Positions 1-64,000 of a stretch of DNA of 64,000 bases are shown here, piece by piece (positions within the stretch are counted from its first letter, which is position 1; every line of letters starts with the position of its first letter). The stretch is from Dehalococcoidia bacterium (GTDB taxonomy: Bacteria; Chloroflexota; Dehalococcoidia; Bin125). The notes below the pieces were generated by a model that did not search any database, was not told where the DNA came from, and worked only from the letters and a program-made list of their open reading frames with translations. Location: NCBI GenBank assembly GCA_963663895.2, contig CAXXRD010000005.1, forward strand, positions 1 to 64,000, in the 5' to 3' direction. Both the position numbers and the translations under genes were made by a program.

Positions 1-865
1 TGATCGGCTGCTGCCAACGCGCGCACTGCCCGCGGATGCTGACGCCGCTTGGTCCCCATTCGAAAGAGGAGCCAGACTCGCGGGCTACGTCAAGGAGCTT
101 GGCGGCAGCATTCCGCGATACGCCATCGGTGAAATCGGCTAAGAATGACTCCCGTGTGAGCGTCGGTCGCGGCCCGGATATACCGCGAGTGGACGAGGCC
201 GCGATCCTCCCGATGACCCGAGGCACAAGTGTCTGGGTCGACTTGCCCCGGAACTGTTTGATCTCCACCGCCAGCACCTCAATACGCGGCATCTGCGCGT
301 TGAGGAACTCCACAACACCCTTGAGTGGGTCAGGTATTTCATCCGCGACGACAGAAGACGGAGACGTCTCCGGCGAGGTTTGTGGCCACGTTCTCCCAAA
401 AACCGTCAGCATCCGGTTCCCCCGTCCGCCTGCAGCAGTTTTCCAAGCTCTTCACTGGGATCAAGGCCTCGCGCTTTAGCTGAATCCTCAAAGATCCGGC
501 GCAGCTCGTCGGCGGTCCAAGTCTGCGCGGCGTGCGCCGCGTACTCCAACATCTGCCCGACGATGGTGCGGCGGATCTCCCGGATTCGCGCCTCGCTTCA
601 CCTCTACCAAGGTCGGCACGGCGTCTTGGTCGACGATCAGGTGATCAAGTGCCCATCGAGCACCCGTGTCGGGAGTTTCGGCGATTCTCTTTTCGCGAGT
701 GATTAGAATCCAGCGCCGGGGATTGTCGGGGCGTATCTGCTCTCCGTCGAGCAGCTCGAGATGTTGGGCGATCAGCGCTTGTAGCTCGTCCTCGGTCGGG
801 AACGGCCTCTCCTCAAGCGGGTCGAGCGCGCCCCCTGCGCCTCTGGTGTAGATACGCTCGGTCAT
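1..865 (-). CDS. NucS/PD-(D/E)XK-like endonuclease domain protein, broken by several single-base frameshifts and running off the window start
   Basis: ORF 488..865 has WALDHLIVDQDAVPTLVEVKR (D...EVK nuclease motif). Shifting frame at about 581 continues as NPEIRRTIVGQMLEYAAHAAQTWT, and after further shifts as EPDADGFWENVATNL...DEIPDPLK..VVEFLNAQMPRIEVLAVEIKQF. Confidence 0.65.
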
Positions 866-879
866 CGGTCCGCCACCGG

Positions 880-1689
880 CTAGCCGGCGTCGATCCTGCC
901 CAGGAAGACGTCGGTCAATATGTTGGACTGCCGGACCGACGCAGGAGTGCCGTCGTGGGCGACGCGGCCTTTGTCGAGTACGTAGGCCCGGTCCGCGATG
1001 TCCAGGACGCTCTTGATATTGTGCTCGACGACGAAGATGGTTGTCTTCAGTCGCTCGTTAATCTCCGAGATCTTCTCGAAGACCTCTTTGACCACAATGG
1101 GTGCGAGACCGAGGGTCGGTTCGTCGAGCAGCAGCACCTCTGGCCCGGCCATGAGTCCCCTCCCGATCGCCAGCATCTGCTGCTGCCCTCCGGACATCTG
1201 ACTCGCCAGATCGCGGCGCTTCCGGTGCAGGATGGGGAACAGATCCATCACGGCATCCATTCGCTGCGCTTGTTCCGCTTTGTCGTTCAGATGCAAGCAG
1301 CCCATTTCCAAGTTCTCTTCGATGGTGAGGTGGGTGAATACGCGCCTGCCTTGGGGAACGAAAGCGATCCCCTTTCCTTCACGATTTCGTGGGTAGCCAC
1401 GGACAACGGTTCCCGTCGCAAGTAGACGGTTCCACCGACGACCGGCGCGAGTCCCATGATGGCTTTGAGGACGGTGGACTTCCCGGCGCCGTTGGGACCC
1501 ATCACGGCCACCAGCTCCCCCCCGTTGGACTCCGAGAGAGGCTCTGTTCAGAGCGACGACGGCTCCGTAGCGAACGGACACGGCGACCAGTTCCAGGAGC
1601 ATGCTGGCGCCGGACCCGTCGGTTCCGTCGGAAATGCCGGCGGTTGGCTCGGCAGTCGGCTGTGGGGTTACGTCGTCCGTTGTTGCCAT
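880..1689 (-). CDS. livF: Branched-chain amino acid ABC transporter ATP-binding protein (LivF-like), with apparent compensating frameshifts
   Basis: C-terminal part has MSGGQQQMLAIGR and LLLDEPTLGLAP. The Walker A GPNGAGKST lies in a different frame (1287..1511); the shift falls at a 7-C run near 1517-1523. Confidence 0.8.
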   Translation of the reverse strand: MATTDDVTPQPTAEPTAGISDGTDGSGASMLLELVAVSVRYGAVVALNRASLGVQRGGAGGRDGSQRRREVHRPQSHHGTRAGRRWNRLLATGTVVRGYPRNREGKGIAFVPQGRRVFTHLTIEENLEMGCLHLNDKAEQAQRMDAVMDLFPILHRKRRDLASQMSGGQQQMLAIGRGLMAGPEVLLLDEPTLGLAPIVVKEVFEKISEINERLKTTIFVVEHNIKSVLDIADRAYVLDKGRVAHDGTPASVRQSNILTDVFLGRIDAG

Positions 1690-1743
1690 CCGTAGATACC
1701 GTTGCGATCGCCCGGCGTATCGAGATCCAGCTTCGGCGGGGAG

Positions 1744-2507
1744 CTACGCGCCGAGATAGGCTTCGATCACCTCTTCACGATTCAGGACGCCCTCCACCTC
1801 GCCCGCCGTGAGCAGCTTCCCGCTGTCGAGGACGATGATGTGGTCGGACATCTCCCGGACGATGTCCATGATGTGCGAGATGAATACGATCGTGCGGCCC
1901 TCGTCCCGCACCCCTTTCATGATCGCCTTGACCTGCTCCAGCATCTGGGGGAAAAGGCCTGCGAAGGGCTCGTCGAACAGATAGATGTTCACGTCCAACG
2001 CCATGGCGCGGCCGATCTCCAAGAGCTTTCGTTGGCCGTAGGACAGATCCATGGCCAACGCGCGCCGCTTGTCCCACATACCGACGTTCTCAAGAATAGC
2101 CTGCGCCTTTTCTCGGTGGCTGGATTGCGTCCGTTCCAGCATTGCCGGGAAAAGCTTGCGATTGGTGAGTACGACCATGATGTTGTCCCATACGGTGATC
2201 TGATCAAAGAGCCGGACCTCTTGAAAGGTTCTGGTGATTCCGTGATCTGGCGTTTCATGGGCTTTCACGACCTTGAGGCCGACGCCGTCGATGATCACGA
2301 TCCCTCCGTCCAGGGGCAACGTCCCGCTGAGCAGGTTGACGAGGGTCGATTTCCCGGAGCCGTTGGGCCCGACGATGCTGGTCATCCCCTTTCTGGGAAT
2401 GGAGATGGTGAGCTCGTCCACCGCCTTCACGGCACCAAAGAGCTTCGAGATCTCGGACCGGTTTCGAGGGCGGAGGAGTCGCCTGAGGCGGTAGAGGCCG
2501 TCGTCAC
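1744..2507 (-). CDS. livG: Branched-chain amino acid ABC transporter ATP-binding protein (LivG-like)
   Basis: GPNGSGKST, GITRTFQ, LSYGQRKLLEIGRA, DEPFAGL, and a C-terminal VIEAYLG. The start is uncertain; a GTG overlaps the livM stop at 2507. Confidence 0.85.
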
Positions 2508-3553
2508 AGCTTGTACCTCCCAACTAGGCCTTGCGGCCTGAACAGCATAAGCACCACGAGCAAGATACCCAGAACGACCTGCCGGGCTTGGCCGACAAAC
2601 TCACTCGGGAGGAACGGCAGAAAGCGCATCCCTTCTTCCAGCAGGACGAAGGTCATGGCGCCGAGGAGAGAGCCCCAAATGGTGGCTAACCCTCCCAGAA
2701 TGACGATGGAGACCAAGAGAATGGACTCCATCAGCACGAAGGAATTGGGATCGACGAAGGTGGTCCAGCTCCCGAACAAGCCGCCGGCGAGCCCTGCCAT
2801 CATGGCCGAAATGACCCAGATAGCGAGTTTGTAGTGCGTGACTTGGTATCCAAAGACCTCGGTCGCCTGCTCGTCCTCGCGGATCGCGGTTAGGACGCGC
2901 CCAAACGAGGAGGTCATAAGAAGCCAGGCGATCAGGATCACCACCGCCAGCGATACCAAGACCAGAGCCAGAAACTCCAGTTCACCATCGAACACCCACC
3001 CGCCGATAGCGGGTCGTTCTATCTCGTGAATCCCGAACGCTCCTCGGGTGAGGCTGCGCCAATTTAAGAAGACGTTGAAGGCGATGGTGGCGAAGCCAAA
3101 GGAGACCAGGACATAGATGTCGTCCCTGAACCGGTTGAACACGATGCCGACCACCACGGCCACCAGGCCGGCCACGCCGATACTGACCGGCAGCGCGGCG
3201 AAGAAGGGCCAGCCCAGCGTGGGGATGGCTTCCGTTCGTAGCTGCTCGTAGGCCGCGTCTGAGGTGAGGATGGCCATCGCGTAGGCGCCGATGCCGAAGA
3301 ATCCGATGTGGGCGACCGACAACAACCCGGTAAACCCCACCACCAGGTTCAGGCTGACCGATAGGATCGCCCAGATGGCGAAGACCGTCCCCACGGTGAT
3401 GGCGAAGCCCACACCTTGCCAGAGAGCGAACGCCACCGCCCAGGAGATAATGAGCAAGTTCACCCAGAACTCGAGGTTGCTTCTGCTCAAGCGCAGGCAG
3501 TCCTTGGGATCGCGCGAAAGTCGGATGATGTCTCCTATAACCGGCAGTTCCAT
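2504..3553 (-). CDS. livM: Branched-chain amino acid ABC transporter permease (LivM-like)
   Basis: Hydrophobic protein with SLNLVVGFTGLLSVAH, FGRVLTAIREDE, VILGGLATIWG and FRPQGLVG. Confidence 0.9.
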   Translation of the reverse strand: MELPVIGDIIRLSRDPKDCLRLSRSNLEFWVNLLIISWAVAFALWQGVGFAITVGTVFAIWAILSVSLNLVVGFTGLLSVAHIGFFGIGAYAMAILTSDAAYEQLRTEAIPTLGWPFFAALPVSIGVAGLVAVVVGIVFNRFRDDIYVLVSFGFATIAFNVFLNWRSLTRGAFGIHEIERPAIGGWVFDGELEFLALVLVSLAVVILIAWLLMTSSFGRVLTAIREDEQATEVFGYQVTHYKLAIWVISAMMAGLAGGLFGSWTTFVDPNSFVLMESILLVSIVILGGLATIWGSLLGAMTFVLLEEGMRFLPFLPSEFVGQARQVVLGILLVVLMLFRPQGLVGRYKL

Positions 3554-3563
3554 CAGAGCATGC

Positions 3564-4913
3564 TTATCTCTTGGGCAAGAGCCCCAGGGGCCAGAACGAT
3601 AGGAAGAGGATCAGAACGACGAAGGAGATGACGTCCTTCCATTCACCGGCGAGATCCCAAATGCCGAACTGCTCGATCATGCCCAAGATGAATCCACCGA
3701 CGATGGCGCCGTAGAGGTTGCCGATTCCCCCAACCACGGAGGCGATCCAGCCTTTCAGCAAAAGTAAGAGCCCTAATCTGGGTTGGATGGCGGTATCGTG
3801 CCCGCTCAGGAGGCCGGCCAGCGCCGCGAAGGCCGCCCCTATAAAGAACACGATGGCGATGATGACGGTCGTGTTTATCCCCACGACCTTTGATACTTCT
3901 TCATCGTCACCAATGGCTCGCACCATTCTTCCGAAACGGGTCTTTTTGAGCAGCAGCAGCAGGCCGACGAATCCAGCGATGGCCATGCCGATGCTGAAGA
4001 CGTTGAATCCCTTGATAGTGGCTTCCCCGATGGTCCACGGTTCGTTTCCAAACGGTTCCGGAAGGGGATGCGGCGTGCTTTGGAAAACGATGACGATGAA
4101 GGCCGTGATGGCGAGCAGGATGCCCAGTGAAGCGACGAGCATGACCAACGGAGATCGGGCCCGTTGCCGCATATAAACGTATAAGCCTCGGTAAAGCGCT
4201 AGACCGACGGCCCCTGCCAACAGGCAGGAGAGGGCCCAACTCAGGTACAGCTTGGCTCCGGGAGCGTTCGCTACTAGGAAGCCGCAATATGCCCCGATGG
4301 CCGCCGCCGCACCCGCGCTCATGATGAGGAGAGCCCGGTGCTCGGCGTCTCTCCAAATACGGCGGCATCCTCTCTGGAGCGCCCAGCTCGCGGCCAGCGC
4401 CACCAGTACGCCGACGAGGGGGCTCAGAGCAATGTGGAGGTGGTCCGGATACGTGAGGACGAGTCCCGTGTAAACTCCTGCCGCTCCGGAGAGCACGCCT
4501 CCGCCGGCGCGCAAGGCGGGTGGGCTGAAGCGAGATCGGAGCCGGCGGTAGAAGGCGACGTGAAGGGCCCAGGCGACCACTCCAGCGATGACCACGGCGA
4601 AGACGCCATTCACATAGGGACTATTCACCGCATGCTGGCCGCCCAGGACCTCTTGACCTCTGAGGTAGAAAACGCCGTAGGCCCCCAAGGCGGCAGCGGC
4701 TCCGTAGTACAGATCAAAGAACCAGACCGTGCTGTAAACGATGGTGAACCCCAGCGCCAGCAGCGCATACACGGCGCCGACGGAGAGGCCGTTGAAAGCG
4801 AACTGCAGGGCTTGGTTCGGGGATTGGCCGATTTTCCAGCCGACGTAGGCCGTGACGAGGGTGATCAGTACGACCGCGAGCAGCTTGCGCCGGTCGGAGA
4901 AGTTGCTAAGCAA
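3564..4913 (-). CDS. livH: Branched-chain amino acid ABC transporter permease (LivH-like) with a large hydrophobic insertion
   Basis: NGLSVGAVYALLALGFTIVY, TRFGRMVRAI, VVGGIGNLYGA and PLGLL motifs. Confidence 0.85.
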   Translation of the reverse strand: MLSNFSDRRKLLAVVLITLVTAYVGWKIGQSPNQALQFAFNGLSVGAVYALLALGFTIVYSTVWFFDLYYGAAAALGAYGVFYLRGQEVLGGQHAVNSPYVNGVFAVVIAGVVAWALHVAFYRRLRSRFSPPALRAGGGVLSGAAGVYTGLVLTYPDHLHIALSPLVGVLVALAASWALQRGCRRIWRDAEHRALLIMSAGAAAAIGAYCGFLVANAPGAKLYLSWALSCLLAGAVGLALYRGLYVYMRQRARSPLVMLVASLGILLAITAFIVIVFQSTPHPLPEPFGNEPWTIGEATIKGFNVFSIGMAIAGFVGLLLLLKKTRFGRMVRAIGDDEEVSKVVGINTTVIIAIVFFIGAAFAALAGLLSGHDTAIQPRLGLLLLLKGWIASVVGGIGNLYGAIVGGFILGMIEQFGIWDLAGEWKDVISFVVLILFLSFWPLGLLPKR

Positions 4914-5047
4914 CTGGGCCGCTCGCGTCGAAGTCAGTGGGTGCTGACAGCGCTATGGATCCGCCGGATCGCCCTCTCGGACCACCCTCTCGACGTTGGG
5001 GAGGCACCGCTGGTCACCCCCTGGGTCTTTTGGCAGCGTGATCGCGG

Positions 5048-6235
5048 CTACTCGGCGGGAGCGCTGCCCAACACGCGGTAGCCTTGGTTGTCCGGCGTCC
5101 TCTCGGCCAGCGGCAGGACCTCTACGACGACGTTGGCAAGGCCGACAACCTCACCATCTTGGTCGAAGCTGTAGTCGTCCCCAATGGCGCCGCTCCAGGT
5201 GATCCCATACATGCAGTCTCGGAATCCGTCCGCGTCCTGGTCGTCGTCGGTCTGCTTGAGGCACTCGGCTGCGATATAGACGTTGTCGTATGCCGAGCCC
5301 AGGTACCATGGCAGTGTGACGTAGTCGTAGCGGCTCCTGAAATTTGTAAGGACTTCCTGACCTTTGGCGTTGGCAGGATCGAGGTCCGTGATGATCGCCT
5401 TCGTGCCGGTGGCGGCCTCGCCGGCGACCTCTAAGGCGGTTGTCCCGATCGCTACGACTTCTCCATAGATGGGGCCGTCATAGCCCAGCTCCCTGGCCTG
5501 CTTAATGATGGTCCCGCCGGCAAACTCGGCCTGGGCGGCGACGTGCAGGGCGTCGGGATTTTCGTTGAACAGCTTTGTCAGCGGGGTCCGGAAGTCGGTG
5601 GTATCGGATGGGTAGCGCTCTTCGCCCACCACTTGCCCGCCCCGCTTCTGGAATTGGTCGACGGTGGTGCGGCGCACGCCCTCGGCGTAGTCGGTTGCCT
5701 CGGTGATCGTGGCCAAGTTGCGGATCCCATCAGCCCAGAGCACGTTGCCGGTGTCGACGCCCAATAGCGCATCACTCAGAGAGGTTCGGAAGATATAGTC
5801 CCCGGCGTTCGCAATGTCCGGGTTGGTTGCCAGCCCGGAGAAGAGGATCACCCCGTCCTCTTCGGCGAGAGGCGCGGCGCCGAGCATGGCGCCGCTGCAG
5901 GAGGTCCCAAGGATGATCTTGACGCCATCCACATCGGTCAGCTTGTTATAGGCGGTAATCGAGTCTTGGGCGTTGCATTTCGAGTCCTCAATGATGAGTT
6001 CCAGCATGCGCCCGTTGATGCCGCCGCCGGCGTTGATCTCGTCCGCCGCCATCTGTTTGGCTTGCACGGCTGCGGTGCCGTAGGTTTCGCCCGGGCCCGT
6101 GAGCGATTCCATGACCCCGATCTTAAAAGTCTCCCCTTCCTCCTCCTCGCCGCCGCAAGCAAAGGCGACCAGCGCGAGGGCTGACAGTACGCCTAGGGAA
6201 GCCACCCACTTCTTGGGCAACGCGCGCATGGCCAA
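5048..6235 (-). CDS. livK: Liv-type ABC transporter substrate-binding lipoprotein
   Basis: Lipobox-like LVAFAC, then KIGVMESLTGPGETYG and ADEINAGGGINGR. It is the first gene of the operon. Confidence 0.85.
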   Translation of the reverse strand: MAMRALPKKWVASLGVLSALALVAFACGGEEEEGETFKIGVMESLTGPGETYGTAAVQAKQMAADEINAGGGINGRMLELIIEDSKCNAQDSITAYNKLTDVDGVKIILGTSCSGAMLGAAPLAEEDGVILFSGLATNPDIANAGDYIFRTSLSDALLGVDTGNVLWADGIRNLATITEATDYAEGVRRTTVDQFQKRGGQVVGEERYPSDTTDFRTPLTKLFNENPDALHVAAQAEFAGGTIIKQARELGYDGPIYGEVVAIGTTALEVAGEAATGTKAIITDLDPANAKGQEVLTNFRSRYDYVTLPWYLGSAYDNVYIAAECLKQTDDDQDADGFRDCMYGITWSGAIGDDYSFDQDGEVVGLANVVVEVLPLAERTPDNQGYRVLGSAPAE

Positions 6236-6336
6236 CTCCCCTCAAGTAGGACTGATTCCCAGCCTATACCCCACGCTTCTACCACTGATCGAATTGGGAC
6301 CGCAAGTACGGCGACGGGGTAGGCGCTGGTTGGACG

Positions 6337-6412
6337 TGGTGGAGCTGGGGGGACTCGAACCCCCGGCCTTTTGACTGCCAGTCAAACGCTCTCCCAGCTG
6401 AGCTACAGCCCC
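6337..6412 (-). tRNA. tRNA-Ala(GGC)
   Basis: Minus strand reads GGGGCTGTAGCTCAGCTGGGAGAGCG-TTTGA-CTGGCAG-TCAAA...GGTTCGAGTCC...CTCCACCA: cloverleaf, encoded CCA, G3:U70 Ala determinant. Confidence 0.97.
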
Positions 6413-6538
6413 ACGGCGATTGCGCCGGTCCATCGTAGGAGGGGGGCGATCGCACGGCAACGGCGGAGGGGGTCGGGCGCTTGACGTGAGATCGCCGGGT
6501 GGTGATGCTTCGTTCGAAGCTGAGCATCTGCAGATAGG

Positions 6539-7771
6539 GTGAGCGCAGTGAGTTCCGACTGTCCGCTGGCATTGACGGGGATTCGCGTGTTGGATCTGTC
6601 GCGGCTGACGCCGGGGCCGTATGGGTCGATGCTGCTGGGGGATATGGGAGCGGATGTGATCATGGTGGAGGAGGCAGGGAGGCCGTCGGGGCGCCGGGCT
6701 GGACGGAAGCTGCAGGCGACGGTGCGAGGCGATGACTACTCGGAGGAGGGCCGGCGGCAGGCGGCGTACTACGCGCTGGGGCGGAACAAACGCTCGATCC
6801 GGATCAACCTGAAGAGCGCCGCGGGGCAAGAGGTGTTCTACCGCTTGGCGGCCGGTGCGGACGTGGTCCTGGAAGGATTCCGTCCCGGGGTGGCGCGGCG
6901 GCTGGGGGTCGATTACGCGACCCTGTCGGCGCGGAACCCGCGATTGGTGTACTGCTCCCTGAGTGGATACGGGCAGACGGGGCCGTACACGCAGTTGGTA
7001 GGGCACGACATTAACTACGTGAGCATCGGCGGGGCACTGGGGATGATCGGGCGGCAAGGTCGCCCGCCCGCGATTCCGATGAACACGATCGCGGACTACG
7101 CGGGCGGGGGGCTGATGGCGGCCTTCGCGATCTGCGTCGCGCTGCTGGCGCGTCGGCGAACGGGGCGTGGGCAGTACATCGATCTGGCGATGTCGGATGG
7201 GGTGCTGTCACTGCTGACGGGGATCGGGGCGCTGCACTTCTCCGAAGGGCTGGAGCTGGAGCCGGAGTCGCATCGGATGAACGGGGGCGAGGCCTACTAC
7301 AACACCTACGAGACGGCGGATGGGAAGTGGATCAGCATCGGCTCGGTGGAGCCGTGGTTCTTCGCGCGGCTGTGCGAGATCTTGGGGCGGCCGGCGTACG
7401 CGGAGGTGCAGTACGACGCGGCGAAGCGCGAAGAGATCAAGGGGTACCTGCGGGAGCGATTTAAGACGAAGACGCGGGCGGAATGGTTTGCGCTTCTGCA
7501 AGAGGAGGATGTGTGTGTGGCCCCGGTGTATACGCTGGAGGAGGCGTTCGCCGACCCGCATGCGCGGGCGCGGGGGATGGTGGCGGAGCTGTCGGCGGCG
7601 GGGATCGGGATGGTGCGGCAGGTGGGAGTAGGGCCGAAGCTTTCCGAGACGCCCGGGCAAGTGCGCGCCCCCGCGCCGCTTCCTGGGCAGCATACGGATG
7701 AGCTGCTCAGGGAGTGCGGCTACGAGGCGGAGACGATCGCGGCCTATCGGGCAGAAGAGGTCGTCGCCTGA
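6539..7771 (+). CDS. CaiB/BaiF family III CoA-transferase / alpha-methylacyl-CoA racemase-like, copy 1
   Basis: LTGIRVLDLSRL, GRNKRSI, ADVVLEGFRPGV, GHDINY, ADYAGGG and PGQHT motifs. Confidence 0.92.
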   Translation: MSAVSSDCPLALTGIRVLDLSRLTPGPYGSMLLGDMGADVIMVEEAGRPSGRRAGRKLQATVRGDDYSEEGRRQAAYYALGRNKRSIRINLKSAAGQEVFYRLAAGADVVLEGFRPGVARRLGVDYATLSARNPRLVYCSLSGYGQTGPYTQLVGHDINYVSIGGALGMIGRQGRPPAIPMNTIADYAGGGLMAAFAICVALLARRRTGRGQYIDLAMSDGVLSLLTGIGALHFSEGLELEPESHRMNGGEAYYNTYETADGKWISIGSVEPWFFARLCEILGRPAYAEVQYDAAKREEIKGYLRERFKTKTRAEWFALLQEEDVCVAPVYTLEEAFADPHARARGMVAELSAAGIGMVRQVGVGPKLSETPGQVRAPAPLPGQHTDELLRECGYEAETIAAYRAEEVVA

Positions 7772-8997
7772 TGCCGGGCGAGGCGCTGGGGGCGCTGGAA
7801 GGGATCCGGGTGCTGGATCTGTCGCGGCTGGCGCCGGGACCGTATGGATCGATGCTGCTGGGGGACATGGGGGCGGAGGTGATCTTGGTGGAAGAAGCGG
7901 GGAGGCCCTCGGGACGGCGGGCCGGCCGGCAACGCCCCGACGTCCGGGGGGATAACGAGACGGCAGAGGGGCGCCGGCGGACGGCGTACAACGCGTTCGG
8001 GCGGAACAAGCGCTCGATCCGCATCAATCTGAAGAGCACGGAAGGGCGGGAGCTGTTCTACCGGTTGGTCGATGATGCCGACGTGGTGCTGGAAGGGTAT
8101 CGGCCGGGGGTGAGCGAGCGGCTGGGGGTGGATTACGCCACGCTGTCGGCGCGGAACCCGCGGCTGGTGTACTGCTCGATCAGTGGCTACGGACAGGATG
8201 GACCCTATCGAGACATGGTGGGACACGATATTAACTACATCGCCATGGCGGGGGCGCTGGGGATGATCGGGCGCAAGGGAACGCCGCCCGCGATCCCGGT
8301 GAACGTGATCGCGGACTACGCGGGGGGCGGATTGATGGCGGCCTTCGCGATCACGGTGGCCCTGTTGGCGCGCGAGGAGACGGGGCGGGGGCAATACGTG
8401 GACATGGCGATGACGGAAGGGGTGATGTCGCTGATCACGGGGCTGGCGAGCACGTTCTTCGCGGATGGCGCGGCGATCGCGCCCGAGGAGCACCGGCTGA
8501 ACGGCGGGTGGGCGTACTACAACGTGTACGAAACGGCGGACGGCAAGTGGCTGAGTATCGGCTCGGTGGAGCCGTGGTTCTTCGCGCGACTGTGCGAGAT
8601 TCTGGGCCGGCCGGAGTATGGGGCGCACCAGTACAGCACGGACGCGGCGCTGCGGAATGAGATGGCCGCGTACTTCCGTGCGCAGTTCAAGACGAAGACG
8701 CGCGACGCATGGTTTCAGACGCTATTCGACGAGGACATCTGCGTGGCGCCGGTGTACTCGCTGAGTGAGGCGTTCGCCGACTCGCACAACCGGGAGCGAG
8801 GCATGGTGGTGGAACTGGAGGCGCCCGGAGTGGGAGCGGTGAAGCAGGTGGGGGTGGCGCCCAAGTTTTCGGAGACGCCGGGGCGGGTGCGGCACACGGC
8901 GCCGTATCCGGGACAGGACACGGACGCGATCCTGGGATCACTCGGGGTGGAGGCGTCGGTGATCGCGGACCTGCGGGCGCGGGAGGTCGTGGCCTAG
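7771..8997 (+). CDS. CaiB/BaiF family III CoA-transferase / alpha-methylacyl-CoA racemase-like, copy 2
   Basis: Same motif set as copy 1. Its ATG at 7771 overlaps the TGA of copy 1 (TGATG). Confidence 0.92.
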   Translation: MPGEALGALEGIRVLDLSRLAPGPYGSMLLGDMGAEVILVEEAGRPSGRRAGRQRPDVRGDNETAEGRRRTAYNAFGRNKRSIRINLKSTEGRELFYRLVDDADVVLEGYRPGVSERLGVDYATLSARNPRLVYCSISGYGQDGPYRDMVGHDINYIAMAGALGMIGRKGTPPAIPVNVIADYAGGGLMAAFAITVALLAREETGRGQYVDMAMTEGVMSLITGLASTFFADGAAIAPEEHRLNGGWAYYNVYETADGKWLSIGSVEPWFFARLCEILGRPEYGAHQYSTDAALRNEMAAYFRAQFKTKTRDAWFQTLFDEDICVAPVYSLSEAFADSHNRERGMVVELEAPGVGAVKQVGVAPKFSETPGRVRHTAPYPGQDTDAILGSLGVEASVIADLRAREVVA

Positions 8998-9129
8998 AGC
9001 GAGGGTGTGCGACGGGCGCTCCCCCGCGCGGCGAGTCCCTGCGGCCATCGCCATTGAGCGGTCTCAGGGTATCGCTGCCTGCAGGTTGCGGGCGCGCGTC
9101 CTGGAAAAATTCGGCTGCGAGCGGCAGGT

Positions 9130-9804
9130 TCAGCCCGCGAGGACCTGGCCGTCGCGGATCTCGACGAGCCGGTCCGCGCGCCGTGCCATGCGGTCGTCAT
9201 GCGTCACCATGATGCAGGCCTTGTTGCGGACGTGCACCTCGTTCACGAGTGCGTCGACGACGCGGATTCCCAGTTCCAGGTTCAGACTCGCGGTGGGCTC
9301 GTCGACGAGGAGCAGGGCGGGATCGCGCATGAGCGCCCGGGCGATCGCGACCCGCTGGCGCTCGCCGCCCGAGAGGCGGGTGGCAAGCTGGTCGCGGACG
9401 CCGGTCAGTTCGAGTTTTTCCAAGAGGTCGTTGGCTCGGCGGCGGAGCGCGGATCGGTCGATCCCGCCGAAGTCGCCGACGAGGAGCAGATTCTCGCGTG
9501 CCGTGAGGAACGGCACCATGTTGCTGCCCTGGAAGACGAACCCAACCCGATCGCGCCGGTAGCGGGTCCGCGCCCTGGCGCCGTAGCGCGTGATGTCCTC
9601 CCCGTCGACGGTAATTGCGCCCGACGTGGGGGAGAGCAGGGCCCCGGCCAGCGCGAGCAGCGTGGACTTACCGGAGCCCGAGGGACCGGCCAGCGCAACC
9701 ACATCGCCACGCCCGACATCGAAAGTGACCCCGCGCACCGCGTCGACGCGGTGGGAACCTTCGCCGAAGGACTTGGAGACGCCGCGAAGCTGAAGGATGG
9801 TCAC
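9130..9804 (-). CDS. ABC transporter ATP-binding protein (LolD/MacB/HrtA-like)
   Basis: GPSGSGKST, VGFVFQ, LSGGERQRVAIARAL, DEPTASL and MVTHD. Confidence 0.9.
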   Translation of the reverse strand: MTILQLRGVSKSFGEGSHRVDAVRGVTFDVGRGDVVALAGPSGSGKSTLLALAGALLSPTSGAITVDGEDITRYGARARTRYRRDRVGFVFQGSNMVPFLTARENLLLVGDFGGIDRSALRRRANDLLEKLELTGVRDQLATRLSGGERQRVAIARALMRDPALLLVDEPTASLNLELGIRVVDALVNEVHVRNKACIMVTHDDRMARRADRLVEIRDGQVLAG

Positions 9805-9813
9805 GAAGCGCCT

Positions 9814-10905
9814 CTACTGCTGCTGCATCGCAATGATGGGGTCGATGGAGGTCACCTGTCGGGCCGAGAGAGCCGCGCCCACCAGCCCCGCCACGATGAC
9901 CGAGATCGCCGCCGTGGCGATGGCTCCCCAGGTGAATCGGATCGGAATGTTGTCCGACGAGAGCACGGTCGCTTCCGTTAGCAGGGCGAGGCCGACCGCC
10001 AGCCCGCTTCCCACGACGGATACAACGAGCACTTGTAGCAGGCCCTGGGTAACCAGGTAGGCGCCGGAGGCTCCGATCGCCTTGAGGATTCCCAGCAAGG
10101 CGGTCTTCTGGAGAGTGATGACGTAGAAGAAGACGCCGATCACCATCGCGCCGATCAGCAGCCCCATGTAGCGGAGCGCGTCGACCGTCGACTGCTGCGC
10201 CCGCACGCCCTCGATGTTCTCGAAGCCGTCCTGCTTCGTGACGATCCGCCATTCCGTGCCGCTCCTGCCGGCAAGCTGCCGTCCCTGCAGCAGTACGATG
10301 CTCGCGGCCGGTTGCTGCTCTCGGTCGCCCTGGAAAACGATCGCTTGCCAGGCGACGAGGTCGATGTACATCGCGGGCTGGAAGAAGAAGTAGCCTTGGT
10401 CGACGATCCCCGCCACCGTGAAATTCCGCGTGTCGAAGCCGACGGGCAGCGCCAGGGAATCGCCGACATCCGTCCCCGCGAGCCGCGCCCATGTCCTATC
10501 GATGAGGATCTCGTTCGGGTCGGCGATCGGCCTGCCCTTGATGACCTCCGGTTCGGCGAACGAGCCCGGGATCACGCCGAGGATCGCGGCGGTGTCGCTG
10601 GTTTCGGGGGCGTACTCAATCACCGCCGCGACGTAGCCCAGCGGCGTGGCGCGCTCAACCCCGGGGAGCGATCGGATCTCGGAGACGTCGCGGTCCGTCA
10701 GACGAGAGCGGATGACCGAGAGGTTCGCATTCCTGGCGTAGGCCAGGTGGTCGCCGTTGAGATTCAGCAGAGCCGTGCCCGCCTGCTGGTTCAGCCCCAG
10801 CCCCAACCCAGTGACCATCATGATCAGGTAGGCGATCAGGGCAACGACGCCGGTCACGAATCCGAACTGCAGTTTGCGGCGTCTGATTTCGATGAGCGCG
10901 AGCAC
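9814..10905 (-). CDS. FtsX/MacB-type ABC permease (HrtB/DevC-like)
   Basis: One N-terminal TM, a large extracellular loop, three C-terminal TMs, GILKAIGAS and IDPIIAM. Confidence 0.85.
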   Translation of the reverse strand: MLALIEIRRRKLQFGFVTGVVALIAYLIMMVTGLGLGLNQQAGTALLNLNGDHLAYARNANLSVIRSRLTDRDVSEIRSLPGVERATPLGYVAAVIEYAPETSDTAAILGVIPGSFAEPEVIKGRPIADPNEILIDRTWARLAGTDVGDSLALPVGFDTRNFTVAGIVDQGYFFFQPAMYIDLVAWQAIVFQGDREQQPAASIVLLQGRQLAGRSGTEWRIVTKQDGFENIEGVRAQQSTVDALRYMGLLIGAMVIGVFFYVITLQKTALLGILKAIGASGAYLVTQGLLQVLVVSVVGSGLAVGLALLTEATVLSSDNIPIRFTWGAIATAAISVIVAGLVGAALSARQVTSIDPIIAMQQQ

Positions 10906-11323
10906 TCGACCTCGATTGGTGTGGCAGGAACGCGCTGGATTGCTCGTTACCGTGAGACTCCCAGAAATCGGCGCGGCAAGCTACTCCCCGATCCCCTCGA
11001 ATAGGCTTCGCTCCCGGAGTTCGCCGCCCGTTCTGCCCGTCCCGTTCGTTCCGTTCGCCCATGCTCACGAGCGCCCGAAGCCGGCGCAGCGCACACCTCG
11101 TCGGGGAACTCGCCGCGGCGCGATTCGACGACCCCTTCGGGATTTTCCCGCCCCGAGCCTATAGGGTGACTACTGGCTCGAGAGCCTGGTGCTGCCTGCG
11201 GTCGAGTCTGGTTCGCCGAGGCAGCATGTTCCGGACACGGCCGAAGTTGCAGCGCCTCCTCGCGGCGGCGTGTTTGAGGCGGGCATGCGGCACCCCTACC
11301 ACCGCTCACAGGGCTACTAGTCG

Positions 11324-12673
11324 ATGGGCGCCGTCGCGATTCTCGCGGACGCGGTCGTGTGGGCCTGCACGACCACGCTCATCACGTCCCGGCTCACGCG
11401 GATCGACTTCCTCTCCGTCGCCACTTTCCGCCTGATCTTCGCGACCGCCTTCATCTGGCCGGCGCTCTTCATCCTGGGAGGGCAGGATGATCTCTGGAGC
11501 ATGAGCTTCCACACGGTGTGGCAGCTCTTCCTGGGCGCCTTGGCCGGGTACACCCTGGCCGAGCCCGGCTACGCCCTGACGCTCGCGCTCCTCGGGCTCA
11601 CCCGCGGCTACACCCTGGTCATTGGCATTTTCAGCCTCGCTGCCTTCGTCATGCCCGTCATTTTCTTGGACGAGACCGTCGGCTGGCAGGCGGCGTTGGG
11701 GGGCGTCCTGATCATCGCCGGCGTGACGGTCGTCACGTTCCGGGGCCGCAGGCTGCGCGCTGCCGCGTTCCCGGATGACGCGGGCGCGTCTGAACCCACT
11801 GGCTCCGATGCGTTGGCGCATGCCGGCTACCGTCTTCCCCGTGATGCCGTCGCCGAGGCGGCGCCCGCGATCCGCATGCCCGGCACGCCGTCCGTTCCGC
11901 CGCGGCTCCTCGCCGGTGTCGTTGTCGGCGTCGTGGCCGCCATCCTCTGGGCGGCGGCGACCACGATCCTCCGTGCGCAGCCCTCGCTCCGCATTCCCGG
12001 CACGCGGCTTGTGCTGCCGCGGCTTCTCGCCGGTGTCGCCGTTGGCGTCGTGGCCGCCACTCTCTGGGTGACGGCGACCACGATCTTCCGTGCGCGGCCC
12101 GCCGCCGCGCTCTCGGAGGGGAAACGCGATCCCGAGCCGGCGAGACCCGGCGCGTTGGCCTCCGGCCGACAGGTCCGTCCAAGCGTTGTCCCCACAGCGG
12201 CCACGGCTCCCGTCCGTATTCCCGGCACGCCGCTTGTGCTGCCGCGGCTCCTCGCTGGTGTCGCGGTTGGCCTCGTGACCGCCATCCTCTGGGCGACGGG
12301 AACCACGATCCTGCGCGCGGTGACGCCGGGCATCGATGCGGCCGCGGTGGCCACGGTCCAGCTCACGCCCGCCGTGGTGATCAGCGTCCTCGTCTTTCTG
12401 GTGGTGCGGCGCGGTCGGGTGTTCGGCGACGGCGCCACGCCGGGCACCGTCTCCCTGATAGGTCTCACGGGAATGCTGACTGCCGGGCTCGGGACGATGC
12501 TGGTGGTGTTCGCCGTGCAGCGGATTGGCGCCGGCCCCACCGCCGTTCTCTTCGCCATGTCCACGATCTTCGCGCTGCCCCTCGGTGTCGTCTTCCTCAA
12601 GGAGCGCGTTACCATCTGGGGTGTCGCCGGCGCCGCGGTTGCCGTCGGCGGAGTGGCACTGCTGGTTATCTAG
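11324..12673 (+). CDS. DMT/EamA family transporter with an internal triplicated segment
   Basis: Two EamA halves ending FLDETVGWQAALGGVLI and FLKERVTIWGVAGAAVAVGGV. Confidence 0.8.
   Translation: MGAVAILADAVVWACTTTLITSRLTRIDFLSVATFRLIFATAFIWPALFILGGQDDLWSMSFHTVWQLFLGALAGYTLAEPGYALTLALLGLTRGYTLVIGIFSLAAFVMPVIFLDETVGWQAALGGVLIIAGVTVVTFRGRRLRAAAFPDDAGASEPTGSDALAHAGYRLPRDAVAEAAPAIRMPGTPSVPPRLLAGVVVGVVAAILWAAATTILRAQPSLRIPGTRLVLPRLLAGVAVGVVAATLWVTATTIFRARPAAALSEGKRDPEPARPGALASGRQVRPSVVPTAATAPVRIPGTPLVLPRLLAGVAVGLVTAILWATGTTILRAVTPGIDAAAVATVQLTPAVVISVLVFLVVRRGRVFGDGATPGTVSLIGLTGMLTAGLGTMLVVFAVQRIGAGPTAVLFAMSTIFALPLGVVFLKERVTIWGVAGAAVAVGGVALLVI
11872..12319 (+). repeat. Three imperfect in-frame copies of about 107 bp inside the EamA gene (about 11872-11978, 11989-12095, 12214-12319)
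   Basis: Each copy encodes R[MI]PGTxxVxPRLLAGV[VA]VG[VL]V[AT]A[IT]LWxxxTTI[LF]RA. Confidence 0.9.
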
Positions 12674-12713
12674 ACCGCTTCGCGGCCACGCGGCCCTGCC
12701 CCAGGAGTTCCCC

Positions 12714-13724
12714 ATGCCCGCTCTCGGCATCAAATTCCCCGACACCGACTCCCTCGCCATTGAGGACACGCTGGCGTGCGCCCGTGCGGCGGACGCGGCC
12801 GGCTTCGAGTCCCTCTGGATGTCCGACTATGCCAGCGGCGACGTCTTCGCCGTGCTCTCGGCCTGCGCGGTCGTGACGGAGCGGATCAAGCTCGCGCCCG
12901 GCGTGGCGATCATCTACAACCGTGCGCCCGTCGCCATGGCGCTGGGGGCGGCCTCGCTCGACACGATCTCGGAGGGGCGCGCCTTGCTGGGCCTCGGCAT
13001 CGGCCACCGCAGCATCGTTGAGGAGCAAGTCGGCGGCTTTCCCTATGAGCGCCCGGTCCAGCGGCTGCGCGAGTACACGGAGATCACCCGCCGGTTGCTT
13101 CGTGAGGGCGAGCTTTCCTATCGCGGCGAGATCTTCACGCTCGACTACAAGCCCTGGGTCCGGTTCCACCGCCCGCACGTTCCCATCATCCACTCGCCCT
13201 TCGTCGAGGCGTCGGCGCGGCGCGCCGGCATGCTGGCCGATGGCACGCTGCACACCTGCGTCACCCCCGATCGCGTGCGCGCCAACGCCGGCTGGGTCGC
13301 CGAGGGCGCGCGCGAGGCCGGCCGCGATCCCGCTGCGATCGAGCTGGGGGCCTACCTCTGGACGATCGTGGCAGAGGACGTGGAGACTCGCGAGCGAGGA
13401 CGGCACCTGATCAAGCGCCAGATCGCTTGGTACGCCGGCGAGCTCCCCCTCTACGCCAATCTCCTGCGGGCCAGCGGCTTCGCCGACAACGTCGACCGCG
13501 TCGCCGCGATCTGGAGCGGCGGCGACCAGGCCGCCGCCGTGGACGCCGTGGCCGATGAGATCGTCGACCAGGTGGGCCTCGTCGGGGATCTGGACCACTG
13601 CCGTGCGCGGGTGCAGGAGTACCGTGAGGCCGGGCTGCACCGCCCCGTGATCTATCCCATGCCGTTCGCGCCCAGCGAGACCAAGCAGGCCTTCCTGAGC
13701 GCGCTGCGGATCTTGGGGTGCTAG
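12714..13724 (+). CDS. LLM-class (luciferase-like) flavin/F420-dependent oxidoreductase
   Basis: ADAAGFESLWMSD, TERIKLAPGV, LDTISEGRALLGLGIGH and RLREY. GGAG lies upstream of ATG 12714. Confidence 0.88.
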   Translation: MPALGIKFPDTDSLAIEDTLACARAADAAGFESLWMSDYASGDVFAVLSACAVVTERIKLAPGVAIIYNRAPVAMALGAASLDTISEGRALLGLGIGHRSIVEEQVGGFPYERPVQRLREYTEITRRLLREGELSYRGEIFTLDYKPWVRFHRPHVPIIHSPFVEASARRAGMLADGTLHTCVTPDRVRANAGWVAEGAREAGRDPAAIELGAYLWTIVAEDVETRERGRHLIKRQIAWYAGELPLYANLLRASGFADNVDRVAAIWSGGDQAAAVDAVADEIVDQVGLVGDLDHCRARVQEYREAGLHRPVIYPMPFAPSETKQAFLSALRILGC

Positions 13725-13795
13725 ATCGGCGCCCGCGGCAGGCGTTTGCGCCTGCATTGCCGCCCCTGTGGGCCTTTGATAGCGTTTGATCTCCC

Positions 13796-13869
13796 TGGGG
13801 ATTCGTCTAGTGGTAGGACGACTGACTCTGGATCAGTTAACGGGGGTTCGAATCCTCCATCCCCAGCCA
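13796..13869 (+). tRNA. tRNA-Gln(CTG); contains the left junction (attL) of the island
   Basis: TGGGGATTCGTCTAGTGGTAGGACG-ACTGA-CTCTGGA-TCAGT...GGTTCGAATCC..ATCCCCAGCCA, with a U1-A72 pair. Confidence 0.96.
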
Positions 13870-14305
13870 CGGATTAGCCTGTAATCCTAGAAAAGATCGC
13901 CCGCCCGCCGGTCGGCATCGTCGCCAGCAGTCCACTAAACGGTCAAGTAACTCGTATCTCCCGACCTGCCCCCGAAGGGCGTACTGATTCCGAGCACTTG
14001 CCGGGGGATCGATTGCCGGCACGGGTCGCGCGGGCCGGATAGCTGCTCTCAGGATCGCTCTCGCTACCTCACATCATATCCATCGAAATCCTGCACGGAG
14101 CAGGCGACGGGAAACATCCTCTGCGCAAGCGCTCCGCCTTGACCGGCAGCTGATCGGACAGCGTCACACCGTGCTCTCTTAAGGCTCTCGTATCCAGCGA
14201 GTATGCCTTGCCAAGGAGTGTGCGGCCTCCGCCGGGTACCATCTCCAGAGCGATTGCCGGTCTCGGAGCCCTCTGCAGCAAGGTTCCGACAGAGAGCGAC
14301 TGGAT

Positions 14306-15076
14306 ATGACCGTCCCGCTGTCGTGGGCGTCGTTGGAGGTATTCCAAGACTGCAAACTCCGCTGGAAGCTGCAGTATCTCGACGACATTCGCCTGCCTGT
14401 GAATCAGAAGCCGTTCCTCGTCGGCTCCGCGGTCCATGACACGCTGGAGGAGTGGTATAGGGCTGGTTGGGAGCCAGGCTTCGTGAAGGCCAACATCCAG
14501 CGAATCTTCGACGCGACCGTGCGTGAACGAAGCATTCGCCTCTCAAAGGAAGAGGCTCGAAAGTATGGGGCCCGCGCGGCCCGCGCGGCGCGAATCGCCG
14601 AGTCGATCTATCTCCAGATGGAGTTTCCGCAACGGGACGTATCGGTCGAGACGCGGTTTGACCTGGACTACCTGGACGGCGCGGCCAAGCTCCGCGGCGC
14701 CTGGGACGTGCTGGATCCGTCGCGCGCAACGATTTTTGATCTCAAGACATCGGTCGCGACGCCGTCAGGAAAACCCGGGCAATTGTTGACGTACGGCGTT
14801 GCCGCCTCGCTGAGCGGGATGGTGGCTCGGGAGGGCGCGTTCATCTATCCGCTGCTGAGCCCGACGATCGTGCCGGTCCCTCTCTCAGAGCAGCGCCTCG
14901 TCGCGCACCGCCAAGTTTTGGACAGCATGGTGATGGAGATCGCTTCCGGAAGTGTGGAGTGGAATCCCTCGACCGGTTCGCATTGCCTGCGGTGCCCCTA
15001 CTACCGAACGCAACACTGCCCGGCAACGCTACGAGAGGGGGTCCGTGAAGGCGATGGGGAGGTCACCGGCGATTGA
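14306..15076 (+). CDS. PD-(D/E)XK nuclease, RecB/AddB/Cas4-like, with four Cys (probable Fe-S cluster)
   Basis: LSWASLEVFQDC, GSAVH, VE, RGAWDVLD, IFDLKT, QLLTY, and a C-terminal HCLRCPY...C. Confidence 0.85.
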   Translation: MTVPLSWASLEVFQDCKLRWKLQYLDDIRLPVNQKPFLVGSAVHDTLEEWYRAGWEPGFVKANIQRIFDATVRERSIRLSKEEARKYGARAARAARIAESIYLQMEFPQRDVSVETRFDLDYLDGAAKLRGAWDVLDPSRATIFDLKTSVATPSGKPGQLLTYGVAASLSGMVAREGAFIYPLLSPTIVPVPLSEQRLVAHRQVLDSMVMEIASGSVEWNPSTGSHCLRCPYYRTQHCPATLREGVREGDGEVTGD

Positions 15077-15097
15077 GCGGAGGGATGCCGCGCCCTG

Positions 15098-15718
15098 TTA
15101 AGGGTCGATGCGCAGGAAGCCGCCGGACGCCGAGACACGGCTGTCCTCCCTGCAGCGCGTCACCTCGCGCAGCCCTGCGGGCCGTGGCAACTCCATCCAA
15201 AGAGCAGTACCGTTGGGCGCCATCCACTCGGGCCACGTGTCGATGCGGACGCGCTCCGACTCCTTCGGCGATGCCAGCACGAAATGCGGAGTTGCGAGGC
15301 TGGTACCGGGCCGGTCCGTACAGAAGATCAGGCGGAGCCGCTGGGCCTTCGAGCGCAGCTGACTGTTTGTCCACCCCGTCTCCATCTTCCCCTCGACCAA
15401 CACGAGGTGGGTCGTCCCAGCGCCGTCAAATGCGACGAGCAAGTCGACATCCTCTTGGTTGGCCTTGAACAGATCGTCGTTCGGGATCGGCGAGGGCGGC
15501 GAGGGGGTCGCCGCCAAATACAGGGCCATCTGCAGCCAGTCGAGGTGATAGTCCATCGCCACGAAGGTGTCGGCCGGGACCGTTAACCCCAGCAGGTTCC
15601 CGAGCCGTTCACGGAAGTCGTTGTCGAGAGAGAACGTTTTCGCGCCGAGGGCTTCGCGAAGCAGGATGAACCGCTCCTTGCGGTTGAAGGATCGCAGGTG
15701 CGTGATCAGATCGGACAT
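15098..15718 (-). CDS. Hypothetical protein with a PD-(D/E)XK-like signature
   Basis: AAGGAG RBS upstream; EDVDLLVAF...HLVLVEGK....W...QL resembles a restriction-endonuclease-fold core. Confidence 0.65.
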   Translation of the reverse strand: MSDLITHLRSFNRKERFILLREALGAKTFSLDNDFRERLGNLLGLTVPADTFVAMDYHLDWLQMALYLAATPSPPSPIPNDDLFKANQEDVDLLVAFDGAGTTHLVLVEGKMETGWTNSQLRSKAQRLRLIFCTDRPGTSLATPHFVLASPKESERVRIDTWPEWMAPNGTALWMELPRPAGLREVTRCREDSRVSASGGFLRIDP

Positions 15719-15773
15719 GCATTTGCTCCTTGATTACTCATCGTCCCTGCAGCCTGTACCCACGCTCCAACAT

Positions 15774-16091
15774 TCATCCGTACAGTGCGACAAAGTAGCC
15801 AACGGGGTCGTCTTCTAGCGTGTGGGTTATGCAATAGCGCACCAAGTAGTCATCTTGGCGCATGCAGAAAGACCTTGCTAACGCACGCGGGCGATTGCGC
15901 CAGAGTTCGAGAAACTCCGCTGTCGCCCCGTCTTGGAGGTCGTAGTCGGCGAAGGTGGCGACGGGCTCATCGACGTGGTTACCCTCGTCGTCGATCCGGA
16001 AGATATCAACCACGCTCACGGTCATGCCGGTGTCGGGTTCCTCCACTATCGCCTCAATGAGAAGACTGTGTGGGTACGCGCCCCGCGTCAA
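15774..16091 (-). CDS. Hypothetical acidic protein
   Basis: 105 aa ORF with protein-like composition, co-oriented with and just upstream of 15098..15718. Confidence 0.5.
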   Translation of the reverse strand: MTRGAYPHSLLIEAIVEEPDTGMTVSVVDIFRIDDEGNHVDEPVATFADYDLQDGATAEFLELWRNRPRALARSFCMRQDDYLVRYCITHTLEDDPVGYFVALYG

Positions 16092-16212
16092 GCCCGCAGC
16101 TGATCCCGATGGCGCATTGCACCGTAGTCGGGGGAGTGTTTGCTGATGCTACGGTACACGCCGGTCTCGCTGGGCGCCCTCGGCGGGTTTCAGCACAGTA
16201 AGGCGCTCGAAC

Positions 16213-16773
16213 ATGAGCGTGTCCACCGGCCATGAACGCCCGCTCTCCAACAGCTATTGGGTCGTCCCGGGCCGCTTGGCGGCCGGGGAGTACCCGGGCG
16301 CGAAGGATCCCGCAGTGGCCGCTGCCAGGCTGCGGGCCCTGCTGGGCGCTGGGATCGACCACTTCGTCGACCTTACGGAATCGCACGAGGGTCTGGAGCC
16401 CTACGCCGCCCTCGCGGAGGGGGAAGCGCTTCACCGGGGCACGACCGTAGTGCATGCACGGCATCCGATCGCCGACGGGCACGTCCCGTGCACGCGGGAG
16501 GAGATGGCAGAGATCCTCGACGCCATTGATGCCGCCCTTGGTGACGCCAGGACCATCTACCTCCACTGCTGGGGTGGGGTCGGCCGCACGGGCACCGTGG
16601 TCGGCTGCTGGCTGGTGCGGCATGGAAGGACGGGGAACGCGGCGCTGGCGCAGATCGCGGAGTGGTGGCAGGGAATGGAGAAGGCCTATCGCCAGCCGCG
16701 CTCGCCCGAAACATCCCAGCAACATGCCTACGTACGCGACTGGACGGAGCCGCCATTGGACGGCGCCCTATGA
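16213..16773 (+). CDS. Cys-based protein-tyrosine/dual-specificity phosphatase (CX5R)
   Basis: YWVVPGRLAAGEYP, HPIAD (general-acid loop), YLHCWGGVGRTG and PETSQQ. Confidence 0.9.
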   Translation: MSVSTGHERPLSNSYWVVPGRLAAGEYPGAKDPAVAAARLRALLGAGIDHFVDLTESHEGLEPYAALAEGEALHRGTTVVHARHPIADGHVPCTREEMAEILDAIDAALGDARTIYLHCWGGVGRTGTVVGCWLVRHGRTGNAALAQIAEWWQGMEKAYRQPRSPETSQQHAYVRDWTEPPLDGAL

Positions 16774-17741
16774 GCGCGCTCACCGAGCGGGATCGGTTCC
16801 GGGGCTGCCTCCTGGGGTTGGCGGCGGGCGACGCGCTCGGCACGACGTTGGAGTTCCGCTCGCCCGGCACGTTCGAGCCGATCGACGACATGGTTGGCGG
16901 CGGGCCGTTCGGATTGCAGCCCGGCCAGTGGACCGACGACACCTCAATGGCGCTGTGCCTGGCGACGAGCCTGATCGAGCGGAACGGGTTCGACGCCAGG
17001 GACCAGATGGAGCGCTACGTCCGCTGGTGGCAGGAGGGCTATCTGTCGTCGATAGGGCTTTGCTTCGATATCGGGAACACCGTAAGCGACGCGTTGTCGC
17101 TGTTCGAGCGGGACGGCGACCCGTACGCTGGATCCACCGATCCGCAGACCGCCGGGAACGGCTCACTCATGCGGCTCGCCCCGCTGCCCATGTACTTCGG
17201 GGGGAACGTCCCCGAGGCCATCCGCATGGCCGCTGTCAGCTCTCAAACGACGCATGGGGCACGGGAGGCAGTCGACGCCTGCCGCTACTACGCTGGTCTG
17301 CTGGTGGGCGCGCTGGATGGGGTCGGCAAGGAGGCGCTGCTCTCCCCGGCCTATTGCCCGGTCGCGGGATTGTGGGAGCGCGAGCCGCTGGCGGAGAAGA
17401 TCGCAGCTACCGCCAACGGCTCCTTCAAGGATCGCAACCCTCCCGACATCAAGGGAACGGGCTACGTCGTCGATGCACTCGAAGCGGCCTTGTGGGCCTT
17501 CCACCGTTCGGAGGACTTCCGCGAAGGCGCCCTGCTTGCCGTGAACCTCGGCGACGACGCCGACACGACCGGCGCGATCTATGGGCAGATCGCCGGCGCC
17601 CACTACGGAGCAGAGGCGATCCCGGTCGCCTGGCGGGAGCGGCTGACGATGGCGGCGGAGATCGAATCGCTGGCCGATCGCCTGTATGACCATGCCTGCC
17701 AAACTCGAGGTACCGGATCGCACCCGGGAAGCCCGTCATGA
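16770..17741 (+). CDS. ADP-ribosylglycohydrolase (DraG/ARH family)
   Basis: GCLLGLAAGDALG, WTDDT, GNGSLMRLAP, TH and NLGDDADTTGAIYGQIAGA. ATGA overlap with the phosphatase. Confidence 0.93.
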   Translation: MSALTERDRFRGCLLGLAAGDALGTTLEFRSPGTFEPIDDMVGGGPFGLQPGQWTDDTSMALCLATSLIERNGFDARDQMERYVRWWQEGYLSSIGLCFDIGNTVSDALSLFERDGDPYAGSTDPQTAGNGSLMRLAPLPMYFGGNVPEAIRMAAVSSQTTHGAREAVDACRYYAGLLVGALDGVGKEALLSPAYCPVAGLWEREPLAEKIAATANGSFKDRNPPDIKGTGYVVDALEAALWAFHRSEDFREGALLAVNLGDDADTTGAIYGQIAGAHYGAEAIPVAWRERLTMAAEIESLADRLYDHACQTRGTGSHPGSPS

Positions 17742-18175
17742 CGGCAGCAGTACGAGAACAGACCGGCGAGATTCGCGGCGTGCAGGTCCGCTGGGTCCAC
17801 GTCACCCTGGCGGGCCACACCGTGGAGCAGGTGCTGTCCTACGCCATCGCCGAGGCGGAGGCCGTCCACGGCCGCCCGTTCGACGACGCTATGGACCGGG
17901 AGATCCAGATGGGGATGTTTGCGGCGGATCGCATCTCAGCCGACGGCACGATGTCCAAGGTCGCATCTGCCACGAGCTACGTCCTCGACGGGAAGTGCAT
18001 CCGCACGGCTAAGATCGCCCATTGCAGCGAGATCGAACCGGACAGCGCTGGTTGGGTCGTCACCCATGCCGATGGGACCGAGGTGGAGCGCAAACCATGG
18101 AGTTGCGTTCCCGATACGCCTCCGATCGCGCATCACGACCTGGCCACACGTGATGCTTCCGAAGCGGAGGTTTAG
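17738..18175 (+). CDS. Hypothetical protein, translationally coupled to the ARH gene
   Basis: ATGA overlap; 145 aa with GC3-rich codons; no motif recognised. Confidence 0.6.
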   Translation: MTAAVREQTGEIRGVQVRWVHVTLAGHTVEQVLSYAIAEAEAVHGRPFDDAMDREIQMGMFAADRISADGTMSKVASATSYVLDGKCIRTAKIAHCSEIEPDSAGWVVTHADGTEVERKPWSCVPDTPPIAHHDLATRDASEAEV

Positions 18176-18230
18176 GCCTGTAGCGAGTTTTCCGCGTTTG
18201 CCGAAGCACCCTCGACCACTAACATAACGT

Positions 18231-18271
18231 TCCGGATCCGTTAACGGGGGTTCGAATCCTCCATCCCCGGC
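18231..18271 (+). repeat. Displaced 3' half of tRNA-Gln (attR)
   Basis: TCCGGATCCGTTAACGGGGGTTCGAATCCTCCATCCCCGGC matches 13827-13867 with 3 mismatches in 41 nt. Confidence 0.92.
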
Positions 18272-18309
18272 ATCGCCGGAGCGAGCGTAGGATACGCTGG
18301 CAACGGCAA

Positions 18310-18386
18310 GGCGCATTCGTCTAGCGGCCCAGGACACCGCCCTCTCAAGGCGGAGATCGCGGGTTCGAATCCCGCATGCGCTACCA
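18310..18386 (+). tRNA. tRNA-Glu(CTC)
   Basis: GGCGCATTCGTCTAGCGGCCCAGGACA-CCGCC-CTCTCAA-GGCGG...GGTTCGAATCCCGCATGCGCTACCA. Confidence 0.96.
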
Positions 18387-18394
18387 GCAAAGGC

Positions 18395-18425
18395 AGCGGC
18401 TCTCCTTCGGGGGAGCCGCTTTTTT
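18395..18425 (+). terminator. Rho-independent terminator after tRNA-Glu
   Basis: GC-rich hairpin AGCGGCTCTCC...GGGAGCCGCT with a TTCG loop, followed by a T run. Confidence 0.9.
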
Positions 18426-18555
18426 GTGTGCGTTCTCGTGCGGGCCGCCCGGCGGAGCGGATGCGGCGAGTCGCGGCCGGCGTTCGCCCGAGTCCCTGAT
18501 CCATGTGGGCTATCCTGCGAGCCCAGTTCGCCTTCCAGGCCTGAGGAGCGCAGCG

Positions 18556-20337
18556 GTGTCCGATTCAAGCACAGGGGCGGTCGTCGATCCGGTCACGTTC
18601 GAGATCCTGCGGAACGCGTTCAACGCGATCTGCAACGAGATGTCGCTCGTTGTCGTCAAGACGGCCTATTCGACGGTCGTCAACGAGGGGCACGACTTCT
18701 CCGCCTCGCTCTACGACCGGCACGGCAAGCTCGTCACCCAGGGCGAGTTCGATCTGCCGGCCTTCGTGGGGATCACGCAGCTGACGGTGCCCGAAGTGGT
18801 GCGCGCGATCGGCATCGAGAACATGAAGGACGGGGACATCTACCTGATCAACGATCCCTACGTCGCGAGCACGCACTGCAACGACGTCCACCTGGTGAAG
18901 CCCCTTTACTACGAGGGCGGATTGGTCGGGTTCGCCACCTCGACCGCCCATTGGTCGGACGTTGGCGGGATCTTGCCGGGATCGCTGAACTCGCGCGCCC
19001 GCACGCACTTCGAGGAGGGGATTCGCATCCCCGCCCTGCGCATCTTCCGGCAGGGAAAGCTCAATCAGGACGTGCTGCAGATCTTGCTCGCCAACATGCG
19101 CGAGGGCTGGGAGCGCAACGGCGATCTGAATGCGCAGGTCGCTGCCGTCAACGTTGGCGAGGCGCGCGTGCGGGCGGCGATCGAGAAGCACGGCCTCGAG
19201 CAGGTGCTGCAATCGATGAGGGAGGTGCAGAACCACTCCGAGCGGCTCGCCCGCGCCGCCTGGTCCGCGATCCCCGACGGTGTCTACGAGGGCGACGACC
19301 GGATCGACATGGACGTCTATACGGGGGAGCCGGTCGCCATCCGGCTGAAGCTCACCATCGACGGCGACCACGCCACCTTCGATTTCCGCGAGAGCGACAG
19401 CGCCGCACAGGCCGCGATCAACTGCACGATCGCCGCGACCACTTCGGGCATCTTCATCGCCACGGCCTCCATCCTGCCGCCGATGCCGATGAACGCCGGG
19501 GTGATGCGCACGATCGAGATCGTCGCGAACCGCGGCTCGATCGTATGGGCGCAGCCGCCGGTGGCGGTTTCCGGCCTCGCCGCGACCAGCATGGAGATGG
19601 TGATCAGCGCCACCATGCAGGCGCTCACCAAGGCCTCGCCGGAGCGGGGGGTCGCCGTTCCCTACAGCATCCTCAACACGATCTTTGCCGGCAGCGATCG
19701 GCGTCCGGGGTTTGAGGCGGACTTCATCAACTATGTGTGGAGCTTCGGCGGCTGGGGCGCGACGAAGTACGCGGACGGACCCAACGCCGTCGCCTCGGCC
19801 TACTCCGGCGGCACCCAGAGCATCCCCTGCGAGATCCAGGAGCGGCGCTATCCCATGCTCTGGCGCCGCTACCAGCTCGGGCAGGACTCGGGCGGCGCGG
19901 GGCGCACGCGCGGGGGCCTCGCCTTGGATCAGCTGATGGAGTTCCCCTACGCGCCGGGCACGCTCTCCTGCATCGGCGACCGCGAGGTCTTCGGTCCGCC
20001 CGGCGCTTTCGGGGGTGGGCCGGGCGCTCTGGCGGGCTTGGTAGTGAACAAGGGCTCGGAGCAGGCGCGCAATATCGGTATTTTCTGCTCCGGCGCGCCG
20101 ATCGAGCCGGGCGAGAACGTCTCTTTCTGGTCTGCGGGCGGCGGCGGCTACGGTGACCCGCTGGAGCGCTCGGTGGAAGCGGTCGTCGAGGATATCCGCG
20201 ACGAGTATCTCTCGCCGGCGGCGGCGCGATCGCAGTATGGGGTGGTTGTGCGGGCACTCGATCCGCGCCGGCTGGCGTATGAAGTGGATCGCGCTGCGAC
20301 GGAAAGCCTGCGCGAGGAGATGCGCGCGGCGCGCTAG
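18556..20337 (+). CDS. Hydantoinase B / oxoprolinase family protein
   Basis: DPVTFEILRN, HDFS, INDPY..THCND, AHWSDVGG and GGGGYGDP. GAGGAG lies upstream of GTG 18556. Confidence 0.9.
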   Translation: MSDSSTGAVVDPVTFEILRNAFNAICNEMSLVVVKTAYSTVVNEGHDFSASLYDRHGKLVTQGEFDLPAFVGITQLTVPEVVRAIGIENMKDGDIYLINDPYVASTHCNDVHLVKPLYYEGGLVGFATSTAHWSDVGGILPGSLNSRARTHFEEGIRIPALRIFRQGKLNQDVLQILLANMREGWERNGDLNAQVAAVNVGEARVRAAIEKHGLEQVLQSMREVQNHSERLARAAWSAIPDGVYEGDDRIDMDVYTGEPVAIRLKLTIDGDHATFDFRESDSAAQAAINCTIAATTSGIFIATASILPPMPMNAGVMRTIEIVANRGSIVWAQPPVAVSGLAATSMEMVISATMQALTKASPERGVAVPYSILNTIFAGSDRRPGFEADFINYVWSFGGWGATKYADGPNAVASAYSGGTQSIPCEIQERRYPMLWRRYQLGQDSGGAGRTRGGLALDQLMEFPYAPGTLSCIGDREVFGPPGAFGGGPGALAGLVVNKGSEQARNIGIFCSGAPIEPGENVSFWSAGGGGYGDPLERSVEAVVEDIRDEYLSPAAARSQYGVVVRALDPRRLAYEVDRAATESLREEMRAAR

Positions 20338-20404
20338 CGACCCGGTTCGCTCGCCGCCGTCGTGCGGTAGACTCGCCGCGCTCCTGAATCCAAGGGAGGT
20401 CCTC

Positions 20405-21784
20405 ATGGTCAGCACGCTCGAAACCCCTCACGCGCGCGATATCGAATCACTACTGCACCCGATGACGAACATCCTCACGATGGAGGAGGAGGGCCCGCTC
20501 ATTATCGAAGAAGGGCGCGGGTGCTACGTCCGCGATAGCGAGGGCAACGAGTACCTGGAAGGCATGGCCGGTCTGTGGTCGACGTCGCTCGGATTCGACA
20601 ATGAGCGGCTGATCCAAGCCGTCATCGACCAGATGCGGAAGCTGCCCACCTATCACACCTTTCTCGGTCGCTCGAATTTCGCCGCGATCGAGCTGGCCGA
20701 GCGGCTGCTCGCGATCGCGCCGGTGCCGATGTCCAAGGTGTGGTTCGCGAACTCGGGCTCCGAGGCGAACGACCACATGGTGAAGTTCGTTTGGTACTAC
20801 AACAACGCACTGGGGAGGCCTGAGAAGAAAAAGATCATCGCGCGCGAGGGGGGCTATCACGGGATCGCGGTTTCCTCGGGCTCGCTGACCGGCTTGCCGC
20901 TGATGCACAAGGGCTTCGATCTCCCCATCGCGAACGTCGTGCACACCGGCAGCCATCATCACTACCGCTACGCGGAGGCGGGGGAGTCCGAAGAGATGTT
21001 CGCCAGCCGCCGCGCCGCCGAGCTGGAGCAGCTGATCGTCGAGCAAGGGCCGGAGACGGTGGCGGCCTTCATCGCCGAGCCGATCATGGGCGCCGGCGGC
21101 GCGGTCATGCCGCCGCGCACCTACTTCGAGAAGGTGCAAGCGGTGCTGCGCAAGTACGACGTGCTCATGGTCGCGGACGAAGTGATCACCGGCTTCCACC
21201 GGACCGGCAACACCTTCGCTTGCGAGACCTTTGGGATCGAGCCGGACATCATGATTACGGCCAAGGCCCTGTCGTCCGCCTACTTGCCGATCTCCGCCGT
21301 GCTGCTCAACGAGAAGGTGTACGGGCCGATCCGCGAGTTCAGCATCGAGAATTCGATGCTGGCGACCGGCTTCACGTACTCCGGCCACCCCGTCCCCGCG
21401 GCGGTCGCCGTGGAGACGCTGAAGGTGTACGAGGAGATCGATATCGGCGCGCACGTGCGAGCGGTGTCCGGCCGGGCGCAGGAGCGTCTGCAGGCGCTGG
21501 CGACCCATCCCCTGGTAGGCGAGGCGCAGGGCGTCGGCCTGATCGGCGGCGTGGAGCTCGTCAAGGACAAGGACAGCAAGGAAAACTTCGATCCGGAGGT
21601 AGCGAATTACTGCGGCGACGCCGCCCTGCGTCGCGGCGTGATTCTGCGTCCCTGCGCCGGGAAGCGGATCGCCTTCTGCCCACCGCTAATCATCGAAGAG
21701 TCCGAGATCGACGTGCTCTTCGATGCCCTGGAAGGGGCGCTCGACGACACGCTGGCGCACGTGCGGGTGAGCGGCTTGATCTAG
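20405..21784 (+). CDS. Class III PLP aminotransferase (omega-amino acid/polyamine type)
   Basis: YLEGMAGLW, NSGSEAND, GYHG, FIAEP, ADEVITGFHRTG, TAKALSS and GFTYSGHP. GGGAGG RBS. Confidence 0.92.
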   Translation: MVSTLETPHARDIESLLHPMTNILTMEEEGPLIIEEGRGCYVRDSEGNEYLEGMAGLWSTSLGFDNERLIQAVIDQMRKLPTYHTFLGRSNFAAIELAERLLAIAPVPMSKVWFANSGSEANDHMVKFVWYYNNALGRPEKKKIIAREGGYHGIAVSSGSLTGLPLMHKGFDLPIANVVHTGSHHHYRYAEAGESEEMFASRRAAELEQLIVEQGPETVAAFIAEPIMGAGGAVMPPRTYFEKVQAVLRKYDVLMVADEVITGFHRTGNTFACETFGIEPDIMITAKALSSAYLPISAVLLNEKVYGPIREFSIENSMLATGFTYSGHPVPAAVAVETLKVYEEIDIGAHVRAVSGRAQERLQALATHPLVGEAQGVGLIGGVELVKDKDSKENFDPEVANYCGDAALRRGVILRPCAGKRIAFCPPLIIEESEIDVLFDALEGALDDTLAHVRVSGLI

Positions 21785-21837
21785 CCGCTGGCGGGTGGCC
21801 CCAAGCGTAACGGAGGGCTGCTTCGTCCTCGGACCGG

Positions 21838-23316
21838 CTAGTCGTCCGGACGTGCGAGCCGTTCCGCGGCGGCGTCGAGGCGCTGCACGGTTTGCGTGCG
21901 CCCGATGAGGGCGAGCGTCTCGAAGAGCGGCGGCGCGGCCGTCTTGCCGGTCGCCGCCACGCGGATCGGCGTGAAGAGATGGCCGGGCTTGCGGTCCAGT
22001 CGCTCCGCGAGCGCGCGCAGCGCGCTTTCGATCGCAGCGGCGTCCCAGGCGGGGAGATGCGCCAGGGTTGCGCGTGTGGCCTCCAGTGCCTGCAGCGCGC
22101 CCGAGGGATTGTCGCGGAAGCCTTTGCCCATCAGCTCTTTGTTCCGGTAGGAGAGTGGCTCTTCCAGGAAGAAGAAGTCGGTGAGGTCCACCACCTCCGC
22201 CAGCCGCTTGATCCGTTCCTGCACCAGCGGGCCGACCGCTCGGAGCCGCGCGCCGTCCAATGGGCGTGCGACCGAAGGAGGCAGACCATCCTCGAGCCAG
22301 GGGCGCAGGCGCTCCGCGAACTGGTCCGGGGGCAGCGCGCGCACATAGTGCCCGTTCATGGCTTCGAGGCGGTCGAGATCGAAGGTGGCGCCCGTTTTGC
22401 CGACGCGCTCGAGCGCGAACCCCGTCACCAGCTCCTCCCGCGATAGATAGGTGGTCTTGTCGTCGAAGGACCAGCCGAGGAGGGCCATGAAGTTGAGCAT
22501 CGCCTCGGGCAGATACCCCTCCGCTCGGTAGTGGGCGACGCTCGTGGCGCCGTGCCGCTTGCTCAGCTTGCCGCCGTCCGCGCCCAGGATGATCGGCAGA
22601 TGGGCGAAGATCGGCGGTCGCAGTTCCAGCGCCCGGTAGAGCTGCAAATGGCGCGGGGTGCTGGGGAGCCATTCTTCCGCCCGCAGCACGTGTGAGATCT
22701 CCATGGCCGCGTCGTCGACGACGTTGGCCAGGTGGTAGGTGGGGAAGCCGTCGCTCTTGAGAATCACGAAGTCGTCTAGGAGCGTGTTTTCAAACCGCAC
22801 CTGGCCCCGCACTGCGTCTTCGACGAGGGTCTCTCCCGCTTCGGGCATCGCGAAGCGAACCACGTGCGCGCCCGCCGCTGCCCGCTCCCGCGCCCGCTCC
22901 TGCGGGGAGAGCTTGCGGCAGCGGCCGTCGTAGCCCGGTGGTTGCTTCCGCTTTTGCTGCGCCGTGCGGAGCTCCGCCAAGCGCTGCGGCGTGCAGGTGC
23001 AGGTGTAGGCTGCGCGCGCGGCAAGGAGGCGGTCGGCGGCCTCGTGGTAGCGATCCAGTCGTTGCGACTGGTAATAGGGCCCGAATGCTCCGCCGGCCTC
23101 CGGCCCTTCGTCCCAGACGAGTCCCAGCCAGCGCAAGGCGTCTAGGGTCTGGGCGACGCTGCCCTCCACCTTGCGACTTTGGTCGGTGTCCTCAATGCGG
23201 ACGATGAAGCGGCCGCCATGGCGGCGTGCGAGAAGCCAGTTGAAGAGGGCGCTGCGCAGATTGCCGACGTGCGGCTCCCCGGTGGGGCTGGGCGCGTAGC
23301 GGACGCGGATGCTCAA
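21838..23316 (-). CDS. gltX: Glutamate--tRNA ligase
   Basis: RVRYAPSPTGEPHVGN (HIGH-like), RIEDTD, PTYHLANVVDD and KLSKRH. The TTG start overlaps the rluD stop. Confidence 0.95.
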   Translation of the reverse strand: MSIRVRYAPSPTGEPHVGNLRSALFNWLLARRHGGRFIVRIEDTDQSRKVEGSVAQTLDALRWLGLVWDEGPEAGGAFGPYYQSQRLDRYHEAADRLLAARAAYTCTCTPQRLAELRTAQQKRKQPPGYDGRCRKLSPQERARERAAAGAHVVRFAMPEAGETLVEDAVRGQVRFENTLLDDFVILKSDGFPTYHLANVVDDAAMEISHVLRAEEWLPSTPRHLQLYRALELRPPIFAHLPIILGADGGKLSKRHGATSVAHYRAEGYLPEAMLNFMALLGWSFDDKTTYLSREELVTGFALERVGKTGATFDLDRLEAMNGHYVRALPPDQFAERLRPWLEDGLPPSVARPLDGARLRAVGPLVQERIKRLAEVVDLTDFFFLEEPLSYRNKELMGKGFRDNPSGALQALEATRATLAHLPAWDAAAIESALRALAERLDRKPGHLFTPIRVAATGKTAAPPLFETLALIGRTQTVQRLDAAAERLARPDD

Positions 23317-24341
23317 CGGACGAGTCGGGCGCGGTGGCGCGTCAGACGCGCGGATCGCGAGGCGCTGGGGCGCAGTGCGGCGGTGGGGCTGGCGGGTCGC
23401 TCTCGCATGACGGTGATCAATACTTGCATGTCTGCGGGCAAGGGTGCTTCGAAGCGGAGCGCGCGCTCGTCTTCTGGGTGACGGAAGCCGAGCGTGGCGG
23501 CGTGCAGCGCCTGCCGATCGATGAAGGCGGACCGGATTCCATACGTGTGATCGCCGACGATGGGATGGCCGAGTGCAGCCATGTGCAAGCGGATCTGATG
23601 GGTGCGGCCCGTGATCAGGCACGCTTCGACTAGGGCGGCGTCGGCGAAGCGCTCCAGCAGGCGGTACTCCGTACGGGCCGACTTGCCGCCGTCGATAATC
23701 GCCATCCGCGTTGGATCGGATCGGTCGCGGCCGATTGGCGCTTCGATCGCGCCCACCTCTGGGTCCGGCACGCCCGCCGTGACGCAGAGATAGCGCTTCT
23801 CCACGCTGCGGCTCTTGATTTGCTCCTGTAAGTGGCGCAGCGCTTGCTCTTGCTTCGCGACCATCATCACGCCGGTTGTGTCCTTGTCCAAGCGGTGCAC
23901 CAGCCCGGGGCGCACGGCGTCGCCGATCGCGCCAAGATCGGGGCAGTGCGCGAGCAGGGCGTTGACCAGCGTTCCGTCCGGCTGCCCCGGCGCGGGGTGC
24001 ACGGCGAGCCCGGCCGGCTTGTTGATCACGATGAGCCAGGCATCTTCGTAGAGCACGTCGAGCGGGATCGGCTCGGGGTCGGTGAGCAGCCGCGCGGGGG
24101 CGGTGGGCCAGACCACGACTGCCGAGCCGAAGCCCAGGCGGAAGCTGGGCCGCTCCAGGCTGCCGTCGACGCGCACGCGCCCGTCCTCAATGAGGCGTCG
24201 TGCGGCCGTGCGGGAAAGCGTCTCGATGCGGCGAGCCATGAAGGCGTCGAGGCGTTCGCCTTCGCGGTCGACCAGATATTCGGTGGGGGGAAGGGCGGCC
24301 GGGTCGCTATCCCAAACGGCTCCCAACTCTGGATCCGTCAC
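23313..24341 (-). CDS. rluD: RluA/RluD family 23S rRNA pseudouridine synthase with an S4 domain
   Basis: ERLDAF, INKPAGL, VHRLDKDTTG, TGRTHQIR and RQALHA. The GTG start overlaps the lspA stop. Confidence 0.92.
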   Translation of the reverse strand: MTDPELGAVWDSDPAALPPTEYLVDREGERLDAFMARRIETLSRTAARRLIEDGRVRVDGSLERPSFRLGFGSAVVVWPTAPARLLTDPEPIPLDVLYEDAWLIVINKPAGLAVHPAPGQPDGTLVNALLAHCPDLGAIGDAVRPGLVHRLDKDTTGVMMVAKQEQALRHLQEQIKSRSVEKRYLCVTAGVPDPEVGAIEAPIGRDRSDPTRMAIIDGGKSARTEYRLLERFADAALVEACLITGRTHQIRLHMAALGHPIVGDHTYGIRSAFIDRQALHAATLGFRHPEDERALRFEAPLPADMQVLITVMRERPASPTAALRPSASRSARLTRHRARLVR

Positions 24342-24943
24342 GAATCGGCCCCGCCGTCCTCGGGAGGCTGAGCAAGGGTGCCATCGGGACGCGGTTTCGA
24401 CGTGGTGCCCCGTTCGCCGCCGCTCCAGAGGATGAGGGAGGCCACGATCGCGATCACGCCGAGCGTGATCCCGGAATCGGCGAGATTGAAGGCCGGGTAG
24501 TGGCTGAAGTTGATGAAGTCGGTCACCCTCCCTTGGTAGAGCCGATCCAGCAGGTTTCCCAGTGCACCACCCAAGATCAGGGCGAGGCCGAGGCGGGGCA
24601 GCCAATGGTCGATGGGGGGCGCGAAGTAATAGATGACGAGGACCACGATCACGACGACGGTGGTTACAGCCAAGAGCGTGTTCATGTTGTCCAGCAGACC
24701 GAAGGCGGCGCCGTCGTTGGTGATATGCGAGAAACGGAAGAAGGGTGCGAGCTCCCAGTGCTCCCCACGATGCAGCGATTCCCGCACGACCACCTTCGTA
24801 ATCTGGTCGAGTGCGACCCAGGTTGCGACGACTCCCAGAAGCCAGAGGTCGCGACGGCCGCGGGCGGGCCGCCGCTTCCGCTTCTCCGTGGGCTCCGTTG
24901 ATGCGCGAGTGGTGCGAGCGACGACGTCCATCTCGCTGTTCAT
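24338..24943 (-). CDS. lspA: Lipoprotein signal peptidase II
   Basis: LDQITK, NDGAAFG, GGALGNLLDR, VTDFI and FNLADS. Confidence 0.95.
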   Translation of the reverse strand: MNSEMDVVARTTRASTEPTEKRKRRPARGRRDLWLLGVVATWVALDQITKVVVRESLHRGEHWELAPFFRFSHITNDGAAFGLLDNMNTLLAVTTVVVIVVLVIYYFAPPIDHWLPRLGLALILGGALGNLLDRLYQGRVTDFINFSHYPAFNLADSGITLGVIAIVASLILWSGGERGTTSKPRPDGTLAQPPEDGGADS

Positions 24944-25043
24944 CCTGCCATCTTAACAAAGGGGTCCGCAGACTCTGGCCTCGTTTGCTCCGCTCCTTGC
25001 CCCCCGCCTACGATGATCGCGTCGAAGGCGAGGAGCATCCACC

Positions 25044-25640
25044 ACGTACAGCGAGAAACATCAGCAGCGTCTCGAGACGGGCGAGGAACGTCTTCCGCCC
25101 GGTCAACGGGTGACCGAGGGCTGGCCCGTTCTGACTTACGGTGCGACGCCGCGCATTGCCCCGGAGTCCTGGCGATTCCGGGTGTGGGGAGAGGTCGAAC
25201 GGGAAGTCACGTGGTCGTGGGACGAGTTCCTCGCCATCGGCACCTCGCGCCGGACCAATGATATCCACTGTGTGACGCACTGGAGTCGGTACGACAACGA
25301 GTGGGAAGGGGTCCTCTTCGCGGATGTCCTGCGGCGGATCGCGGTGAAGCGCAGCGCTGCCGCGGTCATGTTCCACTGTTACGGGGGCTATACCACGAAC
25401 CTAACGCTGGAAGATTTGGCGGCGGACGATCACGCGATGTTCGCCGTGCGCCACAACGGGCAGCCCCTGGCGCGGGAGCACGGTGGGCCCATGCGGTTGG
25501 TGGTGCCGTCGCTCTACTTCTGGAAGAGTCCGAAGTGGGTGGGCGGGATGGAGTTTCTCCCCGAGGATCGTCCCGGCTTCTGGGAGATGTACGGCTATCA
25601 CATTCGCGGCGAGCCGTGGGCGGAGGAGCGGTACGGGTGA
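25044..25640 (+). CDS. Sulfite-oxidase-like molybdopterin-binding oxidoreductase
   Basis: RLPPGQ..T..WPVL, DIHCVTHWS, GYTTN, EHGGPMRLVVP and YFWKSPKW. The first canonical start is GTG 25110, but the conserved N-terminus extends further upstream (see findings). Confidence 0.85.
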   Translation, partial: TYSEKHQQRLETGEERLPPGQRVTEGWPVLTYGATPRIAPESWRFRVWGEVEREVTWSWDEFLAIGTSRRTNDIHCVTHWSRYDNEWEGVLFADVLRRIAVKRSAAAVMFHCYGGYTTNLTLEDLAADDHAMFAVRHNGQPLAREHGGPMRLVVPSLYFWKSPKWVGGMEFLPEDRPGFWEMYGYHIRGEPWAEERYG

Positions 25641-25686
25641 TTGGCGCCGCTGCGCGGCGGGATGGCCGTTCCGTACAGGCAGGCGC

Positions 25687-25716
25687 TTGACAACGGTCGG
25701 AAATCGGTCGTATGTT
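25687..25716 (+). promoter_or_regulatory. Sigma70-type promoter for the 23S rRNA-tRNA-fMet unit
   Basis: TTGACA (25687-92), 18 nt spacer, TATGTT (25711-16); a boxA-like CAGCTTAAGAATCGAATA lies at about 25781-25798. Confidence 0.7.
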
Positions 25717-25907
25717 CTGTCGGTTACCGACCAAACGGCCGGGGCGGGTGGTTGTGTTATCCGCCCGGTCGCGTGGCGGGCAGCTTAAGAATCGAATAGT
25801 GCACGAGCGCAAGTAACTCCACCTGCGATGGTGGATATTTGGTGATGCACGGCCGGCGACGGCTGGCGCATCACGCTGAAGGTGGCACACGCTGAGACCG
25901 TAGAGTA

Positions 25908-28889
<2,982 letters not shown>

Positions 28890-28954
28890 TATTCTGCGGT
28901 TTCAGCAGTGTGTCCCCTTCAGCAAGCTTGTCGGCTCGTGCACTTTTCGAGCGC

Positions 28955-29029
<75 letters not shown>

Positions 29030-29036
29030 AATGAGC

Positions 29037-29072
29037 AACCGGGCCGGTCGTGAGACCGGCCCGGTTTCTTTC
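29037..29072 (+). terminator. Rho-independent terminator of the rRNA/tRNA transcript
   Basis: Long hairpin AACCGGGCCGGTC...GACCGGCCCGGTT followed by TCTTT. Confidence 0.85.
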
Positions 29073-29105
29073 TGGCCGGCTGCGTGTGCTGTCGATCCCG
29101 AGTCG

Positions 29106-29141
29106 AGAGACTTACGAAGAGACTTATTACGAAGAGACTTA
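29106..29141. repeat. Micro tandem repeat at the trkA stop codon
   Basis: AGAGACTTA occurs three times; an exact 15 bp tandem TTACGAAGAGACTTA lies at 29112-26 and 29127-41. Confidence 0.8.
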
Positions 29142-29792
29142 ATCGAGCATGAGGCGGCGGAGGTCGTCGTCGGAGCCGGCGAAGACGAGCCGGTCCCCGG
29201 CTTCAATGGCTTGGGTGCGCACCGGGTTGAGCTGGACGGTCTCGCCGCGGACGATCATGAGCAGGCGGCGCGTCCCGCTGCCTTCGCCATTGACGGGGGC
29301 GAGGATCCACTCCAGGGTCTGCCCGGTCCAACTCTCCGGGGAAGTGTAGACGCCGATCCCGTAGCCCGGCGTCAGCGGCAGGTAGTCGGCGCTGCCGGGC
29401 ATCCGGATCAGGTGCGAGAAGCGTTCGCCGCCCTCTTCCTCGGGAATGACGACGCGTTGCACGCCCAGGCGCCGCAGGATCGTGGCGTGCCGCTGGTTGC
29501 CCGCCTTGGCGTGGATGGTGGGAACTTGCAGCGCTTGGAGGTTGAGCGCGGCGAGGACGCTGGCCTCGACCTCCGTCGTGGCGATCACCCCGACCTCGAC
29601 GTGGCCGGCGCCGACGTCCTCCAGGGCTTCGGCATCGGTGATATCGAGCGTCACGGCCTTGGTCACTTCGTCCGCGAGGTCTTGGACGATCCGTTCGTCA
29701 CGGTCTAAGGCGAGGACGTTGTGGCCCTCGTCCGCCAGGGTGCGGGCGAGCTGCCTGCCGAACCGTCCCAACCCAAGCACTGCGATCTCCAT
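29139..29792 (-). CDS. trkA: TrkA/KtrA family potassium uptake regulatory subunit
   Basis: N-terminal IAVLGLGRFG RCK-N Rossmann motif, VVIPEEEGG, and an RCK-C tail IEAGDRLV. Confidence 0.9.
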   Translation of the reverse strand: MEIAVLGLGRFGRQLARTLADEGHNVLALDRDERIVQDLADEVTKAVTLDITDAEALEDVGAGHVEVGVIATTEVEASVLAALNLQALQVPTIHAKAGNQRHATILRRLGVQRVVIPEEEGGERFSHLIRMPGSADYLPLTPGYGIGVYTSPESWTGQTLEWILAPVNGEGSGTRRLLMIVRGETVQLNPVRTQAIEAGDRLVFAGSDDDLRRLMLD

Positions 29793-29849
29793 CGACCTGC
29801 CTCCTTTCGCTCAGGCGCGTAGCCGCCCCCGCGGCCGCCCGAACAGCTG

Positions 29850-31262
29850 TTAGCCAATCCGCACGCCTTCCCTGGGGTAGCGATAGCGCACCTCGGGGCG
29901 CTCCGGCACCGAGAGCGCGATCATCAAGGGTCCGAGCCGGCCGACGAACATCAGCACGGTGAGCGTGATCGCCCCCCCCGCCGACAGGCTGGCCGTCAGT
30001 CCTTGCGACCAGCCCACGTTCGCCAGCGCCGACGTGACCTCGAAGAGGAGCGGTAAGAAGGGCGCGTCTTGGTCGGTCCAGCTCACGATCCAGGCTCCCA
30101 GGACGAGCGTCATGAGCCCCAGGATCACGACCGCGACGGCCCGCAGGATGACGGGCTCTGGGATCTCGCGTCCGAATACCTCCGCGCGCGACCGCCTTTT
30201 GAGGCTGGAGAGCGCGGCGATCATGACCACCATAAAGGTTCCGATCTTGATTCCGCTGGCGGTGGAGGTGGAGGCGCCGCCGACGAACATGAGCGCCAAG
30301 AGGACGATGGTCGTGGACTCGCGGATGGCGCTCATGTCGACGGTTGTCATGCCCGTGGTGCGGTTCACGGAGAGGAAAAATCCGTTCGCGACGACGTCGC
30401 CGACCCCTGCGCGATCGAGCACGCGGCCCGTTTGGACTTCGCCCAGCGCGAACAGTAAGAGCGCGAGGACAAGCAGCGCCCCCATTCCCACGATCACCAG
30501 GCGCGTATCGAGCGACCACCAGCGCGGCCGCTTGCGCAGGTTGAAGACGGTGACGAACGAGAGGCTGCCGAGCAACGCGGCCAGTCCCAGCACCACCAGG
30601 AGATACGGCGACGCGATCTGCCCCGTGAAGCTCGCCCGGCCGCCCATGATGTCGAAGCCTGCGTTGTTGAAGGCGGAGATGGCGTGAAAGAAGGCGCGCC
30701 ATGCGCCCAGCCCGGCGCCGTCGCTGTGGTCGAGGAACCAGGGAAGCAAGAGGATGAAGGTCAAGGCCTCGACCGCCGCCACGTAGATCATCACGCGGCG
30801 CAGGAGGCGGCGAATGTCGCGTTCCCCGACCGAGAGCAGCTCGAACCCGAAGAACTCGCGGCCGCGCAGCCCGAAGTGGCGTCCCGCGATCAGGAGCAGC
30901 ATCCCCGCGTAGATCGTCACTCCCAGCCCGCCCGCTTGGATGAGCGTGAGGATGACCACCTCTCCGAAGCCGCTCCAGTGATCGGCCGTGTCGACGCGCA
31001 CCAGCCCGGTGACGCTGACGGCCGATGTGGCCGTGAAGAGCGCGTCCCAGCCGTTGGTCCAGGTTCGCGCTTCCGATGCCGCCGGGAGCGCCAGGAGCAG
31101 GGCGCCGAGGGCGATAATCAGCGCGAAGGCGAGGGGCACCATCCACAGCTGCGGATGAAAGGTGACGTGTAGTCGGCGCCGGGAGACTTGCACGGTCTCC
31201 GGCCGCACCCGCGAGCGCCGAAGCACGACGTTGCCCGGACGTCTCGGATCGGACTGGTTCAT
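29850..31262 (-). CDS. trkH: TrkH/KtrB family potassium uptake membrane protein
   Basis: DALFTATSAVSVTGL, SAFNNAGF, RTTG, STASGIK, SALANVG and MFVGRLGPL. Confidence 0.93.
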   Translation of the reverse strand: MNQSDPRRPGNVVLRRSRVRPETVQVSRRRLHVTFHPQLWMVPLAFALIIALGALLLALPAASEARTWTNGWDALFTATSAVSVTGLVRVDTADHWSGFGEVVILTLIQAGGLGVTIYAGMLLLIAGRHFGLRGREFFGFELLSVGERDIRRLLRRVMIYVAAVEALTFILLLPWFLDHSDGAGLGAWRAFFHAISAFNNAGFDIMGGRASFTGQIASPYLLVVLGLAALLGSLSFVTVFNLRKRPRWWSLDTRLVIVGMGALLVLALLLFALGEVQTGRVLDRAGVGDVVANGFFLSVNRTTGMTTVDMSAIRESTTIVLLALMFVGGASTSTASGIKIGTFMVVMIAALSSLKRRSRAEVFGREIPEPVILRAVAVVILGLMTLVLGAWIVSWTDQDAPFLPLLFEVTSALANVGWSQGLTASLSAGGAITLTVLMFVGRLGPLMIALSVPERPEVRYRYPREGVRIG

Positions 31263-31459
31263 GTCCGCCCCTGGCCGCGAGAGGCGATCGGCCTTCCCGG
31301 GGCCGCTTCCAACTTACGACTGCCTCCCGGATCGGGATACCTCAGCCGTCACAACACGGCTGCCGCCGAGGTAAGCGCACAACAGATGGCTGACCCCGAA
31401 TTCGAACCGGACGGGCACGCGGGCGCTGCCGTGATCGTGGGCCACGCGGGCCGGCGCGC

Positions 31460-31571
31460 GCCTGCGGTTGGGCCTTATCGGCTTCGAGCCGCTGTGATGT
31501 CGCTAGCGTGGAGGATGGCCTGTGCGGGCGAGCGCAGCGTCAGCGCGCCCCCAACATCCTCAGTCGGCTGT
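31460..31571 (+). pseudogene. Degenerate remnant of the 3' end of the peroxiredoxin gene
   Basis: 31524-31571 matches 33000-33048 with 2 substitutions and 1 gap; weaker similarity extends upstream. Confidence 0.75.
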
Positions 31572-32054
31572 GCGCTCTGCCAAGCGCGCGTCGAGGAAGA
31601 GCAATCCGGTGACGTCGTCGCCAACGCGCCGCAGCTTCTCGACGATCTCGCCGGCGGTCTTCTCCTCCTCCACCTGCTCTTCAATGAACCACTCCAGCAT
31701 GACGTGGGTCGCATAGTCGTTCTGGGCCTGGGCCTCGCGGTAGAGGTTCTCGAACATGGCGGTCACTTCCCGCTCGTGTTCCAGCGTCTTCTCCATGGCA
31801 GCCTGCGCGGATGCGAACTCGGTCGGAGGCTGCTCAATGGCCTGCACGACGACGCGGCCGTTGCGGTCGTTGATGTAGTCGAAGAGGCGCATCGCATGGG
31901 AGAGCTCCTCCCGGTACTGGACGCGCATCCAATGGGCGAATCCCCCCAGGTTCTCCGATTCGAAGTAAGCGGCCATCGAGAGGTAGAGATGGGCGGAGTA
32001 GAGCTCACTGTGCAGATGGTCGTTGAGGGTGCCCTCGAGCTTGGCGTTCAGCAG
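31560..32054 (-). CDS. ftnA: Non-heme ferritin, probable CTG start
   Basis: ELYSAHLYLSMAAYFE, QYREELSH, LEHE and WFIEEQVEEE ferroxidase motifs. The frame extends from ATG 31976 up to CTG 32054, with GGGAG 7 nt upstream. Confidence 0.9.
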   Translation of the reverse strand: MLNAKLEGTLNDHLHSELYSAHLYLSMAAYFESENLGGFAHWMRVQYREELSHAMRLFDYINDRNGRVVVQAIEQPPTEFASAQAAMEKTLEHEREVTAMFENLYREAQAQNDYATHVMLEWFIEEQVEEEKTAGEIVEKLRRVGDDVTGLLFLDARLAERTAD

Positions 32055-32067
32055 GGATCTGCTCCCA

Positions 32068-32250
32068 GAGTCGATCGTGAACCGTTGTCTCTAGCTTGGC
32101 ATTGGCTCCGCCCTGTGTCACGACCTCGGTCGTTGCGAAGGGCGCGTCCCAGCCGTTGGTCCATGCTCGTGCTTCCGATACTGGGGGAGCGCCAAGAGCA
32201 GGCTGCCGAAAGCGATGACCAATGCGAAGGCGAAGGGTGCCATCCCACTT
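32068..32250 (-). pseudogene. Degenerate trkH 5' fragment joined to a degenerate ferritin 5' fragment
   Basis: About 32135-32250 resembles trkH 31035-31150 (ASEARTWTNGWDALF vs VSEARAWTNGWDAPF). 32068-32103 encodes NAKLETTVHDRL vs ferritin NAKLEGTLNDHL. Confidence 0.75.
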
Positions 32251-32322
32251 CCGGTTGCCTCGCGGACCGGGATGCACCAGGCGCCACAGTACGCCCCTGA
32301 GATCGTAGCCAGGCGGGCGCGC

Positions 32323-32398
32323 TGGTGCCCCCAGGGGAATTCGAATCCCCGTTACCAGCTTGAAAGGCTGGCGTCCTAGGCCTCTAGACGATGGGGGC
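32323..32398 (-). tRNA. tRNA-Glu(TTC)
   Basis: Minus strand reads GCCCCCATCGTCTAGAGGCCTAGGACG-CCAGC-CTTTCAA-GCTGG...ATTCGAATTCCCCTGGGGGCACCA. Confidence 0.96.
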
Positions 32399-32564
32399 TT
32401 GCGCGTTGGGTGCGCCCGCTTGCTTTTAGGCTAGCACGTGCGCCGGCCTTTTCTTTTGTGACCGCCAACACGGCCCGGCCTGAGGATGCTTGCTCGCAGC
32501 GGCTATCATCTTCCAGGCCGCTGATGGCCGACCCGTGGAGAGATGCCAAGAAGGAGAGCAACCC

Positions 32565-33050
32565 ATGCCGATCGCTGCCGGAGCCAAGCTCCCCGCCGAT
32601 GTCACCGGCTTCGTGATGGAGAACGAGAAACCGACAGCGAAGACGCTTGAGGATCTCACCGCCGGCAAGACGGTCGTCATGTTCGGCGTCCCCGGCGCCT
32701 TTACGCCCACTTGCGATCAGCAGCACCTCCCGAGCTACGTCCAGGAGCTCTCGAACCTGCACGCCAAGGGCGTGGACCAGGTGATCTGCATGTCCATGAA
32801 CGACATCTTCGTCCTCCAGGAGTGGAATAAGGTCAGCGGCGCCGCGTCCATCCTCATGCTGTCGGACGGCAATGGGGAGATCACCAACGCGCTCGACCTG
32901 GCTCTCGACGGCACGGGTTTCGGCTTGGGGCAGCGGACGACGCGGTTCGCGCTGATCGCGGAGAACGGCACGGTGAGCGCCATCGAGGTGGAGGCGAAGG
33001 CGGGCGAGTGCAGCGTCAGCGCGGCCCCCAACATCCTCAGCCGGCTGTAG
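32565..33050 (+). CDS. Peroxiredoxin, Prx5/type II
   Basis: VPGAFTPTC..QHLP, SMNDIFV, SDGNGE, LGQRTTRFA and CSVSAA. AAGGAG RBS. Confidence 0.93.
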   Translation: MPIAAGAKLPADVTGFVMENEKPTAKTLEDLTAGKTVVMFGVPGAFTPTCDQQHLPSYVQELSNLHAKGVDQVICMSMNDIFVLQEWNKVSGAASILMLSDGNGEITNALDLALDGTGFGLGQRTTRFALIAENGTVSAIEVEAKAGECSVSAAPNILSRL

Positions 33051-33559
33051 ACGCGGCCGCGGTCGACGCGCATCCTCGCCTGCGCGGGCGTGACGCGCGC
33101 GCCGTCGGCGCGCTGGGGGATGTCCAAGCCACGCACCCGTACGAGGGAAGCTGGTACAACAACGCCACCTTCGTGCTGCCCCTGCTCGGCGCGATCGGCG
33201 TGCTGATCGCCTGGGCAGTCAGCGGCAGCCTCGAGCTGCTCGGGCTGAGCATGTTCCTCTTCGCCGTCACGGGCGTGATGCTGCCCCTGGTCTGGCTGAC
33301 GTGGCGGCGCACGCCCACGGTGATCGTCGTGCGCACGGCCGGTCTGGACGCCCTGCACCAAGGCCGCACGCTGCAATCGCTGGTGTGGAGCGATGTCACC
33401 GAAGTGCGGCGCGTCGAGACCATGGGCAATGTGCGCTGGTACGTGCTGGCCCAGGATGGAGAGCGCATCGCGATCGAAGGGGAGATCGCGGACGTTCCGG
33501 CGCTGCTTGCCGCTGCTCGGCGCCTTGCCGGTCTTCCCGAGGAGGCGTCCGCGTCATAA
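33008..33559 (+). CDS. Hypothetical membrane protein (two TMs plus a soluble beta-rich domain); true start probably further downstream
   Basis: Two hydrophobic stretches followed by WSDVTEVRR; GC3-rich codons. Confidence 0.6.
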   Translation: MQRQRGPQHPQPAVDAAAVDAHPRLRGRDARAVGALGDVQATHPYEGSWYNNATFVLPLLGAIGVLIAWAVSGSLELLGLSMFLFAVTGVMLPLVWLTWRRTPTVIVVRTAGLDALHQGRTLQSLVWSDVTEVRRVETMGNVRWYVLAQDGERIAIEGEIADVPALLAAARRLAGLPEEASAS

Positions 33560-33662
33560 TGGCGTCAGCGTTGACGCCGTGCCGTTCCACGGTTCCGGGA
33601 AGGTCGTAGGCTGATCGCAACCATCCTGGTGGGTTCCCAGCGGTTCGTGGAGAGGAATTCCC

Positions 33663-33863
33663 ATGCCAGAGATCACTGTGTTCTCCGACGGCCCCTATCT
33701 GATCGATGCCGATGACTTGATCCTCAAGGATCAGGACGGCAACGCGATCCCGCTCGGTAAGGGGAAGCAAGCCGCCCTCTGCCGCTGCGGCCACTCCGAC
33801 AGCAAGCCGTTCTGCGACGGCACCCACAAGCGCGTGGGGTTCACGCACAGTCCCAATCGCTGA
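33663..33863 (+). CDS. CDGSH iron-sulfur domain protein
   Basis: DGPYLI and ALCRCGHSDSKPFCDGTH. Confidence 0.93.
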   Translation: MPEITVFSDGPYLIDADDLILKDQDGNAIPLGKGKQAALCRCGHSDSKPFCDGTHKRVGFTHSPNR

Positions 33864-34064
33864 TCGCGTCTCACGAGCGCGGCCGCTGGCCGTCTGCGCT
33901 GTTGCGTTCCCGGATAGGCCGCTCCGTCGGCGATCGCCGAACGTCTACGTAACGGTCGCCGTTACCCGTTCGTTACGAAAGCGGCGGCCCGACCGTGCTA
34001 CGCCGCGCCTCTACCATCGCTCTGGTAGCGCCCCCTGAACGGCGCCGCCGCTGGGAGTGTTGCC

Positions 34065-35285
34065 GTGCCGTTGGATCCCCGTCTCGTCTTCACACCGGAC
34101 TGGTTCAAGAACGAGTTCATCGGCGTCGCGGTGGAGCAGTGGATCGGCGTCGGGGCGCTTGTCGCCATCTTCCTCGTCGCGACGTTCGTTCTCCGGCTGC
34201 TGATCACGCTCTACGTGCGGCACGTCGTTAGCTCGACGAACCGTGACTTTTGGAACCAGGAACGGAAACGTCTCAACCGGCCACTGCTCCTGCTCGCGTT
34301 GGCTGCCACCGTCCTGATCGGCTTTCCCGTTCTCGATTTCGACTCCGACATCGAAGGTGTCGTCAATCTGATCGCGCGCGTGTTCGGCTCGATCGCGGTG
34401 GTGCTGCTGCTGTTCCGCGCGATCGACATCTTCGCGGACACGCTGCGGCAGCGGGCCGAGTCCACCGAGACGAAGTTCGACGATCAGCTTGTGCCGATCG
34501 TCCGCACCGCGCTCAAGATTTTTGCGGTGATCGTGGGCGGGCTCTTTGTCCTGGCCAACCTGGATGTCAACATCGCCTCGCTGGTCGCGGGAGCCGGCAT
34601 TATCGGTCTGGCCGTCGCCCTCGCTGCCCAGGACACGATCAAGAATCTCTTGGGCGGTCTCACCGTCTTCACAGACAAGCCGTTCGAGGTCGGCGATTGG
34701 GTCGTCATCGGTGGCGATGAGGGCACCGTAGAGGAGGTCGGCTTCCGCTCGACGAAGATCCGTACCTTCTACAACTCGAAGGTCACGATCCCGAACATGA
34801 AGATGACCGAGGGAGTCGTCGACAACATGGGCGCGCGTCAGTGGCGGCGCTACAAAAGCACACTGGGGCTGGCCTACCACACGCCGCCGGAGAAGGTGCA
34901 GGCGTTCGTGGAGGGGGTGCGGGCGATCATCCGCGCCAACCCCTCCATGCGAACCGACTACTACATGGTCGAACTGCACGGCTTCGGCGCCTCCACGCTG
35001 GATGTGCTGCTCTACTGCTTTATCCGCGCGCGCGATTGGAACGAAGAGCTGCGCGTCCGCCATGTCCTCAATCTGGACATCCTGCGCTTGGCGGAGTCCC
35101 TGCAGGTCGAGTTCGCGTTCCCCACGCAGACGCTGCACGTGGTTGAGACGCCGGAGCGCAAGCCCAGCTATCCCCCGCTTCCCTCGGATGCCGAGCTGGC
35201 CCGCACGATTGAGGACTTCGGCCCGGAAGGGAGCGCGGGCCAGCGCGTCGACCGGCCTTTGACGGCCGGATACGATAACGGCTAG
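34065..35285 (+). CDS. mscS: Small-conductance mechanosensitive channel family protein
   Basis: AGAGIIGLAVALAAQDTIKN, DKPFEVGDWV, GTVEEVGFRST and FAFPT. Confidence 0.92.
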   Translation: MPLDPRLVFTPDWFKNEFIGVAVEQWIGVGALVAIFLVATFVLRLLITLYVRHVVSSTNRDFWNQERKRLNRPLLLLALAATVLIGFPVLDFDSDIEGVVNLIARVFGSIAVVLLLFRAIDIFADTLRQRAESTETKFDDQLVPIVRTALKIFAVIVGGLFVLANLDVNIASLVAGAGIIGLAVALAAQDTIKNLLGGLTVFTDKPFEVGDWVVIGGDEGTVEEVGFRSTKIRTFYNSKVTIPNMKMTEGVVDNMGARQWRRYKSTLGLAYHTPPEKVQAFVEGVRAIIRANPSMRTDYYMVELHGFGASTLDVLLYCFIRARDWNEELRVRHVLNLDILRLAESLQVEFAFPTQTLHVVETPERKPSYPPLPSDAELARTIEDFGPEGSAGQRVDRPLTAGYDNG

Positions 35286-35419
35286 CCGCGTCTCTGGGCC
35301 TTGACGGCGCGTCTTTCTCCGGCCTACGGGTTGCGCCCTCCTCGTCCCGGCCCGGATAATTACCTTGACCGGCGCTTGAGCGAGCGCGGGTTTCCTCAAT
35401 CCCTGGGAAAGGGTGCACC

Positions 35420-37286
35420 ATGGCCGAAGAGCGCGCATACAACGGCAAGATCTTGAACGTCCATCTGGGCTCTGGGGAGGTCACTCCGGAGGGGCTGCCG
35501 GAGCAGATGTATCGCGACTTCCTTGGCGGGTACGGGATCGGCGTGCGCCTGCTCTTCGATCGGATTCCCCAAGGCGCCGATCCGCTGGGCCCGGATAACG
35601 TGCTCGGCTTGATCTCCGGCCTCATGACGGGGACGCCGATCTTCGGCAACCGCTTCCAGGCCGTGTGCAAGAGTCCCGCGACGGGTGGCTGGGGCGACGC
35701 CAACTGCGGCGGCGATTTCGGCCCCTACCTGAAGTTCGCGGGTTGGGACGGGATCTTGATCTACGGCCAAGCGGACAAGCCAGTCTACATTTTCATTGAT
35801 GACGATGCGGTGAGCGTCGAAGACGCCTCGGAGTACTGGGGCACCGATGCGATCACCGTTGAGAAGCAACTCAAGGAGAAGCACGGCAAGAAGGCGTCGG
35901 TCGCCGTGATCGGGCAGAGCGGGGAGAAGCTCTCCTACATGGCGGGGATCTGTAATGATCACGGGCGGCTCGCCGCCCGCTCCGGGGTCGGCGCGGTGAT
36001 GGGGTCCAAGAATCTGAAGGCGGTGGTGGTCAAGTCCAGCCGCCAAATGATTCGCCAGCACGACAAGGCAGCCCGTCAGGTGATGCGCTCGTCGCTGGAC
36101 GACTTTGTGGCTCCGGTGCGCGACTTCTTCCGCTCCGTCGGCACCACTGGCATCACCGCCAAGTCTGCCCACAGCGGGGACTCGCCTGTGCAGAATTGGG
36201 GGGGCGTCGGGGTGGAGGTCTTCCAGGATGTCGCTGGCCTGAAGGGCAGGGGTCGTCAACGAGAAGATGGAGAAGCACTACGCCTGCTGGCACTGCCCCC
36301 TGGCGTGCGGGGCGGAGAGCGTCGAGTCCACCAACAGCAAGTACCCCTACCCGCGCCACACCCACCGCCCCGAGTACGAGACGATGGGCTCTTTTGGGAC
36401 GATGAATCTCATCAACGACCTGGACGCGTTGATCTACGCGAACCATCTTTCCAACGAGTACGGCATCGACACCATCAGCGCTGGGGGCACGATCTCCTTT
36501 GCGATCGAGTGCTTCGAGAACGGCATCCTGACCGAGGAGGATACGGACGGTCTCGAGCTGCGTTGGGGCAACGACGAGGCGATGATCGAGTTGCTCAAGA
36601 TGATCGGCGAGCGCCGCGGCATCGGGGATGTGCTCGCAGACGGGGTGAAGGTGGCCGCGGAAAAGATCGGGAAAGGGTCCGAGCGGTATGCGATGCACAT
36701 CGGTGGCGAAGAGCTGCCGATGCACGACCCGAAGCTGCAGCCGGAGTACTTTACCGCTTACAAGATCGACCCGACTCCCGCGCGTCACACCCAGTACGAG
36801 GGTGCAAAAAACTTGGGAGTGCGGTTCCCGCGGGCTCCCAAGGATCGGCAGGATTACACCAGCCGGGGCGAGCACCACAAAGGTGCCGCGGAATACATGC
36901 ACGTCGTCAATGCGACGGGCATGTGCATGTTCATCATGTCGGCTGCGCCGACGGATCGGTTCCCCGAATGGATCAATCAGGTCACCGATTGGGGTATCAC
37001 GGCCGAAGAGCTGCAGAAGGCGGGCGAGCGGATCGGGAATCTGCGGATGGCCTTTGAGGTGCGTGAGGGCAACAACCCGGCGAAGCGCGCGGTGCCCGCG
37101 CGCGTGACCGGGGCCGGCGATGCCGCGCAAACCGTGGGCCCGCTGGAAGGCGTGATGATCGACGTGGATACGATGCAGCGGGACTTCCTGGCGGCTTGTG
37201 ACTGGGATCAGGAGACCACGCTACCCAGTCGCGCGAAGCTGGAGGAGCTTGGCCTGAAGGATGTCGCGGATGTCGTCCATGCCTAG
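35420..37286 (+). CDS. aor: Aldehyde:ferredoxin oxidoreductase (tungstopterin AOR family), single frameshift at about 36250
   Basis: N-part has LGGYG, KSPATG, AARSGVGAVMGSKNLKA; C-part (36267..37286) has ACWHCPLACG, PEYET, GIDTIS and HDP. Confidence 0.9.
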
Positions 37287-37391
37287 GCCGACACCGCGGT
37301 GATCCCGCTGCCCTGATCCCCGCCGAGAGTGCGCCCGCTGGGACGCGCTCTATACTGCTGCTGCTGTTAGTACTTGGCGAAGGGAGTCTCA

Positions 37392-38291
37392 ATGGCCGAC
37401 CCGAAAGTCATCCTGATTACAGGCACGTCCACCGGCATTGGCGCGGATACCGCGCGTGAACTGGCCGCTCGCGGCCACCATGTTATCGCTACGATGCGGA
37501 ATCCCGATCGGGATGGTCCGCGGGTGCAGGCCGGATTCGAGGCGAGCATGGACGTGGCTCGGTGCGATGTCACCGACCAGTCCAGCATTGATGCGGCATT
37601 CGCACTCACGCAGGAGAAGTACGGGCGGCTGGACGCGCTGGTGAACAACGCCGGCTACACGACCTATGGCGCCGTTTTGGAGCAGACCGAGGAGGAGATC
37701 CATCGGGTCTTTGATACGAATCTCTACGGCGTGGTCCGGATGATGCGCGCTGCCGTGCCGATTATGCGGGAGAGCGGGGGCGGCAAGATCCTCAATGTCA
37801 CCTCGATCGCCGCGCGCCTGATCGGCCCCTTGTTTGGCGTCTATTGCGCGACGAAGACTGGCTTGGAAGCTGTCTCTGAGGCGACTCGCTACGAGCTCGC
37901 CCGGCACGGCATCCAGGTCTGTCTGGTCGCGCCCGGGATCGTCAAGACGGACAACCAGTGGCGGTCGTTCGACACGTCGAACGCCTTCAACGACGGGGTC
38001 AGCGAGTATCAGGAGACCATGCAAGGCATGCTTGACGAGGTGCGGAAGGTCGCGTCCGGCCGGCCCGGAGGCCGTCTGAACGCCGTGCAGATGGCAGACC
38101 TGATCGAGATCGACGAGCAGCCGCTGCCTCTGCGTGTCCCCGTCGGCGAGGACACGATCCGGGCGTTCGCGAACCGGGCGGCGATGAGCGATGACGAGTG
38201 GGAAACCATGCTCTGGACCACGGACCAGGAAGGCTATCCCTTCGGATTCTTCAAGAACGAGCGGGCCGCGCGCGCCCAGCACTTCGGCTAG
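37392..38291 (+). CDS. Short-chain dehydrogenase/reductase, paralog 1
   Basis: TGTSTGIG, VNNAG and YCATK. Confidence 0.92.
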   Translation: MADPKVILITGTSTGIGADTARELAARGHHVIATMRNPDRDGPRVQAGFEASMDVARCDVTDQSSIDAAFALTQEKYGRLDALVNNAGYTTYGAVLEQTEEEIHRVFDTNLYGVVRMMRAAVPIMRESGGGKILNVTSIAARLIGPLFGVYCATKTGLEAVSEATRYELARHGIQVCLVAPGIVKTDNQWRSFDTSNAFNDGVSEYQETMQGMLDEVRKVASGRPGGRLNAVQMADLIEIDEQPLPLRVPVGEDTIRAFANRAAMSDDEWETMLWTTDQEGYPFGFFKNERAARAQHFG

Positions 38292-38348
38292 CGTTGACGA
38301 TCAACACGGCTGCGCCGGCTGTCCGCAACCATGACGGGAGCGACCTCC

Positions 38349-39236
38349 ATGGCTGATCCGCAAGTCGTTCTGATCACCGGCGCTTCGCAGGGATTCGGCG
38401 CCGCCACCGCGCGAGAGCTCGCCGAGCGCGGCCACACAGTCATCGCGACCATGCGCAACCCCGACCGCGATGCGCCGGCTCTCGTCGAAGGATATGCGGG
38501 CCGCATCTCCCCCCAGCGGCTCGACGTGACGGACGCGGGCACGATCAGCGCCGCCGTCTCCGCCGCCCTGGACCAACACGGCCGGATCGATGCCCTGATC
38601 AACAATGCCGGCGTGAGCCTCTTCGGCGCCGTGGAAGAGATCACGGATGCAGAACTCCATCACATCTTGGACGTCAACGTGGTTGGCGCGATGCGCGTGA
38701 TCGGCGCCGTCGCTCCCAGCATGCGCGCGCGATGCAGCGGCAAGATTATCAACGTCTCCTCCGTGGCGGGGCTGATCGGCGGCCCCGCAGTGGGTGCCTA
38801 CTGCGCCTCCAAGTTCGCGCTCGAGGCGATCACGGAAGCGCTCCGCTATGAGATGCAGCCTTGGAGCATCCAGGTTGTCGCCGTGGAGCCGGGGGTCGTC
38901 AATACGGAGATGCTTCACGGCAATCTCTCCGCTATCGCGAGCGTTCGCGAGGGCCGCAGTAGGTACCAAGGCCCCGTCGAGGCCCTCATCAAGGGCCTCC
39001 GGGCCGCTGCCAACCGCCGCCAGGGCCCGCGCAGCGTCGCTTCCCAGCTCGCCGATCTGGTCGAGATCGCCGAGCCGCTGCCCCTGCGCGTCCCCATCGG
39101 GGACGACGCGATCCGCATCAGCCAGCAGCGCGGCTTGATGACGGACGACGAGTGGGAGGGGTTCCTCACCTCTTTGCGAGACGAAGGCTTCCCCGGATCC
39201 TACTTTCAGGCCGTCGAAGAGCAGGGCGTCGGATAG
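38349..39236 (+). CDS. Short-chain dehydrogenase/reductase, paralog 2
   Basis: TGASQGFG, INNAG and YCASK. Confidence 0.92.
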   Translation: MADPQVVLITGASQGFGAATARELAERGHTVIATMRNPDRDAPALVEGYAGRISPQRLDVTDAGTISAAVSAALDQHGRIDALINNAGVSLFGAVEEITDAELHHILDVNVVGAMRVIGAVAPSMRARCSGKIINVSSVAGLIGGPAVGAYCASKFALEAITEALRYEMQPWSIQVVAVEPGVVNTEMLHGNLSAIASVREGRSRYQGPVEALIKGLRAAANRRQGPRSVASQLADLVEIAEPLPLRVPIGDDAIRISQQRGLMTDDEWEGFLTSLRDEGFPGSYFQAVEEQGVG

Positions 39237-39264
39237 CCGCCTCCAGGCTGGGAGGGGTCCGCTG

Positions 39265-40176
39265 ATGGAAGTCGCTGAGAAGCTCGCTCCGCGTGTCGTC
39301 ATCGTCACGGGCGCCTCCCGCGGTGTCGGCCGCGAGACCGCCCGTGAACTTGCCTTTCGCGGCCATCAAGTCGTCGCGACCATGCGCAATCCGGACCGTG
39401 ACGGTCCTGCCGTGGTGCAGGGCTTCGAAAGCCATATCCGAGTCATCGCCTGCGATATCACGAGCCGCGACGCGACAGAGGCCGCTGCCGCTTTCGCTCT
39501 GGAGCAACACGGCCGCATCGACGCCCTGGTAAACAACGCGGCGCTGCTCCTCATCGGCGCGATTGAAGAGGTCGTGGATCAGGAGATTCACAGCCTCTTC
39601 AATACGAATCTCACGGGTCAGATGCGCATGACGCAGGCCGTTCTGCCAGCGATGCGCCGGCAACAGGGCGGCAAGATCATCACGGTGTCTTCACTGGCCG
39701 GGCGCATCGCCGGGCCTGCTTTCGGCAGCTACTGCGCCTCCAAGTGGGCGCTGGAAGGGCTCATGGAATCGCTGCGCTACGAACTTGCGCCCCTCGGCAT
39801 CGAAGTCAGCCTCATCACGATGGGCGCCTATCGGACGGAGATGCAGTTCAAGAGCACCTTCGTCACCCAAAAGCTGCAGGACGGTACGAGTGTCTACCAA
39901 GCGCCCTGCGAGGCCTTCATTGAGGGAGAGAAGGTCCGCGCCAACCTCAATCCCGGTGTACGCACCGTGGCCTGCAACATCGCTGACGCCGTCGAGTTCC
40001 CGGACCCCTTGGCTCTGCACATCCCCGTTGGCTTCGACGTGCACCGCGTGATGCCCCTTCGCGAGCGCATGAGCTACGACGAATTCGAGGCGATGATCAG
40101 CGGCATGCGCAACGAAGGCTTCCCGGGGTCCTGGTTCGGTACGATCGAGGAGAATCCGCCCGTCCCCGTCGCTTAG
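39265..40176 (+). CDS. Short-chain dehydrogenase/reductase, paralog 3
   Basis: TGASRGVG, VNNAA and YCASK. Confidence 0.92.
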   Translation: MEVAEKLAPRVVIVTGASRGVGRETARELAFRGHQVVATMRNPDRDGPAVVQGFESHIRVIACDITSRDATEAAAAFALEQHGRIDALVNNAALLLIGAIEEVVDQEIHSLFNTNLTGQMRMTQAVLPAMRRQQGGKIITVSSLAGRIAGPAFGSYCASKWALEGLMESLRYELAPLGIEVSLITMGAYRTEMQFKSTFVTQKLQDGTSVYQAPCEAFIEGEKVRANLNPGVRTVACNIADAVEFPDPLALHIPVGFDVHRVMPLRERMSYDEFEAMISGMRNEGFPGSWFGTIEENPPVPVA

Positions 40177-40237
40177 TAGTCCGCGTTCAGTAGCGCGGAG
40201 CCGGTGGTGTGCGCCGGCGAACGCTTGAAGGAGCCTC

Positions 40238-41128
40238 ATGGCCAGTCCTCAAGTCGTCATCATCACCGGCAGCTCCAGCGGTTTTGGCGCCGCCGCGGCG
40301 CGGGAGCTCGCGGTCCGAGGCCACCATGTGATCGCCACCATGCGCGACCCCGATCGCAGTGGCGCCGCCGTCGCGCAGTCAATGGGCGACAACCTCGAGA
40401 TCCACCGTCTTGATGTCAGGGACCGGGCCTCGATCGACGCTGTCGTTGCGATGGCGCTTGGGCGGCACGGCCGGATCGACGCGCTGGTGAACAACGCGGG
40501 CTACCTCTTGTTGGGCGCCGTTGAGGACCTTGACGAGGACGAGCTTGTCAGCCAGCTCGACACCAACATGATCGGCAGCGTGCGCACGGCGCAAGCGGTC
40601 CTGCCTGCCATGCGCCAGCGGAGGACGGGCAAGATCATCAACGTTTCCTCGGTCGCCGGCCGCATGACCGGTCCCGCCTTCGGTGCCTACTGCGCCTCCA
40701 AGTGGGCGCTCGAAGCGATGAGCGAGGCGCTCCGTTTTGAGGTTGCCCCCTGGGGGATCGATGTCGTGATCGTCGAGCCGGGGACGCAGCACACTGGGGC
40801 GCAGTTCGACAACATGGTGCTCGCCCGCAGGCTTCGGGAAGGCGCCAGCCCCTATGCCGGCCCTTGCAATGCGCTCGTCCAAGGGCACCAAGGGTATGCC
40901 GGCCAGCGACCCGGCCCCCGTACCGTCGGTTCCATGATCGCCGACTTGGTCGAGACCGTTGACCCGCTTCCTCTCCGTCTTCCCATCGGCGACGAAGCTG
41001 CTCTCGTCTTGGGGATGCGCGCTCGTATGTCGGACGAGGAGTTTGAAGAGGCGATGCGGACGATGGACAACGATGGCTTTCCCGGCGCCTACTTCAAGGC
41101 GGTCCGCTCGGAAGCCCCTCCGTCGTAG
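40238..41128 (+). CDS. Short-chain dehydrogenase/reductase, paralog 4
   Basis: TGSSSGFG, VNNAG and YCASK. Confidence 0.92.
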   Translation: MASPQVVIITGSSSGFGAAAARELAVRGHHVIATMRDPDRSGAAVAQSMGDNLEIHRLDVRDRASIDAVVAMALGRHGRIDALVNNAGYLLLGAVEDLDEDELVSQLDTNMIGSVRTAQAVLPAMRQRRTGKIINVSSVAGRMTGPAFGAYCASKWALEAMSEALRFEVAPWGIDVVIVEPGTQHTGAQFDNMVLARRLREGASPYAGPCNALVQGHQGYAGQRPGPRTVGSMIADLVETVDPLPLRLPIGDEAALVLGMRARMSDEEFEEAMRTMDNDGFPGAYFKAVRSEAPPS

Positions 41129-41131
41129 CGG

Positions 41132-41974
41132 CTAGCTTGGCGTCCAGGTCACGAGCACGATGGTATCCACCGGCCCTTTGAGCGCGTAGCCGTCGTCGCG
41201 CGCGACAAGATGATCGCCGATCACCTGTCGCAACAGACGCGCTTTATCCGATCCTGCACGCAGCCACAGCCGCCGGCGGGCATCGCTGGTCGCCGCCTCC
41301 CACGAGTCGAAGCCCCAGGCACGTTCGGTGATCTTTCGCAGCGCGGGGCGACGGCCGCGCGCTTCCAATAGACGCAGGAACTCAGGCAGCGCCGGCAACG
41401 GCGCGTAGGGCGATCCGTGGACGGCCTTCCACAAGCCTGCGAACGCTGCTCCCGGTGCGCGATCGAGCAGGAGCGCGACGCAAAGCCGTTTCGCCGCCGC
41501 CTCGAACGCTTCAAGGAAAGGGCCGATCGCCTCAACGTCGTAGCCGACGTGGGTGATCAACGCGACGTCCGCTTGCAGCGCGCGCTGGAGGGGCCAGCGT
41601 TCGCCGATCAGATCGAGGTTCTCGATGCCGTGCTGGGCGCGCACCTCCTCCAGCACCGTCCGCATCGCCTCACTGGGCTCGACGGCGACGACCCGCCGGA
41701 CATGGCGGGCCAGCGCCAGCGTGAAGCGGCCGCCTCCTGCGCCGACATCAAGCCAGGTCTCCTGGGGCTGCGCCAGCGCCAGCAGGGCGTTAAGGCAGGC
41801 ATCGTCCCTGCGGGTGGGATCGGCACGGAATCTCTCGGCGATGGGTGCGTAGAAGTCACTGCCGTCGTCCCGCTCGGCGAGGCGCTCCACCTGTGCGTTG
41901 TTGGCGCGCACGCGGGCTCTCCAGTCGGCGAGGCAGAGCGGGTAGTCCGGCATGCTTGTGCTCCCGCTGGTCAT
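41132..41974 (-). CDS. Class I SAM-dependent methyltransferase
   Basis: WLDVGAGGG and VVAVEPSEAM. Confidence 0.85.
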   Translation of the reverse strand: MTSGSTSMPDYPLCLADWRARVRANNAQVERLAERDDGSDFYAPIAERFRADPTRRDDACLNALLALAQPQETWLDVGAGGGRFTLALARHVRRVVAVEPSEAMRTVLEEVRAQHGIENLDLIGERWPLQRALQADVALITHVGYDVEAIGPFLEAFEAAAKRLCVALLLDRAPGAAFAGLWKAVHGSPYAPLPALPEFLRLLEARGRRPALRKITERAWGFDSWEAATSDARRRLWLRAGSDKARLLRQVIGDHLVARDDGYALKGPVDTIVLVTWTPS

Positions 41975-42084
41975 TCGATTGCCCGCCCTGCGGCGGCCGG
42001 CCCGGCGAGCGGAGATGCGCGACTCCACTGACGCGACCGCGCTACGGTAAGGGGGCGGCTCAGCTACAATTACTGGAGCATCTT

Positions 42085-42999
42085 ATGCATCCCGACTTGC
42101 ATCTCGACAAGCCTCCGCCACTGCGCACGCCCGCCATGATCCTGGCCTGGGGCGGCTGGAGCGACGCGGGCAGTGCCGCCACTCATGGCCTCCGTACGCT
42201 GGCCAACGCCATCGACGCGCAGCCCTGCGGGTCCATCGACCCGGAGAACTACTACGACTTTTCCGTGACGCGGCCGTTCGCCCGCTACCGCGATGGGGAG
42301 CGGGAGATCGTCTGGCCCAGCACGGACTTCTACTACGGCGCGCCGGCCGACGCCGATCGCGACTTGGGCATCGCCATCGGCTCCGAACCGGCCAATCGCT
42401 GGCGAAGCTACACGGAGGCGCTGTTTGACGGGGTGGAGGCCTTCGGCACCGAGCTGGTCATCTCACTGGCGGCGGTCGCCGCGCCCGTCCCCCATACGCG
42501 GCCCGTGGTGGTCTGGGGTGCCGCCAACACGGCTGCGCTGGCGGAGAAACATAACATGCAGCCCCCTGCTTACGAAGGGCCGACCGGCATCGTCGGCGTC
42601 TTCCACGACTACTGCCGTCGCAAAAGCGTCGGCGCGATCAGTCTCTGGGCGAGCGTGCCCCACTATCTCGGCGACACCACGAATCCCGTCGGATCACTGG
42701 CGTTGCTCGAGCGTCTGCAGAAGGTCCTCGATCTGCCCCTCCCGCTCGCCGGGCTGCGCTCGGAGATTTCGCAGTTCCAGGAACAGGTCGACCGTGCGAT
42801 CGCTCGTGACGATGACCTCGCCTCCTATGTGCGCCGCCTGGAATCGTCCGGCAGCCAGCTCGCCTCCTTCGAACCGCCCGCGCCGCGTTCGGAGGAACTG
42901 CCTCCGGCCGAGTCGCTGATCGAGGACTTGGAGCAGTTCCTGCGTGGCACCCAGCAAGATGGCTCCTCACAGCAAGAAGGCGAGCCTCGCGGTGGTTGA
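42085..42999 (+). CDS. PAC2 family protein (proteasome assembly chaperone-like), copy 1
   Basis: GWSDAG, IDPENYYDF..TRP, EP..RW, PHTRP, YEGPTGIVGV and WASVPHY. Confidence 0.88.
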   Translation: MHPDLHLDKPPPLRTPAMILAWGGWSDAGSAATHGLRTLANAIDAQPCGSIDPENYYDFSVTRPFARYRDGEREIVWPSTDFYYGAPADADRDLGIAIGSEPANRWRSYTEALFDGVEAFGTELVISLAAVAAPVPHTRPVVVWGAANTAALAEKHNMQPPAYEGPTGIVGVFHDYCRRKSVGAISLWASVPHYLGDTTNPVGSLALLERLQKVLDLPLPLAGLRSEISQFQEQVDRAIARDDDLASYVRRLESSGSQLASFEPPAPRSEELPPAESLIEDLEQFLRGTQQDGSSQQEGEPRGG

Positions 43000-43492
43000 T
43001 GTCCCCAGCGCCGACGACCACAAAGAGGCTTCCGAGAAAAGCCTCAATAAGATGTGGAAATTCGTCCGTTCCTACGCGGAGAAGAGCGGTACTTTTCTGC
43101 ACCCCCAGCCCGAGATCACCGAGGCGCTGGTGATCGGTCTCGCCAAGCATGTGGATGAGTTTGGGCGGCCCCTCTGTCCCTGCAACTTTTACGAGGACAA
43201 GGCGGAGGAAGTTAAATCATCGACCTGGATCTGCCCGTGCGACGAGATGCAGAAGTGGAAGTACTGCCACTGACTGCTCTTTTGCGATCCGGAAGGTCTT
43301 CCGATCACCGAGTACCTCCCCAAAGACCACGAAGGCCGTGAGATCTATGGGGTGATTCGGGACCCGACGCCCGACAAAGGGCGGGCGATCGGGAGGCTGC
43401 AGGAGAAGACGGGCCGCACGATTCAGAAAAAGAAGCGGGGAGAGGAAAAGAAGCGAGGAGATAGCGAGAGCGTCAAGGACTCGGGCGGCTAA
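42992..43492 (+). CDS. ftrB: Ferredoxin-thioredoxin reductase catalytic subunit-like protein, probable selenoprotein (CH-U, TGA at 43271-43273)
   Basis: GLAKH...GRPLCPC...WICPC...KYCH-TGA-LLF matches the FTR CPC/CPC/CHC-xLF pattern. The frame stays open for 72 more sense codons to TAA at 43490-92. Confidence 0.85.
43274..43315 (+). promoter_or_regulatory. Candidate bacterial SECIS element
   Basis: Immediately 3' of the TGA: TGCTC pairs with GAGTA, GAT pairs with ATC, and CGGAA-[GGTC loop]-TTCCG forms the apical stem. The loop begins with G about 22 nt after the UGA. Confidence 0.7.
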
Positions 43493-43627
43493 ACGGCCGT
43501 GCTCGGTCCGTCGGTTGCGCTGAGGGTGCTTCGCTTGCTTGCTCGGGGTCGCGCCCCGCCGCTACTCTGAGCCGTAATCAGTCACGCGCCGGACGAGCAG
43601 CGGGCCGCGCGGCATCGGGATGGAGCT

Positions 43628-43933
43628 ATGGCGAAGAAAAGCCAGGTCGCCCGCGACGCGAAGCGCCGCGCCATGTACGACAAGCACAGCGCGCGCCGCG
43701 CCGAACTCAAGGCCAAGCTCAAGACTTCCTGGGACGCTCCCATGGCTCGCTCGGAGATTCAGGCTGAGTTGCAGTCGATGCCGCGCAATAGCAGCCCGAC
43801 CCGGCTCAAGAACCGCTGCGCCGTCACGGGACGATCGCGAGGCTACATGCGCAAGTTCGGGCTCTCCCGCATCAGCTTCCGGGAGATGGCTTCCGAAGGT
43901 CTCTTGCCGGGTATTCGCAAGGCCTCCTGGTAG
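43628..43933 (+). CDS. rpsN: 30S ribosomal protein S14, long zinc-independent (C-) form, standalone
   Basis: MAKKS...[35 protein letters not shown]...PGIRKASW, with only one Cys. Confidence 0.97.
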
Positions 43934-44111
43934 CGCGCGCGGCTCGCTCTTTCTCTCCGATCGCCTTCCCGTCCCAGCGAGCTGTGCTCTGCCCGTTCCG
44001 GCGGCCCCTTGCTTCGCTCGTGAGGGATCTGTGCTTTGGGAGACACCGCGCGAGGATCTGATCGCCCTCGGTTGATCCCGTGGCCGCCTTCGCCGTCGGT
44101 AGGTCCAGGTC

Positions 44112-44348
44112 TTAGTCCGCGTCTGGCGGAGAGATCTGTAGCGCGCGCTCCTTGCGCTCCGCGCGGCGCCGGGCTCGGGCCAGCGAGCGCGCCATCATGC
44201 CGTCGAGGTAGGTGGGGTCGTAGCGCCGTCGATAGCGGGGCGGCATGAGTTCGCCGAGCACGACGCGATCAAACGGTCGCCGAGCTTTCCGAGCGTGCTC
44301 TCCCCCGGTGCGGGCGATCGGGAGCAAGGAGCGCAAGCCTCTGGTCAT
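44112..44348 (-). CDS. Possible small basic protein divergent from the iron ABC operon
   Basis: 78 aa ORF filling an otherwise empty gap; no motif recognised. Confidence 0.3.
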   Translation of the reverse strand: MTRGLRSLLPIARTGGEHARKARRPFDRVVLGELMPPRYRRRYDPTYLDGMMARSLARARRRAERKERALQISPPDAD

Positions 44349-44440
44349 CGATCCATCGCCGCTGCTGGAACGAGCAACTCTCCTATCGGCTTAGTGTAAT
44401 GATACCACATCTTACTGTGCAAGGCCTCTTACTCTCTATA

Positions 44441-44482
44441 AAAATAGGTATTGATAATATGTATTAAGATTACCTAATATTT
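44441..44482. promoter_or_regulatory. AT-rich inverted repeat, candidate iron-dependent repressor operator (DtxR/IdeR or Fur type)
   Basis: AAATAGGTATTGATAATATGTATTAAGATTACCTAATATTT contains TAGGTA...TAATA/TATTA...TACCTA symmetry and lies upstream of an Fe3+ ABC operon. Confidence 0.65.
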
Positions 44483-44563
44483 GGCACGGCTTCCGATGAC
44501 GCACACGACACCCGGCTGATCCAACACCTTGGATCGCAGACCGCAACAGGAGGACCCCAACCC

Positions 44564-45787
44564 GTGGCTGCTTCAATCCCAAGGCGATCGCCTTACCTTC
44601 TCATCGCCATAGCGTTATTGGCTTTCGCCCTGGTTGCCGCATGCGGCGGCGACGACGGCGATAGCTCCGCTGCTCCGCAACCATCGGTGGCCGAACAACC
44701 GGCCGCTGAGCCTGCTCCCCCGGAACCGGTGTCCGCTCCAGAGCCGGCGGCGGTCGAGGAGGAGATGCCTGCTGCGGAGGAGATGCCCGCTGAGGAAGAG
44801 ATGTCCGCCCAGGAGGAGATGCCCGCCCAACAGACCGTCTCCGAAGCCGACGTGGATGGTCCGCAGACACTTACGGTCTACTCCGGCCGCAAGGAATCGC
44901 TCGTGGGGCCGCTGCTCGATCAGTTCGAAGTTGATACCGGCATCGATGTGCGGGTCCGCTACGGCGGCACCGCGGAGCTCGCGGTGGCTATCCTGGAAGA
45001 GGGCGACCGCTCGCCCGCAGATGTCTTCTTTGCTCAGGACGCCGGTGCCTTGGGGGCGCTACAGGACCACGGCCGCTTCCTCGATCTGGATGATGCACTC
45101 CTGAACCGGGTCGATGCCGTGTTCCGCTCCGCGACCGGCGGTTGGGTCGGTGCGTCCGGCCGCGCGCGCGTCGTCGTGTACTCCACCCAGCTGAGTGAGG
45201 AGGAGCTTCCTGCTTCCATCTTCGATCTGATTGAGCCGGAGTGGAGTGGACGTGTGGGCTGGGCCCCGACCAATGGCTCCTTCCAGGCTTTCGTCACGGC
45301 GATGCGCCAGGTCCACGGTGACGCGGCGACCGCTGACTGGCTCCGCGCCATGATCGACAATGGTGTGCAGGAATATCCTAAGAACACTCCCATTGTGCAG
45401 GCGGTGGGCGACGGGGAGATCGACGTTGGGCTCGTCAACCACTACTACCTCTGGCGCTTCATCACCGAAGATCCCGATTTTCCCGCCGCCAACCACTACA
45501 CCGACGCGGGCGAGCCGGGTGCTCTTGTGAACGTCGCGGGAGTCGGTATCTTGGATTCCTCGACTAATCAGGAGGCCGCGCGTGCGTTCGTCGACTATTT
45601 GCTGAGTGAGACGGCGCAACAGTACTTCGCGACGGAGACGCATGAGTACCCGCTGATCACGGGTGTCGATCCCAACCCCGGCATCCCCGGTCTCGACACG
45701 CTCGACCCGCCCTCACTCGCGCTCACCTCGCTCGCTGATCTGGAAGGGACACTCAATCTCTTAAGGGAAGTCGGCGCGCTGCCTTAA
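44564..45787 (+). CDS. fbpA: Fe3+ ABC transporter substrate-binding lipoprotein (FbpA/AfuA/FutA-like)
   Basis: Lipobox LVAAC, LTVYSGR, SPADVFFAQD, GWAPTNGSFQ, and the VNHYY iron-binding tyrosines. Confidence 0.9.
   Translation: MAASIPRRSPYLLIAIALLAFALVAACGGDDGDSSAAPQPSVAEQPAAEPAPPEPVSAPEPAAVEEEMPAAEEMPAEEEMSAQEEMPAQQTVSEADVDGPQTLTVYSGRKESLVGPLLDQFEVDTGIDVRVRYGGTAELAVAILEEGDRSPADVFFAQDAGALGALQDHGRFLDLDDALLNRVDAVFRSATGGWVGASGRARVVVYSTQLSEEELPASIFDLIEPEWSGRVGWAPTNGSFQAFVTAMRQVHGDAATADWLRAMIDNGVQEYPKNTPIVQAVGDGEIDVGLVNHYYLWRFITEDPDFPAANHYTDAGEPGALVNVAGVGILDSSTNQEAARAFVDYLLSETAQQYFATETHEYPLITGVDPNPGIPGLDTLDPPSLALTSLADLEGTLNLLREVGALP
44756..44827 (+). repeat. Four 18 bp tandem repeats encoding xEEM[PS]A in the lipoprotein linker
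   Basis: GAGGAGGAGATGCCTGCT / GCGGAGGAGATGCCCGCT / GAGGAAGAGATGTCCGCC / CAGGAGGAGATGCCCGCC. Confidence 0.85.
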
Positions 45788-45806
45788 GGCAGCGCCTCCC
45801 CGCTCC

Positions 45807-47414
45807 ATGGCCGGAGTCGCTGCTCGCTCAACGGTTCTCGCTCACCGTAGGCGGCTCCCAGGCCCAGCATGGCCGCTGGCCCTCGTTGTGGCCGCGGCCA
45901 TGTTGCTTCCCCTTATCTATCTCATCATCCGGGCGCTTGATGCCGACGCGGCCGCCTGGAGCGCATTGGGTGACGCGTCCTCCCTGCGCCTTGTCCTGCG
46001 TACGGCCCTCCTCGCCCTCGCCGTCGCCGGCGCCTCGCTGGTGCTGGCGCTTCCAATGGCTTGGCTCACGGTTCGGACCGATCTCCCGCTTCGCCGGCTA
46101 TGGAGCGTGCTTGCGATCGTCCCGCTCGTCATCCCCAGCTATGTTGGTGCGGTTGCGTTCATAGCTGCGTTCGGTCCTCGCGGCACTCTGCAGGAGATCC
46201 TCTCGCCGCTGGGAGTCGATACCGTCCCGCAGATTTACGGCTTTCCAGGCGCCTTCCTGGCTCTCACGCTGTTCAGCTACCCCTACCTCCTCCTGGTTCT
46301 GCGGGCGGGCTTGCGCGGGATCGATCCGGCACTCGAGGATGCCTCCCGCAGCCTGGGGATGGGATCCTGGCGGACGTTTTTCCGCGTGACCGTCCCGCAG
46401 CTGCGGGTACCCATCACGGCGGGGTCCCTGCTTGTGGCGCTCTACGTCGTATCGGACTTCGGCGCCGTGTCGCTTTTACGGACCGATACCCTCACCCGCG
46501 CCATCTTCATCCAGTACCAGACCTCGTTCGACCGGGCGGCGGCGGCCGTGCTCGGACTTGAGCTCGTCGGGCTGGTCGCACTCATTCTGGTGCTGGAGTG
46601 GCTGTATCGCAGACGCGGTCGCTTCCACGGCGCCGGCCCAGGCACACCCGGACCGCCGCGGCTCCTGCGGCTGGGCCGTTGGCGTTGGCCGGCGCTCGCC
46701 TTTCTCGCCGTGATCGTGCTTGTCGCCTTGGGCGTGCCCGTGGGCGTCCTCCTGCATTGGCTCGTGCGGGGGCTGCAAGCCGGTGAACCGTTCGCGGGCG
46801 CATGGGGCGCCGCGCTCAACTCCGCCTGGGTCTCTGCGGTGGCGGGGCTGGTGGCGGTGGTCGTGGCGATTCCCGTCGCGATCGTCGCCGTGCGCAAGCC
46901 GTCGCCGCTCGCGGCCTTGGTGGAGCGCGTCGGCTATACGGGCTTTGCCCTCCCCGGCATCGTGGTCGCGCTGTCGCTGGTGTTCTTCGGTTTGCGGGTC
47001 GTACCGGCCGTGTACCAGAGTTGGGTGCTGCTGGTTTTCGCCTATCTCGTGCTCTTTTTCCCGCTGGCGCTGGGGGGCATCCGGACTTCGTTGGTCCAGA
47101 TCCGTCCCGGGATCGAAGAGGCCGCCCGCAGCTTGGGCGGATCGCCGGGGCGCGTGCTGGCCACGATCACGATTCCCCTGCTCGTCCCTGGACTCGTGAG
47201 CGGCTTTGCGCTGGTTTTCCTCACCGCTATGAAAGAATTGCCCGCGACGCTCCTTCTCGCACCGATCGGATTTGATACCCTCGCTACTGAAGTATGGTCT
47301 GCCTCTTCCGAAGCCTTCTTCGCCCGTGCGGCGGCGCCTGCACTCATTCTGATCCTCGTGGCGGCGCTGCCGCTGGCGCTGTTGGTCGCCCGTGAACACC
47401 GAGTTGAACGCTGA
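45807..47414 (+). CDS. fbpB: Fe3+ ABC transporter permease (two TM modules)
   Basis: PLVIPSYVGA, two EAA loops (LEDASRSLG, IEEAARSLG), SDFGAV and MKELPATLLL. Confidence 0.9.
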   Translation: MAGVAARSTVLAHRRRLPGPAWPLALVVAAAMLLPLIYLIIRALDADAAAWSALGDASSLRLVLRTALLALAVAGASLVLALPMAWLTVRTDLPLRRLWSVLAIVPLVIPSYVGAVAFIAAFGPRGTLQEILSPLGVDTVPQIYGFPGAFLALTLFSYPYLLLVLRAGLRGIDPALEDASRSLGMGSWRTFFRVTVPQLRVPITAGSLLVALYVVSDFGAVSLLRTDTLTRAIFIQYQTSFDRAAAAVLGLELVGLVALILVLEWLYRRRGRFHGAGPGTPGPPRLLRLGRWRWPALAFLAVIVLVALGVPVGVLLHWLVRGLQAGEPFAGAWGAALNSAWVSAVAGLVAVVVAIPVAIVAVRKPSPLAALVERVGYTGFALPGIVVALSLVFFGLRVVPAVYQSWVLLVFAYLVLFFPLALGGIRTSLVQIRPGIEEAARSLGGSPGRVLATITIPLLVPGLVSGFALVFLTAMKELPATLLLAPIGFDTLATEVWSASSEAFFARAAAPALILILVAALPLALLVAREHRVER

Positions 47415-48588
47415 GGCGCCGGCTGCGTTGGAGTGTGCGGGCCTGCGGAAGAGCTTCGCGCAGGGTTCGGCTCGCGAGGTGCGCGCCGTTGACGATCTGT
47501 CCCTGACCGTCCGCTCCGGTGAAACCGTCGCTCTCCTTGGTCCCAGCGGCTGCGGCAAGACTACGACCCTGCGGCTCATCGCCGGCTTCGAGTGGCCCGA
47601 CATGGGGCGCGTGGTGATCGCGGGACGTGAGGTGGTCGGCGCGGGCGCCTTCCTCCCTCCCGAGCGGCGCCGGGTGGGAATGGTCTTTCAGGACTATGCG
47701 CTCTTCCCCCATCTCACCGTGGCGGACAATGTCGCCTACGGCTTGGAGAATTCTACCGTCGGGCGCTGGACTCCTGCCCTGCGGCGTCCCCTCGCTGCGC
47801 TTCGTGGCCGCTTTCGCTTTGGTAGCGCTGCGGCGGCGGCGATCGACGCGCGTGTTCAGGAGGCGCTTGAGCTTGTGGCGCTGCCGCACGTCGCCGGGCG
47901 CTTCCCGCACGAGCTTTCCGGCGGTGAGGCGCAGCGTGTCGCGCTTGCGCGGGCGCTGGCGCCGGGGCCCGCGCTGCTGTTGCTGGATGAACCCTTCTCA
48001 AACCTGGATGCGCCGCTCCGCGCCAGCGTTCGGAGCGAGGTGCGTGAGATCCTGCGCCGTGCTTCCACCGCGTCCATCTTCGTTACCCACGATCAAGAGG
48101 AGGCGTTCGCTATCGCCGATAGGGTGGCCGTACAACTGCGAGGTCGGATCGAGCAAGTGGGTTCGCCCGTCGAGATTTACCATCGCCCTGCGACACGCAG
48201 CGTCGCTGCTTTCGTTGGAGAGGCCGACTTCCTTCCCGGCACCTTGACGTCCGACGGCGTCGAGACCGAGATCGGCCGCATCCCGATCGAAGACGATTCC
48301 GGCGCGGCTGCCGGATCGGTCGATGTGATGCTGCGCCCCGAACGCGTTCAGCTCGCTGCGGCGGGCGCTACGGGGCCGGGTCATGGTCAGGCGGTCGTCG
48401 AGCGGCGGGAATTTTACGGTCACGATCAGCTCGTGACGTTGCGTCTCGATTCAGGAGCACGTATCCGCGCGCGTCTCGGTCCCGATGCCGATTTTCCTCC
48501 GGGACGCCGCGCCAGCGTCTTCGCGACGGGCGCGGGGATCGTCTACCCGCCGCTCTCCGGCGCTCAAGGACCGGTGCTGGGAGAGTGA
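47392..48588 (+). CDS. fbpC: Fe3+ ABC transporter ATP-binding protein with a TOBE domain
   Basis: GPSGCGKTT, GMVFQDYALFPHL, LSGGEAQRVALARAL, DEPFSNLD and VTHDQEEA. Confidence 0.9.
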   Translation: MNTELNAEAPAALECAGLRKSFAQGSAREVRAVDDLSLTVRSGETVALLGPSGCGKTTTLRLIAGFEWPDMGRVVIAGREVVGAGAFLPPERRRVGMVFQDYALFPHLTVADNVAYGLENSTVGRWTPALRRPLAALRGRFRFGSAAAAAIDARVQEALELVALPHVAGRFPHELSGGEAQRVALARALAPGPALLLLDEPFSNLDAPLRASVRSEVREILRRASTASIFVTHDQEEAFAIADRVAVQLRGRIEQVGSPVEIYHRPATRSVAAFVGEADFLPGTLTSDGVETEIGRIPIEDDSGAAAGSVDVMLRPERVQLAAAGATGPGHGQAVVERREFYGHDQLVTLRLDSGARIRARLGPDADFPPGRRASVFATGAGIVYPPLSGAQGPVLGE

Positions 48589-48847
48589 GTCACGCCCTGC
48601 ACAGGATGGCCGAGCGCTTCGCCAACTCGCCGGCGGGCAGTGCAAGACCATCGCCCGGACGCTGGCGGCGATCGGTGCGCTGATCGATCTGCCGATGGGG
48701 CTACCCCGTGCCTGTCTCCGTGCGCTCTTTTCCCTGGGAGCGGGAGACCGCCGCCACGGCCGGCTGGGCTCCGCCGGGCGACGCTCTCTGCTCTTTCGCT
48801 TATCATGCCCCTTGCTGTCGCGGCCCAGCAGCGCGAAGGGAACCACC

Positions 48848-49369
48848 ATGAAAGAGACTGCCTTCCTCCATCACTTTATCGGCAAGCTCCACGACGACAT
48901 CGCCAAGGCTGTCGGCGAGCTGTCGGACGAGCAGCTCTACTACTACCCGGAGGGGGGCGTGCACGCTGCCTTCCACGCGTGGCACGTCATTCGTACGGTG
49001 GACAACGTGATTAACTTCGTGTGCCAGGACCGCAAGCGGCCCGTGTGGATGCGCCAGAATCTCCACGAGGAATGGAGTTTGCCAAAGGCCGCGCAGGGCA
49101 CCGGCATGGATCTTGCCCAGGCCCAGGCGCTCCGCCTCCCCAGCAACCAGGAATTTCAAAGCTACATCGCCGCTGTGAAGAGCGATGTGCTCGGCTACTT
49201 CGACGCGATCGATGACAACGATCTGGCGGTCGAGACGGAGGTGAAGCCGTTCGGCGTGAAGCCGAAGCTGCAGCACATCGGGCAGACCATCCTCTCGCAT
49301 GGCGGCACCCACCTGGGGCAGATCAAGATGTTGCGCACGATGCAGGGTCTGAAGGGCGATGAGATCTAG
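48848..49369 (+). CDS. DinB family four-helix bundle protein
   Basis: AWH...D and HGGTHLGQI His triad. Confidence 0.8.
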   Translation: MKETAFLHHFIGKLHDDIAKAVGELSDEQLYYYPEGGVHAAFHAWHVIRTVDNVINFVCQDRKRPVWMRQNLHEEWSLPKAAQGTGMDLAQAQALRLPSNQEFQSYIAAVKSDVLGYFDAIDDNDLAVETEVKPFGVKPKLQHIGQTILSHGGTHLGQIKMLRTMQGLKGDEI

Positions 49370-49370
49370 C

Positions 49371-50321
49371 TCAGCCCGAGCGCGGTCCCTGCGGCGGCGC
49401 GCTTAGCACGGGCCCGGCGCGGAGTTCCGCGGCGATCATTGCCAGCGCCGCTGCGTCGTCGTTGCGTGCGGCGCGCGCCGCTGCGCGGACCGAGACAGCG
49501 GTACCCAACAGCCGCACGCGCCGCAGCACATCCGCGCCTATGCGCCCGCCTCCGCGCCGGTAGGCATCTACGACGCGCCAGCTGAACTCGGCGCCGGTGC
49601 AGCGCACCAATCCCGCGAAGTCGATCGCCGGGTCCCCGAGCGCGGCACTCTGAAACCCGTCGACCGCGATCAGCTCCGTCTGCTCGGGATCGACGAGCAG
49701 ATCGCCGGGCCGCAGATCGCCGTGCACCAAGGTTGGCTCATCGCTCCAATTGCGATCATCCGCCGTGAAGTTGCGCCACCAGCGCCGCAAGCGTCCGAAC
49801 TCGGAGAAGCTGAGCTCCCCGCGCAGTGGCGGCAAGCCCTCGCGTCCCGCCTCATCGAGATGCTGGCGCCAAGCCCGCGGCCCCGGGACGGCGAGACCCT
49901 GCGCCTGTTTGACCGGAAAGCGGTGCAATCCGAGGAGGAACGTCGCGATCGACCCCGCCACCCGCGTGATCAATCGGTCCGGTACCGTCTCTACGCTCAG
50001 GGGCACGCCCGGCAGCTGTCGCTGCCCCCAGAGGCCGAAGGGCGCCTCATCGGAGGGACCGCTCTCCCAGGCGGGCTGGGACAGCGTGGGCTCAACGTGA
50101 CCGCGCAGGAAGGGAAGCAGGCGTGTCTGGACGCCGGCGGCATCGACGCCTCGCTCGCTCAGGGGTAGGTGAAAGCGCTCGCCCCCGGCCGTTCGCACGA
50201 CCAGCAAGTCGGCGTCGCGCTCGACGAGCGTCAGCGGCTCGACATCCCGGAGGTTCGGCGCCGCCGTTCGTACCGCGACTGCACAGCGTGCTAGTTCGAG
50301 ATCGTCTGCGGCGGTGATCAC
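49371..50321 (-). CDS. Aminoglycoside phosphotransferase / kinase-like family protein
   Basis: FLLGLH, LVHGDLRPGDLL, IAVDGF and GDPAIDFA. The catalytic motifs are somewhat divergent. Confidence 0.75.
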   Translation of the reverse strand: MITAADDLELARCAVAVRTAAPNLRDVEPLTLVERDADLLVVRTAGGERFHLPLSERGVDAAGVQTRLLPFLRGHVEPTLSQPAWESGPSDEAPFGLWGQRQLPGVPLSVETVPDRLITRVAGSIATFLLGLHRFPVKQAQGLAVPGPRAWRQHLDEAGREGLPPLRGELSFSEFGRLRRWWRNFTADDRNWSDEPTLVHGDLRPGDLLVDPEQTELIAVDGFQSAALGDPAIDFAGLVRCTGAEFSWRVVDAYRRGGGRIGADVLRRVRLLGTAVSVRAAARAARNDDAAALAMIAAELRAGPVLSAPPQGPRSG

Positions 50322-51454
50322 GGGTGCAGCTCCGCCTCCAGCCACTGTAATGGGTCGACATCCCGGCCGTTGACGATGACTTCCCAATGGAGATGCGGGC
50401 CGGTTGAGGCGCCGGTCGATCCGATCAGCCCGATCTCCTGGCCTGCCCGCAGTTCCATGTCTGGGACGACGCTGATCGCCGCCATGTGCCAGTAGCCGCT
50501 GAAAACGCCCGCCCCATGATCGACGATCACACCTTGGCCGTGGATCGGCAGCGTTCCGGCGAAGACGACCACGCCCGCTGCCGCAGTCCAAATGGGCTGG
50601 CCCTGGTCCGCGACGATGTCATGGCCGTGGTGCCAACTGGTCACGGGGCCGCCGTTGTATGAGCGTGGGATGCCGAAGGGACTGTCGTCTTGGCCGTCGA
50701 CGGGCCGGATCCAGGGCCCCGACCAACGCGGAGGGCCGCTAACGTTGCTGTGCAGTTCGAATCGTACCGTGTCATCGATTGCGGCGTTCTCGGGCGTGAG
50801 CAACGTGATCACCTCGGGCGGCAGCGTGATCGCTTCTACCGGCTCTTGCGCGGCCGTCTCCTCCGGAGCGGGAGGCGGGAGTGACGGCGGGGGCTCCACC
50901 ACGAACTCCCCTACGAGAGAGTCCAGCAGCTCTCCGTCTGCGTTCAAGAGGCCGACCGTGAGCGTGCGGGCGCCTTCTGCCGCGATCGGGGTCACGGAGA
51001 CGTAGCCGAGCCAAACGGCGTCGTTGATCGAGACGAGCGGCGCCGTGCGACCTTCCGCCGTAACGCGCGCTTTCGCTGCGCCGGCCGCTCGGACCTCGAC
51101 GCGTGCGCTCTCTCCGGGGTGGATCGTCTCCGGCACGATGATGAGGCTGGCTTCCGGCTTGGGCGGCGGTTCCGGTTTCGGTCGTGACCTGGGCTCGGGA
51201 AGCGGGGGCGGTGAAGGCGGCGGCTCCGGCCTGGGCTTTGCTTCCGCGAGCGGTGATCCTCCTGGCATGGCGCTCGGCATCGTGACGACGGGCTCTGCGG
51301 GCGCTGGCGGAGCCGGCGGCGGCGCTTGGGACTCTGCCGGGGGCCCCTCGACTCCGTCACATGCTGCGTAGGTAAGGATCGCCGTTGCGCAAAGCACCAG
51401 GGAGAGCCACGCTGGCCAACGCCAAGCGTACAGTCGGTCTCTGGACAGGGCCAT
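50318..51454 (-). CDS. M23 family metallopeptidase, Pro-rich lipoprotein
   Basis: HHGHD (HxxxD), VDHG, YWH and STGPHLHWE; signal peptide ending in YAAC. Confidence 0.9.
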   Translation of the reverse strand: MALSRDRLYAWRWPAWLSLVLCATAILTYAACDGVEGPPAESQAPPPAPPAPAEPVVTMPSAMPGGSPLAEAKPRPEPPPSPPPLPEPRSRPKPEPPPKPEASLIIVPETIHPGESARVEVRAAGAAKARVTAEGRTAPLVSINDAVWLGYVSVTPIAAEGARTLTVGLLNADGELLDSLVGEFVVEPPPSLPPPAPEETAAQEPVEAITLPPEVITLLTPENAAIDDTVRFELHSNVSGPPRWSGPWIRPVDGQDDSPFGIPRSYNGGPVTSWHHGHDIVADQGQPIWTAAAGVVVFAGTLPIHGQGVIVDHGAGVFSGYWHMAAISVVPDMELRAGQEIGLIGSTGASTGPHLHWEVIVNGRDVDPLQWLEAELHP

Positions 51455-51530
51455 TTAAACCTCGCCCCGCGCCATGGAGAAGTCTTGGATAGGGTACGGT
51501 ACCCTGCGCGCTAAAGCCCACCGGGAGCCG

Positions 51531-51929
51531 ATGTCTGTGGCAGAACCTGACCCCTCTCTCCAACCGCGCAAACCGCGCATCATTGAGAAGCCGTGGGGAC
51601 GCGAGACGATCTTGGCCGAAACCGAGTGCTACGCGGGCAAGATCTTATTTGTGGCGCGTGGGAGCCGCCTGAGCCTGCAGCACCACGAGCACAAGAGCGA
51701 GACCATGTATCTCCTGCATGGTCGCATCCGGCTCTCCGTCGGTCGCTCGCAGGACGACCTGCAGGAGGTCGAGCTCGGCCAGGGCGAGCTGATCGACCTG
51801 CCGGTGGGGACGGTCCACCGCGTGCAGGCGCTTGAGGATTCGCAGATCATCGAAGCCTCGAGTCCGGAGCTGGATGACATCGTCCGGCTGGCCGATGACT
51901 TTGGGCGGGAGGGCACCTCCGCCCCTTAA
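51531..51929 (+). CDS. Cupin domain protein (mannose-6-phosphate isomerase type II C-terminal-like)
   Basis: EKPWG, RLSLQHHEHKSE, GTVHR and DDIVRLADDFGR. Confidence 0.85.
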   Translation: MSVAEPDPSLQPRKPRIIEKPWGRETILAETECYAGKILFVARGSRLSLQHHEHKSETMYLLHGRIRLSVGRSQDDLQEVELGQGELIDLPVGTVHRVQALEDSQIIEASSPELDDIVRLADDFGREGTSAP

Positions 51930-52127
51930 TCCGGGTCCCGGTTCCCGCTCGTCCGTTCCGCCGCCTGATCGGCCGCCCGGTAACGGGCGTGGCGGCCGGC
52001 GTCCGCCGGGAGAGTGCGCCGGGGTATCGCGTTCCCCAGCCGATCCGGCGTGGTGTCGCCGCTGCCGATCTCCCGCTTATCATCCATGCACCGGCGGCAG
52101 GCGGCTGCCACCGAGCTGTGGAGGTGT

Positions 52128-52712
52128 GTGACGGACCGCGACGTGGTCGCCCGCCTGCTGCAACGGGTCGCCGAGGGCGACGAGGAGGCGCTGCGTCTCC
52201 TCTGGCGGGAGAACGGGCGCTTGGCTTTCACGATCGCCTTCCGGATCCTCGGCCGCGAAGACCGCGCCGAGGACGTAGTCCAAGAGCTCTTTATCCGGGT
52301 CTGGAGGAACGCGGCATCGTTCCACTCAACCCGCGCGGGTTTTCACACGTGGCTCACACGCGTGGTGCGGAACCTTTGCGTCGATATGATCCGGCGCGAG
52401 GACCCGATCGAGCGCGCGGGTGCCATCACGGACGTCGAGCACTGGCTTTCCTTCAGTGATCCCGTTGATCCGATCGCCGTCAACCGGTTCGCGGTTCGGG
52501 AGGCCTTCCTCCAGGTCCCGGTCACGCAGAGTCGCGTGCTTGAGATGGCCTACTTCGAAGGGCTCACGTATGGGGAGATCGCCGAGCGGCTGGGGATTTC
52601 CACGGGCACGGTCAAGTCACGCATGCGGCTGGGGCTGCGGGGCATGCGGCGGTATCTGGAAGAGCTGCGGCTCGGGGAGTCGCAAGCGGCGCAGGGAGCG
52701 AGCCGGCGCTGA
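52128..52712 (+). CDS. ECF sigma factor (SigK-like)
   Basis: AEDVVQELFIRVW, TWL, AYFEGLTYGEIAERLG and GTVKSRMRLGL. Confidence 0.9.
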   Translation: MTDRDVVARLLQRVAEGDEEALRLLWRENGRLAFTIAFRILGREDRAEDVVQELFIRVWRNAASFHSTRAGFHTWLTRVVRNLCVDMIRREDPIERAGAITDVEHWLSFSDPVDPIAVNRFAVREAFLQVPVTQSRVLEMAYFEGLTYGEIAERLGISTGTVKSRMRLGLRGMRRYLEELRLGESQAAQGASRR

Positions 52713-53410
52713 TGGACCGCGAGTCCGCCCGCGATCTGCTTGCTCCCTATGCGCTGGGCGCCTTGCCGGAAGAGGAGGCGCGCGCGCTCCAGCAGGCGCT
52801 GCTGGAGTGGCCCGAGGGACGCGCCGAGCTCGCGCAGCTGATCGCCGTCGCCGACGCATTGCCCGTCGCGCTCACCGAGGAACGGCCGCCTTTGGGTCTA
52901 GAGGGCCGCATCATCGCGAAGGCGCGCCAGCGCCGCCGACCGTTCCGTTCCCTCATGATCGGGCGGCGGCCGCAGCGGGCCGCTTTGCGCTTTCTCCCGC
53001 ATCTGCTGGCGGTCGGCTTCGCGGCGGCCGCGGCGGTGCTGGCCGTGATGCTGTTCGTGGAGATCGGGAGCGACGGCGTTCCCTCCGGAGGCCGCTGGAT
53101 CGACCTCGCCGGCACGGACAGTGCCGGTGCTTACGTGACCTACACCGACGGCCGGCCGATCGGCATCGTGTTCCGCGGCCTCGATCCGCCGCCGGAGGAT
53201 CGGATCTACCAGCTGCACCGACTCCGTTCGGATGGAGTTCGCGTTTCCGACGTGCACTTTCTCCCTCGGGACGACGGGTGGGCAGCCGTGGCGCTGGTCC
53301 TGCCTGTAGACGAGATGCTCGTTGGATTCGGGATCACGATCGAGCCGATCGAAGAGGACGATCCGGATCCTTCCAGCGAATTCCCGCCGATCACGTTCCC
53401 CGCCCGCTAG
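52712..53410 (+). CDS. Anti-sigma factor (RskA-like)
   Basis: LLAPYALGAL, one TM, YQL and GITIEP; TGATG coupling to the sigma gene. Confidence 0.8.
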   Translation: MDRESARDLLAPYALGALPEEEARALQQALLEWPEGRAELAQLIAVADALPVALTEERPPLGLEGRIIAKARQRRRPFRSLMIGRRPQRAALRFLPHLLAVGFAAAAAVLAVMLFVEIGSDGVPSGGRWIDLAGTDSAGAYVTYTDGRPIGIVFRGLDPPPEDRIYQLHRLRSDGVRVSDVHFLPRDDGWAAVALVLPVDEMLVGFGITIEPIEEDDPDPSSEFPPITFPAR

Positions 53411-53541
53411 CGATATTGCGCGTTGAACGGCTGGGCGGACCGAACGGAGATCCTTGTCCCGCTGAGTGACCGATGTGGAGTGGTTCCTCCGTATAGGTTT
53501 CAGCAATCTAGCCCTACTGCGACCCCGCCGCTCCTCGTAGC

Positions 53542-54258
53542 ATGAGCGGGATGTCGACGGCTGAGCTTCCGAAATCGACAAAAGAGCGGCCGCCGCTGCA
53601 TCCTTCCACGCGCCTGGTGCTGGTGCGTCACGGACAGGCGGGAGGCGCCGGTGTCCCGTACGCCGACGATGTGCCGCTGACGGCGACCGGCCGGCGGCAG
53701 GCCGAGCGTACCGCGGAGGTGATTGCGCTAAATGGATCAGGCGCTGGGATCGCCGCGATCTATAGCAGCCCGCACCGCCGCGCGCTCGACTCGGCCCGCG
53801 CACTGGCGGCACGCATGCCGTGTGAGCCGCAGGTCGACGATCGCCTCATGGAGTTCCGGTTGGGCTGCGAGGACACGCAGTCGATCGACGAGATCGTGGA
53901 GGAGCTGCGCTACCTCATGCTCTGGCGTCCTCACGATAAGGAGAGCGATCGAGGAGAGAGCCTGTGGCAGTTCCAGTCCCGGGTCTCCGCTTTCCTGGAC
54001 GAGGTGAGCAACGCTTGTCTGGGCCGCACCGCGGTCATCTTCACGCATGGGGGCACGATCGCGGCGGCGATGCGCTGGGCCTACGGCCTCACGCCCGAGC
54101 ACGATTGGCACTCCGATGTCGAGCTCTTCAACGCTTCCATAACCGAGGTGGAGTTTTGGCCCAACGGGCGGCATGCTCTGAGTGCGCCCTACGCGTCTGT
54201 CATCCATCGCCTCAATGACATCCGGCATCTGCCTGCCGACTTAGTCACGGCCTACTAG
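53542..54258 (+). CDS. Histidine phosphatase (phosphoglycerate mutase family)
   Basis: LVRHGQ, YSSP..RA, GES, THGG and NASIT. Confidence 0.9.
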   Translation: MSGMSTAELPKSTKERPPLHPSTRLVLVRHGQAGGAGVPYADDVPLTATGRRQAERTAEVIALNGSGAGIAAIYSSPHRRALDSARALAARMPCEPQVDDRLMEFRLGCEDTQSIDEIVEELRYLMLWRPHDKESDRGESLWQFQSRVSAFLDEVSNACLGRTAVIFTHGGTIAAAMRWAYGLTPEHDWHSDVELFNASITEVEFWPNGRHALSAPYASVIHRLNDIRHLPADLVTAY

Positions 54259-54296
54259 CTATTCCCGCGCTCGGCGCGGGCGGTATCCTGAACCGC

Positions 54297-55202
54297 ATGG
54301 ATGCGTTGACCGTTCGCGACCACCCTCCCTTGGAGCGGCCTATCCTGGTCGCCGCCTTTCTCGGCTGGAATGACGCAGCCGAGTCGGCGAGCAACGCAGT
54401 GCGCTATCTCCGCCGGCTGAAGCCCACCAAGCATTTCGCCGAGATCGATCCCGAGGAGTTCTTTGTCTTCACGGAGCGGCGGCCTCAAGTGCGCTTGACG
54501 CTCGGGCGCCAGCGGGAGATTAGCTGGCCGAGCATGAAGTTCTCCTACCTCCAGCTTGATCAGCCGAAGCTCGATCTCGTCCTCGGCCTCGCGACGGAGC
54601 CCCACCTCCAATGGAAGCGGTTTACCCGCCTGATCGTGCAGTTCGCGAAGGAGTTGGAGGTGCGGGAGGTCGTGACGCTCGGCGGCTTGCTGGCCGACAC
54701 GCCCCATACAAGGCCCGTGCCGCTCACGGGCATCGCGAGTGATCCGGAGCGCGCCGAGGCTCTCGGGTTCAAGCCGTCGCATTACCAGGGACCGACTGGG
54801 ATCGTCGGCGTGCTCAACGACGCTTGCCGTCGTGAGGGTCTCCCCTACATCAGCCTCTGGGCCAATGTCCCCCACTACGTCGCTGGCATCCATAACCCGC
54901 GGGCTACGCAGGCCCTCTTGCGCCAGTTCAGCATGATCTACGGGTTGGACCTCAACCTGGACGACCTCGACCGTCGCGCCGTGCGCTATGAGTCGGAGAT
55001 CGAGAAGGCCATCAAAGACAATCCGGAGATCCAGGAGTATGTCCAGCGCCTTGAGGCAGCGGCCGATGAGTCGGAGGATGAAGATGCCGCCGCGCCGCCC
55101 CCTCGTCCAGAGCTGCACAGCTCCGATGTCCTCGCGGAGGTGGACCGGCTGCTCCGGCGGGATGACTCCCCGCAGGATCCGGGTCCGCTGGCAGAGCGCT
55201 AG
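54297..55202 (+). CDS. PAC2 family protein, copy 2
   Basis: GWNDAA, IDPEEFF, EPHLQW, PHTRP, YQGPTGIVGV and WANVPHY. Confidence 0.9.
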   Translation: MDALTVRDHPPLERPILVAAFLGWNDAAESASNAVRYLRRLKPTKHFAEIDPEEFFVFTERRPQVRLTLGRQREISWPSMKFSYLQLDQPKLDLVLGLATEPHLQWKRFTRLIVQFAKELEVREVVTLGGLLADTPHTRPVPLTGIASDPERAEALGFKPSHYQGPTGIVGVLNDACRREGLPYISLWANVPHYVAGIHNPRATQALLRQFSMIYGLDLNLDDLDRRAVRYESEIEKAIKDNPEIQEYVQRLEAAADESEDEDAAAPPPRPELHSSDVLAEVDRLLRRDDSPQDPGPLAER

Positions 55203-55213
55203 CCGTTCCGCTG

Positions 55214-55897
55214 ATGCCTGACGCCAGCGAAGCGCCCTTCGTCAACGAGCTTGAAGTCCGGGGCGTGGTCGTCGGCGTGTTCCAAGAGAATTGCTGGATC
55301 ATCGGCAACCGGCGCACACACGAGGCGATCTGCGTCGATCCGGGCGGGCAGCCCGATGAGATCCTGCATCTCGCGAGCGAGATGGGGATGACGATCAAGC
55401 TGATCGCCTGTTCGCACGCGCACATCGACCACGTGCTCGGCGTGCGGGCGATCCAGGCCCAGACGGGAGCCTCTTTCTTACTGCACGCTGCGGACCTGGA
55501 GATTCTGCGTACGGTCCCCCTCAGCGCCCAGCGATTCGGTCTGAACGCGGAGGCTCCGCCCGCGCCCGACGCCACTCTCGACACCATTACCAAGCTTGAG
55601 ATCGATGGGCTGTCGCTGGATGTGATCCACACGCCCGGCCATACGCCCGGCAGCACCTGCTTCTATACCAACGAGCTCCTCTTCAGCGGCGATACGCTCT
55701 TCCAGGCCAGCATTGGCCGAACCGACCTGCCCGGCGGCGACCATGCCCAGGAGATGGCGAGCATCGTCGATAAACTGCTGCTCCTTCCGGACGAGACGAT
55801 CGTCTTGCCCGGACACATGGACCAGACGACCATCGGCCACGAGCGTGAGAAGAATCCCTTCGTGCGCATGGAGCTACAGGCGCGCGGCCGCGCCTAG
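55214..55897 (+). CDS. MBL-fold metallo-hydrolase (glyoxalase II/YcbL-like)
   Basis: SHAHIDH, TPGHTPG, FSGDTLF and PGH. Confidence 0.92.
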   Translation: MPDASEAPFVNELEVRGVVVGVFQENCWIIGNRRTHEAICVDPGGQPDEILHLASEMGMTIKLIACSHAHIDHVLGVRAIQAQTGASFLLHAADLEILRTVPLSAQRFGLNAEAPPAPDATLDTITKLEIDGLSLDVIHTPGHTPGSTCFYTNELLFSGDTLFQASIGRTDLPGGDHAQEMASIVDKLLLLPDETIVLPGHMDQTTIGHEREKNPFVRMELQARGRA

Positions 55898-55914
55898 CAA
55901 GCAAGGAGGTCACG

Positions 55915-56376
55915 ATGCCCAGCAAGGCCGAAGAGCTCAGCGCGATGGATGCCGCTTTCCAGCGGCTCATCGACATCGTTCGTCCTATTGATGACGCCCA
56001 CGGCACTTGGAAAGAGGCGCACGGTACCTGGTCCGTCGTGAACCTGCTCCAGCATATGGACGGGTGGTTGCGTGAGATGACTCCTGCGCTCGAGCGGCTC
56101 GCCCAGGGCGAACGTCCGACCCCCGCGGGCGTCGACTACAGTAACTTCGACGCGTGGAACGCGAAGTTCGTCGAGGTGCGCGGCGAGCAGACCGTGGCCG
56201 AGGCGATCGCGGCGATCGAAGAGAGCTACGCTGCCTTCCGCGCCGGTGCGGAAGAGGTCGACACCGGCCGTTTCGGCGACAACAAGACCGCCAATCGCCT
56301 TGTCGACGCCAGCGGTACGCACCACTTTAACGAGCATGCCGACGACATCGAGAAGTACCTCGCCGGCACCCACTAA
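55915..56376 (+). CDS. DinB/DfsB-like four-helix bundle protein
   Basis: WSVVNLLQH..W and HFNEH; AAGGAGG RBS. Confidence 0.75.
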   Translation: MPSKAEELSAMDAAFQRLIDIVRPIDDAHGTWKEAHGTWSVVNLLQHMDGWLREMTPALERLAQGERPTPAGVDYSNFDAWNAKFVEVRGEQTVAEAIAAIEESYAAFRAGAEEVDTGRFGDNKTANRLVDASGTHHFNEHADDIEKYLAGTH

Positions 56377-56386
56377 ACTGGCGCGC

Positions 56387-56893
56387 ATGTCCGAGCCAAC
56401 AGGCGCCCGCGATGGGCAAGCTGCCGACGAGAGCCTGATCACGCCCGCGATGCAAGCCGCCATCGGGAGCGAGGGCGAGCCCGTGCGCGTCGAGATCAGC
56501 CGCGAAATCGTGCGGCGCATGGCGGAGGCGCTCGACGAGGATGATCCCGCTATCCTCGCCGCCATTGACGGCGACGATCCCCATCCCGTTGTTCCCTCGT
56601 ACGCCTTGATCTGCATCCTCTCGCACATGAGCGAGATGCGCGTGCCCGACGTCCCCGGCCACGGGCTCATGGCCGCCGACGACTGGACGTACCTCAACCC
56701 AGTGCGGGTGGGCGATCGCATCACGGTCCGCCCGCGTGTCGCCGATATCCAGGAGCGCATCGGCGGGCGCGTGGGACATTCGCTGTTCGTGCGGCATGAG
56801 TGGATCTGTGAGAACCAGGCCGGGGTCGAGATCGCTCGCGTGCGGCGGACGATCGCGCACTATCCGGAGCGCGATCCCGCGGGGAGCGCATGA
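56387..56893 (+). CDS. MaoC/hotdog dehydratase subunit (N-terminal type)
   Basis: VRRMAEAL..., PVRVGDRIT and NQAG; ATGA coupled to the next gene. Confidence 0.75.
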   Translation: MSEPTGARDGQAADESLITPAMQAAIGSEGEPVRVEISREIVRRMAEALDEDDPAILAAIDGDDPHPVVPSYALICILSHMSEMRVPDVPGHGLMAADDWTYLNPVRVGDRITVRPRVADIQERIGGRVGHSLFVRHEWICENQAGVEIARVRRTIAHYPERDPAGSA

Positions 56894-57312
56894 ACGCGCC
56901 GCGTACGTATGCCGAGATTCGGGAAGGGGAGGAGCTGCCGCCGCAGGAGCGCCTCCCCACGCACCGCAAGGTCCTGATGTTCATCGGCGCCTCGTGGCAG
57001 TGGGTGCCGCAGTTCCACGAGCAGGCGACCGCGGAGCGGATGGGACTAGAAGGCCCTATCGTCCCCGGTCCCGCGCGGATGGCTTTCTTGGAGCAGTTCC
57101 TGCGGCGCTGGCTCGGCGGCGCCGGGACCCTCAAGCGCATTCATATCACCCACCGCCGGCCCGATTACCACGACCGGCCGATCACGATCGGGGGAATGGT
57201 CACTCGCAAATACGAGGAGGAGGGCGGCAAGCTCGTCGATTTCGAGCTGTGGATCGAGAACCAGGCGGGCCTGCCCTCGGTCCGCGGCAACGCCACCGTC
57301 GCCTTCGACTAG
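56890..57312 (+). CDS. MaoC/hotdog dehydratase subunit
   Basis: IREGEELP, FHEQATAERMGL..PIVPG, VTRKY and ENQAG. Confidence 0.78.
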   Translation: MNAPRTYAEIREGEELPPQERLPTHRKVLMFIGASWQWVPQFHEQATAERMGLEGPIVPGPARMAFLEQFLRRWLGGAGTLKRIHITHRRPDYHDRPITIGGMVTRKYEEEGGKLVDFELWIENQAGLPSVRGNATVAFD

Positions 57313-57395
57313 CCCTCACGGTCTTTCCAGCGGCTATCATTCAGCCTGCTTCCCCGCAGCGAGCCCCTTGGGCACTTGGAGGAAAACGCAAGAAG

Positions 57396-57797
57396 ATGTC
57401 TCTCAGCACCGAAGACCGACAAGCCATACTCGACCTCGCCGCCCGCTATAACCAGGCCATCGATAGCGCCGACATTGATGGTTGGATCGCTTGCTGGACC
57501 CCGGACGCCCACTTTGACCCGCCGGGCAGGGCCGTGTTCGACGGCCCGGATGGCCTCCGGCAGTTCGCCGAGGGGCACATCGCCCAGTTCCCCAATACCC
57601 GGCACTGGAACGCGAATCATGTGATCGCCGGAGCCGGCGAGAGCGCCACGATGTCGTGCTATCTCAACTTCTTCGGCGTGAAGGGCGGTCCCAAGCTGCT
57701 TGCGGCCGGGACCTACCAGGACACGCTGCGCAAGGTCGATGGCGCATGGCTGTTCGCGACGCGCAAGGTGATGATCGACCGCGCGCCGGACGGCTAG
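57396..57797 (+). CDS. NTF2/SnoaL-like protein
   Basis: DRQAILDLAARY..AID, RH, YQDTLRKVDGAWLFATR. Confidence 0.85.
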   Translation: MSLSTEDRQAILDLAARYNQAIDSADIDGWIACWTPDAHFDPPGRAVFDGPDGLRQFAEGHIAQFPNTRHWNANHVIAGAGESATMSCYLNFFGVKGGPKLLAAGTYQDTLRKVDGAWLFATRKVMIDRAPDG

Positions 57798-57802
57798 GCG
57801 CG

Positions 57803-58234
57803 ATGCCCCTCACCGCGGCCGACAAGCTGGAGATCCTGGATCTCGTGGGCCGCTATTGCCAGGCGGTCGATGCGGGTGATGGCCCCGGCTACGCCGATAC
57901 GTACGTTCCGGACGGGACGTTCGAGATGCCTGTCGGCCGCGTCGAGGGACGCGAGGCCTTAATTGAAATGGTCGACGTGATCCAGGCTGCCATGCCGGGA
58001 GTCCGCCACATGTCCAGCAACTGGGTCATTGAGGGCGATGAGGACCTGGCGACGATGCGCTGCTACATGTTGATCAAGGTCCACGATCCCGACAGCGGTG
58101 GCCAGAAGACGCCGCCGCCGAAGTTGGTGGCCACGGGGATTTACGACGATAGGCTGCGCCGGGTCGAGGGCGCTTGGAAGTTCGTCTCCCGCAAGATCAA
58201 CGTCGAGTGCTGGGACTGGCCCGACTGGCCTTAG
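57803..58234 (+). CDS. NTF2/SnoaL-like protein (tandem paralog)
   Basis: DKLEILDLVGRY..AVD, RH, YDDRLRRVEGAWKFVSR. Confidence 0.85.
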   Translation: MPLTAADKLEILDLVGRYCQAVDAGDGPGYADTYVPDGTFEMPVGRVEGREALIEMVDVIQAAMPGVRHMSSNWVIEGDEDLATMRCYMLIKVHDPDSGGQKTPPPKLVATGIYDDRLRRVEGAWKFVSRKINVECWDWPDWP

Positions 58235-58248
58235 CAAATCCGGTGGCG

Positions 58249-59676
58249 CTAGGCGCCGTCGTCGGGCGCCGGCGCCTCGCTCCCACTGTCGCCCTCGGCA
58301 GGCGGCTCCTCGGCCGGCACTGCTTCTGTCGGCTGGAGGGGCACGGCGCCCCCCGAGAAGCCGACGGGGATCAGCAATGGGTCGCCGACCGCGATCTGGT
58401 TTGGGTTCGTGATGCCGCTGAGGACGGCGATCGCCGCCACCGAGGTGTCGAACTCCTGGGCGAGCGCCGAGAGGGAGTCGCCTTCCTGCACCGTCCAGGG
58501 AATTTGGTTGGGCCAGTCCCGCAGCGCCTCCACCACCGCGGGCGGCAGGGCCACGATCGCGGCGCCGAACGGGTCGATGGGCGCAGCCGGGGTCGGCTCC
58601 ACGGGCTCTTCTGATGTCTCGGGCTCGGCCAGGTCCAGAGCGAACCCGATGGGGACGTCGAGCACTTGTCCTTCGAAGATCCTTCCGGGATCGTCGAGTT
58701 GGTTGTAGATCGCGATCGCCTCGATCGTCGTCCCGAACTCCCGGGCGATCGCCGCCACCGAGTCCCCGCTGCGTACGGTCCATTCCTGGATGACCGGCCA
58801 CGCCTCCAACTGCTCGAGTGGGGTGAGCTGCTCCTCTGCGGCGACTGCGGCGGCCGGCGTGGCGGCGTCCACGTCCGCCGTGTCGGCGGGCGCTGCCTCC
58901 TCCGTGCTGCTGCCTTCGCCGGCGGGCTCCTGCGCCGCCGCCGCGCTCTCGGCGGCTGGGGAGGGATCGTCTGCGGGCGCCGTGGCGTCGATGGCGCTGG
59001 TTTCGTCCACCGTCGCAACGATCCCGAGATCGTCCTCGTCGTCGCTCATGAGTGCGACCACGGTTCCCAGCACGGCGGGGACGAGCACCACGAACAGTCC
59101 CAGGAGAGCCCACTGCAGGGGCGTCGCTGGCAGAGGCACGCGGTGGCGGAGGCGGCGGCCGATGGCGATCCAAGAAGGCGCGGGCCCCGGTGGCTGCTCG
59201 CGCTTGCCCACGAAGACTTGGCAGGTGCGGAATTGGAACTGATCGCCGATGCAGAACGTCGTCTGATAGCGCTCGTGGATGGCGGCGGCCGCGCCGGTTC
59301 GCGTGCAGACGTGGTCCTCGCGTGCGTAGGCTGCCGCGGTCGCGGAGTCGTCGCGTAGAGCGAGATAGGGGCAGATCGTCGACGGGGTGGGGATCGTGTA
59401 GGGCTCTTCGTCCGCCTCTGCGCGTTCGACAACGGACGGTTGCCGTTCGAGCGGCGCGATCGGGGGCGGCGGGACGGGCAACGCTGGCCCGTGTGCGGAC
59501 GGCGTTGCCGTTTCAGCGGTTGCCCCCATCGCGTCTGCGGGTTGGTCGTCTGCCTGTGGGGACTCTTGTGGGGCTCCCGGTGCCTGAGGCGGCAGCGGCA
59601 GAGGCGGGTCGGGCTGGCCGTTAGCGATCTCTGGGGACAAGCCGCACCTCGTTGCCCCGCCCCAACTATTGTGCAT
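58249..59676 (-). CDS. Membrane-anchored protein with two LysM domains and an N-terminal Cys-rich module
   Basis: CPYL..D...HVC...FC...TC, one TM, an acidic linker, then WTVRSGDSVAAIA and WTVQEGDSLSALA LysMs. Start uncertain. Confidence 0.8.
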   Translation of the reverse strand: MHNSWGGATRCGLSPEIANGQPDPPLPLPPQAPGAPQESPQADDQPADAMGATAETATPSAHGPALPVPPPPIAPLERQPSVVERAEADEEPYTIPTPSTICPYLALRDDSATAAAYAREDHVCTRTGAAAAIHERYQTTFCIGDQFQFRTCQVFVGKREQPPGPAPSWIAIGRRLRHRVPLPATPLQWALLGLFVVLVPAVLGTVVALMSDDEDDLGIVATVDETSAIDATAPADDPSPAAESAAAAQEPAGEGSSTEEAAPADTADVDAATPAAAVAAEEQLTPLEQLEAWPVIQEWTVRSGDSVAAIAREFGTTIEAIAIYNQLDDPGRIFEGQVLDVPIGFALDLAEPETSEEPVEPTPAAPIDPFGAAIVALPPAVVEALRDWPNQIPWTVQEGDSLSALAQEFDTSVAAIAVLSGITNPNQIAVGDPLLIPVGFSGGAVPLQPTEAVPAEEPPAEGDSGSEAPAPDDGA

Positions 59677-59820
59677 CCACTATCCCTACCCGGCAACTGT
59701 GGACTGTCTGCTGGTGCGAAATGGGCCGGGTGTCTTGTTGCCGCCTTTCTCTTTCCTTGCACCGCGATGCGGCCCGTCGTACAGTGCCTGTCTTGCGTAC
59801 CCGGTTCGGGAGCGCTGGCG

Positions 59821-61593
59821 GTGAGCGGGGATAGTTCGGGTGCTGCCATCCGCTGGCTGACCCTGTTCCTACCCGCTCGGCGTTCGGCGCGCTGGCTCGG
59901 CGCGGTGGCCATGCTCGTGGGTCTGGCTGCCCACGCTTCTCTCGCTCCGCCCTCGATCACCGCCGACACGTACGAGGTCCAGCCTGGTGACAGCGCTTCG
60001 GCGATCGCCGAGCGTCTCGGAGTGCCGACTCACCTACTCCTCGCTCTGAATCCCCAGATCGAATCTCCCAACTTGCTGTTCGCGGGCCAGATCCTTACCG
60101 TCCCGGACGGATATGGGTTGCCCGAGGGATCCACTCTGCCCGCCGCTGCCCAACTGGTGCATACGGTGCAGGAGGGGGACACGCTCAGCCTGATCGCGGA
60201 TCGCTACGGCGTCTCGACGATCGATCTGCTGTTGCTCAACCCTGGGTTGGATCCGGACCTGATCGCCATCGATGCCCAGATCGTCGTGCTCTCCGAGGGC
60301 GGCGCCCCTGTGGTTTCAGGTCCGGCTCCGCCGCTCGCCGTCGATTCCGATCCGGCGGTCGTCTCCTACCGCGTACAGCCCGGCGATACCTACAGTGCGA
60401 TCGCGGCGCGGTTCGGCCTCAGCCAAGCAGAGCTGTTCGCGCTCAACCCCACCATGCCGCTTACCGACGTTCTCTTTGTGGGCGACTCGCTCTTGGTGCC
60501 TGCGGCCGCCGCACCGGAGCCTCCTGCAGGCGACCCGCTGCAGGCGCCGCGCACCATCTACGTCGTACAGCCCGGCGACACGGCGCTCGCGCTGGCGGAG
60601 CTGTACGGCGTGACCTTGGCGGAGCTGCGCATTCTCAATCCGGGCCTCAACCCCGATCTACTCAGCATCGGCCAAGCCCTCGTCCTTCCGGACACCGCAC
60701 CACACGCTGCTGTTGTCGGAGCGGACATGGGAACGCTCACGATTTACACAATCCAGGCGGGCGACACGCTGAGTGAGATCGCGGACCGCGGAGGGTTTTC
60801 CATCGACTCGCTGCTGGCGATCAATCCCGGCGTCAACCCGGACTTGATCACCCCCGGCGCCACGCTCTTCCTGCCCATCTCCCCGCCCCCTCCGATCAGC
60901 TATTCGACATTTGTCGTCGAGGCCAGTGATTTCCCCGAGTACGTCGCGGCGGATATCGGAATCCTGCCGGAGACACTCTTTGCGAACAATCCCGGACTCG
61001 ACCCGAGCGGGATCATCGTTGCCGGAACAGAGCTGACCGTTCCCGATGTCGAGGGCGTCATCGTCACGGTGCAGCCGGGGGACACGCTCGCTGCGATTGC
61101 GGCCATCCAGGGCTCTACGGTTGATGCGATCTTGGCGGATCCGCGCAATGTTGGGCTCAGCGCCACCGCATTGGTCGTCGGCCAGCAGATCGTCGTCCCG
61201 GTTGCGACGCCGTTTTTCGTTTGGCCGACGAACGGCGAGATCAGTGACTACTTCGGTATCTGCCGCTGGGAGTGCGCGAGCCGCCACAATGGCTTAGACA
61301 TCGCCACCACTGCGGGCTCTGATATCCGTGCGATCGCGGGGGGCATTGTCACATTCTCGGGCGGGTCGGTTTGTTGCGGACTCGGACTCTACGTGGAGAT
61401 CGATCACGGTAATGGCTGGGTCAGCCGCTATGCCCATCTCGCGTATCTTGGCACCGTCGTCGCGGGACAGTTCGTCGCCCAGGGCGAGGTGATTGGCGCG
61501 ATTGGTTGTACGGGTCTCTGCACCGGGCCCCACTTGCACCTGGAGATCGCGCACAACGGCTGGCTCCTGGACCCGTTGAACTACCTGTCCTGA
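59821..61593 (+). CDS. Multi-LysM (about 7) M23 peptidase
   Basis: Repeated YxVQxGD...NP...GxxLxxP units; C-terminal HNGLD, YAHL and GPHLHLE. Start uncertain (59821 or 59911). Confidence 0.88.
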   Translation: MSGDSSGAAIRWLTLFLPARRSARWLGAVAMLVGLAAHASLAPPSITADTYEVQPGDSASAIAERLGVPTHLLLALNPQIESPNLLFAGQILTVPDGYGLPEGSTLPAAAQLVHTVQEGDTLSLIADRYGVSTIDLLLLNPGLDPDLIAIDAQIVVLSEGGAPVVSGPAPPLAVDSDPAVVSYRVQPGDTYSAIAARFGLSQAELFALNPTMPLTDVLFVGDSLLVPAAAAPEPPAGDPLQAPRTIYVVQPGDTALALAELYGVTLAELRILNPGLNPDLLSIGQALVLPDTAPHAAVVGADMGTLTIYTIQAGDTLSEIADRGGFSIDSLLAINPGVNPDLITPGATLFLPISPPPPISYSTFVVEASDFPEYVAADIGILPETLFANNPGLDPSGIIVAGTELTVPDVEGVIVTVQPGDTLAAIAAIQGSTVDAILADPRNVGLSATALVVGQQIVVPVATPFFVWPTNGEISDYFGICRWECASRHNGLDIATTAGSDIRAIAGGIVTFSGGSVCCGLGLYVEIDHGNGWVSRYAHLAYLGTVVAGQFVAQGEVIGAIGCTGLCTGPHLHLEIAHNGWLLDPLNYLS

Positions 61594-61602
61594 GAGACGG
61601 CG

Positions 61603-63324
61603 CTAGAAGCCTCGGTAGCGATTGGCGATCGGGAAACGGCGCTCCTTGCCGAAGGCCCGCGGGGTGATCTTGATCCCCGGCGCAGCCTGTCGCCGTTTGT
61701 ACTCCGCCGCCGTCACGAGTGACATCACCCGCCGGACCTCCTCCTCCGCGTGGCCGTCCGCCACGATCTCCTCCAAGCTCCGATCTTCCTCCACGAACGC
61801 TTCAATAATGGGGTCGAGCCGCGCGTATGGCAGCAGGCCCTCTTCATCGAGCTGTCCGGGTCGGAGTTCCGCGCTGGGGGGTTTCTCCAAAACCGAGCGG
61901 GGGATCAAGGCACGTCCCGCCTGCTCGTTCAGGTACCGGCTCAGCCGCTGCACCAACAGCTTGGGTACGTCTTGGAGTACCGCCAATCCGCCTGTCATAT
62001 CGCCGTACAGCGTGGTATATCCCGTTGCCGTTTCGCTCTTGTTGCTCGTGCTTAGGGGGAGCCAGCCGAACTTATTGCTCAGGGCCATCACCAACGTTCC
62101 GCGGATACGCGCCTGCAGGTTCTCCTCGGTAACGTCTGGCTCCGTGCCGTCGAATGACTTGTGCAGCGCGTCCAGCATGGCCTGGAAGGGTCCTTCTATG
62201 GGGATGGAGAGCAACCGGATTCCGAGGTTCTCCGCCAGCGCGCTGGCGTCTTGCACGCTGCCCTCCGACGAATACCGCGACGGCATTGACACGCCGACGA
62301 CGTTCTCCGCTCCCAGGGCGTCCACCGCGACTACGGCCGTGAGGCTCGAGTCGATGCCGCCGGATAGCGCGACCACCGCTTTCTCAAAGCCGGTCTTATG
62401 CAGGTAGTCGCGCGTGCCGAGGACGAGCGCCGCGTAGATCTCCGCCTCTTCGCGCGGGCGCTGCGATAACACGGGCGCAGGGAGCGGATCCCGAGGCGCG
62501 GTTGGGCTCGAAACTCGCACTGCGCGTGAGCCGGGCGCGCCGAGGCGCCGGAGACGCGGATCGTGGAGTCGTACCTGTAACACCGCGTCCGGGTCGAGGT
62601 CGACCGCCAGCATAGCTTCCTCAAACAGTGGTGCCGCCGCGATCAACTCGCCTTGCGCGTTGTAAATCATGCTGCCGCCGTCGAAGACGAGCGCATCCTG
62701 TCCACCGACGAGGTTGAGATAGCAGAGGGTCACCGCGTTGTCGGATGCGCGCGTCGCCAGCATCTGCTCGCGTTCGGCGCGCTTCCCGGCATGGAAAGGC
62801 GAGCCGTTGATGTTGACGATCACCTCGGCGCCGGCCAGCGCTTGTTCGCGCACCGGGCCCGACGAGTACCAGATGTCCTCGCAAATGCTCAAGCCGACCC
62901 GCGTCCCTGCGATCTCGAATACCGGCGCCTCTTCGCCTGCGCGGAAACAGCGGCTCTCGTCGAAGACGCCGTAGGTGGGAAGGAACTGTTTGTGGTAGAC
63001 GCCCTTCCGCTGGCCGTCGTGGAGGACGGCGGCGGCGTTGTAGGTATCGACGCCGAGGTCGATGAACCCGACGATGGCCGTGACGTGCCGTCCCGCCGTT
63101 GCCTCCTGCACGCGTTCGAGTGCTGCGAGGTTGTCGCGCACGAAGCGCCGCCGTAGCGCTAAGTCCTCGGGCGGGTAGCCCGTGATCGCGAGTTCCGGGA
63201 AGGCGACGAGATCCGCTCCCTGGGCTTCCGCAGCCGCGATCTGCGCCGTGATCGCGCGCACGTTGCCGTCGAAGTCCCCGACCGTGCAGTTAATCTGCGC
63301 TAGCGCGACTCGGAAACGACGCAT
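61603..63324 (-). CDS. nadE: Glutamine-dependent NAD+ synthetase
   Basis: Nitrilase domain (FPEL, K, ICEDIW) plus SGGIDS, ENLQARIRG, NKSE, PSAEL and EYKRRQ. Confidence 0.96.
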   Translation of the reverse strand: MRRFRVALAQINCTVGDFDGNVRAITAQIAAAEAQGADLVAFPELAITGYPPEDLALRRRFVRDNLAALERVQEATAGRHVTAIVGFIDLGVDTYNAAAVLHDGQRKGVYHKQFLPTYGVFDESRCFRAGEEAPVFEIAGTRVGLSICEDIWYSSGPVREQALAGAEVIVNINGSPFHAGKRAEREQMLATRASDNAVTLCYLNLVGGQDALVFDGGSMIYNAQGELIAAAPLFEEAMLAVDLDPDAVLQVRLHDPRLRRLGAPGSRAVRVSSPTAPRDPLPAPVLSQRPREEAEIYAALVLGTRDYLHKTGFEKAVVALSGGIDSSLTAVVAVDALGAENVVGVSMPSRYSSEGSVQDASALAENLGIRLLSIPIEGPFQAMLDALHKSFDGTEPDVTEENLQARIRGTLVMALSNKFGWLPLSTSNKSETATGYTTLYGDMTGGLAVLQDVPKLLVQRLSRYLNEQAGRALIPRSVLEKPPSAELRPGQLDEEGLLPYARLDPIIEAFVEEDRSLEEIVADGHAEEEVRRVMSLVTAAEYKRRQAAPGIKITPRAFGKERRFPIANRYRGF

Positions 63325-63358
63325 CGCACCTCACCGTTCCCGCTGGGACTCGCTGCGG

Positions 63359-63383
63359 AGTTAGTGTCATCCATACACTAACT
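63359..63383. promoter_or_regulatory. Perfect palindrome, candidate NrtR operator upstream of nadE
   Basis: AGTTAGTGT-CATCCAT-ACACTAACT, with a GT-N7-AC core, 35 bp upstream of the nadE start. Confidence 0.7.
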
Positions 63384-63458
63384 GTCTTCAACTCTACGTG
63401 TGGGCCGGTGGGGCGGTCAATCAACGGGACCGATACACTCGACGCGTTTGATGGCTAG

Positions 63459-64000
63459 GTGAATGTGTTGCTGAGTACCGTGCAAGAAGCAAACGCCTTC
63501 CCGCAAGAGTCTGTGGTCGCTCTGGAGCGAGCCTGCTTCCGCTACGCAGGCGGTTACGGTGTCCGAGAGATCACCCTCGATCTCCCAACCGGCGCCATCC
63601 TTGGGTTACTCGGTCCGAACGGAGCTGGTAAAAGCACCATCCTGAGCCTCGCTGCTGGCTTTCGCGCGCCCCAGGAGGGTGCCGTACGCGTTCTGGGTGC
63701 TTCCCTCGCCGAGCAGGGCGGCGATCGCCTGCGCGCTCGTGTTGGTGTGCTGTTTCAGGACACGAGTCTCGACCCGCTGATGTCCGTCCGCGAGACGCTG
63801 TGGCTGCATGGGCGCCTCTTTGGCTTAGCCACTGGTGATCTTCACGCGCGCATCGATGAGCTGCTCGTTCTCATTGGGTTAAGCGACCGAAGCTCCGACG
63901 CCGTCGGGGCGCTCTCCGGCGGCATGCAGCGCCGGCTGGAGCTTGCGCGGGCGATCCTGCATTGGCCCGATCTCCTCTTGCTCGACGAGCCGACGCTGGC
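63459..64000 (+). CDS. ABC transporter ATP-binding protein (DrrA-like exporter), truncated by the window end
   Basis: GLLGPNGAGKST, VGVLFQ, LSGGMQRRLELARA and LLLDEPT. Not in the ORF track because there is no stop inside the window. Confidence 0.88.
   Translation, partial: MNVLLSTVQEANAFPQESVVALERACFRYAGGYGVREITLDLPTGAILGLLGPNGAGKSTILSLAAGFRAPQEGAVRVLGASLAEQGGDRLRARVGVLFQDTSLDPLMSVRETLWLHGRLFGLATGDLHARIDELLVLIGLSDRSSDAVGALSGGMQRRLELARAILHWPDLLLLDEPTL

Follow-up and report, generated by a model that had tools for sequence, protein, structure and literature searches.

An in-frame TGA in a reductase gene

Does the open reading frame that closes at position 43273 of the window (the whole stretch of DNA analysed, 64,000 nucleotides) encode a short protein, or is its final TGA a selenocysteine (Sec) codon inside a longer gene for a homologue of ferredoxin-thioredoxin reductase (FTR)? 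A previous sequence-only reading of this DNA had noted that the listed frame stops after KWKYCH and had read on through the stop, and the table-11 ORF agrees in that its last residues are KWKYCH followed by TGA at 43271-43273. Past the TGA the frame reads LLFCDPEGLPITEYLPKDHEGREIYG...DPTPDKGR... and, as had been claimed, translation with TGA as U stays open to a TAA at 43490-43492. The features of the locus are as follows.

41845..42999, + strand: PAC2-family gene, upstream (PF09754 at 157 bits; true start probably past 41845)
42992..43492, + strand: read-through CDS, FTR catalytic-subunit homologue with predicted Sec (166 residues, GTG start)
43175..43273, + strand: cluster/redox motif CPC-x16-CPC-x8-CHU (gap-free alignment to 1dj7_A and 7bzk_A), with codons C62 43175-77, C64 43181-83, C81 43232-34, C83 43238-40, C92 43265-67, H93 43268-70 and U94 43271-73
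43271..43273, + strand: TGA, predicted U94, in the column of Synechocystis FTR Cys87
43274..43387, + strand: conserved segment after the predicted Sec, residues 95-132 (end of the FTR fold and subfamily-specific extension)
43286..43306, + strand: predicted SECIS-type hairpin (8 bp, one bulged base, GGUC apical loop)
43388..43489, + strand: C-terminal tail, residues 133-166, with many Lys, Arg and Glu (poorly conserved)
43628..43933, + strand: ribosomal protein S14 gene, downstream (PF00253 at 100 bits; context only)

The GTG start at 42992 fits the N-termini of the full-length Cys homologues in the alignment and overlaps the end of the PAC2 gene (stop TGA 42997-42999) by 8 nt. The CDS contains a single in-frame TGA, its first motif being TGT-CCC-TGC (CPC), and orthologues with the same layout were found at all 20 loci examined.

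Family, motif and fold of the product

The protein encoded by 42992-43492 is homologous to the catalytic subunit of FTR. The protein matched Pfam PF02943 (FeThRed_B) over residues 17-101 with 90.7 bits (cut-off 22, E 7e-26), and no other Pfam domain was found in its whole length, fused rubredoxin or glutaredoxin domains included. The phmmer alignment to 1dj7_A was gap-free (query 14-101 to chain 7-94) and mapped U94 to Cys87 of the Synechocystis enzyme, C62 to 55, C64 to 57, C81 to 74, C83 to 76 and C92 to 85. The FTR pattern CPC-x16-CPC-x8-CHC is thus complete with U at its final position, which bears out the previous assignment of the TGA to the last Cys of the CHC motif. C62, C64, C81, C83, C92 and H93 were invariant among 57 aligned sequences. 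An AF2 model (pLDDT 82.5) superposed on 7bzk_A and 1dj7_A with an rmsd of 1.4-1.5 A over 87-89 columns (probability 1.00). By Synechocystis FTR numbering we take C62, C81, C83 and C92 to be the cluster ligands and C64 to be the surface nucleophile, whose thiol attacks the disulfide of the substrate, with U94 presumably in place of the inner Cys87, the residue touching the cluster.

Residues 95-132 contain the extension pattern GLPITEYLPxDHEGRxxYGxxxDPxPxKGR, and past the predicted Sec the columns G102, P104, T106, L109, P110, H113, E114, G115, G120, D124, P125, P127 and G130 were invariant. Residues 101-140 of the model had a pLDDT of 84-90, and the tail of residues 133-166, which differs in length and sequence between homologues, one of 57-71. 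Searched by themselves, the C-terminal 72 residues had no Pfam match up to E 10 and nothing meaningful in the PDB, where a designed repeat protein came first at E 0.3. The C-terminal extension described in the sequence-only reading is present, but it is no peculiarity of the Sec form, being common to hundreds of Cys homologues.

Conservation of the TGA and of the frame beyond it

The TGA at 43271-43273 is conserved. Of 100 related loci, 92 have it at the U94 column and eight have TGC or TGT there. Within the window's family, 36 of 37 genomes had a TGA inside the match, the 37th match ending at a contig edge, and in a second sample of the same family this held for 26/26 genomes. The downstream frame is kept in both the TGA and the Cys forms. 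It runs colinear with that of Cys homologues reading CHCLLF, which are 60-73% identical. The comparison with homologues thus came out as the Sec reading predicts, with Cys or TGA at the column and conservation beyond it. In codons 12-16 past the TGA the residues are conserved while the synonymous sites vary, which indicates that the downstream frame is translated and under purifying selection.

Two other studies provided contigs (runs X3 and X4) that span the site with no listed difference at the TGA, which argues against the assembly error that had been named as a possible refutation. The RNA runs X19 and X20 gave no contig across the TGA at high identity and yielded short contigs only, on 42952-43086 and past 43494; since RNA libraries can hold DNA, these contigs may not reflect transcripts. 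Multiple switches from Cys to Sec were considered and rejected, given that a tree of 199 distinct cores needs only one change for the Sec forms (moderate support, SH-aLRT 73; the sample is biased to matches of a Sec query).

A hairpin specific to the TGA form

The hairpin at 43286-43306 had been described before as having a G-initiated 4-nt apical loop and beginning directly after the TGA. The loop (GGUC, at 43295-43298, 24-27 nt from the U of UGA) is as described, but the stem begins 12 nt past the TGA. Its core GGAAGGUCUUCC was invariant in 92/92 TGA loci and absent from 8/8 Cys loci. Likewise, the codons GAA GGT CTT were invariant in all 92 Sec loci and never occurred together in the eight Cys loci (GAA 4/8, GGT 0/8, CTT 0/8), where the same residues are encoded by free synonymous codons and the hairpin is missing. 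Pairing was retained in 95.9% of cells compared with 26-63% in slid controls, two of the eight pairs showed changes on both sides, and the lower stem carried compensatory changes (for pair 19-33, GC 35, UG 17, CG 2 and GU 1), although such covariation counts are inflated because the loci are related and the hairpin lies inside coding sequence.

The folding energy of the hairpin was no better than that of shuffled sequences (z = 0.16; 103/200 shuffles folded as well), and therefore energy alone is no evidence for it; its significance comes from the comparative data, that is conservation, specificity to the TGA form and compensatory changes. No SECIS family of Rfam was found at gathering thresholds in the whole window or at E up to 10 in 43240-43360, and the sole Rfam match, ilvB-OMG, was a chance match on the opposite strand. 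The hairpin check proposed beforehand came out in favour of the Sec reading through this comparison of loci, the hairpin being conserved, with compensatory changes, in the TGA form alone. We take the hairpin to agree with the bacterial SECIS rule (short 3' spacing and a G in a small apical loop; bSECISearch). The Sec-containing selD of the same genome has a comparable small loop with G, 20-23 nt past its UGA.

Selenium machinery and the predicted decoding of the TGA

The genes for Sec synthesis and insertion, which the sequence-only reading had said should be looked for, are all present in the window's genome (G000): selA (498 bits), selB (349 bits) and selD (359 bits, with one TGA) scored above their cut-offs, as did a tRNA-Sec with anticodon TCA (71 bits). 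SelB together with Sec-tRNA(Sec) would decode the UGA at 43271-73 as selenocysteine, and the hairpin at 43286-43306 would direct this decoding. Insertion of Sec at U94 is thus predicted from sequence comparison, and the proposal of a 166-residue, Sec-containing, FTR-like reductase is supported by the conservation of the TGA, the frame and the hairpin and by the Sec genes.

Were the TGA instead a true stop, the locus would hold either an FTR gene that is truncated or in decay, or two separate genes, with no product from the downstream frame. Gene callers do close the ORF at 43273, the energy of the hairpin by itself is insignificant, and among the best 120 protein matches there was no full-length read-through close orthologue, except for P0021, which has W. 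Against this, the TGA falls exactly on the Cys column in 92/100 loci, and downstream of it purifying selection keeps the residues while synonymous sites vary. A new in-frame start codon comes only at GTG 43352, 27 codons past the TGA, the truncated product would be without one member of the redox-active pair, and the genome has the full Sec machinery; we therefore regard a true stop as very improbable. The W of P0021 at the U94 column, which is the depositor's translation, could also be taken to mean that the TGA is decoded without the Sec system, either by reassignment of UGA to Trp or Gly or by near-cognate read-through with Cys or Trp. This appears slightly less probable still, given that TGA closes ordinary genes of the lineage (among them the PAC2 gene upstream and 11 of the 20 orthologues examined), that homologues carry Cys and not Trp at this column, and that the hairpin specific to the TGA form, together with selA, selB, selD and tRNA-Sec, points to Sec.

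Relation to known FTRs and Sec-FTRs

Sec-containing FTRs were published in 2008 by Zhang and Gladyshev from GOS, predicted from an in-frame TGA and a bacterial SECIS (PMC2398784), and now form NCBIfam NF041072, the FtrB family double-selenoprotein; these are the marine metagenomic sequences that the sequence-only reading had pointed to. Like them, the window protein is homologous to the catalytic subunit of FTR and has a redox-active Cys position at which Sec is predicted, the CxU of the last motif occupying the same column. The GOS proteins (Dataset S2) read CPU...CPC...CIU, with two Sec, no His and about 103 residues (PMC2398784), whereas the window protein reads CPC...CPC...CHU and has one Sec, the His, 166 residues and a conserved extension. 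Given its score of 40.6 bits against the NF041072 model (cut-off 160) and its single Sec, it falls outside that equivalog. The window gene is a member of a single-Sec, His-retaining, C-terminally extended Chloroflexota clade of the already known Sec-FTR kind. In the BSepDB paper (PMC13326102), the main text contains neither 'FTR' nor 'thioredoxin', and the available supplement, perhaps incomplete, contains none of 'Ferredoxin-thioredoxin', 'FtrB' and 'NF041072'. A literature search on ferredoxin disulfide reductases and stand-alone bacterial FTRs returned nothing relevant.

The catalytic subunit of the classical FTR from cyanobacteria and chloroplasts (PDB 1dj7, 2pu9, 2puk, 7bzk; PF02943) shares with the window protein the gap-free six-residue cluster/redox pattern, the His, 43-47% identity and the fold (rmsd 1.4-1.5 A). 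The window protein differs in having the predicted Sec for Cys87 and a different, longer C-terminus without structural match, and neither a variable subunit gene nor a reaction-centre gene was found in its genome. The stand-alone Cys homologues P0002-P0121 from Chloroflexota, Nitrospirota and Methylomirabilota MAGs, named FTR catalytic chains by their sources, have 52-73% identity, fall in the same length class and carry the conserved C-terminal extension as well. At the U94 column these have TGC or TGT, their second motif is mostly CAC and not CPC, the hairpin is missing, and four residues past the site they have Val where the Sec form has Cys. According to their entry titles, 4tpu (the ferredoxin:disulfide reductase of Methanosarcina acetivorans) and 7pwe (a Grx-FDR fusion of Desulfotalea psychrophila) are likewise FTR-like Fe-S disulfide reductases of non-phototrophs with no variable subunit. 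They matched the window protein with E 3.6e-9 and 0.003 and TM 0.38-0.40 and have fused rubredoxin or glutaredoxin domains that the window protein lacks.

Genomic context

The sequence-only reading had also described an enzyme without variable subunit in an apparently non-photosynthetic setting. Both points agree with the genome, in which no match to the variable subunit (PF02941; Synechococcus control positive) and no reaction-centre gene (PF00124) was found; since the genome is 91% complete, these absences are provisional. A thioredoxin gene (131.5 bits) and seven Fer2-domain matches were found in the same genome. At E 1e-20, no NTR-type reductase was found in this genome or in its two same-genus genomes, and the Sec-FTR may therefore be the sole thioredoxin reductase there. 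The window's genome also has a flavoprotein with Pyr_redox_2 and Pyr_redox_dim, a candidate reductase. In the window's family an NTR-like gene was found in 17 of 41 genomes, so that the Sec enzyme is not generally the sole reductase, and was not found in the other 24.

In 53-58 of the 92 Sec loci the neighbours include genes for PAC2 (57/92), S14 (58/92), a methyltransferase and a solute-binding protein; none of the eight Cys loci has them beside it. A functional link to these neighbours was rejected; the arrangement looks like lineage synteny and is uninformative on the substrate. DNA near-identical to that of the window's lineage occurred in a run labelled sponge metagenome.

Proposed mechanism and substrate

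The scheme that we infer for the window enzyme, including its electron donor, its substrate and an Fe-Se intermediate, is as follows. The resting enzyme would hold a C64-U94 selenenylsulfide beside the cluster, and a first electron, from a ferredoxin, would cleave this bond. The freed C64 would then attack thioredoxin, the likely substrate being the canonical WCGPC thioredoxin of the genome, while the selenolate would bind a cluster iron; a second electron would free the selenolate to resolve the mixed disulfide. With no variable subunit, the cluster would presumably be covered by the conserved C-terminal extension or by self-association.

An Fe-S Sec disulfide reductase of the FDR type, acting for example on a glutaredoxin-like protein, a low-molecular-weight disulfide or a specific enzyme, would fit the lack of a detected variable subunit, an organism that is no phototroph by the marker tested, the weak matches to the stand-alone structures 4tpu and 7pwe, and the fact that neither a thioredoxin nor a ferredoxin gene adjoins the window gene. 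We nevertheless consider a substrate other than thioredoxin unlikely, given that true FTR catalytic chains are far closer (E 1e-25 to 1e-21, and a fold match with 43-47% identity), that the protein keeps the catalytic His of CHC, that PF02943 stands alone with no rubredoxin or glutaredoxin fusion, and that the genome has a canonical thioredoxin but the genus yielded no NTR-type reductase. Taken as a whole, the data are very probably best explained by an FTR-type Sec enzyme with hairpin-directed Sec decoding, thioredoxin as the likely substrate and an Fe-Se mechanism.

Implications for the family and for thiol redox in Chloroflexota

At present the whole Chloroflexota clade stands in the records as truncated proteins, about 93-109 residues long. 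A profile of the single-Sec subfamily would mend this annotation in a branch that is widespread. In the FTR cycle one residue bonds to the cluster iron, and Sec is predicted there alone, the surface nucleophile remaining Cys; this placement is a natural experiment on the cluster-bonded position and would offer a 77Se handle on the one-electron intermediate.

The point new here is that the Sec-FTR may be the only thioredoxin reductase of the window's genus, and in the 24 of 41 family genomes in which no NTR was found it may carry the entire thioredoxin system. If it is the sole reductase, the supply of selenium and ferredoxin would be central to redox homeostasis. More tentatively, and with the balance of probability against it, the window's genus and several other genera of the family could have the single-Sec FTR as their sole thioredoxin reductase, dependent on selenium and low-potential ferredoxin and working through an Fe-Se intermediate. 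If this were true, thiol redox in these non-phototrophic Chloroflexota would hang on selenium and low-potential ferredoxin and not on NADPH, and nature would provide a catalytic intermediate with a selenolate on a [4Fe-4S] iron that is open to 77Se spectroscopy.

An in-frame TGA in a ferredoxin-thioredoxin reductase gene

The frame of the homologue of the catalytic subunit of ferredoxin-thioredoxin reductase (FTR) was as the sequence-only reading had described it, with an ORF that ends in KWKYCH at a TGA and a frame that continues to a TAA. The features of the gene are:

ending at TGA 43271-43273, + strand, table-11 ORF, C-terminus ...KWKYCH
from the TGA to TAA 43490-43492, + strand, in-frame continuation of 72 further codons, beginning LLFCDPEGLPITEYLPKDHEG
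from GTG 42992 to the TAA, + strand, read-through product (TGA = U) of 166 residues with the motif CPC-x16-CPC-x8-CHU

The position of the GTG start agrees in alignment with where full-length Cys homologues begin (MPLDQP...). The start overlaps the TGA stop of an upstream PAC2-family gene by 8 nt (42992-42999), which suggests translational coupling.

The protein scored 90.7 bits against the Pfam profile of the FTR catalytic chain (PF02943, cut-off 22), and a phmmer search of PDB sequences matched FTR catalytic chains with E-values of 1.7e-25 to 2e-21. Residues 14-101 aligned without gaps to residues 7-94 of 1dj7_A, which places U94 on Cys87, C64 on Cys57 and C62/C81/C83/C92 on Cys55/74/76/85, so that the TGA does occupy the last Cys of the CHC motif, as had been proposed. 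In FTR, Cys57-Cys87 is the redox disulfide, with Cys87 as the cluster-interacting partner and the remaining four Cys (55/74/76/85) as cluster binders. An AlphaFold2 model built from 57 aligned sequences (mean pLDDT 82.5) superimposed on 7bzk_A and 1dj7_A at 1.4-1.5 Å across 87-89 columns. The stretch at residues 101-140 was also modelled confidently (pLDDT 84-90), and no match of its own was found in structures, PDB sequences or Pfam.

Conservation of the TGA and the downstream frame

Had the TGA been an assembly error, reads from elsewhere should carry TGC or TGT. Contigs from public sequencing runs of two other studies exclude this: a 2677-nt contig from one (X3) spans 42700-43700 with 3 differences, none listed at 43271-73, and a contig from the other (X4, labelled sponge metagenome) covers 42700-43494 with no listed difference at that site.

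When 61 related genomes were searched in six frames, an orthologue was present in all 36 other genomes of the window's family, with a TGA within the match in all but one, where the match was cut by a contig end ahead of the TGA site. In each of 20 fetched loci the TGA follows the CH codons and the downstream peptide is conserved; a second TGA, where present, is the terminal stop. With 80 further named MAG loci, taken from representatives of GTDB species (record titles Chloroflexota or Dehalococcoidia, in one case Thermoflexus), the site codon was TGA in 92, TGC in 7 and TGT in 1 of 100 loci, although the two sets share genomes and yield 82 different core proteins and 58 different 51-nt TGA contexts. 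In these loci the column is either TGA or a Cys codon and the extension is conserved, in favour of the sequence-only reading. Downstream of the TGA, residues are kept while third positions vary (e.g. Thr as ACC/ACG/ACA/ACT and Pro as CCC/CCA/CCG/CCT), the signature expected of a translated frame.

In a class-wide sample of 401 genomes the gene was found in 104 (E <= 1e-20). With TGA counted within the match and not by exact codon position, all 26 genomes of the family had it, and other families had TGA forms, Cys forms or both; these tallies include an unpublished genome (G268), on which no claim rests. A protein-database search returned 1978 homologues. The best 120 of these were at most 73% identical to the query and, where the motif was located, had CHC followed by the same extension, except P0021, which has CHW. 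No full-length read-through version of the 74-92% identical orthologues was among these 120, so public gene calls evidently terminate at the TGA.

A SECIS-type hairpin and the selenocysteine machinery

Bacterial SECIS elements have a small apical loop containing G, a few tens of nt 3' of the UGA. The hairpin proposed next to the TGA does have a G-initiated 4-nt loop, and it is supported by comparison and not by fold energy: the core GGAAGGUCUUCC (4-bp stem, GGUC loop) is present in 92/92 TGA loci, and the segment 43262-43330 alone folded no better than shuffles (z = 0.16). In the gene of the window the apical loop is 24-27 nt away from the U of the UGA. Rfam gave no match for the hairpin region. 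The Glu-Gly-Leu codons are GAA GGT CTT in all 92 TGA loci, and the codons beside them vary freely. The 8 Cys loci encode mostly the same residues through GAG/GAA/GAC, GGG/GGA/GGC and CTG/CTC/TTC/ATG; GGT and CTT do not occur in them, and neither does the hairpin.

The lower stem varies in a compensatory manner. In the set of 58 distinct sequences, columns 19-33 form G-C in 35, U-G in 17, C-G in 2 and G-U in 1, and columns 16-36 form G-C in 37, A-U in 6, U-A in 1 and G-U in 1, with no pair in 13. Of all cells, 95.9% are paired, compared with 26-63% after a shift of the partners by 1-3 columns; these figures come from related coding sequences, and two-sided variation occurs in only 2/8 pairs.

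The genome of the window (2.37 Mb in 5 contigs, 91% complete) encodes the four components that had been named as a check:

selA, 498 bits
selB, 349 bits
selD, locus L010 around 1500-2433 (contig C2:564495-565427), 359 bits, one in-frame TGA
tRNA-Sec, locus L013:1497-1594, - strand, 71 bits, anticodon TCA by ARAGORN

The selD gene is itself a selenoprotein gene (LALCGG-TGA-ASK). Its small hairpin, with a 4-nt loop at +20 to +23 nt after the UGA, resembles that of the FTR gene, and both fit the bacterial SECIS rule. With TGA, frame and hairpin conserved and the Sec machinery present, the hidden selenoprotein first suspected from the sequence is a real selenoprotein gene, and one that is routinely truncated in public annotation.

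Origin of the Sec form

With the Sec/Cys column masked, maximum likelihood on 199 distinct cores gave a tree in which the 75 sequences of Sec type make up one side of a single short branch (SH-aLRT 73), so that one Cys/Sec change would be enough for this tree. Given that the sample is biased to matches of a Sec query and that families of mixed state exist, later reversions are possible.

Cys98 (43283-43285), four residues past the Sec (ULLFC), is present in 92/92 Sec loci and replaced by Val in 8/8 Cys loci, and with Pro82 (43235-43237) the second motif is CPC in Sec forms and CAC in most Cys forms. The sister of the Sec-type sequences is a small Cys group (homologues P0016, P0019, P0030 and P0053), in which the extra Cys is found in P0016, P0019 and P0030 and the CPC second motif in P0030 and P0053; both traits therefore predate Sec. 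A subgroup of Cys forms (P0076, P0088 and P0110) has 14 extra residues inserted after the first CPC and ahead of the second motif (columns 107-120 of the homologue alignment A1), and many of the Cys-form matches in the class-wide sample were split in two near that place (mostly family f16; also f30 and f38).

Genome context, likely function and proposed mechanism

Neither the FTR variable subunit (PF02941) nor a reaction-centre protein (PF00124) was matched in the 91% complete genome, in agreement with the earlier view of an apparently non-photosynthetic context with no variable subunit. Seven Fer2-domain matches were found. Two further genes are:

L131:1489-1815, - strand, canonical thioredoxin, WCGPC, 108 residues, 131.5 bits
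L042:1462-2052; C2:752950-753168, - strand, FTR-like paralogue forming the C-terminal end of a longer open frame

The thioredoxin gene and the tRNA-Sec gene share a strand, the former directly upstream of the latter with a gap of roughly 130 nt (C2 about 665290-665836). The paralogue is distant and all-Cys (CPC...CVC...CFC, 24.3 bits on PF02943), and the true start of its open frame is probably much later. Within the 64-kb window, a complete 23S rRNA gene (25908-28891) is followed by a tRNA (28955-29026), and no 16S or 5S rRNA was found at Rfam gathering scores, which suggests an unlinked rRNA arrangement.

The best score in this genome for the NTR-type thioredoxin reductase model (TIGR01292) was 47.9 bits, and this match was rejected as an NTR, being a 655-residue Pyr_redox_2 + Pyr_redox_dim flavoprotein. 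A full-length NTR-like gene was present in 17/41 family genomes (274-309 bits, under the cut-off of 343). The other 24 had no TIGR01292 match at E <= 1e-20 and include 3/3 genomes of the window's genus, 7/7 of genus g9 and 2/2 of genus g3. Judging by these absences, in genomes 84-99% complete, several genera may have no thioredoxin reductase other than the Sec-FTR.

The catalytic cycle would be the established FTR cycle with selenium replacing the Cys87 sulfur. The resting state would be a selenenylsulfide, a first electron would lead to a selenolate-to-iron bond, and with a second electron the selenolate would resolve the mixed disulfide.

Relation to known Sec-FTRs

From GOS reads, FTR was described as a selenoprotein family not reported before (Zhang and Gladyshev 2008, PMC2398784), which bears out what the sequence-only reading said of Sec-FTRs predicted from marine metagenomes. 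Dataset S2 of that paper holds two reads: the complete one (CPU...CPC...CIU, about 103 residues) has Sec at both redox positions and lacks the His, and the second has CPU and CPC and ends ahead of the third motif. Two reviews (PMC9312934, PMC13188914) list the family as 'CxU', and one of them, from 2026, lists two Sec residues for NF041072. The window protein scored only 40.6 bits against NF041072 (cut-off 160), and its first redox site is Cys, where the GOS Sec-FTRs have Sec. BSepDB counts Dehalococcoidia among selenoprotein-rich bacteria; its text and searchable supplement do not name FTR, and its website may still list such genes. The literature found on Dehalococcoidia selenoproteins and on FtrB with selenocysteine did not describe a Chloroflexota FTR with one Sec.

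The gene is a member of a Chloroflexota clade with a single Sec, a retained His and an extended C-terminus, within the Sec-FTR type already known. Its class is ordinary, with Sec in place of Cys in a thiol oxidoreductase; its moderate interest lies in Sec at an iron-sulfur cluster, in its breadth across the class and in its possible role as sole thioredoxin reductase in some genera.
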